Shown piece after piece: positions 1 through 64,000 of a DNA stretch of 64,000 nucleotides. The translations under genes were made by a program, and so were the position numbers. The DNA is taken from assembly GCA_000092065.1 (NCBI GenBank), contig CP000583.1; one strand, written 5' to 3'. Source of the DNA: Ostreococcus lucimarinus (Eukaryota). Numbering within the stretch: the first letter of the stretch is position 1; the number at the start of each line of letters is the position of its first letter. The notes beneath the pieces were generated by a model, which saw nothing but the letters and a program-made list of their open reading frames with translations, was not told where the DNA came from and searched no databases.

Positions 1-1317
1 GCACATCGAACAGCACATGGCAACATAAGCCACCGCCGCGGCGTCGGCTGGTTCGTGCACGACCAAGCCGCGAGAGTCTAAAATTTCCCCATTCTGTGCG
101 TAAGCCTCGCCGCGAATACCGTAGTTGGTAACTTCTGCGGTGCTCGAATTTTCGATGACGCACATGCGCATCACAGTCATGACGTTGCACGTCAGCGTAC
201 CCGTTTTATCGCTACAAATAACCGAAGTGCACCCCAAGGTCTCCACGCTAGGAAGCGTTCGCACGAGAGCGTTCTTTTTCGCCATGCGACGCGTGCCGAG
301 GGCGAGACACGTGGTGACGACGGCGGGTAAGCCTTCGGGAATCGCGGCCACGGCAAGCGCGACGGCAATCTTAAAGTAATAAACCGCACCTCGCAGCAAT
401 CCTCCGTGCGCCTTGTCGGCAAAGTGTCCAATGTTCACCACCCACACTAAAATACAAATTACCGCGATGATTTTCCCGAGCAAGTTCCCGAATTCGTCCA
501 ATTTCTTCTTCAGCGGCGTCAATTCCTCCTCCGTCTGCTCGAGCGTGTGTTGAATCTTCCCCATGGCTGTGTTACTACCCGTACCGACCACCACGCACGT
601 AGCCTTACCCACGGTCACCGTGGTCCCACTGTACACCATGCACGTCTTGTCTTGCAGCACGCACTCGCCGAGATGTTCCACCGCCCGTTCCGTCTTCGCC
701 ACGCTTCCGCTCTCCCCCGTCAACAGCGCCTGATCGCACCGCAGGACGTTGGAGTGAATCTTAACCAATCGGCAATCCGCGGGCACCTTTTCTCCCGTCG
801 CAATCTCCACGATGTCTCCGGGCACGAGCGCCTCCGCGTTCACCTTGCGTTTCTCGCCGTCGCGCGTGCACGTGGCGACGTCCGCCTCGTACTTTTTCAA
901 TTCCTCAATCGCGCGCTCCGCGTTCTTCTCCGTCGCCACTCCCACCGCGGCGTTCGCGATTAATATCGCCACGATCACTCCCGGTTCCAGGAACGCCTCC
1001 GAGCCACCCTCACCGTCCCACAGCGCGAGCGCCAACGACACGAACGCCGCGAGCAACAGCACCTTCACCATCGTGTCGTCGAATTGCTTAATCACCAACG
1101 ACGCGAACGACGTCTCCCGCTGCGCCGGCAGCGCGTTCGCCCCGCACGCATCTCTCCGTCGCTGCACGTCCGCGCGATCGAGCCCGTGCGCGAGATCGAG
1201 GACGCCCAACCGCGCCAAGGTTTCAGTCGCGCTCAATCGATGCGCGTCTTCCGCGTGTCTTCGCCACGCCGTCGCCGCCGCCGCGCTCTCGGGATTGACA
1301 TCGCGCGCGTGAGGCAT
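1..1317 (-). CDS. P-type Ca2+-transporting ATPase (SERCA/ECA-type), N-terminal ~439 aa; the gene continues beyond the window start
   Basis: Minus-strand translation from the ATG at 1317..1315 gives MPHARDVNPESAA... The actuator-domain TGES motif is present (...LRCDQALLTGESGSVAK...). So is the phosphorylation motif ...AIPEGLPAVVTTCLALGTRRMAKKNALVRTLPSVETLGCTSVICSDKTGTLTCN... The ORF runs off the window edge, so it is absent from the ORF track. Confidence 0.9.
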   Translation of the reverse strand, partial: MPHARDVNPESAAAATAWRRHAEDAHRLSATETLARLGVLDLAHGLDRADVQRRRDACGANALPAQRETSFASLVIKQFDDTMVKVLLLAAFVSLALALWDGEGGSEAFLEPGVIVAILIANAAVGVATEKNAERAIEELKKYEADVATCTRDGEKRKVNAEALVPGDIVEIATGEKVPADCRLVKIHSNVLRCDQALLTGESGSVAKTERAVEHLGECVLQDKTCMVYSGTTVTVGKATCVVVGTGSNTAMGKIQHTLEQTEEELTPLKKKLDEFGNLLGKIIAVICILVWVVNIGHFADKAHGGLLRGAVYYFKIAVALAVAAIPEGLPAVVTTCLALGTRRMAKKNALVRTLPSVETLGCTSVICSDKTGTLTCNVMTVMRMCVIENSSTAEVTNYGIRGEAYAQNGEILDSRGLVVHEPADAAAVAYVAMCCSMC

Positions 1318-1459
1318 GCTTTCGCGACGCGCGGTCGGCGCGACGCGCGCTCGAGCGACGCGCGCGCGTCGTCGTTCGCGGATAAGCGTCGCCGGGTGTC
1401 CCGTCCAGCCGAACGTTCGGGACGCCCGACCGCAGTGTTCGCCGCGCGCGACGACCGCG

Positions 1460-2047
1460 ATGCCGTCCTCGACGTCCCGCGCGCTCGTCGCGGCGTCCGG
1501 AATCGTTCTGGCGATCGTCGCGAGCGATATCTACGGCGCGTACGCGTCCACGGCGACGGAGACGGCGCCGTCCGAGACGTTTCGCGCGATGTCCCGAGGC
1601 GCCGGGAAAGTCGTCGTCGGGTTTTGCACCTCGTGATCTTACCGCGGCGGGTTCAACCAGCTCGCGCGCGCGATCGAAAATGAATTCGGGATGGCCACGA
1701 CCGGTGGGCACTGGCCGCCGAGCGCGACGGCGGTGGCGCTCGGTCGAGCGTTCTCGTGGGTGCAAATCGCGCTCTGGACGGCTACGTTTTTCGGCGAGCG
1801 GGCGGCGACGCGCGTCTTCGGCGAGAGCGCGGTCGTCCCGGCGTGGTTGAAGTCGATGAGCGAGAATAAGTTTCAAACCGCCATCATGACTTTTTGGGTG
1901 TTCAACATCGTGAGCGCGAACGTGTTGAACACCGGGGCGTTTGAGGTGTTTTACGACGGCGAGCTCGTGTCTTCAAAGTTGCAGAGCGGGAAATTGCCGA
2001 GGGTCGATACGATATTCGAAGGGATTCGCGCGATTCAGGGGAAGTAG
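1460..2047 (+). CDS. SELENOT: Selenoprotein T (SelT/Rdx family) with an in-frame UGA selenocysteine codon at 1634..1636
   Basis: ORFs 1316..1636 and 1691..2047 are in the same frame and are separated only by TGA. Read-through gives a signal peptide MPSSTSRALVAASGIVLAIVAS followed by ...VVVGFCTS-U-SYRGGFNQLARAIENEF...TGAFEVFYDGELVSSKLQSGKLP. This matches the SelT CxxU redox motif (human ...QICVSUGYRRVFEEY...) and the C-terminus (STGAFEITLNDVPVWSKLESGHLP). Confidence 0.8.
1634..1636 (+). other. UGA selenocysteine codon (Cxx-U) of SelT
   Basis: TGA lies inside the conserved thioredoxin-like CxxU motif (F-C-T-S-TGA-S-Y-R). The upstream and downstream ORFs are in frame. Confidence 0.75.
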
Positions 2048-2119
2048 TGTCATCGCATGGAACGATGAGATGCGATGCTCGTCGTGGTTAGCGATGCGAT
2101 GGGCGCGCGGGATGAAACG

Positions 2120-2185
2120 AACGGTGACGACGCGCGCGGAAAACTCGGTCGAAGAAATCGGCCAGTCGCGCGCGTTTGACTTCTT
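2120..2185 (+). promoter_or_regulatory. Tentative SECIS-like stem-loop in the SelT 3'UTR (non-canonical GUGA quartet)
   Basis: GTGA at 2123 is followed by 12 nt (cgacgcgcgcgg) and then AAAA at 2139. A CGCGCGCG helix can pair with 2164-2171, and a TTTGA follows at 2175-2179. This was built by eye; no canonical AUGA-type SECIS was found in 2048..2430. Confidence 0.15.
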
Positions 2186-2430
2186 CGGTTCGTCCACGCG
2201 CTTCGCTCGTCGTCGTCGTCTGGAAGATGAATCAATATATCATCATCATGTAATAAAAACTAACGTAGTTCTCTCGCGCGAATAAAACTAACGTAGTTCT
2301 CTCGTGCGAGTCGAAGACCGACCGCGGGGCGATGATGGGCGACGTCGACGGCGCTCGCGCGGCGCGTTCGTCGCTCAAATTTTATATAACGACCTTGCCG
2401 TCGAAAATTACAACGCTAAACCGTAAGTGA

Positions 2431-3005
2431 TTACCACGGGATCGGACGGAACTCCTCGTCGCTGCCGTCACCGAGCGTCTTTTGCGCGAGCAAGAACGTC
2501 GGGGCGGTGGACAAGAAGGCGATGAAGGCGACGGCTTCGCCGCCGACGGAGCTCGTGAACAAGTTGACGGCTTGCGGGTTGGCCATGTGCGCCTCCAAGC
2601 CCTCCAACGGGGAGAGACCGGTGACGGCGTATTGGGAAACCATACCGAGGAACGCAACCATCGCGAGGCGCGCGTTCTTCACTTCCTTCACGCGCTTGTC
2701 CGGAGCATCGAGTCCAGCCGGGTCGAACGGGAACGCGTTCAACACGCCGGATTCGCCCGACTTCATGAAACCGCGCGTGCGCGCCGCCTCGAGAATGCTC
2801 ATCGCCACGACTTGGAACCCGACGAGCTGTTGGAAGTCCATACCGTAATCCACGGCACCGGCTTCCCACCACTTCGGCAAACCAACCGCGTCGGTGAACA
2901 AAATACCCGCCGTCGCCGCCATGGCCCAGCGCCCGTTCATGAGCTCCGCCTCTTGCAAGTACGGCAGCGTCTCCGGGTTCGCCCCGAGTCGCAACGGGTC
3001 AAAGC
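2431..3005 (-). CDS. Light-harvesting chlorophyll a/b-binding protein (LHC family), exon 2 including the stop codon
   Basis: The translation GFDPLRLGANPETLPYLQEAELMNGRWAMAATAGILFTD...KNARLAMVAFLGMVSQYAVTG... shows the LHC helix-1 and helix-3 signatures. The AG acceptor is at 3007..3006. Confidence 0.85.
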
Positions 3006-3217
3006 CTGCGCGCGCACCGCATCCGTCAGTCACACATCCACGCGCGCCTCCATTCGTCCCGCGTCCCGCCCTCTTCCGCTCGCGTAGGCGCGTCTCCCCG
3101 CGCCGCCGCCCCGCGCGTCCGCCGCCTTCGAATCGCCATCCCAGCCGTATCCGACCGTATCGTATCTCCCATCGCCCGCCATCGCGCGCGTCCTCGCGCG
3201 TCGCTCGCGTCGCGCAC
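3006..3217 (-). other. Intron of the LHC gene (212 nt, GT..AG)
   Basis: The donor is G|GTGCGCG at 3217. There is a CTGAC branch-like motif about 20 nt upstream of the acceptor ..GCGCAG|. The position is defined by homology: the ORF frame switches between PGDYG and FDPL. Confidence 0.65.
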
Positions 3218-3401
3218 CGTAATCGCCGGCCATCGTCCCATCGAGATATTTCGGCGCCACCGCTCCCGGGTACCACAGCTCGCGGTCCGCGTTCGCCGCG
3301 CGCGCGGCGACGCGCGCGCGCGGCGCGCGCGTCGTCGATCGCGCGTCGACGATCGTCGCGCGGTTCGCGATGGCGTGTCGAGCCGTCGTGAGGGAGAACA
3401 T
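3218..3401 (-). CDS. LHC protein, exon 1 (transit peptide and N-terminal region)
   Basis: MFSLTTARHAIANR...RELWYPGAVAPKYLDGTMAGDYG is the typical LHC N-terminus (PGDYG then FDPLGL). The exon ends in phase 1 before the GTGCGCG donor. Joining the two exons restores ...GDYGFDPL... Confidence 0.75.
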
Positions 3402-3655
3402 CGCGTTCGTCGGGTGTTCGCGCGCGAGAATTTACGCGTTCACGGGTCCGTCGTCGTCGACGGGTGCGCGCGGCTCGTGCGAGGCGCGGGCGTGTGAAGA
3501 CGCGCGCGCGTCCGCGCGCGGCGCGCGCCAATCCGCGCGCGCGATCCGTCGCGATGGATGGGCCGCGTTCGCGTTTGATCGCCTTCGCGCGCGCTCGAAT
3601 ACGGGGGATTCGAATACGCGCGCGGCTGAGTGTCCGTGTGTGAGACGCACCACGA
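3402..3655. promoter_or_regulatory. Divergent promoter region between the LHC gene (-) and the SET-domain gene (+)
   Basis: This is the intergenic stretch between two opposed start codons. It contains a CCAAT box (gccaatc at ~3530). Confidence 0.35.
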
Positions 3656-5257
3656 TTGAGACGCCGCGCGGCATCGCGACCGCGGACCGCGACGCCGTCG
3701 CGGCGCGGCGCGATGCCGCGCGCGCGCGACGCGCGCGCGCGCGTACGAGCGCTCTTTCTCGCGTGCGTCGTTCTCGCGACGCGCGGCGCGCGCGCGAGCG
3801 ACGCGAAAGCCGACGCGCGAGGACGAGCGCTCGCGCTCGAGCGCTGGGCGCGGACGCCGACGCGACGCTGGGACGCGGCGGCGCGAGAGGAAGACGCGAC
3901 GACGGCCGCGCGCGTGTCGGAATCGATTCGAATCGTCGCGGAGGCGCGAGGCGCGGGTCGAGGCGTGGCGACGACGAGGAACGTGAGCGCGGGGGAGCTC
4001 CTGGCGGAGGTGCCGCTGGAGAAGTGCCTGTGCGCGGCGAGCGCGAGGATGGACGCGCGGCTGTGGCGCGCGATCGGGGCGAGCGGGGCGAGCGGGGACG
4101 CGATATTGGCGGCGCACGTGCTGCGGGAGGCGTTCGATGCGGGATCGAAGAGCGCGTATTGGCCGTGGTTGCGGTTGCTGCCGAGAGACGTGGACAGCAC
4201 GGTGGGGTGGAACGAGGACGAGTTGAGCGAGCTGAGCGGATCGAACGTCGTGGTGTTCACGCGAGCGATCAAGGCGCAGTGGAGGATGGAATACGACGCG
4301 CTCGACGTGCCGACGCTTGGGGAAAAATTTCCAGACGTCTTCGGGGGCGAGCGCGCGGCGCATTACACGTTTGACAAGTTTACGTGGGCGCGGTTTATTA
4401 TTTGGTCGCGCGCGATCGATTTATCCACCGAAAGCGCCGAGGCGCCGACGATTCGCGTGCTGGTACCGTTGTTGGACATGGCGAACCACGCGCCAGGGGG
4501 TAAGTTGCGCCCGGAGTGGGACGCGCGCTCGAACGCGGTCAAGGTGTACGCGGCGAGCGCGTTTCGGGAGCACACGGAATTAAGGTTCAACTACGACACC
4601 AAGCCGTCGCAGTACTTTTTGTTACAATACGGTTTCATTCCGGAAACGAATCCCGCCGAGTGCGTCGAGGCGACGGTGCGCGTGAGCGATCACGACTCCC
4701 TTCGAGACGCCAAAGAGGAGCTCTTACGTCTGCACGGTCTCGATCCGAAGAAGAGAAACTTCGAATGGAAACCGCGAAGTATTGATTACGACTTGCTCGC
4801 GGCGACGCGAGTCATAACTATGGACGAGGCAGAAATGAGCGACGCGACGTCGTTGACGCTCGCCGTCAGTGGCGCCTCGGTGAGCGCCAAGAACGACGCG
4901 CGCACGAAAGCCGTACTCCTCAAATCTTTGGCGAGCTTTTTAGAGTCGTATACGACGACTCTCGCGGAAGACAACGAATACGTCGCACGTGTCGATGACG
5001 AATCGAACGATGAGCCGCTTCCAGGAAAGCGAAAGCGCTTCGCCGTGTTGCTGCGCATGCGCGAAAAGCAAATCTTGCTCGCATCCGCGGACGCCTTGTT
5101 CAAGGAATTACCAGACGAAGATCAAGAGCTCGTGAAGTCGACGTGCGAAGAGATCTTCATGAATGAATTCGACGCGTGCATGACGCGCGCGAACGGGACG
5201 GTGTTCGCGTCGTACGAGAAAAAAACCGAGGAGGAGAGGGTGGATGAATCATCGTAA
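3656..5257 (+). CDS. SET-domain protein-lysine methyltransferase, Rubisco LSMT / SETD3-like
   Basis: GRGVATTRNVSAGELLAEVPLEKCL... is the SET N-region. ...RVLVPLLDMANHAPGG... is the SET core with the Rubisco-LSMT-type substrate-binding C-terminal domain. An alternative start is M19 at 3710, which is followed by the signal/transit-like ALFLACVVLATRGARA. Confidence 0.8.
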   Translation: MRRRAASRPRTATPSRRGAMPRARDARARVRALFLACVVLATRGARASDAKADARGRALALERWARTPTRRWDAAAREEDATTAARVSESIRIVAEARGAGRGVATTRNVSAGELLAEVPLEKCLCAASARMDARLWRAIGASGASGDAILAAHVLREAFDAGSKSAYWPWLRLLPRDVDSTVGWNEDELSELSGSNVVVFTRAIKAQWRMEYDALDVPTLGEKFPDVFGGERAAHYTFDKFTWARFIIWSRAIDLSTESAEAPTIRVLVPLLDMANHAPGGKLRPEWDARSNAVKVYAASAFREHTELRFNYDTKPSQYFLLQYGFIPETNPAECVEATVRVSDHDSLRDAKEELLRLHGLDPKKRNFEWKPRSIDYDLLAATRVITMDEAEMSDATSLTLAVSGASVSAKNDARTKAVLLKSLASFLESYTTTLAEDNEYVARVDDESNDEPLPGKRKRFAVLLRMREKQILLASADALFKELPDEDQELVKSTCEEIFMNEFDACMTRANGTVFASYEKKTEEERVDESS

Positions 5258-5330
5258 ATCGGTATTATGTATCAACACAACATTAACTAGGTGTAGTCAA
5301 AGTAGCTTGTAGCGCAGCGCGTCAAATTAT

Positions 5331-6680
5331 TTAGTAAGGACGGTGTCTGTTATCGCGACCTCGGCCATTGCGTCGGTTGTCTCGTCCACGGCCGCCGCCG
5401 CCGCCGATGGCGTAGGCAACTTGGCCGGTGGGAAGGATGACTGGCGTTGCGTTCACTTGTCTGGCGCCAGACCAAGAGCCGCGCGGGGCGAGACCGCCGC
5501 CGTACTTGGAGTCGCCACTTCTGTATTTAGACCAATCGTCCCGACCACCGCCGCGAGAAGGACCGCCGCGGCCCGAGTTTGGCTCTCGACCTCGATTGCC
5601 GGCGTCCGAGCGGTACGATTTGCGCGACGACATCACCTTGATGGTGGAGCCGTCGACGCTGGAGATGAAGGCACCACCCTTGTCACCTTCGGCCGCGCCT
5701 TCAACCGGTTCGCACTCCGCGAGAGCTTTTTCGACGCTCTCGGCGGAATCGTAAAACACCCAGCCTCTCGTGCGATCTTTTTCCATAATCTGCGTGCCGA
5801 GAATTGTACCGTAACGCTCGAAAGCCTCGCGCAAGCCCTGATCTGTGGCGTTCGCTTCGTTCATCTCGGTGACGTGCAACGTCTTGATTTCGATTTCTTT
5901 CTTCTGCGGTCTTGGTCCGACAAATTCGCACACAAGACCTCTCTTGTCCTTGTCGTCCGCCACGGGCAACTTTTCTTCGCGGTTCGCCGCCATGTTCTTC
6001 ATAAAGCGTTCCGCGCACGCCTCGTTGTAAAACGAAGCCCAACCCCGGCCGCCGTTGTGATCTCCACTTTCAACGACCGCGTTCTCGGCGTTCTTCTTCG
6101 CCGATCGCGGTCGCGAGAGCGCGAAAAACTCCAAACCCGCGCCTCGCGAGCGCAACGCCTCCACGATCTCCTCTCGCGTCGCGTCCTTTCGCAGCCCGGT
6201 CACCATCACCCGATACTTGCTCGGTTTCACGCTCGCCGTAATCTTCATCTTCTTCACCTCGCACTCCGCCTTCGCGATCGCCGCCACCGCGTTCGCCGCG
6301 CTCTCCCTCGAGTCGTACCTCGCGAACGCGTACCCGCGATGCGTCCCCGTCGTCCTATCCGTCACCAATTCGAACCCCGTCGCCCCGCTCTCCGCCCCGC
6401 ACTCCCGCAGCGCCGCGTGCACGTCCTTCTCGCTCGCCTCCGCCGCGATTCCCTTCACGAACACCTCCGTCTCCCGTCCCGGTTTCCCCGCGATCAGCGC
6501 ATCCGTCGCGTCCGATTCCAGAAGCACGCTTCGGCGCTCGTCGAAGTCGTACGCGTCGTCCTCGTCCATCGCCGCCGTCGCCGTTTCGCCTCGCGCGTCG
6601 CGAGTCTCAGTCGTCGTCGCGTCGCGCGCGCGCGTGTGCCGACGCGATCGCGCGCGCGATTCGCGATCGCGCGTCGTCAA
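5331..6680 (-). CDS. RNA-binding protein with three RRM domains and an RGG/Gly-Arg tail (hnRNP R/Q-like)
   Basis: RRM1: EVFVKGIAAEASEKDVHAALRECG...RGYAFARYDS. RRM2: YRVMVTGLRKDATREEIVEAL. RRM3: KTLHVTEMNEANATDQGLREAFERYGTILGTQIMEKDRTRGWVFYDSAESVEKAL. The tail is C-terminal GGGRGRDNRRNGRGRD. The likely true start is M38 (ATG 6569..6567, MDEDDAYDFDE...). Confidence 0.8.
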   Translation of the reverse strand: MTTRDRESRARSRRHTRARDATTTETRDARGETATAAMDEDDAYDFDERRSVLLESDATDALIAGKPGRETEVFVKGIAAEASEKDVHAALRECGAESGATGFELVTDRTTGTHRGYAFARYDSRESAANAVAAIAKAECEVKKMKITASVKPSKYRVMVTGLRKDATREEIVEALRSRGAGLEFFALSRPRSAKKNAENAVVESGDHNGGRGWASFYNEACAERFMKNMAANREEKLPVADDKDKRGLVCEFVGPRPQKKEIEIKTLHVTEMNEANATDQGLREAFERYGTILGTQIMEKDRTRGWVFYDSAESVEKALAECEPVEGAAEGDKGGAFISSVDGSTIKVMSSRKSYRSDAGNRGREPNSGRGGPSRGGGRDDWSKYRSGDSKYGGGLAPRGSWSGARQVNATPVILPTGQVAYAIGGGGGRGRDNRRNGRGRDNRHRPY

Positions 6681-6733
6681 TCGTTTTCGCGGGAACGGCG
6701 CGCGCTACAAAAAGCGACTCGACGACGCGCGCG

Positions 6734-8116
6734 ATGTCGCGCGCGGACGCTCGAAACGCGTACGACGCCATCCTCGACGCGCGCACGCGCGACGCGGCGT
6801 CGATGGAGCGGTTCGCCGCGCTCGCGACGGCGCCGAGCGCGGTGCCGCGCGCCGCCGTCGAAGCGGTCGTCGACGCGGGCGCGCGCGCGGCGCTCGTCGA
6901 CGTGCGCTCGCCGGGAGAGCACGCGCGAGGACGCGCGCCGCGCGCGATAAACGCGCCGCTGTTCGATGACGACGAACGCGCGGCGGTGGGGACGGCGTAC
7001 AAGACGAGAGGACGAGGCGAGGCGCTGGTGCTGGGGATGGCGGCGGCGGCGCCGCGGTTGGAGGCGATCGTGGAGCGCGCGAAGCGAGCGGTGGAGACGG
7101 TGGCGACGACGCGAGGGAACGGTGACGGCGAAGACGATGGTGAGATTGATGTGTACGTGATGTGCTTTCGAGGAGGGATGCGGAGCTCGTGCGTGGGGTG
7201 GTTGTTGAAGGAACGGTTGCGCGGCGCGAGAGTCCACGTGGTCGAGGGCGGATACAAGGCGTTTCGGAGGTGGGCGCTCGAGCGGTGCGGACCGACGCGC
7301 GGATTGCCCGCGCCGAGGGTGTGCGTCGTCGGTGGACGCACGGGGGTGGGGAAGACGCGCGCGCTGTTGGCGCTGCGCGCGAAAGGGGAACAGATTATCG
7401 ATTTAGAGGGGTTGGCGAACCACGCCGGGAGCGCGTTCGGGTGGGTCGGGCGAGAGCCGCAGCCGACTTCGGAGCACTACTCTAATTTAGTCGCCTGCGA
7501 GTGGCACGCGTTGGATGCGAGCAGATGGGTGTTCATCGAGGATGAGGGACCGCACGTCGGGCGGTGCTCGGTGGATCCGTTGTTGTTTGAGCGCATGCGA
7601 AACGCTCCTCTGGTGCTTCGCATGGTCGCCCCGCGCGAGGTGCGGTTGCACACTTTAGTGGAAGATTACGCGACGTCAGAGTTGCGTTCTCATCCGGAAT
7701 GGATGCCCACAATGCGTGAAAGCGTCGATAAGCTCGTCAAGCGGCTCGGTGGCGACCGCGTGCGCGACATTCGAGAAAAGCTCGAAGCCGGCGATTTCAC
7801 CGCCGTCGCCGAAGGTTTGCTCGAGTATTACGACGGTTTGTACGACAAGCACCTCATGAGCAAGCGCAAAGACCGTCGCGCGGCGCGGGCCGCCAACGCC
7901 AACGCCGCCAACGCCAACGCCAACGACGACGCGTGTTCGGTGCAATCCTTCACGTCGTCCACCACCGAAGACGAGGCCCGAGCCGGCGTCGTCGTCGACG
8001 TCAACTGCGTCGCCAACGCCTCGGGTGGCCTCGACGAGGACCTTCTCGTCCGCGATGTTCTGTGCGCCGTCGCTCTGTTCGAATGCGAAGGACCGAACGA
8101 CCCCGAACGCGCGTAG
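6734..8116 (+). CDS. selU: tRNA 2-selenouridine synthase (SelU/MnmH/YbbB family; rhodanese domain plus P-loop)
   Basis: [36 protein letters not shown] aligns with E. coli YbbB [36 protein letters not shown]. The rhodanese Cys loop is CFRGGMRSS. Walker A is [11 protein letters not shown], followed by [13 protein letters not shown]. The conserved [12 protein letters not shown] is present. There is a C-terminal extension of ~90 aa with (AN)n and a Cys-rich tail. Confidence 0.85.
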   Translation: [460 protein letters not shown]

Positions 8117-8270
8117 TCGATTCGATTCGCGTCTCGTCTCGAGCGCCGACTCGAGGCTGACTCAGCACGGTCGTGCCGACACGCTTTGCAATAATCCACG
8201 CGCGAGTTCGTCACAAACGCGCGCGTCTCACGCACGTTCGAACGCGCGAACGCTCAAATCCACGAAAAAG

Positions 8271-8696
8271 ATGTTCTCTCTGTCCTCTACCGCCGCTCTC
8301 GCCCGCGCGCGCGTCTCGGCGCCGCGTAAAACCGCGCGAAAGTTGACGATTCGCGCCTCCGTCAACTACATTCTCGATCGCGAGGGATGTTCGAGCGCGC
8401 GGTCCGACGACGACGGCGCGCTGCTCCAGACGGCGGCGAAGACGTGCCTGGCGGTTCCGATCGACGTGAACGCGCTCGTGGCGCAAAATAAGGGTGACTT
8501 GGAGTTTGAGAACGAGCAGTTGAAGTTTGAGCTCGACGACTCGAGCGCGCTCGTCGTGCAATCGCTCAAAGGCAAAACTCTGATCGACGGGAAAGCGGCG
8601 CCCAAGGGACGAAAATTGAAACTTCGCGCGGGATCGAAGATTAAGATCGCCGACGAGGAATTCACGGTGTATCGAAACACGCACGCGCACGCGTGA
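8271..8696 (+). CDS. Small protein with an N-terminal organellar transit-like sequence and a divergent FHA-like C-terminal half (tentative)
   Basis: MFSLSSTAALARARVSAPRK... is transit-like. ...SLKGKTLIDGKAAPKGRKLKLRAGSKIKIADEEFTVY resembles the FHA S.NGT.VNG....L..GD.I.IG...F.V half. The upstream part of ORF 8025..8696 overlaps the selU 3' end, so the internal M83 was chosen. Confidence 0.35.
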   Translation: MFSLSSTAALARARVSAPRKTARKLTIRASVNYILDREGCSSARSDDDGALLQTAAKTCLAVPIDVNALVAQNKGDLEFENEQLKFELDDSSALVVQSLKGKTLIDGKAAPKGRKLKLRAGSKIKIADEEFTVYRNTHAHA

Positions 8697-8996
8697 GACG
8701 CGAGTCGCCGAACGCGAGTCGCCGAACGCGAATCGAATCAAGACCACACTCTTTGACTCCGCACCTTTTATCGTTGTACCATCGCTGTATAGCTACTAAC
8801 TCTGTTGTAAAACACGAGCGGACCTTACTCGATCACTCAAGTGCTCCACCGCGGATCCGGGGCGTGTGCGGCCGTCGGCGAATGGCGAAAGAATATAAAT
8901 GAATACGTATTAAAATCGATTCGAGTCAATTCATTAATAGGCCAGTTCGGGCTGGTCCACGTACTAATCAAATAATAAGATTTTTACAAGGGGCGT

Positions 8997-10814
8997 TCAG
9001 ACGCGCAGGACTTTGACGACGCCGTTTGAGTTCGCGGCGACGAGCACGGATTCATCGCTTCGCCACGCGCACGCGCTGATGAAACCGCGAGGTTCGTTCG
9101 CGTCCCGAGCGAACCCGATGGACGCGATGGGCGACGAAAGATCCTTGCGGTAAATGAATACCTCGTTCGTTTCGCTCCCGCACGCGACGTGGTCGCCGAC
9201 GGCGGTGAGGCCGACAAAGTTTCGTTCGTTGACGTGTCCTTTGAGCGCGCACGTGAGTTCGCCTGTGTTGACGTTCCACACGTTGATGGTGTTATCCGTC
9301 GATGCGCTCGCGATTTCGTTGGCGTTGAGGTACTTGACGTAACTGACCGCCTTGCGATGGCTGTCGAGGATTTGCACCGGCTCGGCCAAGCGTCGCAAAT
9401 CAAAAATATACACCTTTTGGTCGACGCAACCGACCGCGATGCAATGCGCGTTCTCGGGTGAATACTGCGCACAGCAGACGTTCGCTTTCATGTCGATCTC
9501 GTGCACGCTGTTCGGTTGATCGGTGTTCCAAATCTTCACCAAGTAATCATCCGAGCCACTCACTAAAAGTCGCGGATCCGTGCGACAGTAGTCAACGGTC
9601 CAGATTCGCTTTTCATGCTCCTCAAAATCTATGATGCTGCACTTTTTCTCGACATCCCACACCGAAACGACACCTTCGTAATCACTCGCCGCTATGTGAT
9701 GCTTAACAAACTTGTTGTAAGACAAGCACGTCAGCTTGGACCGAGTGTTGATTTCATCCGCGGGTTGCTGTGACCCCTCGAGCACGTGCTCGAGGTTGTA
9801 AAACTGAATTCGTTTGGACACACCTGCGGTAGCGAAGTACTCTTGCGTCGAATCGAACTCAATGCTGCTGACGGGCGCGCCTGGGTTTGACGCGTCTTCT
9901 TCGCCGCGAATCTCCGCCGCGATGGAAATGTTCGAGTATCGTTTAAACGTGTCAATAATCGTCGAAAACTCCTCCATAGTCGTCGAGTCCGGGGCGTACC
10001 CTCGACCACCATTGAGCGCGCTACCACTCGACTTACCACCATCGCTGGTGACATCGTCTCGTTCTGCGCTTCTTCTCTTGGAATACCAGCTCTGCAATTC
10101 GCTAAACTGCCTCAACACTCTGCGTCGCTTCGACTCGTCGATGACGATTTGCGACTCACCCGGCCGCGTCAAACCCAGCGCTTCCATCGCGTGCGCGATC
10201 ACTTCTTTATCGTGCAAATCACTACGTTCGTGCGACACTCGTGCACCGCCACCCAAGGCCTCAATTTCCCTTCGCACCGCGTCGATGTCGGCGTCTAAAC
10301 ACCTCAACTCTCGCTCGAGCGCCACCGCGCTCGCCTGCTTCCTCGCTCGGCTCTCTACTAAGAACTCCTTCAACACCTCTCGCGACACTGCGCGTGATTC
10401 CAGCACCAAACTTCGATGTTTCTCGCTCAAAGTCTTCACCAAAGGTGTCAATCGTTCCAAATCGTCTTCGCCGTCCTCGGCGCTCGTCGAAGCCGCCGCC
10501 GCTTCGCTCGCCCCTGACTTCATAGCCGCAACCATCGCGTTCACCGCCGCATTTGGCACTAACTGTGCGCTGGTAAACATCGACGAGCATGTCGGGCACC
10601 GAGCGCTCACCCCGGCGTCCGCGCCGCCGTCTCGGGGCGCCGCCGCCGCCGCGTCGAGCGCCGCGCTCGCGCACCCGTGACAAAACGTGTGTCCGCACGT
10701 CGCCACGCAGTGCGCGTCCGTGAACGGTTCGAGACATATCGGACACGTAACGTGTGCGAGCATTGCTGACGTCGCGCGCGCGTGCGCGCCTCGCGGTAGC
10801 GTTAACGCCGACAT
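8997..10814 (-). CDS. COP1: COP1-type E3 ubiquitin ligase (RING finger, coiled coil, WD40 repeats)
   Basis: The RING is CPICLEPFTDAHCVATCGHTFCHGC. The coiled-coil segment is followed by seven WD40 repeats (...GVVSVWDV..., ...LVKIWNTD..., ...NTINVWNVNTGE...). The COP1-type C-terminus is ...ANSNGVVKVLRV. Confidence 0.85.
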   Translation of the reverse strand: MSALTLPRGAHARATSAMLAHVTCPICLEPFTDAHCVATCGHTFCHGCASAALDAAAAAPRDGGADAGVSARCPTCSSMFTSAQLVPNAAVNAMVAAMKSGASEAAAASTSAEDGEDDLERLTPLVKTLSEKHRSLVLESRAVSREVLKEFLVESRARKQASAVALERELRCLDADIDAVRREIEALGGGARVSHERSDLHDKEVIAHAMEALGLTRPGESQIVIDESKRRRVLRQFSELQSWYSKRRSAERDDVTSDGGKSSGSALNGGRGYAPDSTTMEEFSTIIDTFKRYSNISIAAEIRGEEDASNPGAPVSSIEFDSTQEYFATAGVSKRIQFYNLEHVLEGSQQPADEINTRSKLTCLSYNKFVKHHIAASDYEGVVSVWDVEKKCSIIDFEEHEKRIWTVDYCRTDPRLLVSGSDDYLVKIWNTDQPNSVHEIDMKANVCCAQYSPENAHCIAVGCVDQKVYIFDLRRLAEPVQILDSHRKAVSYVKYLNANEIASASTDNTINVWNVNTGELTCALKGHVNERNFVGLTAVGDHVACGSETNEVFIYRKDLSSPIASIGFARDANEPRGFISACAWRSDESVLVAANSNGVVKVLRV

Positions 10815-10824
10815 GCGCTCACGC

Positions 10825-10861
10825 TGACGTCACACGAATCACGTCAGAGATATCCGACGTG
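10825..10861. promoter_or_regulatory. Cluster of ACGT-core elements just upstream of the COP1 start codon: a C-box palindrome TGACGTCA, an inverted-repeat partner ACGTCAG and a G-box-like GACGTG
   Basis: The sequence gcTGACGTCAcacgaatcACGTCAGagatatccGACGTGcg lies 11-47 bp upstream of the COP1 ATG (10814..10812). The CTGACGT/ACGTCAG arms form an inverted repeat. ACGT elements are the classical bZIP (HY5/CREB-type) sites. Confidence 0.3.
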
Positions 10862-11110
10862 CGCGTCGCGTTCTAGCGTCTGTGAAGCGTGTGCGCGCGC
10901 TCGAAGCGGCGCACGTTCGTGTTTGGACGCACTCAAACGCGCTCGAGCGTCGCGTTCGAGGCGCGCGGCGAGGTTTGAGGCTGTGCTCACACTCGCCGCC
11001 GTCGCGACGCTTTTTCGTCGACGCGACGCGGTTGTGACTAGGCTACGCTCGCTACATCATACGCTATTGGTGCTAGGACACACTACGATGCGCGCGGTAA
11101 ACGGAATATA

Positions 11111-12247
11111 TCAACGAGGAATCTTCCTGCACTCGACCAATCGATCGCGGATGTCGTCCCAAAATGCTGCCTCCTCGGCGTCTGCGTCTGCGTCGACGCC
11201 GCGCTCGCGAATAAGCTCGAACCTACTGTCACGACGGTAAGCGACGGATGCGAACGTGATCGTTCGCGTTCGCACCTTCGTGCCTTCGCTTCTGTGGATG
11301 CTCTCCACGATGTCTGGGCGTACCCAATCCGCACCGAGACGCAGGACACCCTTGAATCGCGCGACGTCGACGCGTCGCAACACAAACTCTTCAAAAAACG
11401 CCTTCAACTTCGGTCGCACGAAGACGTCGTCGACGTGAAACGCGTATCCACACGAGGCGTATCGATCACTTTCCTGCTTCACCATCCAAGGCGGCGCGTT
11501 GGCGGTGAGGCGCGGCTCCAAAGTGAACGGTCTCGAGCTCGTCGTCGTCGTCGTCGTCGTCGTCGCCTCGGTCGGGAGCTCGCTCGGCTCCCACCCGCAT
11601 CGACCATCGAGAAGCGCCAAATCCATCCCATTCGCGCGATCACGCGCCAAAAACACAGCACTCTTCTTCGGCCAAAACCCACGCCCGAACGCCAAGAACG
11701 CCTCCACCTCTGCCTCGCTCGCGGCGTCCGCGAACGACCCGCACATCGCGTCTGCGCACTCCGTCTGCGCCTTGAACAATTCCGACCGCAACACCGCCGC
11801 TTTCCCTTCGTCTTCCCCGAAAACCCGCACATCGACCACACAAATCGTCGCTCGCACGTCCACGCTCGCTTCCAGGTGTTCCGATCGCAGCGCGTCGATC
11901 ACGCGTCCCGCGTCGCCCATCCCGCTCGGCTCCACGAGCACGCGCGCCGGTCGATACCGCCGCAGCACCTGCGTCACCGCCACCACGAACGGCGCCGCCG
12001 TCGCGCAGCACGCGCACCCTCCCGACACCTCTCGAACGATCGTCCTCCCACTCGCGTCCGCGTCGCGCTCGCGCGTTCCCACCGCGTCATCGAGCAGCGC
12101 CCCGTCGATGCCCAGCGCACCGAAATCGTTCACCACCACCGCCCACGTCTCGTTCGCCGGCTTCGCGCTCGCCAGCGCGCGCAGAACGTGCGTCGTCTTC
12201 CCCGCGCCGAGCGCGCCGGTGATGACGTTCACCGGCGTGCGCGCCAT
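11111..12247 (-). CDS. CobW/COG0523-family G3E GTPase (putative zinc metallochaperone)
   Basis: The P-loop is NVITGALGAGKTT. The metal-binding CxCC motif is SGGCACCAT. A CobW C-terminal domain is present. There is a poly-Thr linker (TTTTTTTT) from an (ACG)n repeat. Confidence 0.85.
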   Translation of the reverse strand: MARTPVNVITGALGAGKTTHVLRALASAKPANETWAVVVNDFGALGIDGALLDDAVGTRERDADASGRTIVREVSGGCACCATAAPFVVAVTQVLRRYRPARVLVEPSGMGDAGRVIDALRSEHLEASVDVRATICVVDVRVFGEDEGKAAVLRSELFKAQTECADAMCGSFADAASEAEVEAFLAFGRGFWPKKSAVFLARDRANGMDLALLDGRCGWEPSELPTEATTTTTTTTSSRPFTLEPRLTANAPPWMVKQESDRYASCGYAFHVDDVFVRPKLKAFFEEFVLRRVDVARFKGVLRLGADWVRPDIVESIHRSEGTKVRTRTITFASVAYRRDSRFELIRERGVDADADAEEAAFWDDIRDRLVECRKIPR

Positions 12248-12297
12248 GCGTCGTCGAGTGTCACCGCGCGCGCCTCGCTCGGCACGCCTCGGCGCGC
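12248..12297. promoter_or_regulatory. 50-bp bidirectional promoter/5'UTR region between the CobW-family gene (-) and XRCC3 (+)
   Basis: The start codons are opposed at 12247 (-) and 12298 (+). Confidence 0.4.
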
Positions 12298-13221
12298 ATG
12301 CGCGTCGCCGCCGCCGCGGCCGCGGACGCGCGCGCCGCGTGCGTCTCCACGATGTGCCCGCGGATCGACGACGCGCTGCGCGGGGGCGTGCGCGCGCGCC
12401 ACGTGACGGAGATCGCGGGCGAGAGCGCGAGCGCGAAGACGACGCTGTGCGCGCAGCTCGCGGTGCGCGCGACCGCGCGCGGCGGCGCGGCGGTGTACGT
12501 GCACACCGACGGGCCGGCGCCGACGGCGCTGATGCGACGGATCGCGTCGTCGGCGCGGTTCGTCGCGGAAGCGTGCGACGGGGACGAAGACGCGGCGACG
12601 GCGGCGCTGGAGCGCGTGTACGTGGTCAAGGCGCTGGGCGACGCGGACGCGCTGCGAGAGACGCTGACGGCGGTCAGCGCGGTCCTCAGAGCGCCGGTGA
12701 GCGAAGACGCGGTGGTGAGGATGATCGTGGTGGATTCGATCGCGGCGCCGTTTCGAGACGACGCGACGAACGGAGGATGGACGTACGCGGCGAAACGGGC
12801 GGGCGCGCTGCACAAGTTGACGATGCTGTTGAAGGAGTACGCGACGAAACACGACGTGGCGGTCGTCGTGACGAATCACGTGGTGGATAGCGTGAGAGAA
12901 AATGGAACCGGAGCGCACGGTGACGGCGCCGTGGCGACGCGGGCGATGGGGGAGTTCACGACGAGCGGACGACGAGTGGTGCCGGCGCTCGGTTTGATGT
13001 GGTCGAATTGCGTCAACGCGCGATTGTTTCTCACGAGACGCGCGACGCGCGGTCAAGGGTACGTCGTGGGCGGTGATGACGGCGATGATGGAAACGCGGG
13101 CGTCGCGCGGACGTTACACGTCGTGTACGCGCCGCATTTGCCCGAGTCGAGCGTCGATTTCGTCGTGCGCGAAGACGGCGCGTGGGACGTCGCCGCGCCG
13201 CGCCCGCGCGCCGTGGCCTAG
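12298..13221 (+). CDS. XRCC3: RAD51 paralog, XRCC3-like recombination repair protein
   Basis: HVTEIAGESASAKTTLCAQLA aligns with XRCC3 [20 protein letters not shown] (Walker A). MIVVDSIAAPFR aligns with LVVIDSVAAPFR (Walker B). PALGLMWSNCVNARLFL aligns with PALGITWANQLLVRL. ARTLHVVYAPHLPESS aligns with ARTLRVLSAPHLPPSS. Confidence 0.8.
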   Translation: MRVAAAAAADARAACVSTMCPRIDDALRGGVRARHVTEIAGESASAKTTLCAQLAVRATARGGAAVYVHTDGPAPTALMRRIASSARFVAEACDGDEDAATAALERVYVVKALGDADALRETLTAVSAVLRAPVSEDAVVRMIVVDSIAAPFRDDATNGGWTYAAKRAGALHKLTMLLKEYATKHDVAVVVTNHVVDSVRENGTGAHGDGAVATRAMGEFTTSGRRVVPALGLMWSNCVNARLFLTRRATRGQGYVVGGDDGDDGNAGVARTLHVVYAPHLPESSVDFVVREDGAWDVAAPRPRAVA

Positions 13222-13263
13222 CGCACGCGTACCGCGCGCTACGCGCGGCGCGTGTACGATAGT

Positions 13264-13345
13264 AGTGAATGAATGAATGAATGTGTTAGCGAATGATTGT
13301 ATTTTTATCGTCGGATTGACGAACGAACGAACGAACGAACGACCG
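13264..13345. repeat. Microsatellites (GAAT)4 and (GAAC)5-6 in the UBA3 upstream/5' region
   Basis: gtgaatgaatgaatgaatgtg at ~13266-13284 and gaacgaacgaacgaacgaacgaccgaacg at 13321-13349. Confidence 0.8.
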
Positions 13346-13435
13346 AACGCGTTCGCGTCGGTTACGCCGCACTCTCACCCTCGACGTTCCAAAATTCCTC
13401 TCGACGCCCCCGCCGTCGAGCCTCCCGCCGAGGCG

Positions 13436-13634
13436 ATGTCTCGCCTCGACGTCGATTTCTGCGTCGACGAACGCGCGCGCTGGCGCTCCATCGACGCGCT
13501 TTTACTTCGCCGTGGGAGATTCACCGGTCCAGATTTTGAGCCGGGAGAAGACGTCGCGCGCGTGCTCCGCGAGCACGTCCGCGTGCTCGTCGTCGGCGCC
13601 GGAGGACTCGGGTGTGAACTGTTGAAAGGGCTCG
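13436..13634 (+). CDS. UBA3: NEDD8-activating enzyme E1 catalytic subunit (UBA3), exon 1
   Basis: MSRLDVDF...[40 protein letters not shown] aligns with human ...[40 protein letters not shown]. The in-frame upstream ATG at 13277 is also possible. The exon ends in phase 1 at the G|GTGCGTG donor. Confidence 0.8.
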
Positions 13635-13722
13635 GTGCGTGACGACGGCGCGAGAGACGCGCGGACGTTGGTGGTGATGAAGGACGCGCGACTGACGAGA
13701 CGAACGCGACGACGCCGCGCAG
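13635..13722 (+). other. Intron of UBA3 (88 nt, GTGCGTG...CAG)
   Basis: Splicing 13634 to 13723 restores ...[33 protein letters not shown], identical in register to human [32 protein letters not shown]. There is a CTGAC branch-like motif at 13692-13696. Confidence 0.8.
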
Positions 13723-14825
13723 CGCTGAGCGGATTCACGACTCTGGACGTGATCGATATGGACACGATCGACGTGACGAATTTAAATAGACAGTTTTTGT
13801 TTCGCGCGGAGGACGTGGGGAAGAGTAAGGCGGAGACGGCGGCGAGACGAGTGCGGGAACGCGTGCGCGGGTGCGCGGTGAACGCGCATCACGGACGAAT
13901 AGAAGAGAAAGAGGATGGGTGGTATAAACAGTTTGATATCATCGCTCTGGGATTGGATTCTCTGGAAGCGCGGGCATACATCAACGCGGTGTGCTGTGGG
14001 TTCTTGGATTACGACGAGGATGGGAACGTGGATCCGGCGACGATTAAACCGCTCGTGGACGGCGGTACGGAGGGATTCAAGGGACACGCGCGCGTCATCG
14101 TTCCGGGAATGACACCGTGTTTCAATTGCACAATGTGGCTGTTCCCTCCGCAAACGACGTTTCCGTTGTGCACGCTGGCAGAGACGCCGAGGAACGCAGC
14201 GCACTGCATTGAATACGCAAAATTAATTCAGTGGCCGGCGGAGCGATACGGGGAGACGTTTGACGCGGATGTCGTCGAGCACATGACGTGGGTGTACACG
14301 AAAGCGCTCAAACGCGCCGAGACATTTGGTATTCCAGGCGTAACGTACGCTCACACGCAAGGTGTGACGAAGAACATCATTCCGGCGATTCCTAGCACGA
14401 ACGCAATCATAGCCGCGGCGTGCGTCATCGAAACGTTGAAAATGGCGACGATGTGCGCCAAGGGAATGAACAATTACATGATGTACGTGGGCACGGATGG
14501 TGTGTACTCGCACACTGTGGAGTACGAACGCGATCCATCGTGCGTGGTGTGCTCACCCGGGATCGCTCACGCGTTGAACGCGAACGCGACACTCGAAGAA
14601 TTCATGGCTTCCATCGTCGCCGCGTATCCAGATTCTCTCGCCGAACCGAGCGTGAGTTTCGGCGGGAAAAATCTGTACTTGCGCGGCGTGCTCGAGTCCG
14701 AATTCGCGGAAAACTTGAATAAACCTATGATTGAGCTCATGAATGGGCGCAAAGAAGGCTTAGTCGTGGTGAATGACAAGAAAATGAAGAAGACGTCGAT
14801 GCGGTTGCGACTGTCGTTAAAATGA
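13723..14825 (+). CDS. UBA3: UBA3, exon 2 (adenylation domain, catalytic Cys, C-terminal E2-binding region)
   Basis: [38 protein letters not shown]...NIIPAIPSTNAIIAAACVIETLKM... is the typical UBA3/ThiF fold. Confidence 0.85.
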
Positions 14826-14856
14826 TAGAAATGTGATTTGAATAGCAATACAGTGA

Positions 14857-17082
14857 CTAAGGGTTAAGCTCTGCGTGCGATTCTTCTATGAACGCCATCG
14901 CCTTTTTCACACTAGCCGCGTCTCCATCGAAATACTTCGAGAGGCCTGCCTCGATGCTCTTTCGATACTCGCCGAGCCCCTCGATTTCCCAAGCGTCGTC
15001 AGCCTCTTTAATCTCTTCTTTCGCGTCCGGATTTTCCAAATCTTTCCCAGAAGGATCGTCCTCGCTAACAACAGTAACGTTCATACCGCTAGAGTTCGTC
15101 TTCTCGGCGAAACCTCCGTTCATCGTCGACGCCTCGAGCGCTTTCATGTCGACGACGCCTTCTTCGAAGAGTGTGACGTTTTCGACGCCGTAGTACTCGT
15201 GATGACCAATTCGACAGCACCAGATGCCCATTCTGATCTGTTTCGCATTTTCCGCTTGCTTGGACGTCGTCGCGCCGATGATGGTATCAAAGTGTAAAAA
15301 CTTTACGTCTCGCGCCGACTCTAGCGACTTCGCCAGCGCGTCGAGTGACTCCGCCGCCGCCGTCAACTTGATGCTCGGCGCCGAGCGGAACACTTCATTT
15401 CTCGCCGGCACACACGCATCACCGGCAGGGCTGACGATTGCGCCCGTCTTTGGGTCACGTCGATGGAAGCACATACCGTACTCTTCGGGAATGAGTGTCG
15501 TCTTCGAGAAAGAGACAGTTGGCGGAACTTCGACGCGACGCACGTTGTCCGCGGACACTGCGCCTGCAGGCATGTGTGGATGACCCAAGAAGGCGTACTC
15601 ACGGTACTCTTTCATGAAATCGCCGCCATAACTCTCCATCCCCATAACGTGATCACCAGGGCAAATGAATGGCAAGCCGAGCATGGAACCCGGGAAGCGA
15701 CCGGCGTGGGGAAACCAAACGCGATCCAACCCGCAAAAGAATGGCGGCAAAATCACCACTCTCCCCAGATTTTTGGCGATCGCCACGGCTTCGTAAAGCT
15801 GCGCAATTTGGTGTTGCACCAGTCGCATGTGCTCCAAAACTACGTGTTCACCCTGTTTCAACGTCTCGAACGCGCCATCAGGCGAAGGGTATCCGCGTTG
15901 TGCAAACTCTTGCAAGTCGACGTCGGAGAGCACGCGAGGCGTGTACGAGAGGAACTTTTGATCGAAATACGACGGATCATCGCGATCTCCGAGCCACTGA
16001 TTCGCCTCTCGCATGCGATTCCGCTTACCTGGGGTACCATCGTACTGGAAAGTCGCGTGCATAGCGTACGGGTTCACGTTGATGAGTTCCGGAAGGCGTT
16101 GCGTAAAGTACGTGTGCCCGTTGTTGAACAACGCCACGGGAAGCGTGCCCATTTGTACTTTACCCTCGTACGCCGAGCCGACGCCGGACCCATCCGGTGA
16201 CGGCGTACCGCACCCACCACGCTGAACCAAAGTATTAAATTCCGCCTGATCCCAAATCTTTTCATCTTTCTCGAGATTACGCACCCATTCGCCCGTGAGT
16301 TGCTGACTCGCCTCCGTCGCCCGAAACCACATCATCCCGATGTTTACCGTCCCCGCGCACGGCGTCGACTCCAACCCTTCACCGTCGACCATGTGCGATA
16401 TTTGCCTCGCATCCTGATGCGTTCTATTTTGCAAGTTATCCGTGCTCACCAGGATGTCCGCCTTGGGATATCGTCGAAAGAATGGAATCGGATTTCTCAA
16501 CCACGCGACGTCGATGTCCGAAATCAACACGTCCACCCCAGTCTTCGTGAAATCATGAATCAAACGTATCTTATCCCGTCCCATCTTATGAAAATTCTTC
16601 GACCCCCACCCAAAATCCTTCTTCACCGCGTCCGCGTCGATCGATTTCGACCCCATCAGCCACGTGTTGACGCCGATTTTCCGCAGCGCCGCGTACAGCT
16701 CCTCGTCCATCGCCCCGATCAAGTAATTCGTCACCTCCAGCGCGTCCAGGTGGCTCAAAAAATTCAGCGCGAAATCGTAGTAGTGCATGTTCGCCCACGT
16801 CACGATCACCGCCCCGTCGACGGCGACGCGGTCGACCAGTTCCTTCGATATCCCCGTGCTCAGGTGTTCGCGGTGCGTCGCCGTCGACGCCCCCGCGGGC
16901 GCTCTCGCCCGCAGCGCTCGCGCGTGCGCGCGCGGCGCTCGCGCGTCGCGCCCGCGATTTCCATCGCTCAGATCGCGCGCCGCGTCTCCGCGCGCGACGC
17001 ACCGCGCCGCCGCGACGACGATCGCGATCGCCAAACCAATCGCCCGCGCCCGCGTCGCCCTCGCGCGCGTCCACCGCGCCAT
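14857..17082 (-). CDS. GT77-family glycosyltransferase (nucleotide-diphospho-sugar transferase domain PF03407), type II membrane topology, with an extra ~350-aa C-terminal domain
   Basis: MARWTRARATRARAIGLAIAIVVAAARCV is a signal anchor. VIVTWANMHYYDFALNFLSHLDALEVTNYLIGAMDEELY...DVLISDIDVAWLRNP carries the DxD motif. The ORF-track ORF 14857..18039 extends 5' into Arg-rich junk; ATG 17082..17080 was chosen. Confidence 0.75.
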   Translation of the reverse strand: MARWTRARATRARAIGLAIAIVVAAARCVARGDAARDLSDGNRGRDARAPRAHARALRARAPAGASTATHREHLSTGISKELVDRVAVDGAVIVTWANMHYYDFALNFLSHLDALEVTNYLIGAMDEELYAALRKIGVNTWLMGSKSIDADAVKKDFGWGSKNFHKMGRDKIRLIHDFTKTGVDVLISDIDVAWLRNPIPFFRRYPKADILVSTDNLQNRTHQDARQISHMVDGEGLESTPCAGTVNIGMMWFRATEASQQLTGEWVRNLEKDEKIWDQAEFNTLVQRGGCGTPSPDGSGVGSAYEGKVQMGTLPVALFNNGHTYFTQRLPELINVNPYAMHATFQYDGTPGKRNRMREANQWLGDRDDPSYFDQKFLSYTPRVLSDVDLQEFAQRGYPSPDGAFETLKQGEHVVLEHMRLVQHQIAQLYEAVAIAKNLGRVVILPPFFCGLDRVWFPHAGRFPGSMLGLPFICPGDHVMGMESYGGDFMKEYREYAFLGHPHMPAGAVSADNVRRVEVPPTVSFSKTTLIPEEYGMCFHRRDPKTGAIVSPAGDACVPARNEVFRSAPSIKLTAAAESLDALAKSLESARDVKFLHFDTIIGATTSKQAENAKQIRMGIWCCRIGHHEYYGVENVTLFEEGVVDMKALEASTMNGGFAEKTNSSGMNVTVVSEDDPSGKDLENPDAKEEIKEADDAWEIEGLGEYRKSIEAGLSKYFDGDAASVKKAMAFIEESHAELNP

Positions 17083-17247
17083 CGCGCCTCTATCGCGCGC
17101 GCGCGCGTCGCGCCGCGCGCGATCGCGCCTCGCCGCGCCTCGCGCCTCGCCTCGCGCGTCGCGCGCGACGCGCGCGGCGTCGCGAAGTCTCGCGGCGCGC
17201 GTCGTCGTGCGTCGTCGAATCCTTCGTCCCGCACACGCGCGCGCGCG
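17083..17247. promoter_or_regulatory. Bidirectional promoter region between the GT77 gene (-) and the MTG1-like GTPase gene (+)
   Basis: The start codons are opposed at 17082 (-) and 17248 (+). Confidence 0.35.
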
Positions 17248-18357
17248 ATGCGCGTCGCGTTCCCTCGCGCGCGCGCGCTCGCGCTCGCGAAGACGCCCTC
17301 CGATCGAGCGCGCGCGTCGTCGTCGTCGCGCGCGCTCGCGTCGCGTCGCGATCCGCGCGCGCGATTCGCCGCCGCCGCCGGCGCGCGCGAGCCGACGCGA
17401 CGCGACGCGAGCGCGCGCGCGCGCGAGCCGACGCGACGCGTCGAGGACGCCGAGGACGCGAACGCGCGTCGCATCGCGAGCGCTGGGAGCGTGCGCCTGG
17501 TGCAGTGGTACCCGGGGCACATCGCGCGCGCGGAGCGACTGCTCAAGGCGCAGCTCAAGGGCGTGGACGCGGTGCTGGAGGTGCGAGACGCGCGATTGCC
17601 GCTCGCGACGAGTCACCCGGAGATCGCGAGCTGGTGCGGAGATAAGATGCGAATCGTGGTGCTGAATCGAGCGGACATGGTGAGCGACGGGGAGCGAGCG
17701 CGATGGGTGAGTCATCTGAAGAGGGAGGGAGAGACGAGGGTGGTGCTGACGGACGCGCGAGCGGGGAAGGGGACGCGAAGGGTGAAAGAGATGGCGATGG
17801 AGATGAGCGAGGAGATAAACGCGAAGAGAGCGGCGAAGGGGTTGCTGCCGCGACCGGTGCGAGCGGCGGTGGTGGGGTACCCGAACGTGGGGAAGAGCGC
17901 GTTGATAAATAGGCTGGTGGGGAAGGCGGCGTGCGCGAGCGCGCCGAGACCGGGAGTGACGAGAGATTTGCGGTGGGTGCGCATCGGGGGGGATTTGGAT
18001 CTTTTGGACGCACCGGGGGTGCTGCCGGCGCGCATGCACGATCAGCGCGCGGCGTCGCGGTTGGCGATGGCGAACGACATCGGCGAGGCGAGTTACATCG
18101 CGAGTTCCATGGCGGCGGCGATGATCGAAGAGCTGAAACGTTTGCCGACGTGGAAATCAATCAGACCGGGAATCATCAAAAGATTTAAAGACGAACGCGT
18201 GGACGACATGACTGGAGAGGAATTCGTGCAGTATTTCGCCGATAAGACGTGCGGCGGCGACGTCGAGCGCGCGGGGACGCGAATGCTAAACGACTTTCGC
18301 GGAGGGCACATCGGGAACTTTTGCTTAGAATTGCCGCCGTCGGCGGACGGTTCTTAA
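17248..18357 (+). CDS. Circularly permuted ribosome-biogenesis GTPase (YlqF/RbgA/MTG1 family), organellar presequence
   Basis: VQWYPGHIARAERLLKAQLKGVDAVLEVRDARLPLATSHPEIASW...IVVLNRADMV (the G4 motif precedes G1). AVVGYPNVGKSALINRLVG is G1, followed by DAPGVL. The in-frame ATG at 17248 gives MRVAFPRARALALAK... The long upstream ORF 16300.. runs antisense through the GT77 gene. Confidence 0.75.
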   Translation: MRVAFPRARALALAKTPSDRARASSSSRALASRRDPRARFAAAAGAREPTRRDASARAREPTRRVEDAEDANARRIASAGSVRLVQWYPGHIARAERLLKAQLKGVDAVLEVRDARLPLATSHPEIASWCGDKMRIVVLNRADMVSDGERARWVSHLKREGETRVVLTDARAGKGTRRVKEMAMEMSEEINAKRAAKGLLPRPVRAAVVGYPNVGKSALINRLVGKAACASAPRPGVTRDLRWVRIGGDLDLLDAPGVLPARMHDQRAASRLAMANDIGEASYIASSMAAAMIEELKRLPTWKSIRPGIIKRFKDERVDDMTGEEFVQYFADKTCGGDVERAGTRMLNDFRGGHIGNFCLELPPSADGS

Positions 18358-18454
18358 ACACATTCAACGCATCATCGCATCACACCGATAGAGCTGTATA
18401 ATTTATGTGCTACATTTTTGACTTCATTCGACTTCACATTCTCTTCGCGACGCC

Positions 18455-19720
18455 TCACCACTGTTCGCCGACCTCCTCGCTTCGCATCTTGCGGCCTCGC
18501 CCGCGCGCGCCGCGTTGCATGAATCGCGTCGGCGAGAACGGTTTGATGTCGATCGAACTCTTGCCTTTCGTGATGAGATCGGCGATTATTTCTCCCGCGA
18601 CGGGCGACCAAAGGATGCCCCAACAGTTTCCAGCGGTCGCCATGTACGCGTTTTCGATGCCGTCCACGGGGCCTAGAATCGGAAGCGCGTCCGGGGCGCA
18701 GGGACGCATGCACGCCTGAGTCACCAACGGCGCCTTGCCGTCGCCGCCGATGCTGCGCGACATGCCTCCGAAACTGCGCATCGCTGCGGCGACGCGACTG
18801 GGATCCTCGACGATCTTTTCGCTTCGATCGCAGTCGCCGCCCGGCAACAATCGTTCCTCGTCGATGTATTGGGATCCCCCGATCCCGCAAATGTACACCT
18901 CCCCGGTGCTCCGAGGATACACCTCCAAGTGGCACCCATTTTCATCTTCACCGCAAAACAACGCCGCCGGTTCCCTCATCACCGCCTCCGACGCCTCGTA
19001 CATCACGCTCGTCGAACGAATGCCCGTCATCGGTACTTTAATCCCAAACCATTCGCTCGCGCGCGTCGCCCACGGACCCATGGCCACGACGACGTGATCC
19101 GCTTCAATTTCTTCCACCGTTCCATCGTCCTCATTTTTATACACCAATCCGCGCACTTTCGCGCCATCATCCGCGAACGTCACCCCAGTGACTTCGCCCT
19201 TGACGCACGTGGCGCCGAGTCGCACGGCGGCGTCGTGCAATTTTTCGCACAATTCCTTCGGTGTCACCTGCGCCGTGCCGAATTCGTCCATCATTCGACA
19301 CATTTGAATGTCGCCGTCGAGCCACGACACGAGGGGAGTCGGTCCACCGTCCAGCGCCGATCCGCCCAGCACGCTCAGCGTCGGGATTTTTCGATACGTC
19401 TCCAGCAGCAACTCCTCCGCGAGCGTCTCGTGCAGCTCAAACGCGCGCTTATGCAGCGGCGCGGTCGGCGTGCCGTCTCCCCAGTCCCTGGCGAGGAAAC
19501 CTCCGCCCTTACCGCTCGCCGCGCTCGCCACGCGCGATCGCTCGACGATGACGACGTCGCAGTGGGAGGTGCGCTGACAAAAATACGCGCACGCGCATCC
19601 CCAAAGGCCGCCTCCGGCGATCGCGACGACGGGTTTGTCGCGAGCGACGCTCGCGTTGACCGCGCGGTTGGCCTCGGCGCGCGGAATCACGGCGGGCGCG
19701 CGGTGATGGACGGCGCGCAT
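18455..19720 (-). CDS. FAD-dependent oxidoreductase (DAO superfamily; FOXRED1/TDA3-like)
   Basis: The Rossmann motif is KPVVAIAGGGLWGCACAYF. ...GKGGGFLARDWGDG... and C-terminal ...ATAGNCWGILWSPVAGEIIADLI are present. The ORF-track start 19855 overlaps the TAP46 3' end, so M46 (ATG 19720..19718, MRAVHHRAPAV...) was preferred. Confidence 0.7.
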   Translation of the reverse strand: MRAVHHRAPAVIPRAEANRAVNASVARDKPVVAIAGGGLWGCACAYFCQRTSHCDVVIVERSRVASAASGKGGGFLARDWGDGTPTAPLHKRAFELHETLAEELLLETYRKIPTLSVLGGSALDGGPTPLVSWLDGDIQMCRMMDEFGTAQVTPKELCEKLHDAAVRLGATCVKGEVTGVTFADDGAKVRGLVYKNEDDGTVEEIEADHVVVAMGPWATRASEWFGIKVPMTGIRSTSVMYEASEAVMREPAALFCGEDENGCHLEVYPRSTGEVYICGIGGSQYIDEERLLPGGDCDRSEKIVEDPSRVAAAMRSFGGMSRSIGGDGKAPLVTQACMRPCAPDALPILGPVDGIENAYMATAGNCWGILWSPVAGEIIADLITKGKSSIDIKPFSPTRFMQRGARGRGRKMRSEEVGEQW

Positions 19721-19805
19721 CGAGACTGAGCGCCGGCGAGTGGCGCGCGCGTCCCGCTCGGGACGCGACGCGAGGAGAGTTTGAACAAAGTTTACAGTCG
19801 CTAAG

Positions 19806-20846
19806 TCATCCGCACGGGCGAAGTTTTGAGTTACCGCCGCCGTAGGGGTTATCATCCTTGAACTCGTCCCACGCGCGCGCCTTTCGAAGCGCCTCTTCCT
19901 CGAGCTGGTCTTCGGATTTCGAAGCGCGGTCGATTTCGGCGAGACGCGCGCGCTCGACTTCCCGCGCCCGGCGCTCGAGCATCTCCGCGCGTTCGATCTC
20001 TCCCGCCTGCTCGATCGTCATCGTCGGTAAGATGTGCGATGGACGAAACACCTCCGAGCGCATGCGCGCGCGCGGGTCGACTCGGACGACGTCCGCGGCG
20101 AGCGACATCGCGGCGGCGTCGCGTTCGATTGTATAAATCTCCGGCGCGCGCCGCCCGACGCGCTCGTCTTCGTTCGCCATGCGCTCGCGTTCGCGCTCGC
20201 GCGCGTCCTCCAGCTCAGACCGTCGCGCCAACATCTCGCTCTCCACTCGCAGCGTCGGGAGCTCATCCAGAGATTCATACACCGCGCGCTCCAACGTCAG
20301 CGTCCAAAACTCGCGCTCGAGCGCGTCCCCGTCCTCGTCCTCTTCATCCTCATCCCCATCTCCACCGTCCCTTCGCGCCAGCGTCGCTCGAATCGTCTCC
20401 AACCGCGTCTCCACCGTTCGTTTCGCCCTGTACCGTCGCACTTTCTCTTCCCTCGCGTCGTTTCTTCCCGTCGTCCCGTCGCCTCCGCGCGTCCCCGCGC
20501 GCGTCGTCGCCTCGTCTCGCCCGTCCGCGTTCGCCTCCCTCTCGTACGCCTCCACCTCCGCTCGCGGCATCGCCTCGATCGCGCGCGTCAGCGCCAGAAA
20601 CCTCTCGTGCGCGTCCACGGCCTCCGCGATCGCGCCCGCGCGTCGCAGCGCGTCCGCCTCGCGTCGGCTCGCGAGCGCGTACTTGACGTCCGCCGTCGGC
20701 CACGCGTCGAGCGTCTCCGTCGCGCCCGCGACGCTCGATCGCGCGACGGCGCGTCGCAGGCGCGCGCAGTCGTCGACGCTCGCGGTCGGCGCGCTCGCGC
20801 GCGCGTACAGCGTCGGCAGCGGCGCGTCGTCGTCGCGCGTCGCCAT
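19806..20846 (-). CDS. TAP46: TAP42/TAP46/alpha4-family PP2A regulatory subunit
   Basis: The C-terminus ...EVFRPSHILPTMTIEQAGEIE...ARAWDEFKDDNPYGGGNSKLRPCG matches Arabidopsis TAP46 ...PTHILPTMSIEEAG...ARAFDDWKDDNPRGAGNKKLTPCG. The start was chosen at M54 (MATRDDDAPLPTLY), because the upstream part overlaps the divergent lectin gene. Confidence 0.75.
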   Translation of the reverse strand: MATRDDDAPLPTLYARASAPTASVDDCARLRRAVARSSVAGATETLDAWPTADVKYALASRREADALRRAGAIAEAVDAHERFLALTRAIEAMPRAEVEAYEREANADGRDEATTRAGTRGGDGTTGRNDAREEKVRRYRAKRTVETRLETIRATLARRDGGDGDEDEEDEDGDALEREFWTLTLERAVYESLDELPTLRVESEMLARRSELEDARERERERMANEDERVGRRAPEIYTIERDAAAMSLAADVVRVDPRARMRSEVFRPSHILPTMTIEQAGEIERAEMLERRAREVERARLAEIDRASKSEDQLEEEALRKARAWDEFKDDNPYGGGNSKLRPCG

Positions 20847-20947
20847 CGCGCGCGCGTGTGTCGACCGCGCTTTGTCCGTGCGTCGCGTCCACTCGACGAC
20901 GCGCGCGGCGCGAGCGACGCGAGGGAAGGCGCGACGAACGACGAGAG
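20847..20947. promoter_or_regulatory. ~100-bp bidirectional promoter region between TAP46 (-) and the SUEL-lectin membrane protein gene (+)
   Basis: The start codons are opposed at 20846 (-) and 20948 (+). Confidence 0.35.
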
Positions 20948-23563
20948 ATGACGCGCGGGAAGACGGCGTCCGCGGGCGCGACGCGATGGACGCGAACGCT
21001 CGCACTGGCGCTCATCGCGATGGTGTTGGGCGCGGTCAGGGGGGATTCGACGACGGGCGCGACGCGAAAGTTGCTCGGCGGTGGCGGCGGTGGGAACGTC
21101 ATAGACACCGTCGTGGAAACGGCGGAAGATTTCGGGGAAACGGTGAGCGAGGTGATCGAACCGGTGGTGTCGGAAGTGATGAACGACGCGACGGTGCAAT
21201 CCATGGTCACGGAGACGGTGAGCTTCGCGGAGGCGGAGTACCAAGCGTCTTACGACTGGACCGAAGACGCGTACCACACGGTTCGACAAGACGAGATTTG
21301 TCAACTCGTGGGTCAGGCCACCGTGGATGCGTTTGAATCGACCGAAATCGTGTCTCGAATGGATGAGTATTACGACGACGCTAAGGGTTGGACCGAAGGA
21401 GCGGTCCAAAAGCTCGAAGAAACCGCGGTGGAACTCGCCAAGGACATTGAAAAAGTCGCCGAAATGATCGCAGCCTTCTTCAACGGCTTACAATGTCTTG
21501 AAGTCGCAGACACTTTACAAGACATGTTAAAATCTGTCCTGAAGGACGTCAGTTCCGGGAACGTGAAAAATTTGCTCGACGATGTCAGCAAGCGAGTGGA
21601 CAAATACAAGAATAATCTCGACGGCCCACTGTGCGAATCCATGTGGGCTCTGACTCTTGGTCCACAAGCGATCGTCATCGCAGAAATGATGAGATCTTTC
21701 ATCTCGACGCTCAAAGATAAATGTCCGGCTGCCATGTCTGGCTCCGATCTGCCCGCGTTTGCGCTCGGATTCATAGCGAGTGGCGACGCTTACGCCCTCG
21801 CTTCCACCGGTGCGGGTATCGAGCTCGCCATCGGCATGGATTTGCACGGTGAACGCTTTTGCTACGTCGCAGGCTGTGCGTACGGCGGCATCACCTTCGG
21901 TGATGCCGGTTACGGTGGTACCGCTGGCATACAAGTCACGGGATACAAATCTATTTCGTCGGTTCCCGGTACGGCAAACTTCATCTCCCTCGGGCTCGGT
22001 GTCGATATTCCGCTCACTCCTATCGGTGCAGAAGCCGGTGTGACTTACGTGTATTCTGGTAATGACATGTCCGATCCCATTGGGGTGGCATTTATGGGTG
22101 GGGGGAGCTTGAGCGCGAGCACGTCCTTGCTTCCGGCGTCAGTTTCCCTCATGCACGGTATTTGTCACACACCAGTCTGCGTGACCGTTCAGGGAACAGA
22201 ATGCGGCGCAAAGGAACCAATCTTGGCGATCGGAAATAAACACAAAAACGTCGCATGCGAAGGCAGTAGTAAAACGCTTTCGTGTCCAGCTGGTAAGACG
22301 ATAAGCGTGAACGCAGCGTCGTATGGGCGACATGATGGAACCACGTGCCCGCACAGCGCGACTTCGAATCGAAACTGCCACGCCACCAATTCGCTCGAAA
22401 AAGTGAAGAAAATGTGCGAAGGCAAGACCTCCTGCACGGTCACGGCGAGTCATGGTATTTTCGGTGATCCCTGTGCAGGTACGTACAAGTACTTGAGTGT
22501 TGACTACGAATGTACAGATTCGAAAACAGCGCTCGCGTGTGAAAGCCAATATACCGACTTGTCTTGCCCGGAAGGTCACACCATCAGCGTGCACACTGCA
22601 TCGTATGGGCGACATGATGGAACCACGTGCCCGCACAGCGCGACTTCAAATCGAAATTGCCACGCATCTGGCAGTATGAAGTATGTCAATGAAATGTGCG
22701 GGGGCAAGAATAAGTGCACGGTTCGGGCAGATCATAAAATCTTGGGTGACCCTTGTGGCGGAACCTACAAGTATCTGGAGGTGACATACGGCTGCGTGCT
22801 TAGTGTCATGAGTAGATCGACTCTCACGTGTGAAGGTGGTACAGATGCTCTTGAGTGTCCACCTGGATACGTAATCGATCTGCAAGATGCGCTCTACGGT
22901 AGAGTCGATCGTGACGTCTGTCCTCACCCCGCTATTCACACTGACACGTGCAGTGCGAACGGTGTCTTCGACAAGATTGCAGCCGAATGTAACGGCAGGT
23001 CAACCTGCTCTCCAAGTGCGTCGAACTCAAGGTTTGGAGATCCTTGCGGTGGGACATATAAATACTTGAGCACGAAGTACCAATGCGTTCCACCATCTAC
23101 ATCGACGAGCGCGCTCGCTTGCGAAGGACGTCCAGCGTCGATGTCATGTCCATCAGGACAAACTGTTTCGGTCATCTCGGCATCCTATGGACGACACAAC
23201 GCACACACGTGTCCCCACTCGGCCGTATCGAACCAGAACTGTCACGCGAGCAACTCTCTCGAAAAAGTCAAAAGTCAGTGCGACGGACGGCGCAGTTGCT
23301 CGCCGCACGCGAGTCACCACACTTTCGGTGATCCCTGCGGAGGCACATACAAGTATCTCGAAGCTGCGTACACGTGCGTCTCAGACTCAGCGTCCGCCGG
23401 GTTGGGGAGCGGCCCACTGACGACCAGAGTGTCCTGGTTGCAAACGTTTTGCCTCGCCGTCGCGGCCGTCGGATTCGCGCTCTACGGACGCGCCGACCGC
23501 CGAGACGCCGCCCTTCGCCCAGCCGCGCTCCGCGACGCGCGAGACTACGGCGCGAGACGCTGA
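20948..23563 (+). CDS. Type I membrane protein: signal peptide, ~410-aa N-terminal domain of unknown function, four tandem SUEL/rhamnose-binding (Gal_Lectin) domains, TM helix, short basic tail
   Basis: MTRGKTASAGATRWTRTLALALIAMVLGAVRG is the signal. The four repeats have the form C-E-(G/S)...L-(S/E)-C-P-x-G-x-(T/V)-I...A-x-Y-G-R...C-P-H...N-C...C-x-G-K/R...C...F-G-D-P-C-x-G-T-Y-K-Y-L...Y-x-C. The C-terminal TM is WLQTFCLAVAAVGFALYG. Confidence 0.8.
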   Translation: MTRGKTASAGATRWTRTLALALIAMVLGAVRGDSTTGATRKLLGGGGGGNVIDTVVETAEDFGETVSEVIEPVVSEVMNDATVQSMVTETVSFAEAEYQASYDWTEDAYHTVRQDEICQLVGQATVDAFESTEIVSRMDEYYDDAKGWTEGAVQKLEETAVELAKDIEKVAEMIAAFFNGLQCLEVADTLQDMLKSVLKDVSSGNVKNLLDDVSKRVDKYKNNLDGPLCESMWALTLGPQAIVIAEMMRSFISTLKDKCPAAMSGSDLPAFALGFIASGDAYALASTGAGIELAIGMDLHGERFCYVAGCAYGGITFGDAGYGGTAGIQVTGYKSISSVPGTANFISLGLGVDIPLTPIGAEAGVTYVYSGNDMSDPIGVAFMGGGSLSASTSLLPASVSLMHGICHTPVCVTVQGTECGAKEPILAIGNKHKNVACEGSSKTLSCPAGKTISVNAASYGRHDGTTCPHSATSNRNCHATNSLEKVKKMCEGKTSCTVTASHGIFGDPCAGTYKYLSVDYECTDSKTALACESQYTDLSCPEGHTISVHTASYGRHDGTTCPHSATSNRNCHASGSMKYVNEMCGGKNKCTVRADHKILGDPCGGTYKYLEVTYGCVLSVMSRSTLTCEGGTDALECPPGYVIDLQDALYGRVDRDVCPHPAIHTDTCSANGVFDKIAAECNGRSTCSPSASNSRFGDPCGGTYKYLSTKYQCVPPSTSTSALACEGRPASMSCPSGQTVSVISASYGRHNAHTCPHSAVSNQNCHASNSLEKVKSQCDGRRSCSPHASHHTFGDPCGGTYKYLEAAYTCVSDSASAGLGSGPLTTRVSWLQTFCLAVAAVGFALYGRADRRDAALRPAALRDARDYGARR
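22257..23372 (+). repeat. Four tandem ~285-bp coding repeats (SUEL lectin domains); repeats 1 and 2 share a 63-bp block identical except for 2 nt (22321..22383 vs 22603..22665)
   Basis: gtatgggcgacatgatggaaccacgtgcccgcacagcgcgacttc(g/a)aatcgaaa(c/t)tgccacgc occurs twice. Confidence 0.8.
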
Positions 23564-23571
23564 CCTCACCG

Positions 23572-23645
23572 CGGATCGCCTTTTTTCCTTTTGTCATATC
23601 TATTTTTGTCTCCTTTACGTTTACATCGTTTACGTTTCGTCGACG
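23572..23645. promoter_or_regulatory. Pyrimidine-rich AT island (~30% GC) with repeated TTTACGTTT motifs between the lectin gene 3' end and the G-patch gene
   Basis: ttttttccttttgtcatatctatttttgtctcctttacgtttacatcgtttacgtttcg sits in an otherwise ~70% GC context. Its function (terminator or promoter) is not determinable from sequence. Confidence 0.3.
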
Positions 23646-23706
23646 GCGCGTCGTCGCGTCGTCGTCCCGGCGACCTCTCGCGGTCTCGCGACCGCAGACG
23701 GCGACG

Positions 23707-23956
23707 ATGTCCGAGCGCTTCTCGGCCAAGGGCGCGGCGCTGATGCGCGCGTGCGGGTACAAGGGACACGGGGGACTGGGCGCGCGCGAGCGCGGGCGCG
23801 AGGCGCCCGTGGAGGCGCGCGTGAAGCGCGACCGCGCGGGATTGGGAAGCGCGCGCGAGAGAGATTACGAAATCGTCGGTGCGACGACGACGCGCGCGCG
23901 ATCGACGACGACGACGACGACGACGACGCGCGCGAGGAAACGCGCGAAGTCGACGC

Positions 23957-23990
<34 letters not shown>

Positions 23991-24288
23991 GACGGTGAAG
24001 GCGAAGGCGAAGGCGATTCGCGCGAACGCCGAGGCCAAGGCGAGGCGGGACGCGAACCTCGCGCGAGCGGTGTATCGAGCGTTCAAGAGCGAGGACGGCG
24101 AGGAGAGAGCGAACGAGAATCCCGTCGCGCGCGCGACGCTGAGCGGGATGTCGGCGAGGAATCCGTTGCGCGGGAAGAGTTTCGAGCGGTCGAGCGGCGG
24201 AACGCGCGGTTACGGCGGAACGGTGAGTTACAGTGGTTACAGTGGTCTCGGCGCGCGCCTCGGCGGCGTCGCGCGAGGTAAAGAATAG
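23707..24288 (+). CDS. G-patch domain protein with a poly-Thr/poly-Asp low-complexity region
   Basis: MSERFSAKGAALMRACGYKGHGGLGARERGREAPVEARVKRDRAGLG carries the G-patch consensus GxxLLxKMGWxxGxGLG...GLG. (GAC)n/(ACG)n repeats at 23905-23990 encode T9 and D10. The upstream part of ORF 23374..24288 is Arg-rich junk. Confidence 0.65.
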
Positions 24289-24355
24289 ATCGTAGTCGTA
24301 GCGTTTGTGCGTCGGATAGAGAGTACAGTAGTGTATAACGCGAGACGACGACGAA

Positions 24356-24832
24356 TTAGACGTTGGTGTCGTCGCCCGTCGTCTTCGCGTCGTCGTCGTC
24401 GCCCGCCTCGCGCAGCGTCACCACGCACGTCACCGCATCGCGCGCGCGCGCGTCGTCACCGTTCTCGATCGTCTCGTCGTCGTCGTCGTCGTCGTCGTCG
24501 CGCGTCTCGATCGCGATCATCACCTCGCCTCCCGGCATCGCGAACGCCGCGCATCGCCCCCTCCACGCCTCGTGCGCGCGTTCCTTCTCCTCCAGCGCCC
24601 TTCGCCGCGCCTCCGCCGCCGCGCGCGCCTCCATCGCCGCCGCGCGCGTTTTCGCGCGCTTCACTCGGCACAGGCACACCAGCATCCACGCCACGACCGC
24701 CATCAGCGCGGCGGCGACGACGAACAGCATCGCCCCGCCGTCGTCGTCGCGCGGCGGCGACCGCGCGACCGCGTCCGCGCGCGTCGCGTTCGCGCTCGAC
24801 GCGCGCGGCGCGTCGACGACGCTCGTCGACAT
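24356..24832 (-). CDS. Candidate small single-pass TM protein, or an alternative C-terminal exon/frame of the upstream membrane protein (unresolved)
   Basis: MSTSVVDAPR...GGAMLFVVAAALMAVVAWMLVCLCRVKRAKTRAAAMEARAAAEARRRALEEKERAHEAWRG...poly-D. The codon usage is protein-like, whereas the overlapping frame of ORF 24456..26306 is Arg/Asp low-complexity here. Confidence 0.25.
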   Translation of the reverse strand: MSTSVVDAPRASSANATRADAVARSPPRDDDGGAMLFVVAAALMAVVAWMLVCLCRVKRAKTRAAAMEARAAAEARRRALEEKERAHEAWRGRCAAFAMPGGEVMIAIETRDDDDDDDDETIENGDDARARDAVTCVVTLREAGDDDDAKTTGDDTNV

Positions 24833-26306
24833 CGCGCGCGCGCGTCGTCGTCGGTCGTCGCGCGCGCGTCGCGGCGCGCGCGTGTGACGACCGTCGCGCG
24901 GTCGGTGTCGACCCGAACGGCAGGCGAAGCGACGTTTTCGACGACGAAACGGCGCGCAGTGGGCAAACAGTGCGACGCGAACGATGGGCGCGGTCGGTCG
25001 CGGTCGACCGCCCGCTTCCACGGGTGACATTCCACGACGACGCGGGCGGGACGACGGCACGGTCGACGACGGAACGACCGACGCCGACGCGGACGGCGGC
25101 GCCGACGGTGCGGGAGGCGGAGGCGCGGGCGCGGAGGTGGCGGACGCGACGCTCGACGCGCGCGCTCGCGGCGACGGAGCGGTCGGCGAGGGAGAGGACG
25201 GGGACGACGACGGGAGGTTTGGTGGTGGCGATCCCGTCGGCGTCGTCTTCGCCGACGACGGTGGTCACGACGGTCCATTCGTTGAGGTACGCGTCGAGGG
25301 AGGCGGAGAGGACGCCGGCGTAGCGAACGCTTCGATCCGGGTTGGTCGTCGACGGCGCGAGGAAGCTTTGCTCGCGGCGCCTTTCGATTCGCGACGCCTC
25401 TCCGCTCGTTCGTCTCGGCACGGCGCGTCTGATGCGCGCAGACAAGGTCAAATCGTGAAACATGAGTGAGCTCGTGGAGTGCGTCAACAGCGTTTTGACG
25501 ATGAGCAAAGATTCGACGATCCAGCGAGAAAGCGAGACGAGGATTTCACGTAGCTCTTCGTCTTCGCTCGCGACGCCGACGAACTCTTCGTCCATCGTAT
25601 TCACCTGTAAAGCGGTGATGACGGATGAGATCCTCATTAATTCTTTCAGCAGATTCGTCCAAGCGGTCGTTTGAAAGTACTGGCGCCTCACGCTCTCGCG
25701 TAAATACGCCTCGGCGCTTGCGGGGTACAGGAGCGCTTGCGCGGCGGAGATGCTCTTGGCGATCGCGACGCACTCGTCGAGCTTCACCTCGCGAATGTCG
25801 TCTCCTTCGCTGATGTGATTCATCGTCAGCGCGTGATACGCGCTCGAGAGACTGCCGACGATGACGCCGGTTTGTAATCGTAACGTCTTACGCGCGTAAT
25901 TCGGAAACACCACGCGCGACGTCGCGACGATGATGACGCACCCCAAAGCCACGTGAACCGTGCGCCACAGCGCCGTTTCGAAACTGTGAGAAATCACGTT
26001 GTCCCCCGCGACGACTTTCCAGCCGTCGTTCACGACGATTAAAAACGTGAGCATGAAAATCAACCACGCGTACCCCGTCTTCGGCGATTTCGCCGTGTGA
26101 AATCTGCCAAACATCACGATACCACCGCTCAGAATCGCCCCAGCCAAGTTCTGCTTCCACCGTCCACCGACGGCGTCGACGACGTACGAGAAAACCGACC
26201 CGGTCGACGCCCCGCCGATCGTCCCCGCCATGACGCCGTGACGACCGCGCGTCGGCGCCGCGCGGTGACGCGAAACGAACCGGCGGCGGCGCTCGACGCC
26301 CGACAC
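24456..26306 (-). CDS. Integral membrane protein (four predicted TM helices, possibly ArAE/FUSC/ALMT-like) with a long low-complexity Arg/Asp-rich C-terminal tail; 3' gene model uncertain
   Basis: MAGTIGGASTGSVFSYVVDAVGGRWKQNLAGAILSGGIVMFGRFH...YAWLIFMLTFLIVVN...VHVALGCVIIVATSRVVFPNYAR is followed by a ~230-aa soluble region. After ~aa 370 the translation degenerates into RRRR/RDDR repeats. Confidence 0.45.
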   Translation of the reverse strand: MSGVERRRRFVSRHRAAPTRGRHGVMAGTIGGASTGSVFSYVVDAVGGRWKQNLAGAILSGGIVMFGRFHTAKSPKTGYAWLIFMLTFLIVVNDGWKVVAGDNVISHSFETALWRTVHVALGCVIIVATSRVVFPNYARKTLRLQTGVIVGSLSSAYHALTMNHISEGDDIREVKLDECVAIAKSISAAQALLYPASAEAYLRESVRRQYFQTTAWTNLLKELMRISSVITALQVNTMDEEFVGVASEDEELREILVSLSRWIVESLLIVKTLLTHSTSSLMFHDLTLSARIRRAVPRRTSGEASRIERRREQSFLAPSTTNPDRSVRYAGVLSASLDAYLNEWTVVTTVVGEDDADGIATTKPPVVVPVLSLADRSVAASARVERRVRHLRARASASRTVGAAVRVGVGRSVVDRAVVPPASSWNVTRGSGRSTATDRAHRSRRTVCPLRAVSSSKTSLRLPFGSTPTARRSSHARAATRARRPTTTRARDVDERRRRAARVERERDARGRGRAVAAARRRRRGDAVRRRRRADGGRGVDAGVPVPSEARENARGGDGGARGGGGAAKGAGGEGTRARGVEGAMRGVRDAGRRGDDRDRDARRRRRRRRRDDRER

Positions 26307-26317
26307 CGCCGCGCGCG

Positions 26318-27631
26318 ATGCCGCCGCCGCGCGACGCGCGCCGCGGGGTGTTCGAACGCGACGCGCTCGTCGCGTTCGTGCGCGAACGCGCGTCGTGCGA
26401 CGCGGAAAAGGCGGAGAAACACGCGAAGACGCTGCGACATCGCTGCGCGGTGGCGTGTCGCGGCGGCGCGATGACGCTCGATGACGTCGAGAACGTGCGC
26501 GCGCTGGGGCTGCCGCGCGCGGTGGTGGACGCGCTGAGAGCGAACTTTGTGCTGTACACGACGAAAGTGCGACACGAGTCGCGGTCGGGGGATGGGACGA
26601 CGACGAAGATGATCGTGGAGCTCGCGGGCGGGGACGTCGTGGAGGCGTGCGTGATGCGACACGCCAAGGGAAGGACGACGCTGTGCGTGAGCTCGCAGGT
26701 CGGATGTAAGATGGGATGCACGTTTTGCGCGACGGGAACGCTCGGAGAGCTCGGGAATCTGAGCGCGGGGGAGATTTGTGAACAGTTGGCGCACGCGAGT
26801 CGAGGCGACGCGGTGAGAAACGTCGTGTTCATGGGGATGGGCGAACCGTTGAATAATTACAGAAACGTGATCGACGCGATCGAGGCGATGACGAGCGATA
26901 AGGGGTTTGGATTGTCGCCGGCGAAAATAACGGTGAGCACGGTGGGGGTGATTCCGAGGATGCGGACGCTGCGGCGAGACGCGCCGGGGACGCGCTTGGC
27001 GCTGTCGCTGCACGCGCCGAACCAGGCGCTGAGACAAAAGATTGTGCCGACGGCGACGGCGTACAAATTGGAGGATTTAATGGCGACTTTGGATGAGCAC
27101 ATGGCCAGTGGACCAAAGATGAAGACGATGATCGAGTATTGCGTCTTGGGAGGCGTGAACGACGACGAGGCGTGCGCGCGAGAGCTCGGCGCCCTGTTGC
27201 GCGGTAAGGAGGTAATCGTGAACTTGATACCGTTGAACCCGACGGATACGCCGGCTGGGCACGTGCCGCCGACGCGCGAGGCGGTGCAAAAAATGTTGGA
27301 AATTTTGACGTCGCCGGAGTTCGATTTGTTCACCACCGTGCGTCACGAGATGGGGCAAGACATCGCCGGGGCGTGCGGGCAACTCGCGCTAAAGACGCCC
27401 GATGCGCCGGACATGGAGGACATGATTGCGCCCAAGAAAAAGACGCGTGCGGTGGCGAAGAAGTTCAAATCATCATCTTCGTCAACGAAATCACCCGAAG
27501 AATTAAGTATTTCGTCTTCGGTGGTGCCATCGCGAGATTGGTCTCGAGTCGAGTGCGCGCTCGTCGCCGCCACGGCGTTGAGCGCCGTCGTCTTGGCGGT
27601 GACGATATCGAACCGAAAAGCCCGAGCGTAG
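26318..27631 (+). CDS. rlmN: Radical SAM RNA methyltransferase, RlmN/Cfr family, with a C-terminal hydrophobic tail
   Basis: The radical-SAM cluster is CVSSQVGCKMGCTFCATG (CxxxCxxC). ...NVVFMGMGEPLNNY..., ...ALSLHAPNQALRQKIVP... and the conserved Cys355 region are present. The C-terminal ...WSRVECALVAATALSAVVLAVTISNRKARA is a predicted TM anchor. Confidence 0.85.
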   Translation: MPPPRDARRGVFERDALVAFVRERASCDAEKAEKHAKTLRHRCAVACRGGAMTLDDVENVRALGLPRAVVDALRANFVLYTTKVRHESRSGDGTTTKMIVELAGGDVVEACVMRHAKGRTTLCVSSQVGCKMGCTFCATGTLGELGNLSAGEICEQLAHASRGDAVRNVVFMGMGEPLNNYRNVIDAIEAMTSDKGFGLSPAKITVSTVGVIPRMRTLRRDAPGTRLALSLHAPNQALRQKIVPTATAYKLEDLMATLDEHMASGPKMKTMIEYCVLGGVNDDEACARELGALLRGKEVIVNLIPLNPTDTPAGHVPPTREAVQKMLEILTSPEFDLFTTVRHEMGQDIAGACGQLALKTPDAPDMEDMIAPKKKTRAVAKKFKSSSSSTKSPEELSISSSVVPSRDWSRVECALVAATALSAVVLAVTISNRKARA

Positions 27632-27740
27632 CACTAGCGATGTAATTTTACAAGTAGGATAGGAAATCAAATGTGTCGCTGAGTTTCGCGAGAACTCACA
27701 TCGTCGGCGTCGGTTAAGTGATTGTGCATCAAATCGTCCA

Positions 27741-30700
27741 TCAAATCATCGCCCGGTCGTCGTCGCCGTGCGCGTCGAGCACATCCAAAGCAAAACGTCC
27801 ATCAGGACAATCTCGAGACCTAGTCGCTATGAACGTTCGACCGAGGTTGTCAATAGACCACATGCTTGCGTTTTCAAAATGCTTACGATCCGATCGTCGC
27901 ATCGTTTCGTCCACTTCGGGCATCCACGACGCGTCGTCGTCGAACGGAGCCAACGTGAGGAAATCCGTTCGTACGCACGTGACCAGGTCTTTCTTGGGCG
28001 GTTCGACACCTTTGACGACGACGGCACCAAGGGCGCGGAATCTCGCGGGAGCCACGGGCATCCACACCGTAAAATCGGACTGCTCGCGATATATGAGCTC
28101 AAATCGAACTGGTGGACTGAGCACAACGCTGTTGCCGCCGCTTCGTAAAACCATACTCACAGGCTCGGACGGAGGATTTGTGCCACCGATGACGTGACCG
28201 AACGCGATGTACTTATCTACTGGTGGGATGGGTGCCCAAAAACACGTCTGACCTCGGCTTACCACGCATTTCCAGTTGACACAAGGCATGTATGGAGGAA
28301 GAGGTTCGCCGTCGTCGTCGTACTCGTCCTCATCAAACTTTGAGTTTGATCGTCGCGTCATTTCGTCTGCAATCATCGCCGTCAGCTCCTCCGGTTGATT
28401 CGTACCAGGAGTCGTTTTGATCACACGTGTGATTCGTTGCTTTTCGAAAAGTCGCTTCTTTCGACTGTACTCTTTTAGGTGCAGTACACAATTCGCCGGG
28501 GCTTGCACTTCGACGTGAAGTAACTCGTGCCATCCCACGTGCCAAAGGGCGACGTACTTGTCTGCCGCCGTTCGTTTCAACGTCACCACGCGCTGATCGG
28601 TGAGAACGATCAAATAAGCCCTCGAGTTGACCTCAACGCTTCCGAGATACTTGTCTCGGCCGTAGTACCCTTTGTGTGTGAACACTTCATCGATTCCACC
28701 GCCCAACTTTCCTCGCTCGGCGGTCCGCAATGCGCGCTGCGAGCGCGCGGCGTTCGCGTCGTACGTGCGCAAAATACCGTCGGCATGCTGAGCGCGAGGT
28801 TCCCGAATTCGATGTTGCGGCGCCGACGAGTTAACGCCAAGCGCACTTTTCACTCCATCGACACCCGACGCAATACCTTCCGCAGTTCGACCTACGGCGG
28901 CTAAACCGCCGGCGATGGGTTGCGTCACGGCTCCAACCAAACCTTTACCGACACCTTTGACGAAGCCAAGCGCGCCGCCTTTCGTAGCACCTTCGATCGG
29001 TTTTCGGAAAACCCCGGTAAAACCTCGGAAGACGCCCTTGGCGAGCATCTCGGTGCCGGAAGCTAAACCATTTTTGATGGAATCAGCCTTTTGGGCGTCG
29101 GGTCCAAGCGTAGCGTTCATAGAGTGCGAAAACTTTTTGTCAAGACTTAAAGCGGCGACTCCCGCGGACGCCTGACTAAGCGCCTGTGAAAACGAGTCCA
29201 AAACATCGACACCGACGAGCAACAAGAGTGCTTGTCTGGCGACTTGTCGAGAGTAAGAATCCGATATCATCCTCATGAAGGCTTGCTCGAGCGTGCGCAC
29301 TCTCCTTACTCGAAGCGCATGCAGATACAATTGACCGTCATCGATGTTTACGAAAGCCATGCCAGCCATAAAAGCAGGCATCGCGTGCTTCGGCCTTGAA
29401 TAAAGCGCAGAACGGAATCGCAATCGCAATTTCAGTTCACTCACGTGGAAGCTACCGATAGCTATCGGAAGGTTGACGACTTCGAGACGTTCTCCTCCAT
29501 CTTTTGATGACGTCGTGTTCATCACCTCTGAAAAGTTTACCAGTCGCCAAATGAGCGGTTCGTGCACGGCGAGTTGCACGTCAAGCGGAGCGAAGGTAAC
29601 GTCGATGAATGGATAAATGCGCATTTCCAACCCAGCAGATGTCTTGGTGACCACTTTAACGGTCAAGAATGAATGTTCTCGCGTGTCCCCAAGCAAACGC
29701 ACGACGACAGGATACTGAGAGCCATCATTCATATCGTCGACTTGTAATGATTTCACCGTGAGTGCCATGCGTTCAATTCCCCCACCGACGCCTGAGAGAT
29801 ACTCGAAACCAACGCCACTGGTAGTGCAATTGATAATTTCACTCATCGCACCATCGACAATAGCAAGGCTGCTTTCTGTGATAAGCACTGAGATGCGCGA
29901 CTCCGTCGAGCTCGCGCGGCTTGCGGAGACCAAATGCTTGGAGACTGTCGAGCTGCCGTATGACTTGATACGCACAATACGCCTTCCTCTTCTTAACCGA
30001 CGGGTGACCGGCAGGAAATTGAAGTAAACTGAATCACCACCGTCAATGTCGAGTTCCGCCGTCGTCTTCAGCTCGATCTTTGGTACGGGCAAACCGGGCA
30101 ACATTTCGTTCTCTGTTCCGAGATCCAAGTGGTCGAAATCATAGACGCGTTGAATCGAACTTTGAAACGAGCCTTTCTGAAGCACTCGCACTGCAAGTTT
30201 TCTCGCATCTCGCGGTCGAGACCACGCGAAAGCTTTCGCTGATTGCGGAGGTACCACGATCCACGCTTCCAAATTGTCTTCAATCGCACAAGCTTGTCTG
30301 AAGGCGACGAAATCGACATCGCTGGCGTTCTCAATGAGAATGTTTGCGGTGAAACGAGGTTCGATCGCACAGCTGACTCTTGACACTCCGAGTTTTGACG
30401 TATCCAAATGTAAACTCAACAAATCGAACTCTTCGGGATTGACTGAACTCCGTATCGGGATTTTCATGGAATCCTTGATCGTCTTGATGCCGTACAAGTC
30501 TATCGGAGCAGACCATTTTGCGTGTGGAAGTTTGATTCGAACCAAACCGTCGTCGTTCGCGGTTTGCATCTTCAGAGGCACGGTGATATCAGTCGCCTTC
30601 AAAATTAGTGCGGAAGCGTCTTTGTCATCAGAACTTTGAGCCAGCAAAATATCCATGCCAGTTTGATTCGTAACCGTACATCGCGGCTCAATGAAAACAA

Positions 30701-33700
30701 CCTGCGCGCCCTCCTTCGAGTATTCACTGCCAGTTTCCATTCGCACCGTGAGAGAGTAGAAAGAACCATCTTTGCAAAGTGCTCGCACGACGACGGCGCC
30801 ACGAAGAAGTTCGCGTTCATCTATGGGAATGCCAGGCGATAAATGTACGTGAGCGTTCGAATTGTCGATGCCAACTTCAAGCATGATTACTTGGTTCTCC
30901 TTTGGCGCTTTGCGAATCGCGCAATGATGAAGCGATTGAATGCCTCTCTTGGATTTTGGAGCGTAAGTTTCGACCATTTTGACTTTAGAAATAGACGAAT
31001 CCTCATCCGTTGACGGTATTTCCATCGTCGAAGTTCTAATGGCGAGATTGACACCGCTTTTGTTCACTATGATCAAGGATGCGGAGAAAACTGTTTTGCG
31101 CGCAGAGCGCGAGAGGAAACCAAAGTCAGTGCGTGCGTCCAAAACCGCAGTCCTTCCGTCTGAGCTCCGCAAATTCACTTCATCTAACGAAGTCGCATCA
31201 TCATCAGTTTTGACTGCATCAGTTAATGGCATTTCGAAAGCATCAAAAGCATCCAGTGTTCCGGCTGACGCCAACGCTTCGACCGCCATCGGGGACACTG
31301 GTATCAAACGTCTCGGAGGAACCATGACTTCGAAACCATCATCAAGCGCGAGACGCAAGTAATACGGCGTTTCAGGATGCACACTGTGTATCGGTAGAGA
31401 GTTCCAAGGGGTGATGGTCGCAGTGCTTATCGCCTTGACGCTCAGCGGTGTATCTACTTGTCCTTGAAACACAGTCAGCGTCATCGTATGCGGAGAATGA
31501 TTTGTGATGATGTGCGGAGCGCCGGCAGTGATTTTCCACTCCATTGCCTCTGGGTTGAGGTTGTAATATCCGTCTTCCAATAGCTCACAGTCTTCGAAAC
31601 CTGTACCATCATCTGCAGCTTTACAGTCAGGTGTGACCGCGTCGGCTTCGACTTGAATGCCGATGAATCTGTTTTTACCCTCAGCGTCGGTTGTGCAAGC
31701 AATTTCGGCGCCTTCCATGGCACTATGAATCATACAAGACCACGTGCTTCCATGGTCGTCGACATTTGCCCCCCATGATGATTGTCCTCGCAATGTGATG
31801 TTACGCACAAACAGTTCCGCTCGGGCATCCGGTCCAATAATCGCGGGAATCAATCCCACGGTTTCATTTGGCTTGACGACAACACTCTGACGAAGCGCAG
31901 CGTCATCTTCGGCGTCGAGCACGACTGGTCGATTTTCTTCGATAGGCACTCGTCGACGAACCCAGCGACGCATGCGCACCATAGATAAAGGGCCTTGCTG
32001 TCGGTTGTCGCTAAACGGATATTTCAGATCTGGTAAATTTATCGCGTATGCCCAGCCTTCCGAATCGGTGTTTTCACCGACGTGCACTTCCCACTGGCCG
32101 TCCCACTTGAAATCTGCAGGCAGCAGTCTTGTAGTGAACTCGTCGATTGAGTTCGTGCTGTTAGCTCCTTGACCGTTTGACCACGCTTTGCGTTCGGTGG
32201 GAATCAAATGTTTTGACGAAAAACCAGCGAGGGGTATTCTGCGCTGATTCTCGAAAACTTCTTCGTAGATGCGTTTTGGTCGTTTCTTCGTCGACGCACG
32301 ACCTGGTTTGTCATCGGGATGCATTCCCGCCGGACAAATACAAACTTCAATGTCATTTGACGTAGTGTTTATGAACGTGGCCATCGGTTTGAACGTGCAA
32401 ACGCTCGGACCAGAGGATTTTGCGATGCACCGGGAAGACTTTCCATCAATAATTTGTGCCGCATTCCACACGCGAGCGTCAATCGATTTCCATGGACCGT
32501 GAGGTGCAAAAGCTATGCAAACTTCAGAATCACCTTGATTCGAATCATCATTGCTCGCATGCTCACGCTTGCTGTCTAATTCTACAAACTCGACTCGCAC
32601 CTTCACTTCGAGCGAACCGTCGTCGTCCACGAGCGGAACTTTAATGACGCCTTCACCAATGTGAGAACGCTCTCCCGACACCGTCAGATTGCTGAAGAAA
32701 GACGCTAAAGTCATAGATTTTGTGGCGACACCATTCTCTGAGGATTCGATGTTGTGATCATCAGCAATGACCAATGTCACTAACACATCTTTCGCGTACT
32801 CTCGCCAGTGCGTCTTTGATGCGCGCGTGACGCGCGGAATGATTTGAAATTCTTCATTCCAATTGATGCGTGAATTTTGTGAATTCGACGTGATAGCGCG
32901 AGTTGTCACCTTGGTAGAGCCAAGACCGTCTGGAAACTCGAATATCATGCTCGCAACGATTTGCGACATTTCATCGTCAGTAGGGACATCGGCGGAAATC
33001 AGATGAATGTTTGCGGACCATTTCGCTCGCACCGGCATCTTTTCACTATTCTGCGATGATGTCAAAGGCGACGACGTGTCGTCTATCGGCAACGCGTATG
33101 ATTCAACATGTCGATTTGCTGTTCGAATCTCGCGTGATTCTCCAGGCTTGAGACAGACAGCCTCCGACGAGCCAACCCGCAAATACACGTCTTGATTCAC
33201 AAGGTGATTGTCGTAACGAATAGAGTCTTCATCGGCTGCCCGAAGTTCTGACACACCACTGGCGACCATAGTTGTCTGGTCTTGCCACTCACTCCAACGC
33301 AACATCGATGCTACGAATCTCTGCGAAACTGTCATGCAAAGAGGCGTGACGGTCTTTACTTGCACCGCCGTTCCTGCTGGCGCGGATTCATCGCCTGTAT
33401 CGCTGTACGAGAATTTCAAATAAGAATTCGTCGCATCAATGACGGGTTCCCAAACGTTGCGAGAACTGTTATAAGAGGAAACTGCTACGTTGAACATGGT
33501 GTTTCCATCCATACGCGTAGATGTACCGTTAACAACGAACGCAGTGTCTGACAAAGTGGCGCAGATGAGCGGGTATGAAAACGCCTCTCGCTCGAGTAGT
33601 ACAAGACTCACTCGCGGCATTGAAATCTTGAGAGAAACGTTCGGATCTTTGCCTTTTGACTTGTTCGCCCTGGCTCGAACGTAATCTAAAACAGATTGCC

Positions 33701-36700
33701 GCGGACGGAACTGTCGTGGAGCGATTGCTTTGTCTAGCTTCGAGAAATGAAATAACCCCCACCGCGGAAGCTGATCGAGAGGTGCATCCGGATCCGAACT
33801 CCACAACTGACAGTGCGAACTATGCGCGCTCCAGAGCGCGTCTTGAACGAATATCGCGTCATGCGCCAACTGAGTTGGGTCAGTACATATCCCCTTTCTC
33901 GAAACTTCAATAGCCAAGTCTTGACGTAAGCACGCGCAAGTGGTCAGTTGCGGTGGGTTTTTAGTGTCATTTGTTACGACGTCGCCACAGGAAACGTAAC
34001 CTTGCGGATTAATTGGACGCCACACGGCGTGCGTTCCGCTATCGCCTTGGCGTATGGACCCAACCAATACGAATCCGATCGGCGAAGCGATAATGTCGCT
34101 ATCTTCTGCCACTGCGAGCACACCTGCAGTCGGCGGTTCTGGCCCAGCGATGAGACAGTCGCCGAGCGATACGTATCCTTGCGGCGGTCGGGGGCGCCAA
34201 ATCGACGCCTGGCGACTTCCTTCCGGTTTTTCGTCTGACCATAAAATTTTGAAGTCATACGTCGTCACTGTTTGTAGCATATCTGTACTGTCCATCGAAA
34301 TATTATCTTCTAAAATCTGCTCGGCGTCTGCGATGAGTGGAAACGGTTCGGGTAGCAAGGGCGACGACAAGTCCGCCGCCGTCATGGGATCGAAACCGTC
34401 TGCAAATGCCTGAAAAGTTCGTGGTCCGTTTTTAACTTGTCTTAGATACGCGGATGACGTCTTGTGCGAAATGCACGCACTGTAGTACGCCTCGTTGACA
34501 ACCTCAGCGCGCATGCATCGCATCACATCGAGAGGTGGTGGCTCTTCGTCGGAGGTCACAACGCATCCGAGCGAACAGTACCCGTCCGGAGGAATTGGGC
34601 GCCAAACCACCGACTTTTGCGTTTCACCTTCAAACGCACACATGCGGTGAAACTCTACCGGAGCTTTCGTCAAACCATCAGCGTCTGTGATGACTACGAC
34701 TGGTCGCGTGGGCGGCGTTTCGTCGAGAGTCACGCAGTCGCCTAAGAGCGTAAATCCGGGCGGCGGAACAGGACGCCAGAAAAATGCACCACCTTCTCCT
34801 CCACCTACGCGTACGAAAGTTGAGCATGAGACAGTTTGGTTATACAAACCAGTTGACTGAAGCGTTGCCGTGAACCCTTTGGAGAGCGAAGTAAGTCGCT
34901 CGATAGACTGTGCGTCGAGGACAAAATCAGCGTCTGTGGCTCGCATCATCATTTCCATATCGTCCGCCGTCGCCTGCATGCGTCCGTCTATGTCGATCGG
35001 TCTTAGCACGATACTGGAGTCGAACATGTTTCCTTTTGAGCTCCATTCACTCACCGCGACCTGGAACTGCGTGAACGCAAACGCGGCATCTTGCTTGCTC
35101 TCGGCGGAGGTATATTGAAATTCTGCGTCGGTGCGCATGCGCAACACATAATCCGCTGCTCCGCTTGAGGTATCTAAGAAAATAAGCTCAACTCCAGGCA
35201 TCGACGCCTTGACGTTGTAATCGAACGAAGAAGTTCCCGCGGTAGCGAGGGAGTTCTCACTTCCGCGCCGCGACTTGGTACGATTTTCGTGTACAATGAC
35301 GACACCATCCACCTCTTCCGCGCTCAATTGAGAATCCGCCTCCAACTGCACGAAGTCACTCAGCTCGGAGCCGATCGGGATGATGATTCGCACATTCGTC
35401 AGCTTGAGGTGCCTCGCCGCAGCAATATATATCAACGGCGTGTTTGAAACGTGGAAGACGAGCTCGCGCCCATTGCCATTCAACTCCACTTCTTTGGCTC
35501 CCTCGGGTGCGTTGCAAAGGATGCGCGTCGACGAGCTCAAGTCGAAGTCTTCCTCGAGCGTCAAGGACGCCCGTGTTCCGAAATTCAAGTCTTGCCTCAA
35601 GCGAGCGTTCACAAGTCCTGATTCAGATTCGTCTTCTGATGTATTCGAGAAGAAGTTGTAGATTGCCAAGCCGAATTGCGGATCGTACATCATTCTGCAA
35701 TCTTGGAAAAAGACGTCGCAGTCGTAAGACGTTGACGATTGCTTTGCGTCGACGCGAAACAAAGTCTTGGTAGAAGTCGAGCCATGACTCGACCCAAACA
35801 CTTGTTGGGCTCTCGTCGGAATCCCGACTCTTAAATCATTCAGCGCTAAGTCCGGGCAGATCACTGAAACAGACATCTCGCCGTCTTTGTCCTTCCTGTA
35901 GCCGACGTGCATATTGTCAATTTGAAACGCCGCGAGGGGTTTATTTCGTTTCGGTTTGGCCGAAGCAAATGTCACCATTCGCATTTTATTCACGTTCATC
36001 GACATCAGCATGTATGGTGCGCCGAACTTATCGTTTAAATTGCCCGACTCGACGGAAACAATTTCAGCAATTTGGTATAAAGGCTGCGGGACGGGGACAA
36101 CTTCTGCAAAATTTTCCACGGAAAGTGCTGTGAGGACCCGATATTCAAAATCGGACATTTCGACTTTCGTTTCGTTCAAAAAATCAACGACAATCTCGTA
36201 GCTCGGCGATCGACTTTTCGGGTCCCATTTCGGGCTACGAACATAGACATCGAGCGCCATGTCGCGCTCCGGAATCATGGACGTCGTCTTTTTAAATTTG
36301 TCCCACACACAAGCCGAGCAACGAAAAAATGAAACGTTCGTTGAATCCAAGAGCACGGCTCCCACATCTAAATGCGACTTACCTCCTTCCCATTTTAGTT
36401 TATTGTTAACCCTTATGCACTCGGCATCCATAGAAAACGCTTGATCGGAGGTGCTGCTTCGTGGAAAGATGAGTTCAGGCCTCTCCATTTCGACGGCGTA
36501 AATCATCGTGAAAGGCCTCGGGTCGCCTCGCCGCAACAGCTCTGCATTTCTCTCCGACTCTGGAAGTGCACTTACAGGGAGTGGTGGTGGTGTAAACATA
36601 GACGTATATCCCATCAGTTTCTGGATGAATGCATACATGACAATCATCTTGACATCATGGAATTTGACGCGAACGTCGTATTCGTATCCTGGGAAGTTTG

Positions 36701-39700
36701 ACGCAAGATGGTTGTACATGAAGACATCAATCTGCGTGCGACTGGTATTTGATGCATCAGATGAATTCAAGTCGATGAATTGTCGATACGCATTGTCTTT
36801 CGGCGCAGTCTGATCACCCACGCGAAGGTTTCCGAGCGACATAGAAACTTCTTGCACGGCGGCTTTCGAGTTCATCTCCAACTGCAAATCATCCATGCAG
36901 CAATCAAACAGAGGTTGAAGACTCGACGCTTCTTCTTCTTTTTCGAGATATGCCATGATGACGGTGGAATGAAAATGAAGTAACATTTGGAAACTGATTC
37001 GATCCGAATCCTCGTCGATGAGGCCGCCGAAGGACGCTACTTTTGTAATTGCCTCAGTGTCTGTCGATGAAAACGCCGCCAAGATGACCTTGATTTCCTC
37101 TTGCATGCGATACAGTGAACCGATGGTCGGTCTGTGAAGCGCGAAGCTGATATTCTCGGTATCCAAGCACATTGTTGTACTGATGTTGTTGTATTCTGGT
37201 GAACTTTCGCTTAATTCCTTGTATTTGAGTCGAACTTTCACGTCATCGCGCGCGTGCGCACTCATAAGACGCATGGTTTCGGTTGTACCGCAAAGCTTGT
37301 CCACGATATCCATGCTCGATACCTCCATGACAAACTCTCGGCTATGTTCTTTCGTTTGAACGCTGATCAAAGCCGATGTAGAGCTGAGCTCTGCGACAGG
37401 GATTTCCGTGGATTCTGCCAAGTTGCGATCCAACAGCCTCGCCACACCACCATTTTCTAAACCATCACACTTCGCTCCGGGAATACCCATTGGCTGGCCA
37501 GAAAGATGCACGGACACGCTTCCTAGCTCCATTGTGAGCACAGAGTCTACGACATCTTCCTCGTCGAAGTCCCGATTAAGATTTTCAGAAGTTTCTTCCT
37601 CGACAATAGCTTTCGTAGATGATTGTACCGCTCTCGTGGCCACAGCGACTTCATTCATATCCTGAAGCCATCGCTGCCACTTTGAATGCTCTTGTTCGTC
37701 AGCAAAACGGAATAGCCAAGTATTGTTCGTATCACGCGCGCGTGATTTCGGCGTTTTCGAATCGTGGATCGCCAAAATTAAATTCTGCTTTTCTCCGTCT
37801 TCCTCGTCTTCCAAAACGGTTACTCTAACGCTGTAGCCGATGCGAACGAAATCAATGTAACCCGCCGCATCGGGTTTTTCTAAAATGTACAAGTACGGAC
37901 CTTGAATACACAACCAGCGACTGTGGTAACCGCTCGCGCCACCAACTAGACCCACTTTCTTCGCAGAGGCGGCACCGCTGATGAGCGCATCTGACCAAGG
38001 TTTCGCATCAATTGCGGCGGTGCTGCCGGCATCCTCAGATAATGCCATGGAACTTTGCTTTGCGGACGATGTCATCTGCATGGTCGCGTATACCCGTGCC
38101 ATTTTCGACGGCGACATGTACATCTGAAAAGCACTTAAAGATATTTGCACTTTTGAACGAGGTCCAACTTCAGGTGTCCATCCGGCGCCTTGCATCGCAA
38201 AACGCATTTTGGCGTCACACGGGGCAAGGAGTGTTTCGCAGACTTGATCGAGCGACGTCGACACCGAGTTCCCCCAATCGAAATCCGACGGCGCGAGAAA
38301 CACGGCCGTATCCCTACTGGCGACGGCAAACGTCTGGTACACTGGCGCGCCAGTTTTGCGATCAAAACTCACCGATGGATCAAGTGGATCGGCCACCATG
38401 GTAAAATGACCGAAATCCACCAACGTTTGGAACGCCACTCGACCTCGTCGGCGAACTGGAATTGTCACCTTTGGCGCGTGAATGTCGAACGTCATGGCAA
38501 CTTTATTCAACGCTTCAGTGGTTGATTCTTTTGCTTCTTCAAGCTTAATCATCGCCTCATCCACTTGGAGCGCAAAATTTGTTTGGACTAATTCTTTTGA
38601 GCTAAAAAAGTTGCGCAGTTGGTCGACGGTTTGTCCATCAAAGACAATGTACACCGGAGAAAGCTTGACATCCACGTTGGCATCGAGATCGTGTTCGAGT
38701 GGGTAGGCGTTGTGCTTGACTTCGAGCGCGTGTTTACGCAACGACGCTCCTACTCCGCTCGACAATATTCGATCATTCGTAGTCTCGCACGTCCAACTGT
38801 TAATGGTGAAATACGTGTTTGATTGATCCTTGTACGTCTTCGTCAAGATCTTCGCGCCAATCATACTTGAATTCAAAACGAGACGCTCTTTATTGTGATC
38901 ATCGTGATCGGTGAGCTCCATGGAAAGCTTTTTCATCGATCCTCTGAATTCCATGCCGAGTTCCTTTGGGTCGAAATCCTCTTCCTCCACGCCGCCGCGC
39001 ATGAGCTCTTCCAGCTTGCTCCAGTCGTCGTTTGACATTTCCAGCGACTTAGCCGTCAACTCCGTCGACGATTGCCACATCCACGAAAAATAGCCCGATT
39101 TTTCCGATTCTTCTTCTTTCAACATAAGAATAACATCGCCTCTAGCTTTTGAGGCGAGAGAAGGCGGTCGTCCGTCGGTGCTCGCGGCTTTCGATTTGCT
39201 ATGAGCGATGCAGCGCCAGGCGAGCGCGACTTCAAAGTCGATGTTGCGCTCTATCTCGTGTACTCGATTGATAAACTCAGCGTTTGATGCGCTACCCTCC
39301 GCTATGTATATGGAAAGATATTCACGCCTTAACGCTCCGGTCTCTTGGATATTGCGCCATTCGAAAGTCCCTAAAACGTTCTTCTTTCTCGCCGAGACGG
39401 CGCACTTGGCGTACGTCCACCACGCGCGCGGTTGAGCTTTGACGCTCACCATCGGGCGAAACTCGGCGTGCGGCAATCGCAAGCGATACTGATTGAAGGC
39501 CTCTAGCAAGCGGACCGTACTGCGGTATTGATTACGACTCAACGCCATGCGCGCGTCTTGAAACTTCAAGTCACACATTTGCCTCGGTTCACCCGCCTCG
39601 GTTTGTTCTTTTCGTCCTTTGCGGTGATAAAACAGTTCCACCGTCACCGGGTACAACATGTAGTTTCGCACATCGCTCGGCGCTTCTCCGACCAACCCTA

Positions 39701-40469
39701 CGCCAAATAGTGCCCACCACGCCTCTGTGTCTTCCACTTTCGGCGGCGTCCATCCCGCGTGCGTTTTCCACGGTCGATACACCGCCCCCGAGTCGAGATA
39801 CATTGAAAAGTTTTCCAACGCCACGCGCTTGTGAATGCGTTCCAGCGACCCTCCCGCGACGAACGTCGGCTCCCCAAAATCATCCACCGTGATCGCGCTC
39901 AACTTTCCTATCGTCATTCCGCACGAAAACGTGTGCCCAGGCGTCGTGATTTCATCCTCGTACCGCACGTGTACGTTTTGCACCGTTATTTGTAAATTTC
40001 CCAGCACCGTGTTTAACGTCTTCCAAAACCAACTATCCGATCTCTCCGCCTCCTCCCGCATCGTCTTCGTCATCTTCCCCATCGCCGTCCTCAACCAATC
40101 TCGCTCTCCCTCATCGATTCGTTTCTTCTTCTCCGCCGCGTCTTCCTCCTCGTCTCGCGTCTCGTCCGCCGTCGCCGCCGCCTCCTCCATCGTCACCCTC
40201 GACGCCAGCACGAACACTCGATCGATCTCCACCACCACCGGTTCGCGTCCGAGGTTCATCCACGGCACCTTCAACCGCAGCGACCCGACGCATCCCGCGT
40301 CGACCGTCACCGGCGCGCGCAGCGTCGACAGCGCCGTTTTTTTCAGACGAACGTTTCGCAATTCGACGTCGCCGTTCCACGCGGACACGCGCAGTTTCTC
40401 GCCGTCGATGCCGTCGCAGTACGCGCCGAGCGCCTTATTCAGGGCGTCGGCGAGGTACTGCTCGAACAT
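27741..40469 (-). CDS. VPS13: VPS13-family bridge-like lipid-transfer protein (4241 aa) encoded by a single 12.7-kb exon
   Basis: The N-terminal Chorein_N is MFEQYLADALNKALGAYCDGIDGEKLRVSAWNGDVELRNVRLKKTALSTLRAPVTVDAGCVGSLRLKVPWMNLGREPVVVEIDRVFVLA, against yeast/human Vps13 MFE..VA.LLN..LG.YVEN...QL...IW.G.V.L.NL.LKK.AL..L.LP..V..G..G.L.L.IPW.NL...PV.V.I. The ORF is uninterrupted. Confidence 0.9.
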   Translation of the reverse strand: MFEQYLADALNKALGAYCDGIDGEKLRVSAWNGDVELRNVRLKKTALSTLRAPVTVDAGCVGSLRLKVPWMNLGREPVVVEIDRVFVLASRVTMEEAAATADETRDEEEDAAEKKKRIDEGERDWLRTAMGKMTKTMREEAERSDSWFWKTLNTVLGNLQITVQNVHVRYEDEITTPGHTFSCGMTIGKLSAITVDDFGEPTFVAGGSLERIHKRVALENFSMYLDSGAVYRPWKTHAGWTPPKVEDTEAWWALFGVGLVGEAPSDVRNYMLYPVTVELFYHRKGRKEQTEAGEPRQMCDLKFQDARMALSRNQYRSTVRLLEAFNQYRLRLPHAEFRPMVSVKAQPRAWWTYAKCAVSARKKNVLGTFEWRNIQETGALRREYLSIYIAEGSASNAEFINRVHEIERNIDFEVALAWRCIAHSKSKAASTDGRPPSLASKARGDVILMLKEEESEKSGYFSWMWQSSTELTAKSLEMSNDDWSKLEELMRGGVEEEDFDPKELGMEFRGSMKKLSMELTDHDDHNKERLVLNSSMIGAKILTKTYKDQSNTYFTINSWTCETTNDRILSSGVGASLRKHALEVKHNAYPLEHDLDANVDVKLSPVYIVFDGQTVDQLRNFFSSKELVQTNFALQVDEAMIKLEEAKESTTEALNKVAMTFDIHAPKVTIPVRRRGRVAFQTLVDFGHFTMVADPLDPSVSFDRKTGAPVYQTFAVASRDTAVFLAPSDFDWGNSVSTSLDQVCETLLAPCDAKMRFAMQGAGWTPEVGPRSKVQISLSAFQMYMSPSKMARVYATMQMTSSAKQSSMALSEDAGSTAAIDAKPWSDALISGAASAKKVGLVGGASGYHSRWLCIQGPYLYILEKPDAAGYIDFVRIGYSVRVTVLEDEEDGEKQNLILAIHDSKTPKSRARDTNNTWLFRFADEQEHSKWQRWLQDMNEVAVATRAVQSSTKAIVEEETSENLNRDFDEEDVVDSVLTMELGSVSVHLSGQPMGIPGAKCDGLENGGVARLLDRNLAESTEIPVAELSSTSALISVQTKEHSREFVMEVSSMDIVDKLCGTTETMRLMSAHARDDVKVRLKYKELSESSPEYNNISTTMCLDTENISFALHRPTIGSLYRMQEEIKVILAAFSSTDTEAITKVASFGGLIDEDSDRISFQMLLHFHSTVIMAYLEKEEEASSLQPLFDCCMDDLQLEMNSKAAVQEVSMSLGNLRVGDQTAPKDNAYRQFIDLNSSDASNTSRTQIDVFMYNHLASNFPGYEYDVRVKFHDVKMIVMYAFIQKLMGYTSMFTPPPLPVSALPESERNAELLRRGDPRPFTMIYAVEMERPELIFPRSSTSDQAFSMDAECIRVNNKLKWEGGKSHLDVGAVLLDSTNVSFFRCSACVWDKFKKTTSMIPERDMALDVYVRSPKWDPKSRSPSYEIVVDFLNETKVEMSDFEYRVLTALSVENFAEVVPVPQPLYQIAEIVSVESGNLNDKFGAPYMLMSMNVNKMRMVTFASAKPKRNKPLAAFQIDNMHVGYRKDKDGEMSVSVICPDLALNDLRVGIPTRAQQVFGSSHGSTSTKTLFRVDAKQSSTSYDCDVFFQDCRMMYDPQFGLAIYNFFSNTSEDESESGLVNARLRQDLNFGTRASLTLEEDFDLSSSTRILCNAPEGAKEVELNGNGRELVFHVSNTPLIYIAAARHLKLTNVRIIIPIGSELSDFVQLEADSQLSAEEVDGVVIVHENRTKSRRGSENSLATAGTSSFDYNVKASMPGVELIFLDTSSGAADYVLRMRTDAEFQYTSAESKQDAAFAFTQFQVAVSEWSSKGNMFDSSIVLRPIDIDGRMQATADDMEMMMRATDADFVLDAQSIERLTSLSKGFTATLQSTGLYNQTVSCSTFVRVGGGEGGAFFWRPVPPPGFTLLGDCVTLDETPPTRPVVVITDADGLTKAPVEFHRMCAFEGETQKSVVWRPIPPDGYCSLGCVVTSDEEPPPLDVMRCMRAEVVNEAYYSACISHKTSSAYLRQVKNGPRTFQAFADGFDPMTAADLSSPLLPEPFPLIADAEQILEDNISMDSTDMLQTVTTYDFKILWSDEKPEGSRQASIWRPRPPQGYVSLGDCLIAGPEPPTAGVLAVAEDSDIIASPIGFVLVGSIRQGDSGTHAVWRPINPQGYVSCGDVVTNDTKNPPQLTTCACLRQDLAIEVSRKGICTDPTQLAHDAIFVQDALWSAHSSHCQLWSSDPDAPLDQLPRWGLFHFSKLDKAIAPRQFRPRQSVLDYVRARANKSKGKDPNVSLKISMPRVSLVLLEREAFSYPLICATLSDTAFVVNGTSTRMDGNTMFNVAVSSYNSSRNVWEPVIDATNSYLKFSYSDTGDESAPAGTAVQVKTVTPLCMTVSQRFVASMLRWSEWQDQTTMVASGVSELRAADEDSIRYDNHLVNQDVYLRVGSSEAVCLKPGESREIRTANRHVESYALPIDDTSSPLTSSQNSEKMPVRAKWSANIHLISADVPTDDEMSQIVASMIFEFPDGLGSTKVTTRAITSNSQNSRINWNEEFQIIPRVTRASKTHWREYAKDVLVTLVIADDHNIESSENGVATKSMTLASFFSNLTVSGERSHIGEGVIKVPLVDDDGSLEVKVRVEFVELDSKREHASNDDSNQGDSEVCIAFAPHGPWKSIDARVWNAAQIIDGKSSRCIAKSSGPSVCTFKPMATFINTTSNDIEVCICPAGMHPDDKPGRASTKKRPKRIYEEVFENQRRIPLAGFSSKHLIPTERKAWSNGQGANSTNSIDEFTTRLLPADFKWDGQWEVHVGENTDSEGWAYAINLPDLKYPFSDNRQQGPLSMVRMRRWVRRRVPIEENRPVVLDAEDDAALRQSVVVKPNETVGLIPAIIGPDARAELFVRNITLRGQSSWGANVDDHGSTWSCMIHSAMEGAEIACTTDAEGKNRFIGIQVEADAVTPDCKAADDGTGFEDCELLEDGYYNLNPEAMEWKITAGAPHIITNHSPHTMTLTVFQGQVDTPLSVKAISTATITPWNSLPIHSVHPETPYYLRLALDDGFEVMVPPRRLIPVSPMAVEALASAGTLDAFDAFEMPLTDAVKTDDDATSLDEVNLRSSDGRTAVLDARTDFGFLSRSARKTVFSASLIIVNKSGVNLAIRTSTMEIPSTDEDSSISKVKMVETYAPKSKRGIQSLHHCAIRKAPKENQVIMLEVGIDNSNAHVHLSPGIPIDERELLRGAVVVRALCKDGSFYSLTVRMETGSEYSKEGAQVVFIEPRCTVTNQTGMDILLAQSSDDKDASALILKATDITVPLKMQTANDDGLVRIKLPHAKWSAPIDLYGIKTIKDSMKIPIRSSVNPEEFDLLSLHLDTSKLGVSRVSCAIEPRFTANILIENASDVDFVAFRQACAIEDNLEAWIVVPPQSAKAFAWSRPRDARKLAVRVLQKGSFQSSIQRVYDFDHLDLGTENEMLPGLPVPKIELKTTAELDIDGGDSVYFNFLPVTRRLRRGRRIVRIKSYGSSTVSKHLVSASRASSTESRISVLITESSLAIVDGAMSEIINCTTSGVGFEYLSGVGGGIERMALTVKSLQVDDMNDGSQYPVVVRLLGDTREHSFLTVKVVTKTSAGLEMRIYPFIDVTFAPLDVQLAVHEPLIWRLVNFSEVMNTTSSKDGGERLEVVNLPIAIGSFHVSELKLRLRFRSALYSRPKHAMPAFMAGMAFVNIDDGQLYLHALRVRRVRTLEQAFMRMISDSYSRQVARQALLLLVGVDVLDSFSQALSQASAGVAALSLDKKFSHSMNATLGPDAQKADSIKNGLASGTEMLAKGVFRGFTGVFRKPIEGATKGGALGFVKGVGKGLVGAVTQPIAGGLAAVGRTAEGIASGVDGVKSALGVNSSAPQHRIREPRAQHADGILRTYDANAARSQRALRTAERGKLGGGIDEVFTHKGYYGRDKYLGSVEVNSRAYLIVLTDQRVVTLKRTAADKYVALWHVGWHELLHVEVQAPANCVLHLKEYSRKKRLFEKQRITRVIKTTPGTNQPEELTAMIADEMTRRSNSKFDEDEYDDDGEPLPPYMPCVNWKCVVSRGQTCFWAPIPPVDKYIAFGHVIGGTNPPSEPVSMVLRSGGNSVVLSPPVRFELIYREQSDFTVWMPVAPARFRALGAVVVKGVEPPKKDLVTCVRTDFLTLAPFDDDASWMPEVDETMRRSDRKHFENASMWSIDNLGRTFIATRSRDCPDGRFALDVLDAHGDDDRAMI

Positions 40470-40657
40470 CGTCGCCCGAGCCGTCGCGCGCGCGCGACGG
40501 TCTGAGACGCCAGGGTGGATTAATGCGGGCAGACGGTTACAGCGGTCGGTCGGTCGGTCGGACAGCGCTGGACGGGCGCGACGCGACGCGACGCGACGCG
40601 GACGCGCGATGGAGCGCGGCGGCGGCGACGAATGCGATGTTATCTCACCGTGCTATC

Positions 40658-41431
40658 TCACTGGAGTCCCATGTCGCGCTTCAACTCGGCGAGCATGTCG
40701 TCCACGGTTTGCGACGTGACGCTCGGCGCGGGCGACGGTTTCTTCGGTTTGGGTTTCGGCGGCGGCGCGGCGCGACTAAACTCCGTCTCCGACGTGGGCT
40801 TCGGTTTCGGCGCGGCGTCCTCGAGGAAATCCACGAACTCCTCGCCGATTTCGTAGAGCTCTTCCCAGAGGGATTTCGGGGCGGCGCCGGCGGGGCGCGC
40901 GGCGTCTCGCGCGGCGAGCTCCTTCTCCAAGTCGCGGAAAAAGTCGCCAAAACCATAAAATTCTTCCTCCTCTCGCGCGCCCGCCGCGCGCGCACCGGAC
41001 GACGACGGCGACGCGCGTGACGACGACGCGCGCGGTGCTCGAGCGCCGCTCGTCGCGCGCGTCCACGCATCGCTCCAATCCGTCGCCGTCGCGCGTCCCC
41101 GGGACGTCGCCGCCGCGTCGTACGCCTCCCGCCTCGCCGGGTCCACGAGCACGTTATACGCCTCTTTCACCTCGTTGAACCGCGCCGACGCGTCGGGCGC
41201 TTTGTTCACGTCCGGGTGCAGCTCGAGCGCGCGCCTGCGGTAGGCGGATTTGATCTCCTTCGTCGTCGCTTTCGGGGACACGCCCAGGAGATTGTACAGG
41301 TGCCGCGCCGAGTCACCGCCGCGTGACGTCGACGCGGCGGCGTGCGTGGCGCGACGCGCGCGTCGCGCGGTGACGCTCGCGCGTCTCGGCGCGACGTCGA
41401 GGGCGACGGCGCGAGCGCACGCGCGCGACAT
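40658..41431 (-). CDS. J-domain (DnaJ-like) protein with an organellar transit-like N-terminus and a Pro/Lys-rich C-terminal region
   Basis: The J domain is HLYNLLGVSPKATTKEIKSAYRRRALELHPDVNKAPDASARFNEVKEAYNVL, with the HPD motif. Confidence 0.8.
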   Translation of the reverse strand: MSRACARAVALDVAPRRASVTARRARRATHAAASTSRGGDSARHLYNLLGVSPKATTKEIKSAYRRRALELHPDVNKAPDASARFNEVKEAYNVLVDPARREAYDAAATSRGRATATDWSDAWTRATSGARAPRASSSRASPSSSGARAAGAREEEEFYGFGDFFRDLEKELAARDAARPAGAAPKSLWEELYEIGEEFVDFLEDAAPKPKPTSETEFSRAAPPPKPKPKKPSPAPSVTSQTVDDMLAELKRDMGLQ

Positions 41432-41517
41432 CTCGGCGGGGCGAGGCGCGCTGAGAGGCGACGCGACGCGTCGACTGAGATTTTACGCGTCGTGACAAAA
41501 CGAGGAAAAAGTACTAT

Positions 41518-41889
41518 TTAGGCCGCCGGATCGCTCGCGCGAATGTCTCGCTCGGCGCTCGCGATGGCGTCGCGCAGCGCGCTCACGGGTGCCTTGGCGA
41601 ACAGACTCGCCGGGTACACCGCGCTGCCCCACGTCGGATGCAAAACCACCTTGCAGCACCCGCTGTTGGTGGTTTGATAATTCAAAAGCGTCACCAACGC
41701 GTCCACCTCGCCGTACACGTGTTGCGAATCGCGATTGATCATCGACAACCCGCTGCACGGATCGATGTAATCGCACCAATACCCACCCGCGCGAAGCGCG
41801 TCCGTCACGCGTTTCGCAAAGTCGACGAAGCGCTCGAGACAGAAATCCTTTTCGATGTCCACGTTTTCCCCGGTCTGCACCAAATCCAT
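41518..41889 (-). CDS. MMADHC: MMADHC (CblD)-like cobalamin-trafficking protein, C-terminal exon
   Basis: ...VDIEKDFCLERFVDFAKRVTDALRAGGYWCDYIDPCSGL...NSGCCKVVLHPTWGSAVYPASLFAKAP matches human MMADHC ...[38 protein letters not shown]...[25 protein letters not shown]. Confidence 0.7.
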   Translation of the reverse strand: MDLVQTGENVDIEKDFCLERFVDFAKRVTDALRAGGYWCDYIDPCSGLSMINRDSQHVYGEVDALVTLLNYQTTNSGCCKVVLHPTWGSAVYPASLFAKAPVSALRDAIASAERDIRASDPAA

Positions 41890-41979
41890 CTTCGTCCGCT
41901 ATCGATCGCGCGATTACCACGCGTGGTCCATCGTCAGTCGTCGTCGTCGCGCGCGTCGTCGTCGCGCGCGTCGTCGTTC
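41890..41979 (-). other. Intron of the MMADHC-like gene (90 nt, GTGCGCG...AAG)
   Basis: Splicing 41980 to 41889 joins ...FPGVDVGDMLVVPTRQ to MDLVQTGENVDIEKDF, parallel to human ...[32 protein letters not shown]. The donor is CAG|GTGCGCG. There is a CTGAC motif inside. Confidence 0.55.
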
Positions 41980-42301
41980 GCCCGCGCACCTGACGCGTCG
42001 GCACGACCAACATGTCCCCGACGTCCACCCCCGGGAACATCGCCTCCGCCTCCATCTTGTGCCGCTTCGGGCACGCTGCGTCGCGCGATCGCGCCGCGTT
42101 CGTCGTCGTCAGTCCGCGTCTCTCTCCCGTCTCTCTCGCGCGCGTCGTTCGCGTCGTTCGCGCGACCGTTTCGAGAATTCCACGCCGCGCGTTCGCGGCG
42201 CCTCGCGCGTCTTCCTCGCGCGTCGCGCGCGCACCGTGCGCGGAGTACTCCATGCCCCACACCGTCTTCGTCGTCTCGATCGCCGGCGGCGTCGCGCCCA
42301 T
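41980..42301 (-). CDS. MMADHC: MMADHC-like gene, upstream exon (start codon uncertain; candidates M1 at 42301, MEYSAHG, MEAEAM)
   Basis: The frame of ORF 41483..42301 encodes ...HKMEAEAMFPGVDVGDMLVVPTRQ before the frame is lost. Confidence 0.45.
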
Positions 42302-42327
42302 GTCTCGCGCCGTCGTCGCGTCGCGCG

Positions 42328-45300
42328 ATGGCGTCGTCGGCAGTGATGCGCGCGCGCAGTCTCGCGCGTCGCGCGCGAGTCGTCGCCGCGAGCGCGTGCG
42401 AAGCGGCGTCGCTCGCGTCTCGCGCGCGCGCGTCCGGCGCGTCGCGCGCGTCGCGCGTCGCGCGCGGCGGCGCGGCGACAGCTCGACGCGCGATGGCGAC
42501 GACGACGACGGCGACGACGACGGCGGCGCGCGCGCGCGCGACGCCGCGATGGCGATGCGCGACGACGACGGCGACGGCGAGACGCGCGATGCGCGCGATG
42601 CGCGCGGAGACGGACGAGACGACGGCGCGCGCGAGCGACGACGCGCGCGCGGTGTCGTATTGGCGAGAACAGATTCAAAACTACGACGCGAGCGCGAAGG
42701 CGTCGACGCGAGGGATGATCGCGAGACTCGATCGAGACGATCCGCTGGGCGTGGATCTGACGCTGCGAGGGGCGTCGACGCGGCATGGGGCGGGGAAACG
42801 GATGACGCTGTATGATTACGCGAGGACGGTGAAGGCGGCGCATCCGCGGAAAATATCGTTGATTCGAGTGGGAGATTTTTACGAGTGCTTGGGATACGAC
42901 GCGGTGATGCTGGTGATGCACGCGGGGTTGAATCCGATGGGGATTTCGGGGGTGCCCAAGGCGGGGTGCCCGGTGGTGAAGATTCAGGAGACGCTCGATC
43001 GGTTGACGTCGAGAGGGTACTCGTGCGTCGTTTGCGAAGAGGTGCCGCAGATGAATAGATACGGCCAACCGACGCCGCCTAAGGATCGGTACATCGCCGC
43101 GATCGTGACGCCGGCGTCGCCGAATTACGTCAAAGGCGCGGCATCGCAGGGCGAAGACGTCGATTTCGGGGATGGGAGCGCGCCACCGGTGATTGGGCTC
43201 GCGAGCAGCGCGCTCGGGTACACCGTAGTCACCGTCGAACCGGATCTGCGTCGAGTATCCGTCCTCGAGGGATTGACGGCGGAAGCCGCCGCGGCGAAGC
43301 TGTCGGCGGGCGGCATCGCGCCGCCGCTTTACAGGCACGCAAGTCTGGGAAGTGGTCACGCACAGAGCGGTCGGCACGCGGCCGGCACGAGCGCGCCGAG
43401 TCGGCGTTTACGCTGGGAGGTGCAATCGATTTTGAGCGCCGCCGAAGGCGTCGACGCGGTGAAATACAACGGCGACGTCGTGGAGAAGCTCCTAGATCTC
43501 GTGCGTTTGGATCACGGACTCGGGCCCGAAGATGCTTTCCATCGCGTGACTGTGCCTAACAAAGGCCGCCCAGCGCCGCTCTCACTCGCGACCGCGCAAC
43601 AGCTCGGAATCTTGCCGTCGCGATCCGTGCCTCCGCTCTTGACGCATCTGTTGCCCGAGAGGTCGGCACCGGCGGCGTGTCGCTCGTACTTACAAGAGCT
43701 ATTGCTTCATCCACCGCCACCTCAAACTGCGCTCGCGATTCAAGAGGCTTCGGTGCTTTTCACGAAGTCGACGTCGGCCATGCCGCAACTCGAAGTCCTG
43801 CCGCCGAGCAAAGTGGCGAAACTTTTGGCCCAACGCGAGGCGAGCCATACATTTTTCGCCGATCTCGCGTCCATGGCGCGCGGTGTCGAGGCACTGCTAA
43901 CGAACAGCAGCGCGGACATTCGTCGTGCCGGACATTTGTTGATCGATCCCACGTCTTTGAAGCTCGGCGCCAAGCTGAACGGCGACGCGCTCGCCAAGGT
44001 GTGCTCGGAGGCGAGCGCGATGATCGAAAACGTGGTGAGCGAAGACGTTCTGAATGGAATCGCAGTTGTTCGTCAGAAGAGCGATGAAGACGAAAGCGAC
44101 GACGAGGATGAGCGCGATGACGCATCTTTCGTCATGGACGGTTTAGATCAACCACTCAAGCTCCTCAACATACCGAACAGATTTATGTTTGAAAACGAGC
44201 GTTGGCGAGGCAGAGTTCGTCGCGAGCACATTCCCGAAGCGATCGATCGGGTTGAATCCGCCGCACGCGCGCTTGAAACGGCAGTGAACGAAGATTTCAT
44301 GCCAATCATCGAAAAAGCCGCGGCCGAAAAGAAGACAAAAGCGAGGAAATGTGAGTTGGAACACGACATGCGAAACAACGCGCTTTGGATGCGTCACGCT
44401 CCAAAAGATGCGATGAAAATGGACGATTTTATTCATCCGCGCGATAGATTCGGAAAAGAGGTCGCAGATAGATGGACGACGGCACGAGTCGAGCTTGCTT
44501 TGGACGATTACAGAGTTGCGACGCAAAAAGCCGCGGTCGCAGTCTCTGACACTCTCATCAACCTCGCCGACGATTTGCAGGAGCACATATCGTCGCTCGT
44601 GGGCGCGGCGACTCTTTCAACGGTGACGATTGCGATTCTCGCCCACGCAAGCAACGCCATCAACAAACGTTGGACGCCGCCAACGCTTCTTCCCGAAGGC
44701 GACACGGCGAGTCCGCTTGCGGTCGAGGGCTTGGTACCGTTTTGGATGCGACTTGATGGCGCGGAGACGGTGCCGAATAGCTTTGACATCGATGGTTTGG
44801 TTTTACTCACCGGTCCAAATATGGCGGGAAAGAGTACGGTTTTACGCTCAGTGGCCGCGCTAGCGCTTCTTGCGCAGTGTGGACTACACGCACCCGCGAT
44901 TTCCGCCCAAGTACCTCGCTTAGACTCGCTCATAGTTCGAATGGCGAGCACGGATTCCCCAGTCGAAGGTTTGAGCTCGTTTGCGGTTGAGATGCTCGAA
45001 ATTAAATCCATGCTTAGCTCTTGCACCGCTGGTAGTCTGATCATGGTTGACGAACTTGGTCGAGGCACGGAGGCTTCGCACGGCACTGCAATAGGCGGCG
45101 CAGTTGTCGAGGCGCTCGATGAGTGCGGCGCGCGTGGAATTTTCGCCACGCACCTGCACGGCATTCTGGATTTGCCGTTGCGCGTCTCGCCGTGGACGCG
45201 TCGAGCGCGCATGGAGACGGCAAAGTCGGATGATGGAAGCACGCGCCCGACGTGGAGAATGGTCCCAGGCGAATGCCGTGAGTCACTCGCGCTCCAAACC

Positions 45301-45831
45301 GCCCTTGATTGCGGTATTTCACACGCCATCGTCGCTCGAGCCAATGCATTGCTCGAGGAACAAACGAGCATCCCGCTCGTAAAGTTGAGCGACTCAGAGC
45401 AGGCGACGTTGATCGAGAAGCAAGACACCAGCCCGGAAAGACCGCGTGTCGATGGTGAATATTTGAAACTTCTCCTCGCTGAATCAACTGCGCGAGCGCT
45501 TCAACTTGAAAATGCGCAAGTGATTCACGTGGGTCCGAATCAAACGCCGCCGATTGGCTCCGCCGGACAAACGTGCGTGTACATTCTTCGCCGCGGAGAC
45601 GGCTGGTGCTATTGCGGCGAGAGCGACCATCTTCCTACGCGACTCGCGACGCATCGTCAAAGTTCCCAGCGTCTCATCGAGCTAGTGTACGTCGCGGTGC
45701 CGAAAGAAGCGGGAGGAAAGAGCGCCGCGCGCGCCCTCGAGAGCCGCGTCATCCAAGCGTTACAGCGAGCGCGCGTGCCGTTGTGGTCGGATCAAGACGC
45801 CGCACACAAACATTTTGGCGCCGCAGGGTGA
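42328..45831 (+). CDS. MSH1: Plant-type MutS homolog 1 (MSH1): MutS mismatch-binding and ATPase domains fused to a C-terminal GIY-YIG endonuclease domain; organellar presequence
   Basis: Domain I is ...MTLYDYARTVKAAHPRKISLIRVGDFYECLGYDAVM. The ABC ATPase is LLTGPNMAGKSTVLRSVAALALLAQCG...SLIMVDELGRGTEASHG...IFATHLHGI. The GIY-YIG is TCVYILRRGDGWCYCGESDHLPTRLATHRQ. The start was set at MASSAVMRARSLARRARVVAAS (ATG 42328), because the 5' part of ORF 41638.. overlaps the MMADHC gene. Confidence 0.8.
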   Translation: MASSAVMRARSLARRARVVAASACEAASLASRARASGASRASRVARGGAATARRAMATTTTATTTAARARATPRWRCATTTATARRAMRAMRAETDETTARASDDARAVSYWREQIQNYDASAKASTRGMIARLDRDDPLGVDLTLRGASTRHGAGKRMTLYDYARTVKAAHPRKISLIRVGDFYECLGYDAVMLVMHAGLNPMGISGVPKAGCPVVKIQETLDRLTSRGYSCVVCEEVPQMNRYGQPTPPKDRYIAAIVTPASPNYVKGAASQGEDVDFGDGSAPPVIGLASSALGYTVVTVEPDLRRVSVLEGLTAEAAAAKLSAGGIAPPLYRHASLGSGHAQSGRHAAGTSAPSRRLRWEVQSILSAAEGVDAVKYNGDVVEKLLDLVRLDHGLGPEDAFHRVTVPNKGRPAPLSLATAQQLGILPSRSVPPLLTHLLPERSAPAACRSYLQELLLHPPPPQTALAIQEASVLFTKSTSAMPQLEVLPPSKVAKLLAQREASHTFFADLASMARGVEALLTNSSADIRRAGHLLIDPTSLKLGAKLNGDALAKVCSEASAMIENVVSEDVLNGIAVVRQKSDEDESDDEDERDDASFVMDGLDQPLKLLNIPNRFMFENERWRGRVRREHIPEAIDRVESAARALETAVNEDFMPIIEKAAAEKKTKARKCELEHDMRNNALWMRHAPKDAMKMDDFIHPRDRFGKEVADRWTTARVELALDDYRVATQKAAVAVSDTLINLADDLQEHISSLVGAATLSTVTIAILAHASNAINKRWTPPTLLPEGDTASPLAVEGLVPFWMRLDGAETVPNSFDIDGLVLLTGPNMAGKSTVLRSVAALALLAQCGLHAPAISAQVPRLDSLIVRMASTDSPVEGLSSFAVEMLEIKSMLSSCTAGSLIMVDELGRGTEASHGTAIGGAVVEALDECGARGIFATHLHGILDLPLRVSPWTRRARMETAKSDDGSTRPTWRMVPGECRESLALQTALDCGISHAIVARANALLEEQTSIPLVKLSDSEQATLIEKQDTSPERPRVDGEYLKLLLAESTARALQLENAQVIHVGPNQTPPIGSAGQTCVYILRRGDGWCYCGESDHLPTRLATHRQSSQRLIELVYVAVPKEAGGKSAARALESRVIQALQRARVPLWSDQDAAHKHFGAAG

Positions 45832-45907
45832 GTTAGAGAAATTGAAATAGCAGTGATATGGGTTCGTTTCATTTATTCATGAAAATACATTGTGTGTGTA
45901 GATGCGG

Positions 45908-47290
45908 CTAAACGCTCAGACCGGATCCCAAAACGAAACGCTCGATGCGTTTGTCCAAGGGAAACGTCGGCGCGACTTTGAATCCCGTCACCGACTTGAA
46001 GCGCGCGTTGAGCCAAGAACCGAGGCGACGCAGTAAATCGCCTCTACGATGCATCATCAAATCCGCGACGTCGCCTCCATGGCCTTGTTGATACTGAACA
46101 CGCAACGAATCGTGTGTGTTTTGCGATCCCGTGGAGCGCGTCGGCCTCGCGCCGCGGGATGATTGACCCACGCTTTGCGCCGCGTTTCTCCGCTCGTTCG
46201 TAAATCTATCCAGCTCTTTCGACACGTACGCGGCGTTAGATACAGCTTGAAACCGCTGTCTCGCCAACTGTGAAGCGCGCAGCGCGTCCTCTGACGCCCG
46301 CGCCGCCGGCAGCGCGCCCGCGGGAGTCGCGTCGACAGTCACTGGCACGGGCATTTCGCCCACTATCTTACCGCCCGCCTCACCACCCTCGACTGAGTTT
46401 TCTTGACTCGAGTCTCGCACCGCCGAGTCGTCGTCCGACCGCCGCGTGGACGCCGCGCGGTACTGCGCGATCGCGCGCGCCACCGATCCATCACCTCCCC
46501 GACTCGCACCAGCGGATCCACCGTAACTCGGAATCCCGCCCCCGGGCTTACTTCCGCCTCCCCGACTCGCCGCGTACGAAACCGAACTCTCTCGTTCAAC
46601 CACCGCTTTGCTCCACGGCGCCGCGCGCGTCTCCGTCGCCGCCGTCGTCGCCATCGCGGGCGATCCGCTGTCACCGACGATAGAATTCTCGTTCGCATTA
46701 AATCGCACGACCTTGCTCGCGCTCGCCTTGGTCTTCGTCTCCTCTCGTCCGATCATCACGAATTCATACTCTGGCGCCGTTCTCTTCGCCCCCCCCGTCG
46801 CCGTCGGCTTCGCGTTCTCATCCATCTCATCCCTCGCCGCGTCGCGCGCCGTCTCGTAGGCGCTTCGCTTCGCCACCGGTTTCGCCTCCAACCGCGTGTT
46901 CCCCGACGTCGTCCGCTTCAGGTCGTACTGCTCGCCCAGCAGCGCCAACAGCGACGTCGCGTCGAATTTCCCCTCGTTCGCTCCCTTCGCCCCCGTCGTC
47001 CCTCTCGCCGCGCCCGACGCCCCGGATTCGTACGCTGGATTCATCCGCGCGTCGCGCTCGCGCGTTCGTCCCCCCCGCGTCCCGCGCGCGTCCTCGTCAT
47101 CGCCCGTTTCATTCAGAATTCTAAAATTTCCGTTCGATCGCCGTTCGCGCGAATTCGACCCCGTCCTCGCGTCGTACGCCAGCACGTCGCTCACGTCCTC
47201 GAACCGCCGCGTCGAGCGCGTCTCGAGCGACGATCCCTCGCTGTTCGGCGCGCGGTCACCGCGTCGGCGTCGATGCGTCGTCGTCGTCAT
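45908..47290 (-). CDS. Hypothetical, largely disordered Ser/Ala/Gly/Arg-rich protein of unknown function
   Basis: ORF 45908..48175 was truncated to ATG 47290..47288 (MTTTTHRRRRGD...), because the upstream part is antisense to the ABCF gene. The only non-repetitive segments are ...LLALLGEQYDLKRTTSG... and the C-terminus ...VQYQQGHGGDVADLMMHRRGDLLRRLGSWLNARFKSVTGFKVAPTFPLDKRIERFVLGSGLSV. Confidence 0.4.
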   Translation of the reverse strand: MTTTTHRRRRGDRAPNSEGSSLETRSTRRFEDVSDVLAYDARTGSNSRERRSNGNFRILNETGDDEDARGTRGGRTRERDARMNPAYESGASGAARGTTGAKGANEGKFDATSLLALLGEQYDLKRTTSGNTRLEAKPVAKRSAYETARDAARDEMDENAKPTATGGAKRTAPEYEFVMIGREETKTKASASKVVRFNANENSIVGDSGSPAMATTAATETRAAPWSKAVVERESSVSYAASRGGGSKPGGGIPSYGGSAGASRGGDGSVARAIAQYRAASTRRSDDDSAVRDSSQENSVEGGEAGGKIVGEMPVPVTVDATPAGALPAARASEDALRASQLARQRFQAVSNAAYVSKELDRFTNERRNAAQSVGQSSRGARPTRSTGSQNTHDSLRVQYQQGHGGDVADLMMHRRGDLLRRLGSWLNARFKSVTGFKVAPTFPLDKRIERFVLGSGLSV

Positions 47291-47366
47291 CGAATCCAAT
47301 CGAATTCGCGCGTCGATTACTGACGCGACGCCGCGACACCGCGACGCCGCGACGCGCGCGCGCGCG
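47291..47366. promoter_or_regulatory. 76-bp bidirectional promoter region between the hypothetical gene (-) and the ABCF gene (+)
   Basis: The start codons are opposed at 47290 (-) and 47367 (+). Confidence 0.35.
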
Positions 47367-47494
47367 ATGCGCGCGGCGGACGCGCGCGCGGACGCGCTCG
47401 TGCGCGCGCTCGGCGGCGACGACGCCGTCGCGGCGTTTCGCGCGCACTTTGACGACGACACGCGGCGGTTCGTCGAGGACGCGCTCGGCGACGT

Positions 47495-47532
<38 letters not shown>

Positions 47533-47659
47533 TCGACGCGCTGGTGGAGATTTTGCTGCCGTTCGCGGCGGAGGCGATGGGATTGGACGCCGAGGACGAG
47601 GGCGTGGCGCGGCGCGCGCGAGTCGCGTGGGCGCGGCGCGACGGCGGCGGCGACGGCGA

Positions 47660-47693
<34 letters not shown>

Positions 47694-50243
47694 CCGGCGG
47701 TTCCGACGACGACGACGAGGAATGAAAAAGAAAATGATGCGGACGCGTCGACGGCGAGGGACGGGGATCGAGGCGGCGCGGACGCGTCGACGGCGACGGA
47801 TTGGATGGCGAACGCGTCGACGCTGATGCGAGCCGAATTCGAGGCGTCGACGGCGGAACGAGCGGTTCGAAGACGGCCGAGGGACGAGAAAACAGTCAAA
47901 GCGTGCGTCGAGCGCGCGTTCGGGGTCGGTGCGTTCGCGAACGACGAGGACGCGCTCGAATACGTCGCGAGTTTGGTCGCGGCGGACGTGGACGAGGCGG
48001 AGGAGACGCTCGAGGACGCGCTGTCCGCAGTGATAGACGCGTACGATTTGAAGATTTCTGGTTCGGTCGAGGAGGTCTGTCGTCGCTTGCGCGAGCTTTT
48101 GGACGAACGCGCGGAGTTGGAGATTTGTAAGACGAAGCGCGGGGTGACGCCGGACGCGGCGACCGGGGTTCGCAAGCTCGCGAACGTCGTTAAGATGGGC
48201 GACGACGCCTCTCGCCGAGGACGAAAAGGTCAAAGCGTGGACGCCGCGGCGGGACTCATCGGTGGGAGCGCGTTTTGGGAGCAAGAGCAACGAAAGCAAC
48301 AGCTGGAAGAGGAAGAGCGCATGACGGCGCTGGCGAAAGCGAACGCGGAGGCGGTCGAGCAGAAGCGTCGGCGACGAGACGAAAAAGCGGCCAAGGCCAA
48401 GGCCAAGGCGCGCGAACGACAGCTCGAGGAAGAGATTCAAAACATGGAGCAGCTCGCCATCAACGCCGTGTACTCCAAAGGCGCGTCCAGTCGACTTGGT
48501 TCGCGCGATATATCTGTCTCCGAATTTAGTATGCCGCATCCTCGCGGTGGCGACGACTTGCTCGAAGGGACGACGCTGAGTTTGATGCACGGTCATCGGT
48601 ACGGCTTGTGCGGGCGAAACGGATGCGGGAAGTCCACGCTCCTTCGTTTGCTCGCTCAAAAGCGCGTACCAGGGATTCCCGCGGACTTGCGTATTATGTA
48701 TGTCGCGCAAGACTCGAGCGATGATCTCGCCTCGTGCGAGTTGACTCCGATCGAAGTCTTGGTGAAGTCGGACACGCGTCGCGAACTTTTGTCCAAGCAA
48801 CTCAAGGAGTTGCAAGATCACGAGGACGCGGCGGTGGATGTGGCCATCGACAAACGCATTCGGGAAATTTGCGATGAACTGAAAGCTATCGGGGCCTCAG
48901 ACGCGCACGAGCGCGCGAGAAAAGTTTTGCGCGGTCTTCAGTTTGACGCCGAACAGACTAGACGGCCGGTGGCATCGTTGAGCGGCGGCTGGCGCGTGCG
49001 CGTATCGCTCGCTCGCGCTTTGTACGTCAATCCAGATTGTTTATTGCTCGATGAGCCCACGAATCACTTGGACTTGGAAGCGTGTTTATGGCTCGAGCAG
49101 TACATTTGCAACGCGTTCGATGGGCGCACGCTCGTCGTGGTCTCGCACGACCGCTCATTCCTGAACGCTGTATGTACCGACGTCCTAGCGGTGTCGAATA
49201 AGAAGCTCACCGCGTACGCGGGCGATTACGCCACGTATGAAGCCGTGCGAGACGAGCAAAATGCGCGCCAGCAAAAAATGTACGACGAGCAGCAGGCTAA
49301 AAAGAAGCAAATGCAAAAGTTTGTCGATAAACATTTGCACAAAGGTTCGTCGTCCATGTTTGACGACGGAAACGCCAAAAAAGCAAAAGAGTTGGCAAAA
49401 AAAATGGAACGCATGGGTGCCATGGGACACGACGGAAAGAAGTGGAAACTCTCGTACGACGGCGCGCAGAAAGAGCTGACAGCGCCTGAAGTGGAGACCG
49501 GAAGTTTTAAATTTAGCTTTCCAGATCCTGGTCCGCTCCCGTCTAGCGAAAGCGTCCAGCTGCGCGAGATTGCGTTCAAATACGCCGCCGACGAGCCGGC
49601 GATGTTTGATCAGTTTTCGCACCCATTCGACTTGACCACGCGGATTGCGCTCGTGGGTAGAAACGGCGCGGGTAAGTCCACACTCATGAAACTCATCACG
49701 GGCGCGTTAAAGCCAACGCGAGGTGAGATTTTCAAAAGCGGCAAGATGAGAATCGCTCACATCACGCAGCATCACGTCGAACAGCTCGACATGACTATGA
49801 CGCCGCTGGAGTTTGTGTTGCACGTCTCCGGCATCGAACTCAGCGCGTCGACCTCACCCGAGCACGAGCAAGACGCCCGTCGTCGACTCGGTCGATTCGG
49901 TATTTCCGGCTCGCTCCAAACGCAAACCATCGCGCTGTTGTCCGGAGGGCAAAAATCGAGAGTCGCCTGGGCCGTCGCCACGTGGGACGAGCCACACATC
50001 CTCCTCCTCGACGAGCCCACCAATCATTTGGATTACGAAAGCGTCAACGCATTAATCGACGCCATCAACGCTTTCGACGGCGGCGTCGTTTTCGTCTCCC
50101 ACGACGAATTCTTCGTCCAATCCATTCACGGCGCCCGCGTGTTGGAGATCACCGGCGACGGCGCGCCGGGCGCGGTGTCCTTCGACGACGATTTCGACGC
50201 CTACAAGCGCAAAGCCCTGAGAGCCCTCAAACGATGGACGTGA
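47367..50243 (+). CDS. ABCF-type soluble ATP-binding cassette protein (two NBDs, no TMD; GCN20/ABCF3-like) with a ~330-aa low-complexity N-terminal extension
   Basis: NBD1 has GLCGRNGCGKSTLLRLL...LSGGWRVRVSLARAL...LLLDEPTNHLD. NBD2 has ALVGRNGAGKSTLMKLI...LSGGQKSRVAWAV...LLLDEPTNHLD. The N-terminus has D9/T9 runs. The upstream part of ORF 46896.. is out-of-gene junk; ATG 47367 was chosen. Confidence 0.8.
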
Positions 50244-50295
50244 CTCTCGCGCATTCCTCCGTTCCACGCCTCGCGCCTCGATCGCGCGTCGCGAA

Positions 50296-50338
50296 TGTAG
50301 TCTAAACGTAGTTCGTAGTTCGTAGTTCGCGGTTCGCG
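50296..50338. repeat. Tandem heptamer repeat (GTAGTTC)n in the ABCF/CysRS intergenic region
   Basis: tctaaacgtagttcgtagttcgtagttcgcggttcgcg. Confidence 0.7.
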
Positions 50339-50458
50339 TCCCGAAGCCCCGCGCGGCGAGGTCAACTCTGCCCCGCGCGATGCGTTCGCCGCACACCGCA
50401 TCGCGTCGCGACGCGACCGCAATCGACGCGCGCGCGCGAACGAACGTCCACCGCGGGC

Positions 50459-52699
50459 ATGCCGGTCGACGCGCGCGTGCGCGAGGGTTACTTTTTCGGG
50501 CGCGCGTGCGCGTGCGCGCCGCCCACGAGCTGGTGGCGCGATGACGCCGAACGCGCCGCGCGCGACGCCGCGGACGCGCGTCGACGCGCGCCGGCGCTGC
50601 TGAACACGTTCACGAAGACCAAAGTACCGTTTAAACCGCTGAGCGGGAACTCGGTGGGGTGGTACATCTGCGGACCGACGGTGTACGACTCGGCGCACGT
50701 GGGACACGCGCGCAACTACGTCAACTTTGACGTCTTGCGCAGGGTGATGATGGAGTACTTTGGCTACGACGTGCGGTTCGTGATGAACGTGACGGACATA
50801 GATGATAAAATTATCATGCGCGCGCACACGAGACGGGCGGAGGCGGTGGTGAAGGCGGCGAGGGAAACGGGCGAGACGAGACTCGGAGCGGAGACGCTGG
50901 CGGTGGAAAAGTTGTTGGCGGAGGGTGGGAAACCGTTAGGGGCGCTCGATAGCGCCACGCGGACGCTGGCGAACGCGGTGAAGGCGGCGATAGGAAGCGG
51001 GATCGATGCCGAGCACTGTTGCGCGAAAGATTGGACGATTCAGGATGGATACCTGACGCTCGCGCACCAATTCGAAGCCGAGTTCATGGAGGATATGAAA
51101 TCCTTGGGCGTGGCGCGACCGGACATGCTGACGCGGGTTTCGGAGTACGTGGATAAGGTGATTTTGTACATTCAAGTCATCATTAACAAAGGATTCGCGT
51201 ACGAGTCCAACGGCAGCGTGTACTTTGACGTCAAGGCTTTCGAGGCGGCGGAGAACCACAAGTACGGCAAGCTGAATCAAAACGCCATGGAAAACATCAC
51301 GGAAGCCATGGATGGAGAGGGCGCACTCGAGGCGGAAAAGAGCGAAAAGAAGTGCGATTTTGACTTTGTGCTTTGGAAGATGAGCAAAGACGGTGAGCCG
51401 TGCTGGAGCTCGCCCTGGGGTATGGGTCGCCCGGGGTGGCACATCGAGTGCTCCGCGATGTGCAGCGACATTCTCGGTCAATCCGTCGATATCAACGGTG
51501 GCGGGATCGATTTGAACTTTCCTCATCACGAAAATCAGCTCGCGCAGTCGGAGGCGCATTACGATACCGAACAATGGGTGAACTTTTTCATCCACACCGG
51601 TCACTTGCACATCGACGGGTTGAAGATGAGCAAGAGTTTGAAGAATTTCATCACCATTCGCGCGGCGCTCAAGATGTACTCGGCGAGACAAATTCGGTTC
51701 TTATTCCTGCTTAACCAGTGGTGCGATCCGATGGAACTCACCCCAGTCGCTGCGCCTGATGGATCTGGCGTCATCGGCTTTAAGCAGATGGATCTCGCGC
51801 TGAGCATCGAACGCTTGTTTGTGGAATTTTTCCACTCCATCAAGGGCGTGTTCCGCACCTCTGGAAGTTACCACGTCGACAAGCAGCAGACTTGGAACGA
51901 GCGCGAGCGCGAACTTAGTGATGCGCTCGACACGTCTCAAGCCGCCGTGCACGAAGCACTCATCGACAATATCAACACCCCCAACACCCTTCTTGCACTG
52001 CAAGATCTCGTCAAGGCGACGAATAAGTACCTCGCGGAGACAGGCAGCGTTGATGTTCGACCACTTCTCCTCGAACGCGTGGGCAAGTTTGTCACGAAGA
52101 TCCTTAACTGCTTGGGCGTGTGCTTAGACACCGGCGCGGTCGGGTTCCCGGAGTCTTCGGAGGGTTCGTCCGAAGGTCGTGAAGAAACGCTTTCACCGTT
52201 TCTTGATTTGATGACGAAATTCAGAGACGACATTCGCAAGCTCGCCCAAGGCGGGGCGTCCGCGAAGGAACTTCTCACCGCGTGCGACAACCTGCGAGAC
52301 GTCGGGTTACCAGAGCTCGGCGTGAAGCTCGACGACAAGGAGGGCGGTGCGTTGTGGAAGCTTTACGACGCGGACGAGTTGAAGAAAGAAATTGCGCGCG
52401 AGCACGAAGCCAAGGAGGAGAAGGAAAGAGCGAAGCGCGCAGCCAAGGAGGAAGCGGCGCGCAAGGCGGCGGAAAAAGAAGCCAGGGCTAAGGTTCCACC
52501 GAGTGAAATGTTCAAGACGTTCAGTGAATACGAAGGATTGTACTCCAAGTACGACGACGACGGAGTGCCGACGCACGACGCCGCGGGCGAGGCTTTGGCG
52601 AAGAGCGCGGCAAAGAAACTGCTCAAGTCGCGCCAACAGCAAGAGAAGGCTCACGAAACGTACCTCGCCAAGGCGGGCATGGAAAAGCTCGCAGTCTAA
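50459..52699 (+). CDS. CARS: Cysteine--tRNA ligase (class I, eukaryotic cytosolic-type with insertion and Lys/Glu-rich C-terminal extension)
   Basis: WYICGPTVYDSAHVGHARNYVNFDVLRRVM is the HIGH motif. The catalytic core is ...GRPGWHIECSAMCSDILG...NGGGIDLNFPHHENQLAQSEA... KMSKSLKNF is the KMSKS motif. Confidence 0.9.
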   Translation: MPVDARVREGYFFGRACACAPPTSWWRDDAERAARDAADARRRAPALLNTFTKTKVPFKPLSGNSVGWYICGPTVYDSAHVGHARNYVNFDVLRRVMMEYFGYDVRFVMNVTDIDDKIIMRAHTRRAEAVVKAARETGETRLGAETLAVEKLLAEGGKPLGALDSATRTLANAVKAAIGSGIDAEHCCAKDWTIQDGYLTLAHQFEAEFMEDMKSLGVARPDMLTRVSEYVDKVILYIQVIINKGFAYESNGSVYFDVKAFEAAENHKYGKLNQNAMENITEAMDGEGALEAEKSEKKCDFDFVLWKMSKDGEPCWSSPWGMGRPGWHIECSAMCSDILGQSVDINGGGIDLNFPHHENQLAQSEAHYDTEQWVNFFIHTGHLHIDGLKMSKSLKNFITIRAALKMYSARQIRFLFLLNQWCDPMELTPVAAPDGSGVIGFKQMDLALSIERLFVEFFHSIKGVFRTSGSYHVDKQQTWNERERELSDALDTSQAAVHEALIDNINTPNTLLALQDLVKATNKYLAETGSVDVRPLLLERVGKFVTKILNCLGVCLDTGAVGFPESSEGSSEGREETLSPFLDLMTKFRDDIRKLAQGGASAKELLTACDNLRDVGLPELGVKLDDKEGGALWKLYDADELKKEIAREHEAKEEKERAKRAAKEEAARKAAEKEARAKVPPSEMFKTFSEYEGLYSKYDDDGVPTHDAAGEALAKSAAKKLLKSRQQQEKAHETYLAKAGMEKLAV

Positions 52700-52778
52700 C
52701 GTCTCAGTCATCCTCATTAGCGAGTTGTCGAATAAACGAAAGTGAATTTAAAAATTGTGCTTACATTTTTCACGCGCT

Positions 52779-54779
52779 CTACGAAGAGTATCCGAGCTTC
52801 TTGGACAACTCTTCAGCCTCGGCCATAAGACCACCGAGGTGGGCATGCAACGCGTCGCTCCAGAACGTCGCCGATTTCGGGTCCAAACCAAACGGTTCGA
52901 CCGCCTCGACGAAGTCCTTCGTGCCGCCGGCTCGCAAGAGATCGAGAAGCTTCGCTTCAAAGCCCTCCGGTTGCTTCATGTACGCGCCGTACAACGAGCC
53001 GACCAAGAGATCACCGAATGCATAAGCGTAGACGTAGAAGGCGACGTTGTGGAAGTGCGAGACGTACGCGTAAAGGTGAGAAGTGTCTTCGAGAGAGTCG
53101 AAGATTTCACCCTCCTTGCCGTAATACTCTTCCGTGCACTCGCGCCACGCCTTGGACATTTCCTCCGGCGTCACCGTACCCTTGGCGCGCATGGTGTGCA
53201 CCTTTTCTTCAAATTTATCAAAAGAGCATTGACGCACGACGGAGTTGATGATGTCGTCCACCTTGGACATGATCATCGCCAAACGATCTTCATCGCTCGG
53301 AGTCTTCTCCAACAAGTCACGGAACACAATCATTTCTCCAAAGATGCTCGCGGTTTCCGCGAGCGTGAGCGGCGGGTGGAATTGCAAGATGCCTTGCGGG
53401 TAACTCAACTCAAAATGGACTGCGTGCCCAGACTCGTGCGCCAGCGTGGCGACGTCACGCGCGGAGTGGGTAAAGTTGAGAAGCTGGAACGGGCCGGAGC
53501 CGTACGCCGAAGAGCAGTATGCGCCGCCTCTTTTCCCATCTTGCGCCGGCACGTCGATGCGCTTTTCGTCGACGAACTTCGTGAACATGTCCGCCATAGT
53601 GGGAGAAAACTTGTTGTAGCCCTTGTGCACGAGTTCCACCGCTTGTTCCCACGAGTAGTTGTCCTCGCCCGAACCGATGTCGATGGAAGCGTTGCGATCG
53701 GCCCAAGTGAAGGTTTCAAGTCCTTGCGTCGACTTCAAGATTTGTTTCTTCAACGTGTAGTACTTCTTGCAGTAATCCACACCTGTGGTCGCCACGGCGG
53801 CCAAGAGCGAGTCGACGACGTCGTCGGGCAAGTTGTTGCTCAGGTTGCGCGACGAACGCAAATTCTTAAACCCGCGCTCCTTGTTTTCGATTGCCCAGGA
53901 CCCGGCAGCCATATTGAGCGAAAGCGCGCAGATTCTCTCAAAATCCTTCAATCCATCGTTGAGCGTCTTCATGCACTGGCGACGCACCATCGTGTCCTTG
54001 CTGCTCGTCATCTTCGCCAGCAAAACTTCCATGTTGACCTTTTTGCCGTCGAGGTCGAACTGCAACCGAGAGAGCTCGTTGCCGTAGAATTCAATAACCT
54101 TGCCCTTGCCCGTGAACGAGCTGCGCACGGTCAACGCCCGCTCGACTTCTTTGGACAAGTTATACGGCGCCGATCGACGCACCTCATCGATGTACGGCTT
54201 GTAATTCTTCAACTTTGCGTCCTTTGCGTACTGCGCCTCCAACGCGCTCTCCGCCATATCCGCCAACTCGAGTCCGAACCACGTCAAATAATTCCCGCTC
54301 GCCTGTCCGTACTGCTGCATCAGCGCCCCTTTTCTTTGCTGCACCGCATCATCCATCAACCGCGTGTCCGCGCTCAACGACATGTAGCTCAGCACCGTCG
54401 TCAGCGTTTGCTCGATGCCCTCGTACGTTTCGATCGCCGCGAGCAGCGACGTGTCGAGCGTCCCCTCGTACGTCGCCTTGAATCCTTCGCACGCCTTCTC
54501 CACCGCCGACATCGCCTCATCGATCGCGGAGTCGTTCGTTCCCGCGTATCCAAAGTGTTTTTCCAGATCCCATCGCGGTTCCGTCGTCGTTTGCGCGTCG
54601 ACGGCGACGGCGTTCGTCGTCATGCGTCGCGATGACGTCGCGCGCGCGGTCGACGTCGCGCGCGGTTTCGCGGCGACGCGCGCGGTCGCGAGGCGCGCGC
54701 GGGGGGACGAGGACGCGCAGACGTTGGCGTATCGACGGAGCGCGCGCGTGACGAGGGTGACGCGTCCGAGGGCAGACAT
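52779..54779 (-). CDS. M3-family zinc metallopeptidase (oligoendopeptidase F-like) with an organellar presequence
   Basis: The zinc site is ...ATLAHESGHAVHFELS... (HExxH). The M3B-like fold is supported by ...TWFGLELADM... and ...FWSDALHAHLG... Confidence 0.75.
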   Translation of the reverse strand: MSALGRVTLVTRALRRYANVCASSSPRARLATARVAAKPRATSTARATSSRRMTTNAVAVDAQTTTEPRWDLEKHFGYAGTNDSAIDEAMSAVEKACEGFKATYEGTLDTSLLAAIETYEGIEQTLTTVLSYMSLSADTRLMDDAVQQRKGALMQQYGQASGNYLTWFGLELADMAESALEAQYAKDAKLKNYKPYIDEVRRSAPYNLSKEVERALTVRSSFTGKGKVIEFYGNELSRLQFDLDGKKVNMEVLLAKMTSSKDTMVRRQCMKTLNDGLKDFERICALSLNMAAGSWAIENKERGFKNLRSSRNLSNNLPDDVVDSLLAAVATTGVDYCKKYYTLKKQILKSTQGLETFTWADRNASIDIGSGEDNYSWEQAVELVHKGYNKFSPTMADMFTKFVDEKRIDVPAQDGKRGGAYCSSAYGSGPFQLLNFTHSARDVATLAHESGHAVHFELSYPQGILQFHPPLTLAETASIFGEMIVFRDLLEKTPSDEDRLAMIMSKVDDIINSVVRQCSFDKFEEKVHTMRAKGTVTPEEMSKAWRECTEEYYGKEGEIFDSLEDTSHLYAYVSHFHNVAFYVYAYAFGDLLVGSLYGAYMKQPEGFEAKLLDLLRAGGTKDFVEAVEPFGLDPKSATFWSDALHAHLGGLMAEAEELSKKLGYSS

Positions 54780-54939
54780 CGACGGGGCGATGAGTGCGGC
54801 GGATTAGTGTGGCGAAGACGAAGCGCGAGAACGCCTCCTCGGCGGCGCGAACGCGCGCGAGAGAACGCCTCCGTGGCGACCGACTGCGTACGACTACGAC
54901 TATTTCGCTAAGTATAAAAATATGGGTCGACGCACGCGG

Positions 54940-56790
54940 CTAAATTTCGACGCACACGGCGGCGGTGCGACGCCGGACGTAGGACATGGACGCGAGCTCT
55001 TCCCACGCGCGCTCGCGAATGTGATAGGCGAACGCGCGACCGGTCCATCGACCGTCGACGATGCCTCCGATGGCGTATAACACACCGTCGTGCGCGCACG
55101 CGGTGAAACCGAACCATTGTTTGAGCGGGAGCGCGCCGAGATCTTCGTACCTATCGCTGGCGGTGTCGTAGCGATAAAAACCGCCCGAGGACGCGACGGA
55201 TTTCGCGCGTTTGGTGGCGTCGCTCGTGCCCCAGGCGAAGACGAAGCAATCCGATCCCTCGGCGCACGCCGTGGCGCACGCGGGCGATGGTAACGGCGCG
55301 ATCGGGGTCCAACTGTCCGTGACTGGGTCGTAGCGCTCGGCGAGATCGGTTTCGATGCCTTTGCGAAGCATGCCGCCGAAGACGAAGACGTTGGCATCCG
55401 TGGCGCAGACGCCGTGCAAACGCCTCGCGTGCGAAATTTCAGCGCCCGCGCGCCAGGTTTTCGTCGCACAATCGTACACATCGTTCGTCGCCAACGCCTC
55501 GCTCCCGTTGAACCACCCGCCAACGGTGTAAATCTTTCCGTCTTTCGTCGCCGCCGAGCCCATGGCGTGTCGAGGTCGAACGACGTCTTCGACGAGCGTC
55601 CAAGCCGCGTCGTTCGCCGCGTCCAAGGTTTCCATGGACGACAGATTCGACTTTATGCCACCGCCAGAGACGACGTAAATCGTCGAATTCACCGCACACG
55701 CGCCGTGCGACCCGCGCGGCTCGACGAGCGTCGGCGCGCGCTCCCATCTATTTTTCAGCACGTCGTATCGCTCGACGACGCCCACCGTTAAGCCGCGATT
55801 TCTTCCGCCCAACACGTACACGTACGGCTGCGTCGTCGTCGCTCGCGCACGCTTCAAGCGTTCGCGATAATCCTCGTGCGTCGTCTTCACGCGCGTGTCC
55901 TTGACGCTCGGCTTCAAACGCACCCGAGTTTCGCGCTCGTGCTCGGCGAGTCGTTCGCAATCGTACGCGCGATGCCCGTCTTCGCCGCAATACGCGCACT
56001 CGTCGTGATTCAGCGCGCACGCGCCGCCGCCTCGCGCCACCGCCTCGCACCCCCCTCGCGCGTAGTTGTGAAACTTACACACCCCCTCGCGCGCTTCGAA
56101 ATCATTCGGCCACGCGTTTCCGAAGAGCGCCTCCGCCGACGCTTCGTCCTCTACCCCGCGCGTCTCCTCTCGCGTCACCATCTCTCGCAAGATCGCCCCG
56201 TCCCGCGTCGTTCCGTCTTCATCGACGTCCCCACCTTTTTCTCGCGCGTACGCGCACGCCAACGGCGACCGCACGAACACGATTCGTTCGCCGTCCGCGC
56301 GTTCCATCGCCGCCGCGACTCGCGCCGTCGCCTCCGCGCCGTCCTCCCCATCCTCCACGTCCACCACGCACGCGTCCGCGCGCCGCGCGCGCGCGATCGT
56401 CGCTCGCATCGCGCGCGTCGCGTCCAACCTCCGCGCGCGCGCGTCCGTCCCCGCGCCGTCGCGCTCGAGCTCAAGCGCCAACCGTCGCGCGTCTCGCGTC
56501 GTCGCCGTCGCCGCGTCGCGCGTCTTCGCGAGCTTCCCGATCGCGCGCGTCGCGTCGAGCGCCGCGGAAGCGCTCGACGCGACGACGAAGGCGCGCGCCC
56601 GTCGCGGCGCGCGCGCGTCGGCGTCGTCGCGGCGCGCGCGCGCGACGGCGCGCGCGAGCGCCGCGCGCGTCGGACACCAGACGAAACGGACGCGCGCGTC
56701 GGCGTCGTCGCGCGCCGACGCGGCGTCGTCGCGGCGCGGCGCGACGGACGCGGCGTCGGCGTCGGCGCGCGCGTCGGCGTCGCGCGGCAT
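54940..56790 (-). CDS. Kelch-repeat (beta-propeller) protein preceded by a Cys/His zinc-finger-like region; N-terminal Arg/Asp-rich low-complexity segment
   Basis: The Cys/His cluster is CKFHNYARGGCEAVARGGGACALNHDECAYCGEDGHRAYDC. Six Kelch-type blades follow (YVYVLGG, IYVVSGG, IYTVGGW, VFVFGGM, CFVFAWG, LYAIGG). The start codon is uncertain. Confidence 0.65.
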   Translation of the reverse strand: MPRDADARADADAASVAPRRDDAASARDDADARVRFVWCPTRAALARAVARARRDDADARAPRRARAFVVASSASAALDATRAIGKLAKTRDAATATTRDARRLALELERDGAGTDARARRLDATRAMRATIARARRADACVVDVEDGEDGAEATARVAAAMERADGERIVFVRSPLACAYAREKGGDVDEDGTTRDGAILREMVTREETRGVEDEASAEALFGNAWPNDFEAREGVCKFHNYARGGCEAVARGGGACALNHDECAYCGEDGHRAYDCERLAEHERETRVRLKPSVKDTRVKTTHEDYRERLKRARATTTQPYVYVLGGRNRGLTVGVVERYDVLKNRWERAPTLVEPRGSHGACAVNSTIYVVSGGGIKSNLSSMETLDAANDAAWTLVEDVVRPRHAMGSAATKDGKIYTVGGWFNGSEALATNDVYDCATKTWRAGAEISHARRLHGVCATDANVFVFGGMLRKGIETDLAERYDPVTDSWTPIAPLPSPACATACAEGSDCFVFAWGTSDATKRAKSVASSGGFYRYDTASDRYEDLGALPLKQWFGFTACAHDGVLYAIGGIVDGRWTGRAFAYHIRERAWEELASMSYVRRRTAAVCVEI

Positions 56791-56852
56791 CGCGCGCGCG
56801 GCGCGCGAGGACGCGACGTCGCTCGCGTCACTCTCTGACGCGACATCGATCG
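56791..56852. promoter_or_regulatory. 62-bp bidirectional promoter region between the Kelch gene (-) and the PP2C gene (+)
   Basis: The start codons are opposed at 56790 (-) and 56853 (+). Confidence 0.35.
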
Positions 56853-58148
56853 ATGGATGCGATGCGCGCCGTCGCGGCGCCGCGCGCGAGCGCCGCGAGA
56901 CCCGCGCGCGCGGCGCGCGACGCGCCGACGCGCCGACGCGTCGTCGCCGGCGCGTCGCGGTACGCGCTGTGCGCGCACGGGGAGAATCTGCCGCATCCGG
57001 ACAAGACGGCGAAGGGCGGCGAAGACGCGTGGTTCGCGCGCGTCTCGGCGGCGAACGGCGGCGGCGCGCTCGGCGTCGCGGACGGCGTCGGTGGGTTCAA
57101 CGATCAGGGCGTCGATCCGGGGCTGTACGCGCGCGTGCTGAGCTACGAGGGACTGCGGGCGTGCGACGGCGGCGACGGCGGATTCTTCGGGTCGAGCGCG
57201 AAGATCGACCCGAGGGCGATCGCGATCGAGGCGCAGGCGAAAACGATGCTGCCGGGCGCGGCGACGATGTGCGTGGTGGCGCTGGATGGGAAAAAGCTGA
57301 CGTGCGCGAACGTGGGGGACTCTGGGTTCCGAGTGGTGCGACGCGGGGGGGTGACGTACGGGTCGACGGCGGGGCAGCATTATTTTAATTGCCCGTATCA
57401 GTTGGCGTACGAGGCGCTGGCGAAGGATTGCGACAGCGCGAGAGACGCGGATGTGTACAGTTTCGACGTCGAGGCTGGGGACGTGGTCGTGGCGGGGAGC
57501 GACGGGTTGTTTGATAACGTGTTCGACGAGGAAATCGCGAGCGTGGTAAACGCGGCGTACGCGAGCGCCGGGGACGCGGCGTCGGCGGCGGAATCGGCGG
57601 CGAAGGCGCTAGTGAAGGTGGCGAGAAAGCACGCGGAGGATAAAAAGTACGACTCGCCGTACGCGCGCGAAATGGCGAAGAGCGAAACCGACAAGGGCGG
57701 CGCGCCGAAAGCCGTGGGATTGTTTGGGGGATTTCAGCAAATGCTCGGCGGTGGCAACTTGGGCGGGAAGATGGACGATATCACCGTCGTTGTTGCCACC
57801 GTCGTCGACACGGCGTCGTCGCAGCGCGAGCTCGCGCGATCCGAAGCTGTGTGCGACGCCAACACCAAGGCGCTGACCAAGGCGCGCGGTTTGGCGTCAA
57901 TCGAAGAGACCAAAGTCGCTCGTACGGTGGCGCTCCGTAAGGAAATGGACGACGCGTTCAACGAAAAAGTCGCCGAAGTAAACAAGAGAGAGAAAGCCGT
58001 GGCGAACGCCAAGTCGGAATTCACTCGCGCGCAAATCGATTCGATGGACGCGCCCACGGTGCGCAAGCTCTTACAAGAGCGCGGACTTCCCACGAGCGGC
58101 AAGATCGATCGATTACGCGATCGCTTAGCCGAAGTTAAGGCGCTTTAA
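56853..58148 (+). CDS. PP2C-type (PPTC7/SpoIIE-like) protein phosphatase fused to a C-terminal coiled coil and SAP DNA-binding motif
   Basis: The PP2C signatures are GEDAWF...GVADGVGG, ...MCVVALDGKKLTCANVGDSGFRVVRRG..., ...VAGSDGLFDNV... and ...KMDDITVVVA. The C-terminus ...PTVRKLLQERGLPTSGKIDRLRDRLAEV matches the SAP motif (L..L..RGL...G.K..L..RL). Confidence 0.75.
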   Translation: MDAMRAVAAPRASAARPARAARDAPTRRRVVAGASRYALCAHGENLPHPDKTAKGGEDAWFARVSAANGGGALGVADGVGGFNDQGVDPGLYARVLSYEGLRACDGGDGGFFGSSAKIDPRAIAIEAQAKTMLPGAATMCVVALDGKKLTCANVGDSGFRVVRRGGVTYGSTAGQHYFNCPYQLAYEALAKDCDSARDADVYSFDVEAGDVVVAGSDGLFDNVFDEEIASVVNAAYASAGDAASAAESAAKALVKVARKHAEDKKYDSPYAREMAKSETDKGGAPKAVGLFGGFQQMLGGGNLGGKMDDITVVVATVVDTASSQRELARSEAVCDANTKALTKARGLASIEETKVARTVALRKEMDDAFNEKVAEVNKREKAVANAKSEFTRAQIDSMDAPTVRKLLQERGLPTSGKIDRLRDRLAEVKAL

Positions 58149-58172
58149 TGAATTATTACCTGCATATTCATT

Positions 58173-59275
58173 TTAAATTACAGTGATCGACCCGCCGTTG
58201 AGTGCGATCTGCTCGAGGAAAATGAGCGAAACGGCGACTGCGTACGTTCCGCTCACCGCGCCCAGAGGTTCGTAGTCGTAGTCCACGTAGTCGCTCGCTC
58301 GCGCCTCACCGCCGGCGTCTTCGTATTCGTCGTAGTCTGCCGCCCCGTTTGTGGACGTGTTCTTGCCGAGGCTTGTGAAATGCGTCGCTCGAGCGGTGTC
58401 CACGCCTCGAGGACCTTCGACAGCGGTGTCGTTCGACAACGGACGGATCCATCGCTTGACGCGCTCGGTTAACGTCATGTTGGCGTCGTCTCCACCACCC
58501 TGCGCGGAAACCTCGCCGTTGGCATCGGCCTCGCGAGACGCGATATCACTCTCGACGATGGAATTGACTTCGTTCACGATGCTCGTGACCGCATCGATGA
58601 TTTTCGTCGCGTCGTCGATGGCGTTGGCCACGGCGATGCCTTTTGAAATACTTCCGGCGATGGCCACCGCGGGATCGATTGCCGATGCGAAATCGATAGC
58701 GGCGTCGTAGCCGTGAAATACGATTTGGTTTGAAATCGTGTTCTCCGCCGCCGCTTCGTAGGTCGTGATCCCGACGCCTGGCGTCGCGACGCCGACCAAA
58801 GCCACCGTGATGTCCAAACTGATACGAATTTGGGGATCGACGACGTATTCTTCGAGTAAAGCGATGAATCGGTCGCGAATAGCGAGTGGTAGCGTCGCGG
58901 GAAAAGACTCGAACCAATTCGTCGTGAAAAGCTCAACGTCGTCGTACGTGACGTCCACGATTTCAGATAGATGACGTCTTTCGATCGATTCCGTCGACGT
59001 ACCGTTTCTTCGCTGAAGTGCGCGTTTTGCCGCAGCGCGCAAGTCGACTGGATGTTGAACTTGCGTTATGACCTCCGCACCTTCCGGGAGTTTTCGCGCC
59101 CTGGCTTCAGAAGCGCTTAATAATCGCCGTCGGCGTCTATTGGGCGCGCCTTCGATGGATTCCGCCGCATACTCGTACTCGTACTCGTATTCAGTGTCCT
59201 TGGGTTGTAATGCCTGTTGGATCGCCATCGCGGCTAATCCACTGACCTCGAAGCCAAATCCATAGAATTGTTCGA
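58173..59275 (-). CDS. Secreted/possibly membrane-anchored protein of unknown function, exon 2
   Basis: It continues the reading frame of exon 1 after a 55-nt intron (...AFG|VEQFYGFGFEVSG...). It contains an (EY)3 repeat, a basic RRRRR, and a C-terminal hydrophobic segment AVSGTYAVAVSLIFLEQIALNGGSITVI (a possible TM or GPI signal). Confidence 0.5.
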
Positions 59276-59330
59276 CTAGTTCGCACACACCGTCAGTCGT
59301 CGAAATCGCATCGTCGCATCGCATACTCAC
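59276..59330 (-). other. Short intron (55 nt, GTGAGT...CTGAC...AG) of the secreted-protein gene
   Basis: ORFs 59293..59949 and 58173..59435 overlap in different frames. A GGCG|GTGAGTATGCG donor and an ACTAG| acceptor join them in frame, with a CTGAC motif 20 nt upstream of the acceptor. Confidence 0.5.
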
Positions 59331-59841
59331 CGCCGAACGCGCCGCCCGCAAAGAATTCGCTGAACACGGTGTTATCGAGCGTCGAAGATCCATCGATGAC
59401 CCACTCTTGCGCGAGTACGGTGTCCGTGGTGACACCAGAGCTGAAATCCTGAATCACCCCCGACGCGAAGCTCGCGAACACGTTGGTGAATTTGGTGAAA
59501 CCCAGATCAGTCGTCAAGATCATTTGCAGAAATTCCTCCACCATTCCACCGTTATTGTTCACCGAGTTGCGAAGAATGAGCAGTGCGACGCGTAAGAAGG
59601 TCGTTGGCTGAATGATAGCGTTAAGAATCACTCCTGCGGGACCGACAGGGGCGGTCAAGAGTTTCCTCGATGAAGCGGCTGTCCCTGAGGCGACGGATGA
59701 AGCGGCTGTCCCCGAGGCGACGGTGTCGCCAACCGCGGTGTCGCCAACCGCGGAAGCGCGAGGAATATAAATCGTCGTCGTCGCAATAACGAGCGCACAC
59801 GCGCACGCCACGGCCAACACGAATTTTAGAGTACGATTCAT
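59331..59841 (-). CDS. Secreted-protein gene, exon 1 (signal peptide MNRTLKFVLAVACACALVIATTTIYIPRASA; alternative ATG at 59856)
   Basis: A hydrophobic h-region follows a short charged n-region. A Thr/Ala/Ser/Gly-rich stretch follows, with the direct repeat ASGTAASSVASGTAASS. Confidence 0.5.
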
Positions 59842-60015
59842 GTTATTTCTTCGCATGCGTGCGCCGAGATTCGCGCGCGCGCGTGAAAGTGTCCGCGAGC
59901 ACGCGCTTCGCCTCGATGTCGTCGCCGTTCTCGATTGTGCCAAAGACATGTTGTTACAGCGTTTTCCTTCGTATCAAATCATTCAAAGTCTTGCTCACGC
60001 GTGTTCCCGCGCTCA

Positions 60016-61233
60016 TCACGCGACCACCATTTTGTCGCGCTGCTTTGCAACCTCTTCGGTGGACATTCCCATTTGCGCAATGACTGCAAGGACGTCCGCG
60101 AGCGCGATGACGCCTGTCGGCACGCCGGCGTCGTCGACGACCCACACTCTATGCACCGCGTTCACGTCCATTTTCGTCAAAACGTCCGTGAGTGTATCCG
60201 ATGGCCTGCACGAGACCACCAATCTCTCGCGATGCCGCATCAACGCGGCGGCAAACGCGCTGGTGTTTGGGTTGTACAGCCCACCCGATTGTTGCGCGGG
60301 CGTGGACACCGACAGTTTGTGCGCGTGCAGAAGGAACTCCGCGACGGGTAGAGCCAACGCGGCAAACGAAGCGCCTCCTCGTAAATGCGTCAAATCAGAC
60401 TCACTCAATGTCCCAATCAGCGTCCGCGTGGCTTCGTCTACGATTGGCACCGCCCCGACGCGGTGACGCTCCATTTCGCGAAACGCCTCGATCGTCGGTG
60501 TCGACGCGCCGACGAAGGCGATCCCCGGCGTGCTCGCCAACCCAAGCTCATTCACGGTGGCTTCAGTAAACAGTGGCGTGAGAATGTCGCGATTGGTGTG
60601 CAAGTACATCACGATGTCCGATTGCGAAACGATGTGTTCAATCGCGTTGTCTGAATTCATGACGGCGAAGCGATGCGGAAGCGCGCGCAAACGAACATCA
60701 CCCGGCTTTTCGCTCGGCGAGATATACAGGCATCGCTCCAAACACTCGGCCAGAGATTGTGTCGCCGTAGCGCTCTTCCATATCACAGTCCCATCCCACT
60801 TCGTTCTCGCTTGCTTCAGCGGCAGACTTTCGATCTCGAGTCCGATCGTCGCCATTCGTCCCATGAGACCGAGAACGTCGTCGTCCCGCGCGTTCAATTC
60901 GGCTTTGTCGCACGCCTCGATCAGCGTCGTCACGAGATCACCGTTCGATAGAAAGCACAGCGCGTCGTATGCACCGACATCTCGACTCGCACCAGACTTG
61001 TACCGCACTAACGGCATCGAAGAGACGCGGAACCGGTTCATACTGCTCAACGCTTCCTGAAACGAAGAGTCGCTAGACAAAACCAGCGTACATTTGCCGC
61101 GAAGCGATTCAGGTTGGTCACCGCACGTCTTTCCCGCGAGTGCATGTCTCTCAGTGAGATACTTTGCCAAGTTGGTGCGGCTAAGCACGCTGAGAGGTGT
61201 TTCTTTCATCGCCTTCGTGTCGGTGGATGCCAT
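60016..61233 (-). CDS. CBS-domain protein (two Bateman CBS pairs; SNF4/AMPK-gamma-like)
   Basis: There are four CBS-like units (...DLVTTLIEACDKAE..., ...IVSQSDIVMYL..., ...GTLSESDLTHL..., ...GVIALADVLAVIAQ). Confidence 0.7.
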   Translation of the reverse strand: MASTDTKAMKETPLSVLSRTNLAKYLTERHALAGKTCGDQPESLRGKCTLVLSSDSSFQEALSSMNRFRVSSMPLVRYKSGASRDVGAYDALCFLSNGDLVTTLIEACDKAELNARDDDVLGLMGRMATIGLEIESLPLKQARTKWDGTVIWKSATATQSLAECLERCLYISPSEKPGDVRLRALPHRFAVMNSDNAIEHIVSQSDIVMYLHTNRDILTPLFTEATVNELGLASTPGIAFVGASTPTIEAFREMERHRVGAVPIVDEATRTLIGTLSESDLTHLRGGASFAALALPVAEFLLHAHKLSVSTPAQQSGGLYNPNTSAFAAALMRHRERLVVSCRPSDTLTDVLTKMDVNAVHRVWVVDDAGVPTGVIALADVLAVIAQMGMSTEEVAKQRDKMVVA

Positions 61234-61258
61234 CCAGAGTCGCGTTGTGCTGACGAGG

Positions 61259-63133
61259 CTACGACGCGGATTGGGAAAACTCGCCGGCGCGAACGCGATC
61301 GCGCTTGACCCTCGCCAACATCTGTTCGATTTTGGATTGAGCTTTAAGCAGACGCTGCGGCGTGCCTAAACCATCCTGTGCGAGCGCTAAGTCGTTCACC
61401 ATGGATTTCAACTCGGCGCGTAAGTTCGACGCGCTGGCGGATCGCGACGCCGAGGCGGAAATCCCGCTCGAGTCTTCGTCGCCGGTGAGGATGAACGATC
61501 GAAGCGAGGCTTCATCGTCGTCTTGCAACGATCCGAACTCGTCGTCATCGCCGTCATCGACAAGAATAGACTCACTGTCGTCCGTGAACGCGAAACTCCT
61601 TCGATTCACCGTCGACGGCGGCGGACGCAAATCTGGAGAATTGTCAAAGGAGTCGTCGATACCGCGGTGGCTTTGCTCGTCGTGGCGAGTGGCCGCGCGC
61701 ACGAGCCGCACGTTTGACCAATGCGATGGCTTTCGCGACGATGTCGTCTCCGGCGTTTTCGATTTGGATGTCGACCCAAATACTTCTCTTGGCGAATGGA
61801 AATCATCGTCTTCGTCGGCGGAGGACGCGCCGGCGTTTGCGTCGTCGGCGTCGTCGCTCACGGCGTCTCGAGTGGGACGCGATTTCGTTGCCGATCGAAT
61901 CGGTGAAATCATGCGCAGCGCGTCCATGGAAATATCATAATTCGTGGATCGAACGCGACCACTGGGCGAGGGTCTGCCGATGTCGTCGCCGTCGTCGCCA
62001 TCGCTTTCTGAACTCACGTCGCGCGATAACCAATGCTCGGTGCGATCGAGCGGCGGGTCCTCTGGATACAGTCGCGCGCCTTCGACCATGAACGACGCGT
62101 CAACGTCGTCTTCACTATCTAAACTACTGGTCGTGTCATCACCGTTTTCGCGACGCGCGTTGACTGGAACGAACGAAGATACCGAAAACATCGAGCAGCT
62201 TTGCTCGTCGCCCGCAGAGGAGCGCCGCCGAGCGTCAAATCCGCCACCAAGCATAGAATCCGTTGGTGCGCAAACGCTATGCAAATACTCCCCAAGGACC
62301 CACGGCGGCGCTTGTTCTTTCAGCATCGACAGCAAAGGTTCGCTCAACTCGCCCGCGTCGTTTCGAAACAACCGGCTCGCGGCGAGAGCCCACGACGAGC
62401 CGAGCGCCGCGGCGCCGTCGCACGTCCGCAACGAAGGCGCGCAAAATTTCGCTACCGCCCGCGCGTCGTATCCATAATGATGCGCGCGCGCATCGATTGG
62501 ATTACCCCTAAATCTCAAATTCGCTAACCGAGGAAAGTACCTCAAAAATCGAAGCTCTTGCACGTCGGCGAAGTCGTTGCCGCCGACGTCCAAATCCGTA
62601 ATCGTGGCCGGCGTCAACCGCTCGATCCCCTCCAACGACGCGATCGCATTCTCCCTATAAACCACCACTCGCAACCCGACGCACGACGAGCAATCCACCA
62701 TCGCCATCAAGCAATTATCCGACAGATCCAGCATGCGCAGCGCGGGAAATCCATCCACGCGCGCGTCCGCGAACGCGTTCGACTTGAGCGAAAGCGTCCG
62801 CAGCCGCGTCATCGCCCTCCCCAGCCCCTTCACGCTCGAGATCGCGTTCCCATCCGCGACGACCACTCGCAGCGTCGACCCACACGCCCGTAATTCGTCC
62901 AGCGTCGTCAACCGATTCTCCGACACGTCTATCGCGCGCAATCGCTCGCAACTCTCGACGCCCTTGAGCGTCGTTAAACCGTTCGCTCGCAAATCCAACC
63001 GCGTCAACGACGCCCACGACGCCTCCGCGCGCGCCGCGCCGATCGATGTCGTCGCCAACCATCGCGCGCGATCGCCAGACGCCTCCGCGCGCGCGTCGTC
63101 GTCGTCGTCGTCGCTGAAAACGCTTCGGGACAT
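61259..63133 (-). CDS. Leucine-rich-repeat protein (SDS22-like LRRs) with a long acidic/Ser-rich disordered region and a C-terminal coiled coil
   Basis: LTRLDLRANGLTTLKGVESCERLRAIDVSENRLTTLDELRACGSTLRVVVADGNAISSVKGL... has ~10 LRRs of the LxxLxLxxNxIxxIxxL type. Alternative in-frame starts are at 63187 and 63247; 63133 was chosen to avoid overlapping the divergent Cx9C gene. Confidence 0.65.
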   Translation of the reverse strand: MSRSVFSDDDDDDARAEASGDRARWLATTSIGAARAEASWASLTRLDLRANGLTTLKGVESCERLRAIDVSENRLTTLDELRACGSTLRVVVADGNAISSVKGLGRAMTRLRTLSLKSNAFADARVDGFPALRMLDLSDNCLMAMVDCSSCVGLRVVVYRENAIASLEGIERLTPATITDLDVGGNDFADVQELRFLRYFPRLANLRFRGNPIDARAHHYGYDARAVAKFCAPSLRTCDGAAALGSSWALAASRLFRNDAGELSEPLLSMLKEQAPPWVLGEYLHSVCAPTDSMLGGGFDARRRSSAGDEQSCSMFSVSSFVPVNARRENGDDTTSSLDSEDDVDASFMVEGARLYPEDPPLDRTEHWLSRDVSSESDGDDGDDIGRPSPSGRVRSTNYDISMDALRMISPIRSATKSRPTRDAVSDDADDANAGASSADEDDDFHSPREVFGSTSKSKTPETTSSRKPSHWSNVRLVRAATRHDEQSHRGIDDSFDNSPDLRPPPSTVNRRSFAFTDDSESILVDDGDDDEFGSLQDDDEASLRSFILTGDEDSSGISASASRSASASNLRAELKSMVNDLALAQDGLGTPQRLLKAQSKIEQMLARVKRDRVRAGEFSQSAS

Positions 63134-63164
63134 CGCGCTTCGGGACAACACAGCGCGACGCCGA

Positions 63165-63383
63165 ATGTCGAAGAGCTGCTCTGGCATGCTCGCCGAGTTC
63201 CTCGATTGCGTCGAGTCGTCGGCGTGCGTCAAAAAGCACGGACACACGCTGAAGCAGTGCGCGTCGCCGACGTGGACAGAGCACGCGCCGAGCGAGTGCG
63301 AGGTGAAGCGTTCGAATTACTTTGCCTGTCGAAAGGGACAACTCGACATGCGCGCGCGATTGCGCGGGAATAAGGGATATTGA
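63165..63383 (+). CDS. Small CHCH-fold protein with twin Cx9C motifs (Cmc/COX-assembly-like mitochondrial IMS protein)
   Basis: MSKSCSGMLAEFLDCVESSACVKKHGHTLKQCASPTWTEHAPSECEVKRSNYFACRKGQLDMRARLRGNKGY. C5-x9-C15 and C45-x9-C55 form the twin Cx9C, with an extra C21-x10-C32 pair. It is the 3' part of ORF 62733..63383; the upstream part is antisense to the LRR gene. Confidence 0.45.
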   Translation: MSKSCSGMLAEFLDCVESSACVKKHGHTLKQCASPTWTEHAPSECEVKRSNYFACRKGQLDMRARLRGNKGY

Positions 63384-64000
63384 AACGCGCGCGCCGGAAA
63401 GAGAACGGTGATGGAGGCGCGACGCGCGATGGCGCGCGCGCGACGCGCGTCGGGATGGCGCGGTGGTGGAAGCGCTCGAGCGTCGAGACGACGCCGAAAC
63501 GCGAAAGCGCGCCGCGCGGCGAATCGCGACGACGCGGTGACGTACGAGTGCGTGGATGGTGAGACGTATTGCGATGGACGTCACGCGCGCGCGCTCGGGC
63601 GCGCGTGCGCGGCGCTTCGAACGAGGTGTTTTTATGAGTTTGAGCGCGAGGAGACTTTTACGTACGATTTTTCGTACGACGAGGACGACGATTCGGCGGC
63701 GTACCTCAGAGCGCGGTTACGATGGTGGGAGGATCGAATCGCGAGCGAGACGTTGCGAGAACCGATGATGCGTCAGGCTGGCGTGCGCTCGCTGCGTACG
63801 TTCGCAGTGTTGGCGAGAACGGACGCCTCCGGTCGACGAGCGGGATTCGAAGAGAGTTCGACGACGGGCGAGACGCCAGCAGACGCAGAGGCTTTGCGTC
63901 GCTGGAGTATTGTGCACGAAGGTGCCGATGCAAACGCAGACACTAGCGTTGCGGAATCGCATCTCGCCGTCGTGGGTACGCTTGACGTGCATCTGGGGGC

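What the first reader, a model, noticed from the sequence alone, without database searches (positions are those of the whole stretch)
41518..42330. MMADHC (CblD)-like vitamin-B12 trafficking gene, two exons, head-to-head with MSH1 within ~30 bp
The match to the conserved C-terminal domain of human MMADHC is clear ([13 protein letters not shown] / GCCKV..H..WG), and the upstream exon continues the alignment. A dedicated cobalamin chaperone in a picoalga fits a B12-dependent (METH-type) metabolism. The longest upstream ATG (42301) lies only 26 bp from the MSH1 ATG (42328) on the opposite strand. Either the 5'UTRs overlap, or a downstream start (MEYSAHG or MEAEAM) is used.
Basis: partly seen in the sequence, partly recalled or inferred. 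Interest (0 to 1): 0.55.

Follow-up and report, generated by a model that had tools for sequence, protein, structure and literature searches.

The report
Ordinary three-exon algal B12 chaperone gene
This is the Ostreococcus copy of the vitamin-B12 chaperone gene MMADHC (CblD), a known gene that is already annotated in the sister species O. tauri; it has three exons rather than two and sits back-to-back with a MutS/MSH1-type repair gene.

Summary
The MMADHC/CblD call is correct, but the gene model is not.

- **Gene model.** The gene on the minus strand has three exons: 42301..42235, 42075..41990 and 41898..41518. It has two GT-AG introns, 42234..42076 and 41989..41899.
- **Family.** The 177-aa product scores 108 bits on PF10229 (cutoff 27). 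It aligns without a gap to human CblD residues 146-284. Its predicted structure matches only CblD crystal structures. It keeps the cobalt-binding vicinal cysteines (C132/C133, human C261/C262).
- **Relatives.** It is 81% identical to the annotated O. tauri MMADHC, which has introns at the same positions. The window is O. lucimarinus or a near-identical strain.
- **B12 context.** The literature lists O. lucimarinus with METH only, no METE and no methylmalonyl-CoA mutase. CblD has already been surveyed across algae.
- **Start codon.** ATG 42301 is supported, because residues upstream of the alternative Met17 are conserved across green algae.
- **Head-to-head arrangement.** The 26-bp gap to the first MSH1 ATG (42328) is real. 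Equivalent gaps are 21-66 bp in two other Ostreococcus lineages. The true MSH1 start and the 5' ends of both transcripts are unproven.

Verdict: a known gene in a compact genome, of low interest.

The parts
42235..42301 (-). MMADHC/CblD exon 1 (ATG at 42301; codes M1..H22 plus the first base of codon 23)
   Evidence: It starts at the first in-frame ATG after a stop. It ends at a GTGCGC donor. Residues TTxVWGMEYSxH are conserved in O. tauri and other green algae. The ATG context is GACATGG.
42076..42234 (-). Intron 1 (159 nt, phase 1, GTGCGC...ACTGAC...CAG; in frame and stop-free by coincidence)
   Evidence: Removing it gives an ungapped alignment to human CblD 146-284 and raises the Pfam score from 101.8 to 108 bits. 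O. tauri has an intron at the same position and phase, 119 nt long, and reading through it shifts the frame. ACTGAC lies 33 nt before the acceptor, and this motif occurs only 19 times in 128 kb.
41990..42075 (-). MMADHC/CblD exon 2 (86 nt; ACPKRHKMEAEAMFPGVDVGDMLVVPTRQ)
   Evidence: The O. tauri exon has the same length (86 nt) and is 81% identical, against 63-68% for the introns. It aligns to human residues 152-180.
41899..41989 (-). Intron 2 (91 nt, phase 0, GTGCGC...ACTGAC...TAG)
   Evidence: The GT and AG ends are at these coordinates. Splicing restores the frame. Introns occupy the same position in O. tauri (83 nt) and L013, and in P0003, P0005 and P0128, where gene callers read through it.
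41518..41898 (-). MMADHC/CblD exon 3 (381 nt including stop TAA 41520..41518; holds GYWCDYIDPCSGL and the vicinal cysteines C132/C133)
   Evidence: Its ORF alone scores 77.7 bits on PF10229. The O. tauri exon is also 381 nt. The exact 123-aa ORF occurs in 1134 blocks of marine metagenome assemblies.
42302..42327 (.). 26-bp spacer between the divergent ATGs of MMADHC and the MutS/MSH1-type gene
   Evidence: Read directly from the sequence. It is identical in 10 environmental loci of the same species. The equivalent spacing to the first in-frame ATG is 66 bp in O. tauri and 21 or 54 bp in L013.
42328..45831 (+). Divergent neighbour: MutS/MSH1-type gene (1167 aa if the first ATG is used)
   Evidence: MutS_I (E 7e-10) and MutS_V (E 1e-39) are present. 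The C-terminus gives a sub-threshold GIY-YIG match (E 6e-4, 20.5 bits against a cutoff of 22.6). The N-terminal 87 aa hold 18 R+K and 1 D+E, which looks like a transit peptide. The start codon has not been shown.

Best explanation
The locus is the Ostreococcus (O. lucimarinus-type) orthologue of MMADHC/CblD, a small cytosolic cobalamin-trafficking chaperone.

Shown here:
- A three-exon, 177-aa gene under purifying selection.
- The product corresponds to human CblD from about residue 130 to the C-terminus. This is the nitroreductase-like core, without the animal mitochondrial leader and disordered N-terminal region.
- It keeps the beta-hairpin with the vicinal cysteines.

Inferred from the human system:
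- Cys132 (human Cys261) ligates the cobalt of cob(II)alamin held by the partner CblC/MMACHC through a Co-S bond.
- The complex hands the cofactor to methionine synthase (METH).
- The neighbouring Cys133 (human Cys262) resolves the Co-S bond.
- Ostreococcus is listed with METH as its only B12 enzyme, so the protein would serve only the methylcobalamin branch.

The gene is transcribed divergently from a MutS/MSH1-type gene, across a very short shared upstream region that is conserved in at least three Ostreococcus lineages.
For: Family:
- PF10229 at 108 bits, cutoff 27.
- Ungapped 139-residue alignment to human CblD 146-284, E 2e-28.
- The AF2 model (pLDDT 79.5) matches only CblD structures: the top 8 hits have E 4e-10 to 3e-9 and the next hit has E about 0.1.

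Orthology and gene model:
- 81% identity over 97% of the length to the annotated O. tauri MMADHC (174 aa), with the same N-terminus.
- The same MutS, MMADHC, DnaJ, VPS13 gene order.
- Introns at identical positions and phases, with shared GTGCG and ACTGAC signals.
- L012 carries an uninterrupted 173-aa ORF with the same junction residues.

Selection: dN 0.143 and dS 0.67 against O. tauri.

Mechanism residues: C261/C262 map to C132/C133, which are invariant in 12 green-lineage sequences. E244 maps to E115, R197 to K68, E194 to D65 and D246 to D117. Their roles are taken from PMC12501144.

Pathway context: O. lucimarinus has MetH and lacks MetE and MmcM (PMC3476827). CblC, CblD and MTRR have been surveyed across Viridiplantae (10.1101/2023.06.07.544158).
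Against: - No transcript of this exact species was found. The exact 177-aa protein is not in the 15-billion-sequence collection, and neither spliced junction occurs in the JGI metagenome contigs. Splicing therefore rests on comparative evidence.
- The partner CblC and the enzymes METH and MTRR are not in this window. I did not check them in this genome with these tools.
- No biochemical work on any algal CblD was found in the searches run.
- The window has Arg50 where all 11 other aligned green-lineage CblD sequences have Cys. The significance is unknown.
Confidence: 0.9

Rival explanations
1. The two-exon model is right: only intron 2 is removed and 42234..42076 is coding. This gives a 230-aa protein with a 53-residue Arg/Thr/Ala-rich insert.
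For: The 159-nt segment is in frame and has no stop codon, and the 230-aa product still scores 101.8 bits on PF10229.
Against: - The insert interrupts an otherwise ungapped alignment to human CblD and to all green-algal homologues.
- The segment has a GTGCGC donor, an ACTGAC motif 33 nt before a CAG acceptor, and 72% GC, like intron 2.
- In O. tauri the equivalent segment is 119 nt, and reading through it shifts the frame.
- L015 and P0005 lack this intron and code the junction contiguously.
Confidence: 0.05
2. Translation of MMADHC starts at a downstream Met (M17 'MEYSAH' or M30 'MEAEAM'). This would relieve the crowding with MSH1.
For: Both are in-frame ATGs. Starting at M17 would widen the inter-ATG gap to 74 bp.
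Against: - The residues before M17 (T-T-x-W-G) are conserved across chlorophytes and streptophyte algae. All aligned homologues, including the annotated O. tauri protein, start 12-20 residues (Bathycoccus 37) before the conserved G-M/L-E-Y motif.
- The AF2 model places a beta-strand at residues 8-12, and residues 11-20 have a mean pLDDT of 92.
- ATG 42301 has A at -3 and G at +4.
- A start at M30 would remove the invariant E18, S20, H22 and P25.
Confidence: 0.07
3. The 26-bp head-to-head spacing is only apparent. MSH1 initiates at a downstream ATG (M56 at 42493, or M88 at 42589), so the two coding regions are 190-290 bp apart, with an ordinary divergent promoter and 5' UTRs between them.
For: - The O. 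tauri annotation starts MSH1 348 bp from the MMADHC ATG.
- Prokaryote-style gene callers pick M88 in the metagenome contigs.
- The N-terminal 100 aa is low-complexity and not alignable between species.
- In this GC-rich genome long stop-free stretches arise by chance: the same frame stays open back to 41638.
Against: - A start at M88 leaves only about 20 residues before the conserved 'YWREQIQ' block. Relatives carry N-terminal extensions of 100-150 aa rich in Arg, Ala and Ser (P0151, P0155).
- The first 87 aa have 18 R+K and 1 D+E, as expected of an organellar transit peptide.
- From the first ATG, the extension is about the same length in the window and in O. tauri, roughly 106-107 aa.
- The first ATG has G at -3 and G at +4.
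- In L013 the caller chose a 1161-aa product that starts 54 bp from the MMADHC ATG.
Confidence: 0.4
4. The gene is a decaying relic or pseudogene with no role in B12 handling.
For: No expression evidence was found for this species. Arg replaces a Cys that is conserved in all 11 other aligned green-lineage sequences.
Against: - The spliced ORF is intact, and dN/dS against O. tauri is about 0.2.
- Exon 2 and exon 3 lengths are conserved while intron lengths vary.
- The catalytic cysteines and interface residues are conserved.
- The sequence is essentially invariant in 10 environmental populations.
Confidence: 0.02

Closest known systems
[quoted passage not shown]
   Same: 81% identical over 97% of the length. 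It has the same N-terminus, the same three-exon structure with introns at identical positions and phases, and the same neighbours MutS/MSH1, DnaJ and VPS13.
   Different: Exon 1 is 9 nt longer in the window. The introns are 159 and 91 nt against 119 and 83 nt. The window has Arg50 instead of Cys50. The spacing to the first MSH1 ATG is 26 bp against 66 bp.
Human MMADHC / CblD (PDB 5CV0, 6X8Z, 9MRS)
   Same: The core domain aligns without gaps (human 146-284), and the predicted fold matches. The vicinal Cys261/Cys262 hairpin is conserved, and Glu244, Arg197 (Lys here) and Glu194 (Asp here) are conserved or conservatively replaced (PMC12501144).
   Different: The algal protein lacks the first ~129 residues of the human one: the mitochondrial leader, the alternative start sites and the disordered region 1-115. 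Pfam profile positions 1-122 are unmatched. Ostreococcus has no methylmalonyl-CoA mutase to serve. Human disease residues Y249 and L259 are not conserved (V120 and S130).
Short (~165-190 aa) CblD of other green algae and streptophyte algae (Chlorella variabilis, Chlamydomonas spp., Klebsormidium, Bathycoccus and others)
   Same: The same length class and N-terminal motif, with 45 invariant columns including GCCK and DPxSG. CblD distribution in these groups is already described (10.1101/2023.06.07.544158).
   Different: There is nothing notable beyond lineage-specific substitutions. Chlorella NC64A has an MCM yet also has a short CblD, so shortness is not tied to loss of MCM.

Membership tests
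MMADHC / CblD (Pfam PF10229) | Sequence match to the family HMM above the curated gathering score | tested here: met
   108 bits, E 9e-31, against a cutoff of 27 bits. The match covers profile positions 123-264 of 272.
MMADHC / CblD (Pfam PF10229) | Nitroreductase-like CblD core fold, as in 5CV0 and 5A4R | tested here: met
   AF2 model with pLDDT 79.5 and pTM 0.77. The top 8 Foldseek PDB hits are all CblD (E 4e-10 to 3e-9, target-normalised TM-score 0.67-0.74), followed by a gap to E about 0.1. This is a predicted structure, not an experimental one.
MMADHC / CblD (Pfam PF10229) | Beta-hairpin carrying the vicinal cysteines (human Cys261 cobalt ligand, Cys262 resolving thiol) | tested here: met
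   G131-C132-C133-K134 are invariant in 12 green-lineage sequences. The offset-129 mapping comes from the ungapped alignment. The model has strands 126-130 and 133-138 flanking the pair. Roles are taken from PMC12501144.
MMADHC / CblD (Pfam PF10229) | CblC-interface residues (human Met186, Glu194, Arg197, Glu244) | tested here: met
   They map to L57, D65, K68 and E115, which are identical or conservative. K68 and E115 are invariant in the alignment. The cited paper shows that single mutants at these sites barely affect binding, so the test is weak.
MMADHC / CblD (Pfam PF10229) | Forms a Co-S thiolato-cobalamin complex with CblC/MMACHC and supports loading of methionine synthase | not testable with these tools
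   This needs biochemistry or genetics. Whether this genome has a CblC gene was not checked here. There is none in the 64-kb window.
Animal-type dual-localised MMADHC (full-length, 296 aa) | N-terminal mitochondrial leader plus a ~115-residue disordered region, needed for the adenosylcobalamin (mitochondrial) branch | tested here: not met
   The protein begins at the equivalent of human residue ~130, and no start codon (ATG, GTG or TTG) lies between the upstream in-frame stop and ATG 42301. All green-lineage homologues aligned are 165-187 aa, or 181 at most apart from Bathycoccus. This feature belongs to the animal proteins and does not define the family core. The crystallised and biochemically active human constructs lack residues 1-115 (PMC12501144).
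Plant-type MSH1 (the divergent neighbour) | MutS domains I and V plus a C-terminal GIY-YIG endonuclease domain | tested here: inconclusive
   MutS_I at 39.5 bits and MutS_V at 136.8 bits pass their cutoffs. GIY-YIG scores 20.5 bits against a cutoff of 22.6, E 6e-4, so it is just below threshold.
Plant-type MSH1 (the divergent neighbour) | Organellar (mitochondrial or plastid) targeting peptide | not testable with these tools
   Only composition could be examined: 18 R+K and 1 D+E in the first 87 aa. No targeting predictor is available, and the start codon is unproven.

The most novel reading that the evidence does not exclude
Both first ATGs (42301 and 42328) are the true initiation codons. 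MMADHC and MSH1 would then be driven from a shared divergent core region of only 21-66 bp, conserved in at least three Ostreococcus lineages. That would force either near-leaderless mRNAs (5' UTRs under about 25 nt) or mRNAs whose 5' ends overlap each other's start codons. This would be a minimal natural bidirectional promoter in a eukaryote.
Probability: 0.4. Interest if true: 0.3.

Novelty: already known. Interest (0 to 1): 0.12.

Why it matters
It matters little beyond annotation.

- **Corrected model.** The work gives a three-exon model of a B12-trafficking gene in one of the most abundant marine picoalgae. The full-length protein appears to be missing from public protein sets for this species. 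Metagenome gene callers report only the 123-aa last exon.
- **Context.** The gene fits the established picture of Ostreococcus as a METH-only B12 auxotroph that needs the CblC/CblD/MTRR handling machinery.
- **Possible use.** The green-algal CblD is a natural 'core-only' version of the human protein. O. tauri is genetically tractable, which could make it a convenient system for studying the Co-S hand-off to methionine synthase.
- **Promoter region.** The very tight divergent arrangement with MSH1 illustrates genome compaction. It could serve as a compact bidirectional promoter if transcript mapping confirms it.

Tried and rejected
I spliced 41890..41979 literally. The CDS comes out frameshifted and there are no GT/AG ends, so I rejected it.
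- **Transcript evidence for this species.**
  - An exact look-up of the 177-aa product and of its V10 variant found neither in the collection.
  - Exact searches for both spliced junctions in the JGI metagenome contigs found nothing. These are probably DNA assemblies, so the result is a null, not evidence against splicing.
- **Population polymorphism as a test of exons against introns.** The 10 environmental loci are nearly identical to the window, with 11-18 differences per 10.4 kb, so the test has no power. The apparent 44-bp indel in L005 is a run of N.
- **MSH1 N-terminus by homology search.** The search was swamped by low-complexity words and returned only fragments. It gave weak support only.
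- **O. lucimarinus CCE9901 annotation through its DnaJ fragment.** The protein is not on record.
- **Supplementary tables of the algal B12 survey.** No Ostreococcus rows are held as text.
- **'A short CblD reflects loss of MCM'.** I rejected this because Chlorella NC64A has MCM and also has a 171-aa CblD.
- **The long plus-strand ORF 41638..45831.** Its upstream part is only the MSH1 frame staying open, antisense through MMADHC, in GC-rich DNA. There is no in-frame ATG between 41638 and 42328.
Full report
**What is in the sequence**

On the minus strand, an ORF of 123 aa (41889..41518, stop TAA at 41520..41518) encodes GYWCDYIDPCSGL and GCCKVVLHPTWG. A second frame is open from ATG 42301. On the plus strand an ATG at 42328 opens a 1167-aa ORF with MutS domains I and V. 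Its C-terminus gives a just-sub-threshold GIY-YIG match (E 6e-4). That combination is what a plant-type MSH1 would show. Exactly 26 bp (42302..42327) separate the two ATGs.

**Gene model**

GTGCG donors lie at 42234 and 41989, and acceptors end at 42076 (CAG) and 41899 (TAG). The resulting model is:

| Part | Coordinates (minus strand) | Length |
|---|---|---|
| Exon 1 | 42301..42235 | 67 nt |
| Intron 1 | 42234..42076 | 159 nt |
| Exon 2 | 42075..41990 | 86 nt |
| Intron 2 | 41989..41899 | 91 nt |
| Exon 3 | 41898..41518 | 381 nt |

This gives a 534-nt CDS and a 177-aa protein. Intron 1 happens to be in frame and free of stops, which explains why it was read as coding.

Five lines of evidence show that it is an intron:
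- Removing it makes the alignment to human CblD ungapped (query 17-155 against human 146-284, E 2e-28). It also raises the Pfam score from 101.8 to 108 bits.
- The annotated O. tauri orthologue has introns at exactly the same two positions and phases. Its intron 1 is 119 nt, so reading through it shifts the frame. Splicing the O. tauri DNA at those sites gives a 174-aa product that agrees with the annotated protein.
- All four introns start with GTGCG and carry ACTGAC 28-35 nt before the acceptor. This motif occurs only 19 times on both strands of the 64-kb window.
- Exons 2 and 3 have identical lengths in the two species and are 81-82% identical. The introns differ in length and are 63-68% identical.
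- A relative (L015/P0005) codes the exon 1-exon 2 junction contiguously in genomic DNA. L012 (P0002, 82% identical) carries an uninterrupted 173-aa ORF with the same junction residues and only 12 nt upstream of its ATG. L012 is most simply read as cDNA-derived, but that is not proven.

No transcript of the window's own species could be found.

**Start codon**

ATG 42301 is the first start codon after an in-frame stop. It has A at -3 and G at +4. The residues between it and Met17 (T-T-x-V-W-G) are conserved in O. tauri and across chlorophyte and streptophyte algae. The proteins of those algae all begin in the same way. The AF2 model places a confident beta-strand at residues 8-12.

**Family and mechanism**

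- PF10229 is matched at 108 bits against a cutoff of 27.
- The AF2 model (pLDDT 79.5) finds only CblD crystal structures at significant E-values.
- With the ungapped offset of 129, human Cys261 and Cys262 map to C132 and C133. Both are invariant in the 12-sequence alignment and lie in a predicted hairpin. Glu244, Arg197, Glu194 and Asp246 map to E115, K68, D65 and D117.
- In the human system Cys261 ligates the cobalt of CblC-bound cobalamin. Cys262 is proposed to resolve that Co-S bond when the cofactor is passed to methionine synthase. The active constructs lack residues 1-115 (PMC12501144).
- The algal protein corresponds to that core alone, starting at about human residue 130.
- dN/dS against O. 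tauri is about 0.2.

The mechanism in the alga is inferred by homology and has not been shown.

**Organism and pathway context**

The neighbouring DnaJ protein falls in a 90%-identity cluster with an O. lucimarinus CCE9901 fragment, to which it is identical over all 60 residues. The exon-3 ORF is present unchanged in 1134 blocks of marine metagenome assemblies, on contigs up to 966 kb. The window differs from ten such loci at only 11-18 positions per 10.4 kb.

The literature lists O. lucimarinus and O. tauri with MetH but without MetE or methylmalonyl-CoA mutase (PMC3476827 Table 1). It reports that METE is absent from Mamiellophyceae and that MCM is absent from chlorophytes apart from Tetraselmis and Chlorella. 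The short form is general in green algae, including Chlorella, which has MCM. Shortness is therefore not an adaptation to losing MCM. No other B12-pathway gene lies in the window.

**Head-to-head arrangement**

The MutS, MMADHC, DnaJ, VPS13 gene order is shared with O. tauri and with a third lineage, L013. It is not shared with L012 or L015, where an asparaginase gene follows MMADHC; in L015 no MutS gene precedes it.

The distance from the MMADHC ATG to the first in-frame ATG of the MutS gene is:

| Lineage | Distance |
|---|---|
| Window | 26 bp |
| O. tauri | 66 bp (the annotation uses an ATG 348 bp away, which leaves no transit peptide) |
| L013 | 21 or 54 bp |

The window's N-terminal 87 residues are rich in Arg, Ala, Ser and Thr and contain one acidic residue. 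Relatives carry extensions of 100-150 aa before the conserved block. This favours an upstream start but does not prove it. Whether the 5' UTRs overlap cannot be decided from sequence.

**Verdict**

The family assignment and the neighbourhood are confirmed, and the gene structure is corrected. The gene is a known orthologue in a compact genome, so novelty is 'already known' and interest is low. The only mildly novel possibility is an extremely short, conserved bidirectional promoter region.

Noticed in passing
window 41992..41994 (codon 50 of the spliced CDS, CGT): The window, and all 10 environmental loci of the same species, encode Arg50 in 'VVPTRQ'. All 11 other aligned green-lineage CblD sequences, including O. 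tauri, have Cys ('PTCQ'); P0128, another close Ostreococcus relative, also has Cys, and human has Thr. This is a lineage-specific change at a Cys conserved in green algae, one base away from TGT. Its significance is unknown.
   Followed up: partly
window 42273..42274 and 40715..40716: The window differs from all 10 metagenome-derived loci by two adjacent-dinucleotide changes. The first turns MMADHC codon 10 from GTG (Val, as in O. tauri) into ACG (Thr). The second lies in the DnaJ gene. Otherwise the strains are about 99.85% identical.
   Followed up: partly
L001 7652..7934 (O. tauri MSH1 5' end): The O. tauri annotation starts MSH1 at an ATG that leaves no N-terminal extension. The frame is open upstream, with in-frame ATGs at 7796, 7823, 7901 and 7934, the latter two giving transit-peptide-like sequence (e.g. 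MLRAIARRVGSGS... from 7901). The annotated protein (1077 aa) is probably truncated at its N-terminus.
   Followed up: partly
window 40658..41431 (-): A DnaJ-domain gene (257 aa, PF00226) starts only 86 bp after the MMADHC stop codon on the same strand. The 3' end of MMADHC and the promoter and 5' UTR of DnaJ must fit into or overlap that space. In O. tauri the gap is 111 bp.
   Followed up: no
window 41638..42327 (+): The MSH1 reading frame stays open for 690 nt upstream of its first plausible ATG, running antisense through the whole MMADHC gene. This is a stop-free artefact of 60-72% GC sequence and not a coding extension: there is no in-frame ATG between 41638 and 42328.
   Followed up: yes
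window 11111..12247 (-): This ORF is a CobW/HypB/UreG-family GTPase (PF02492, E 4.5e-32). The name suggests cobalamin, but the family consists of metallochaperone GTPases. No link to the B12 pathway was examined.
   Followed up: no
whole window, both strands: ACTGAC occurs only 19 times in 128 kb and marks the branch-site region of both MMADHC introns, and of both O. tauri introns. The other 17 occurrences might flag further introns in the window. This was not examined.
   Followed up: no
metagenome protein clusters P0006, P0121 and others; L002-L011: Prokaryote-style gene callers on marine metagenomes report only the 123-aa last exon of this gene (62-member cluster; the exact sequence is seen on 595 contigs). 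One NCBI entry for a related 134-aa fragment (P0026, 76% identical) is labelled 'Candidatus Dependentiae bacterium'. That is probably picoalgal DNA binned as bacterial.
   Followed up: no
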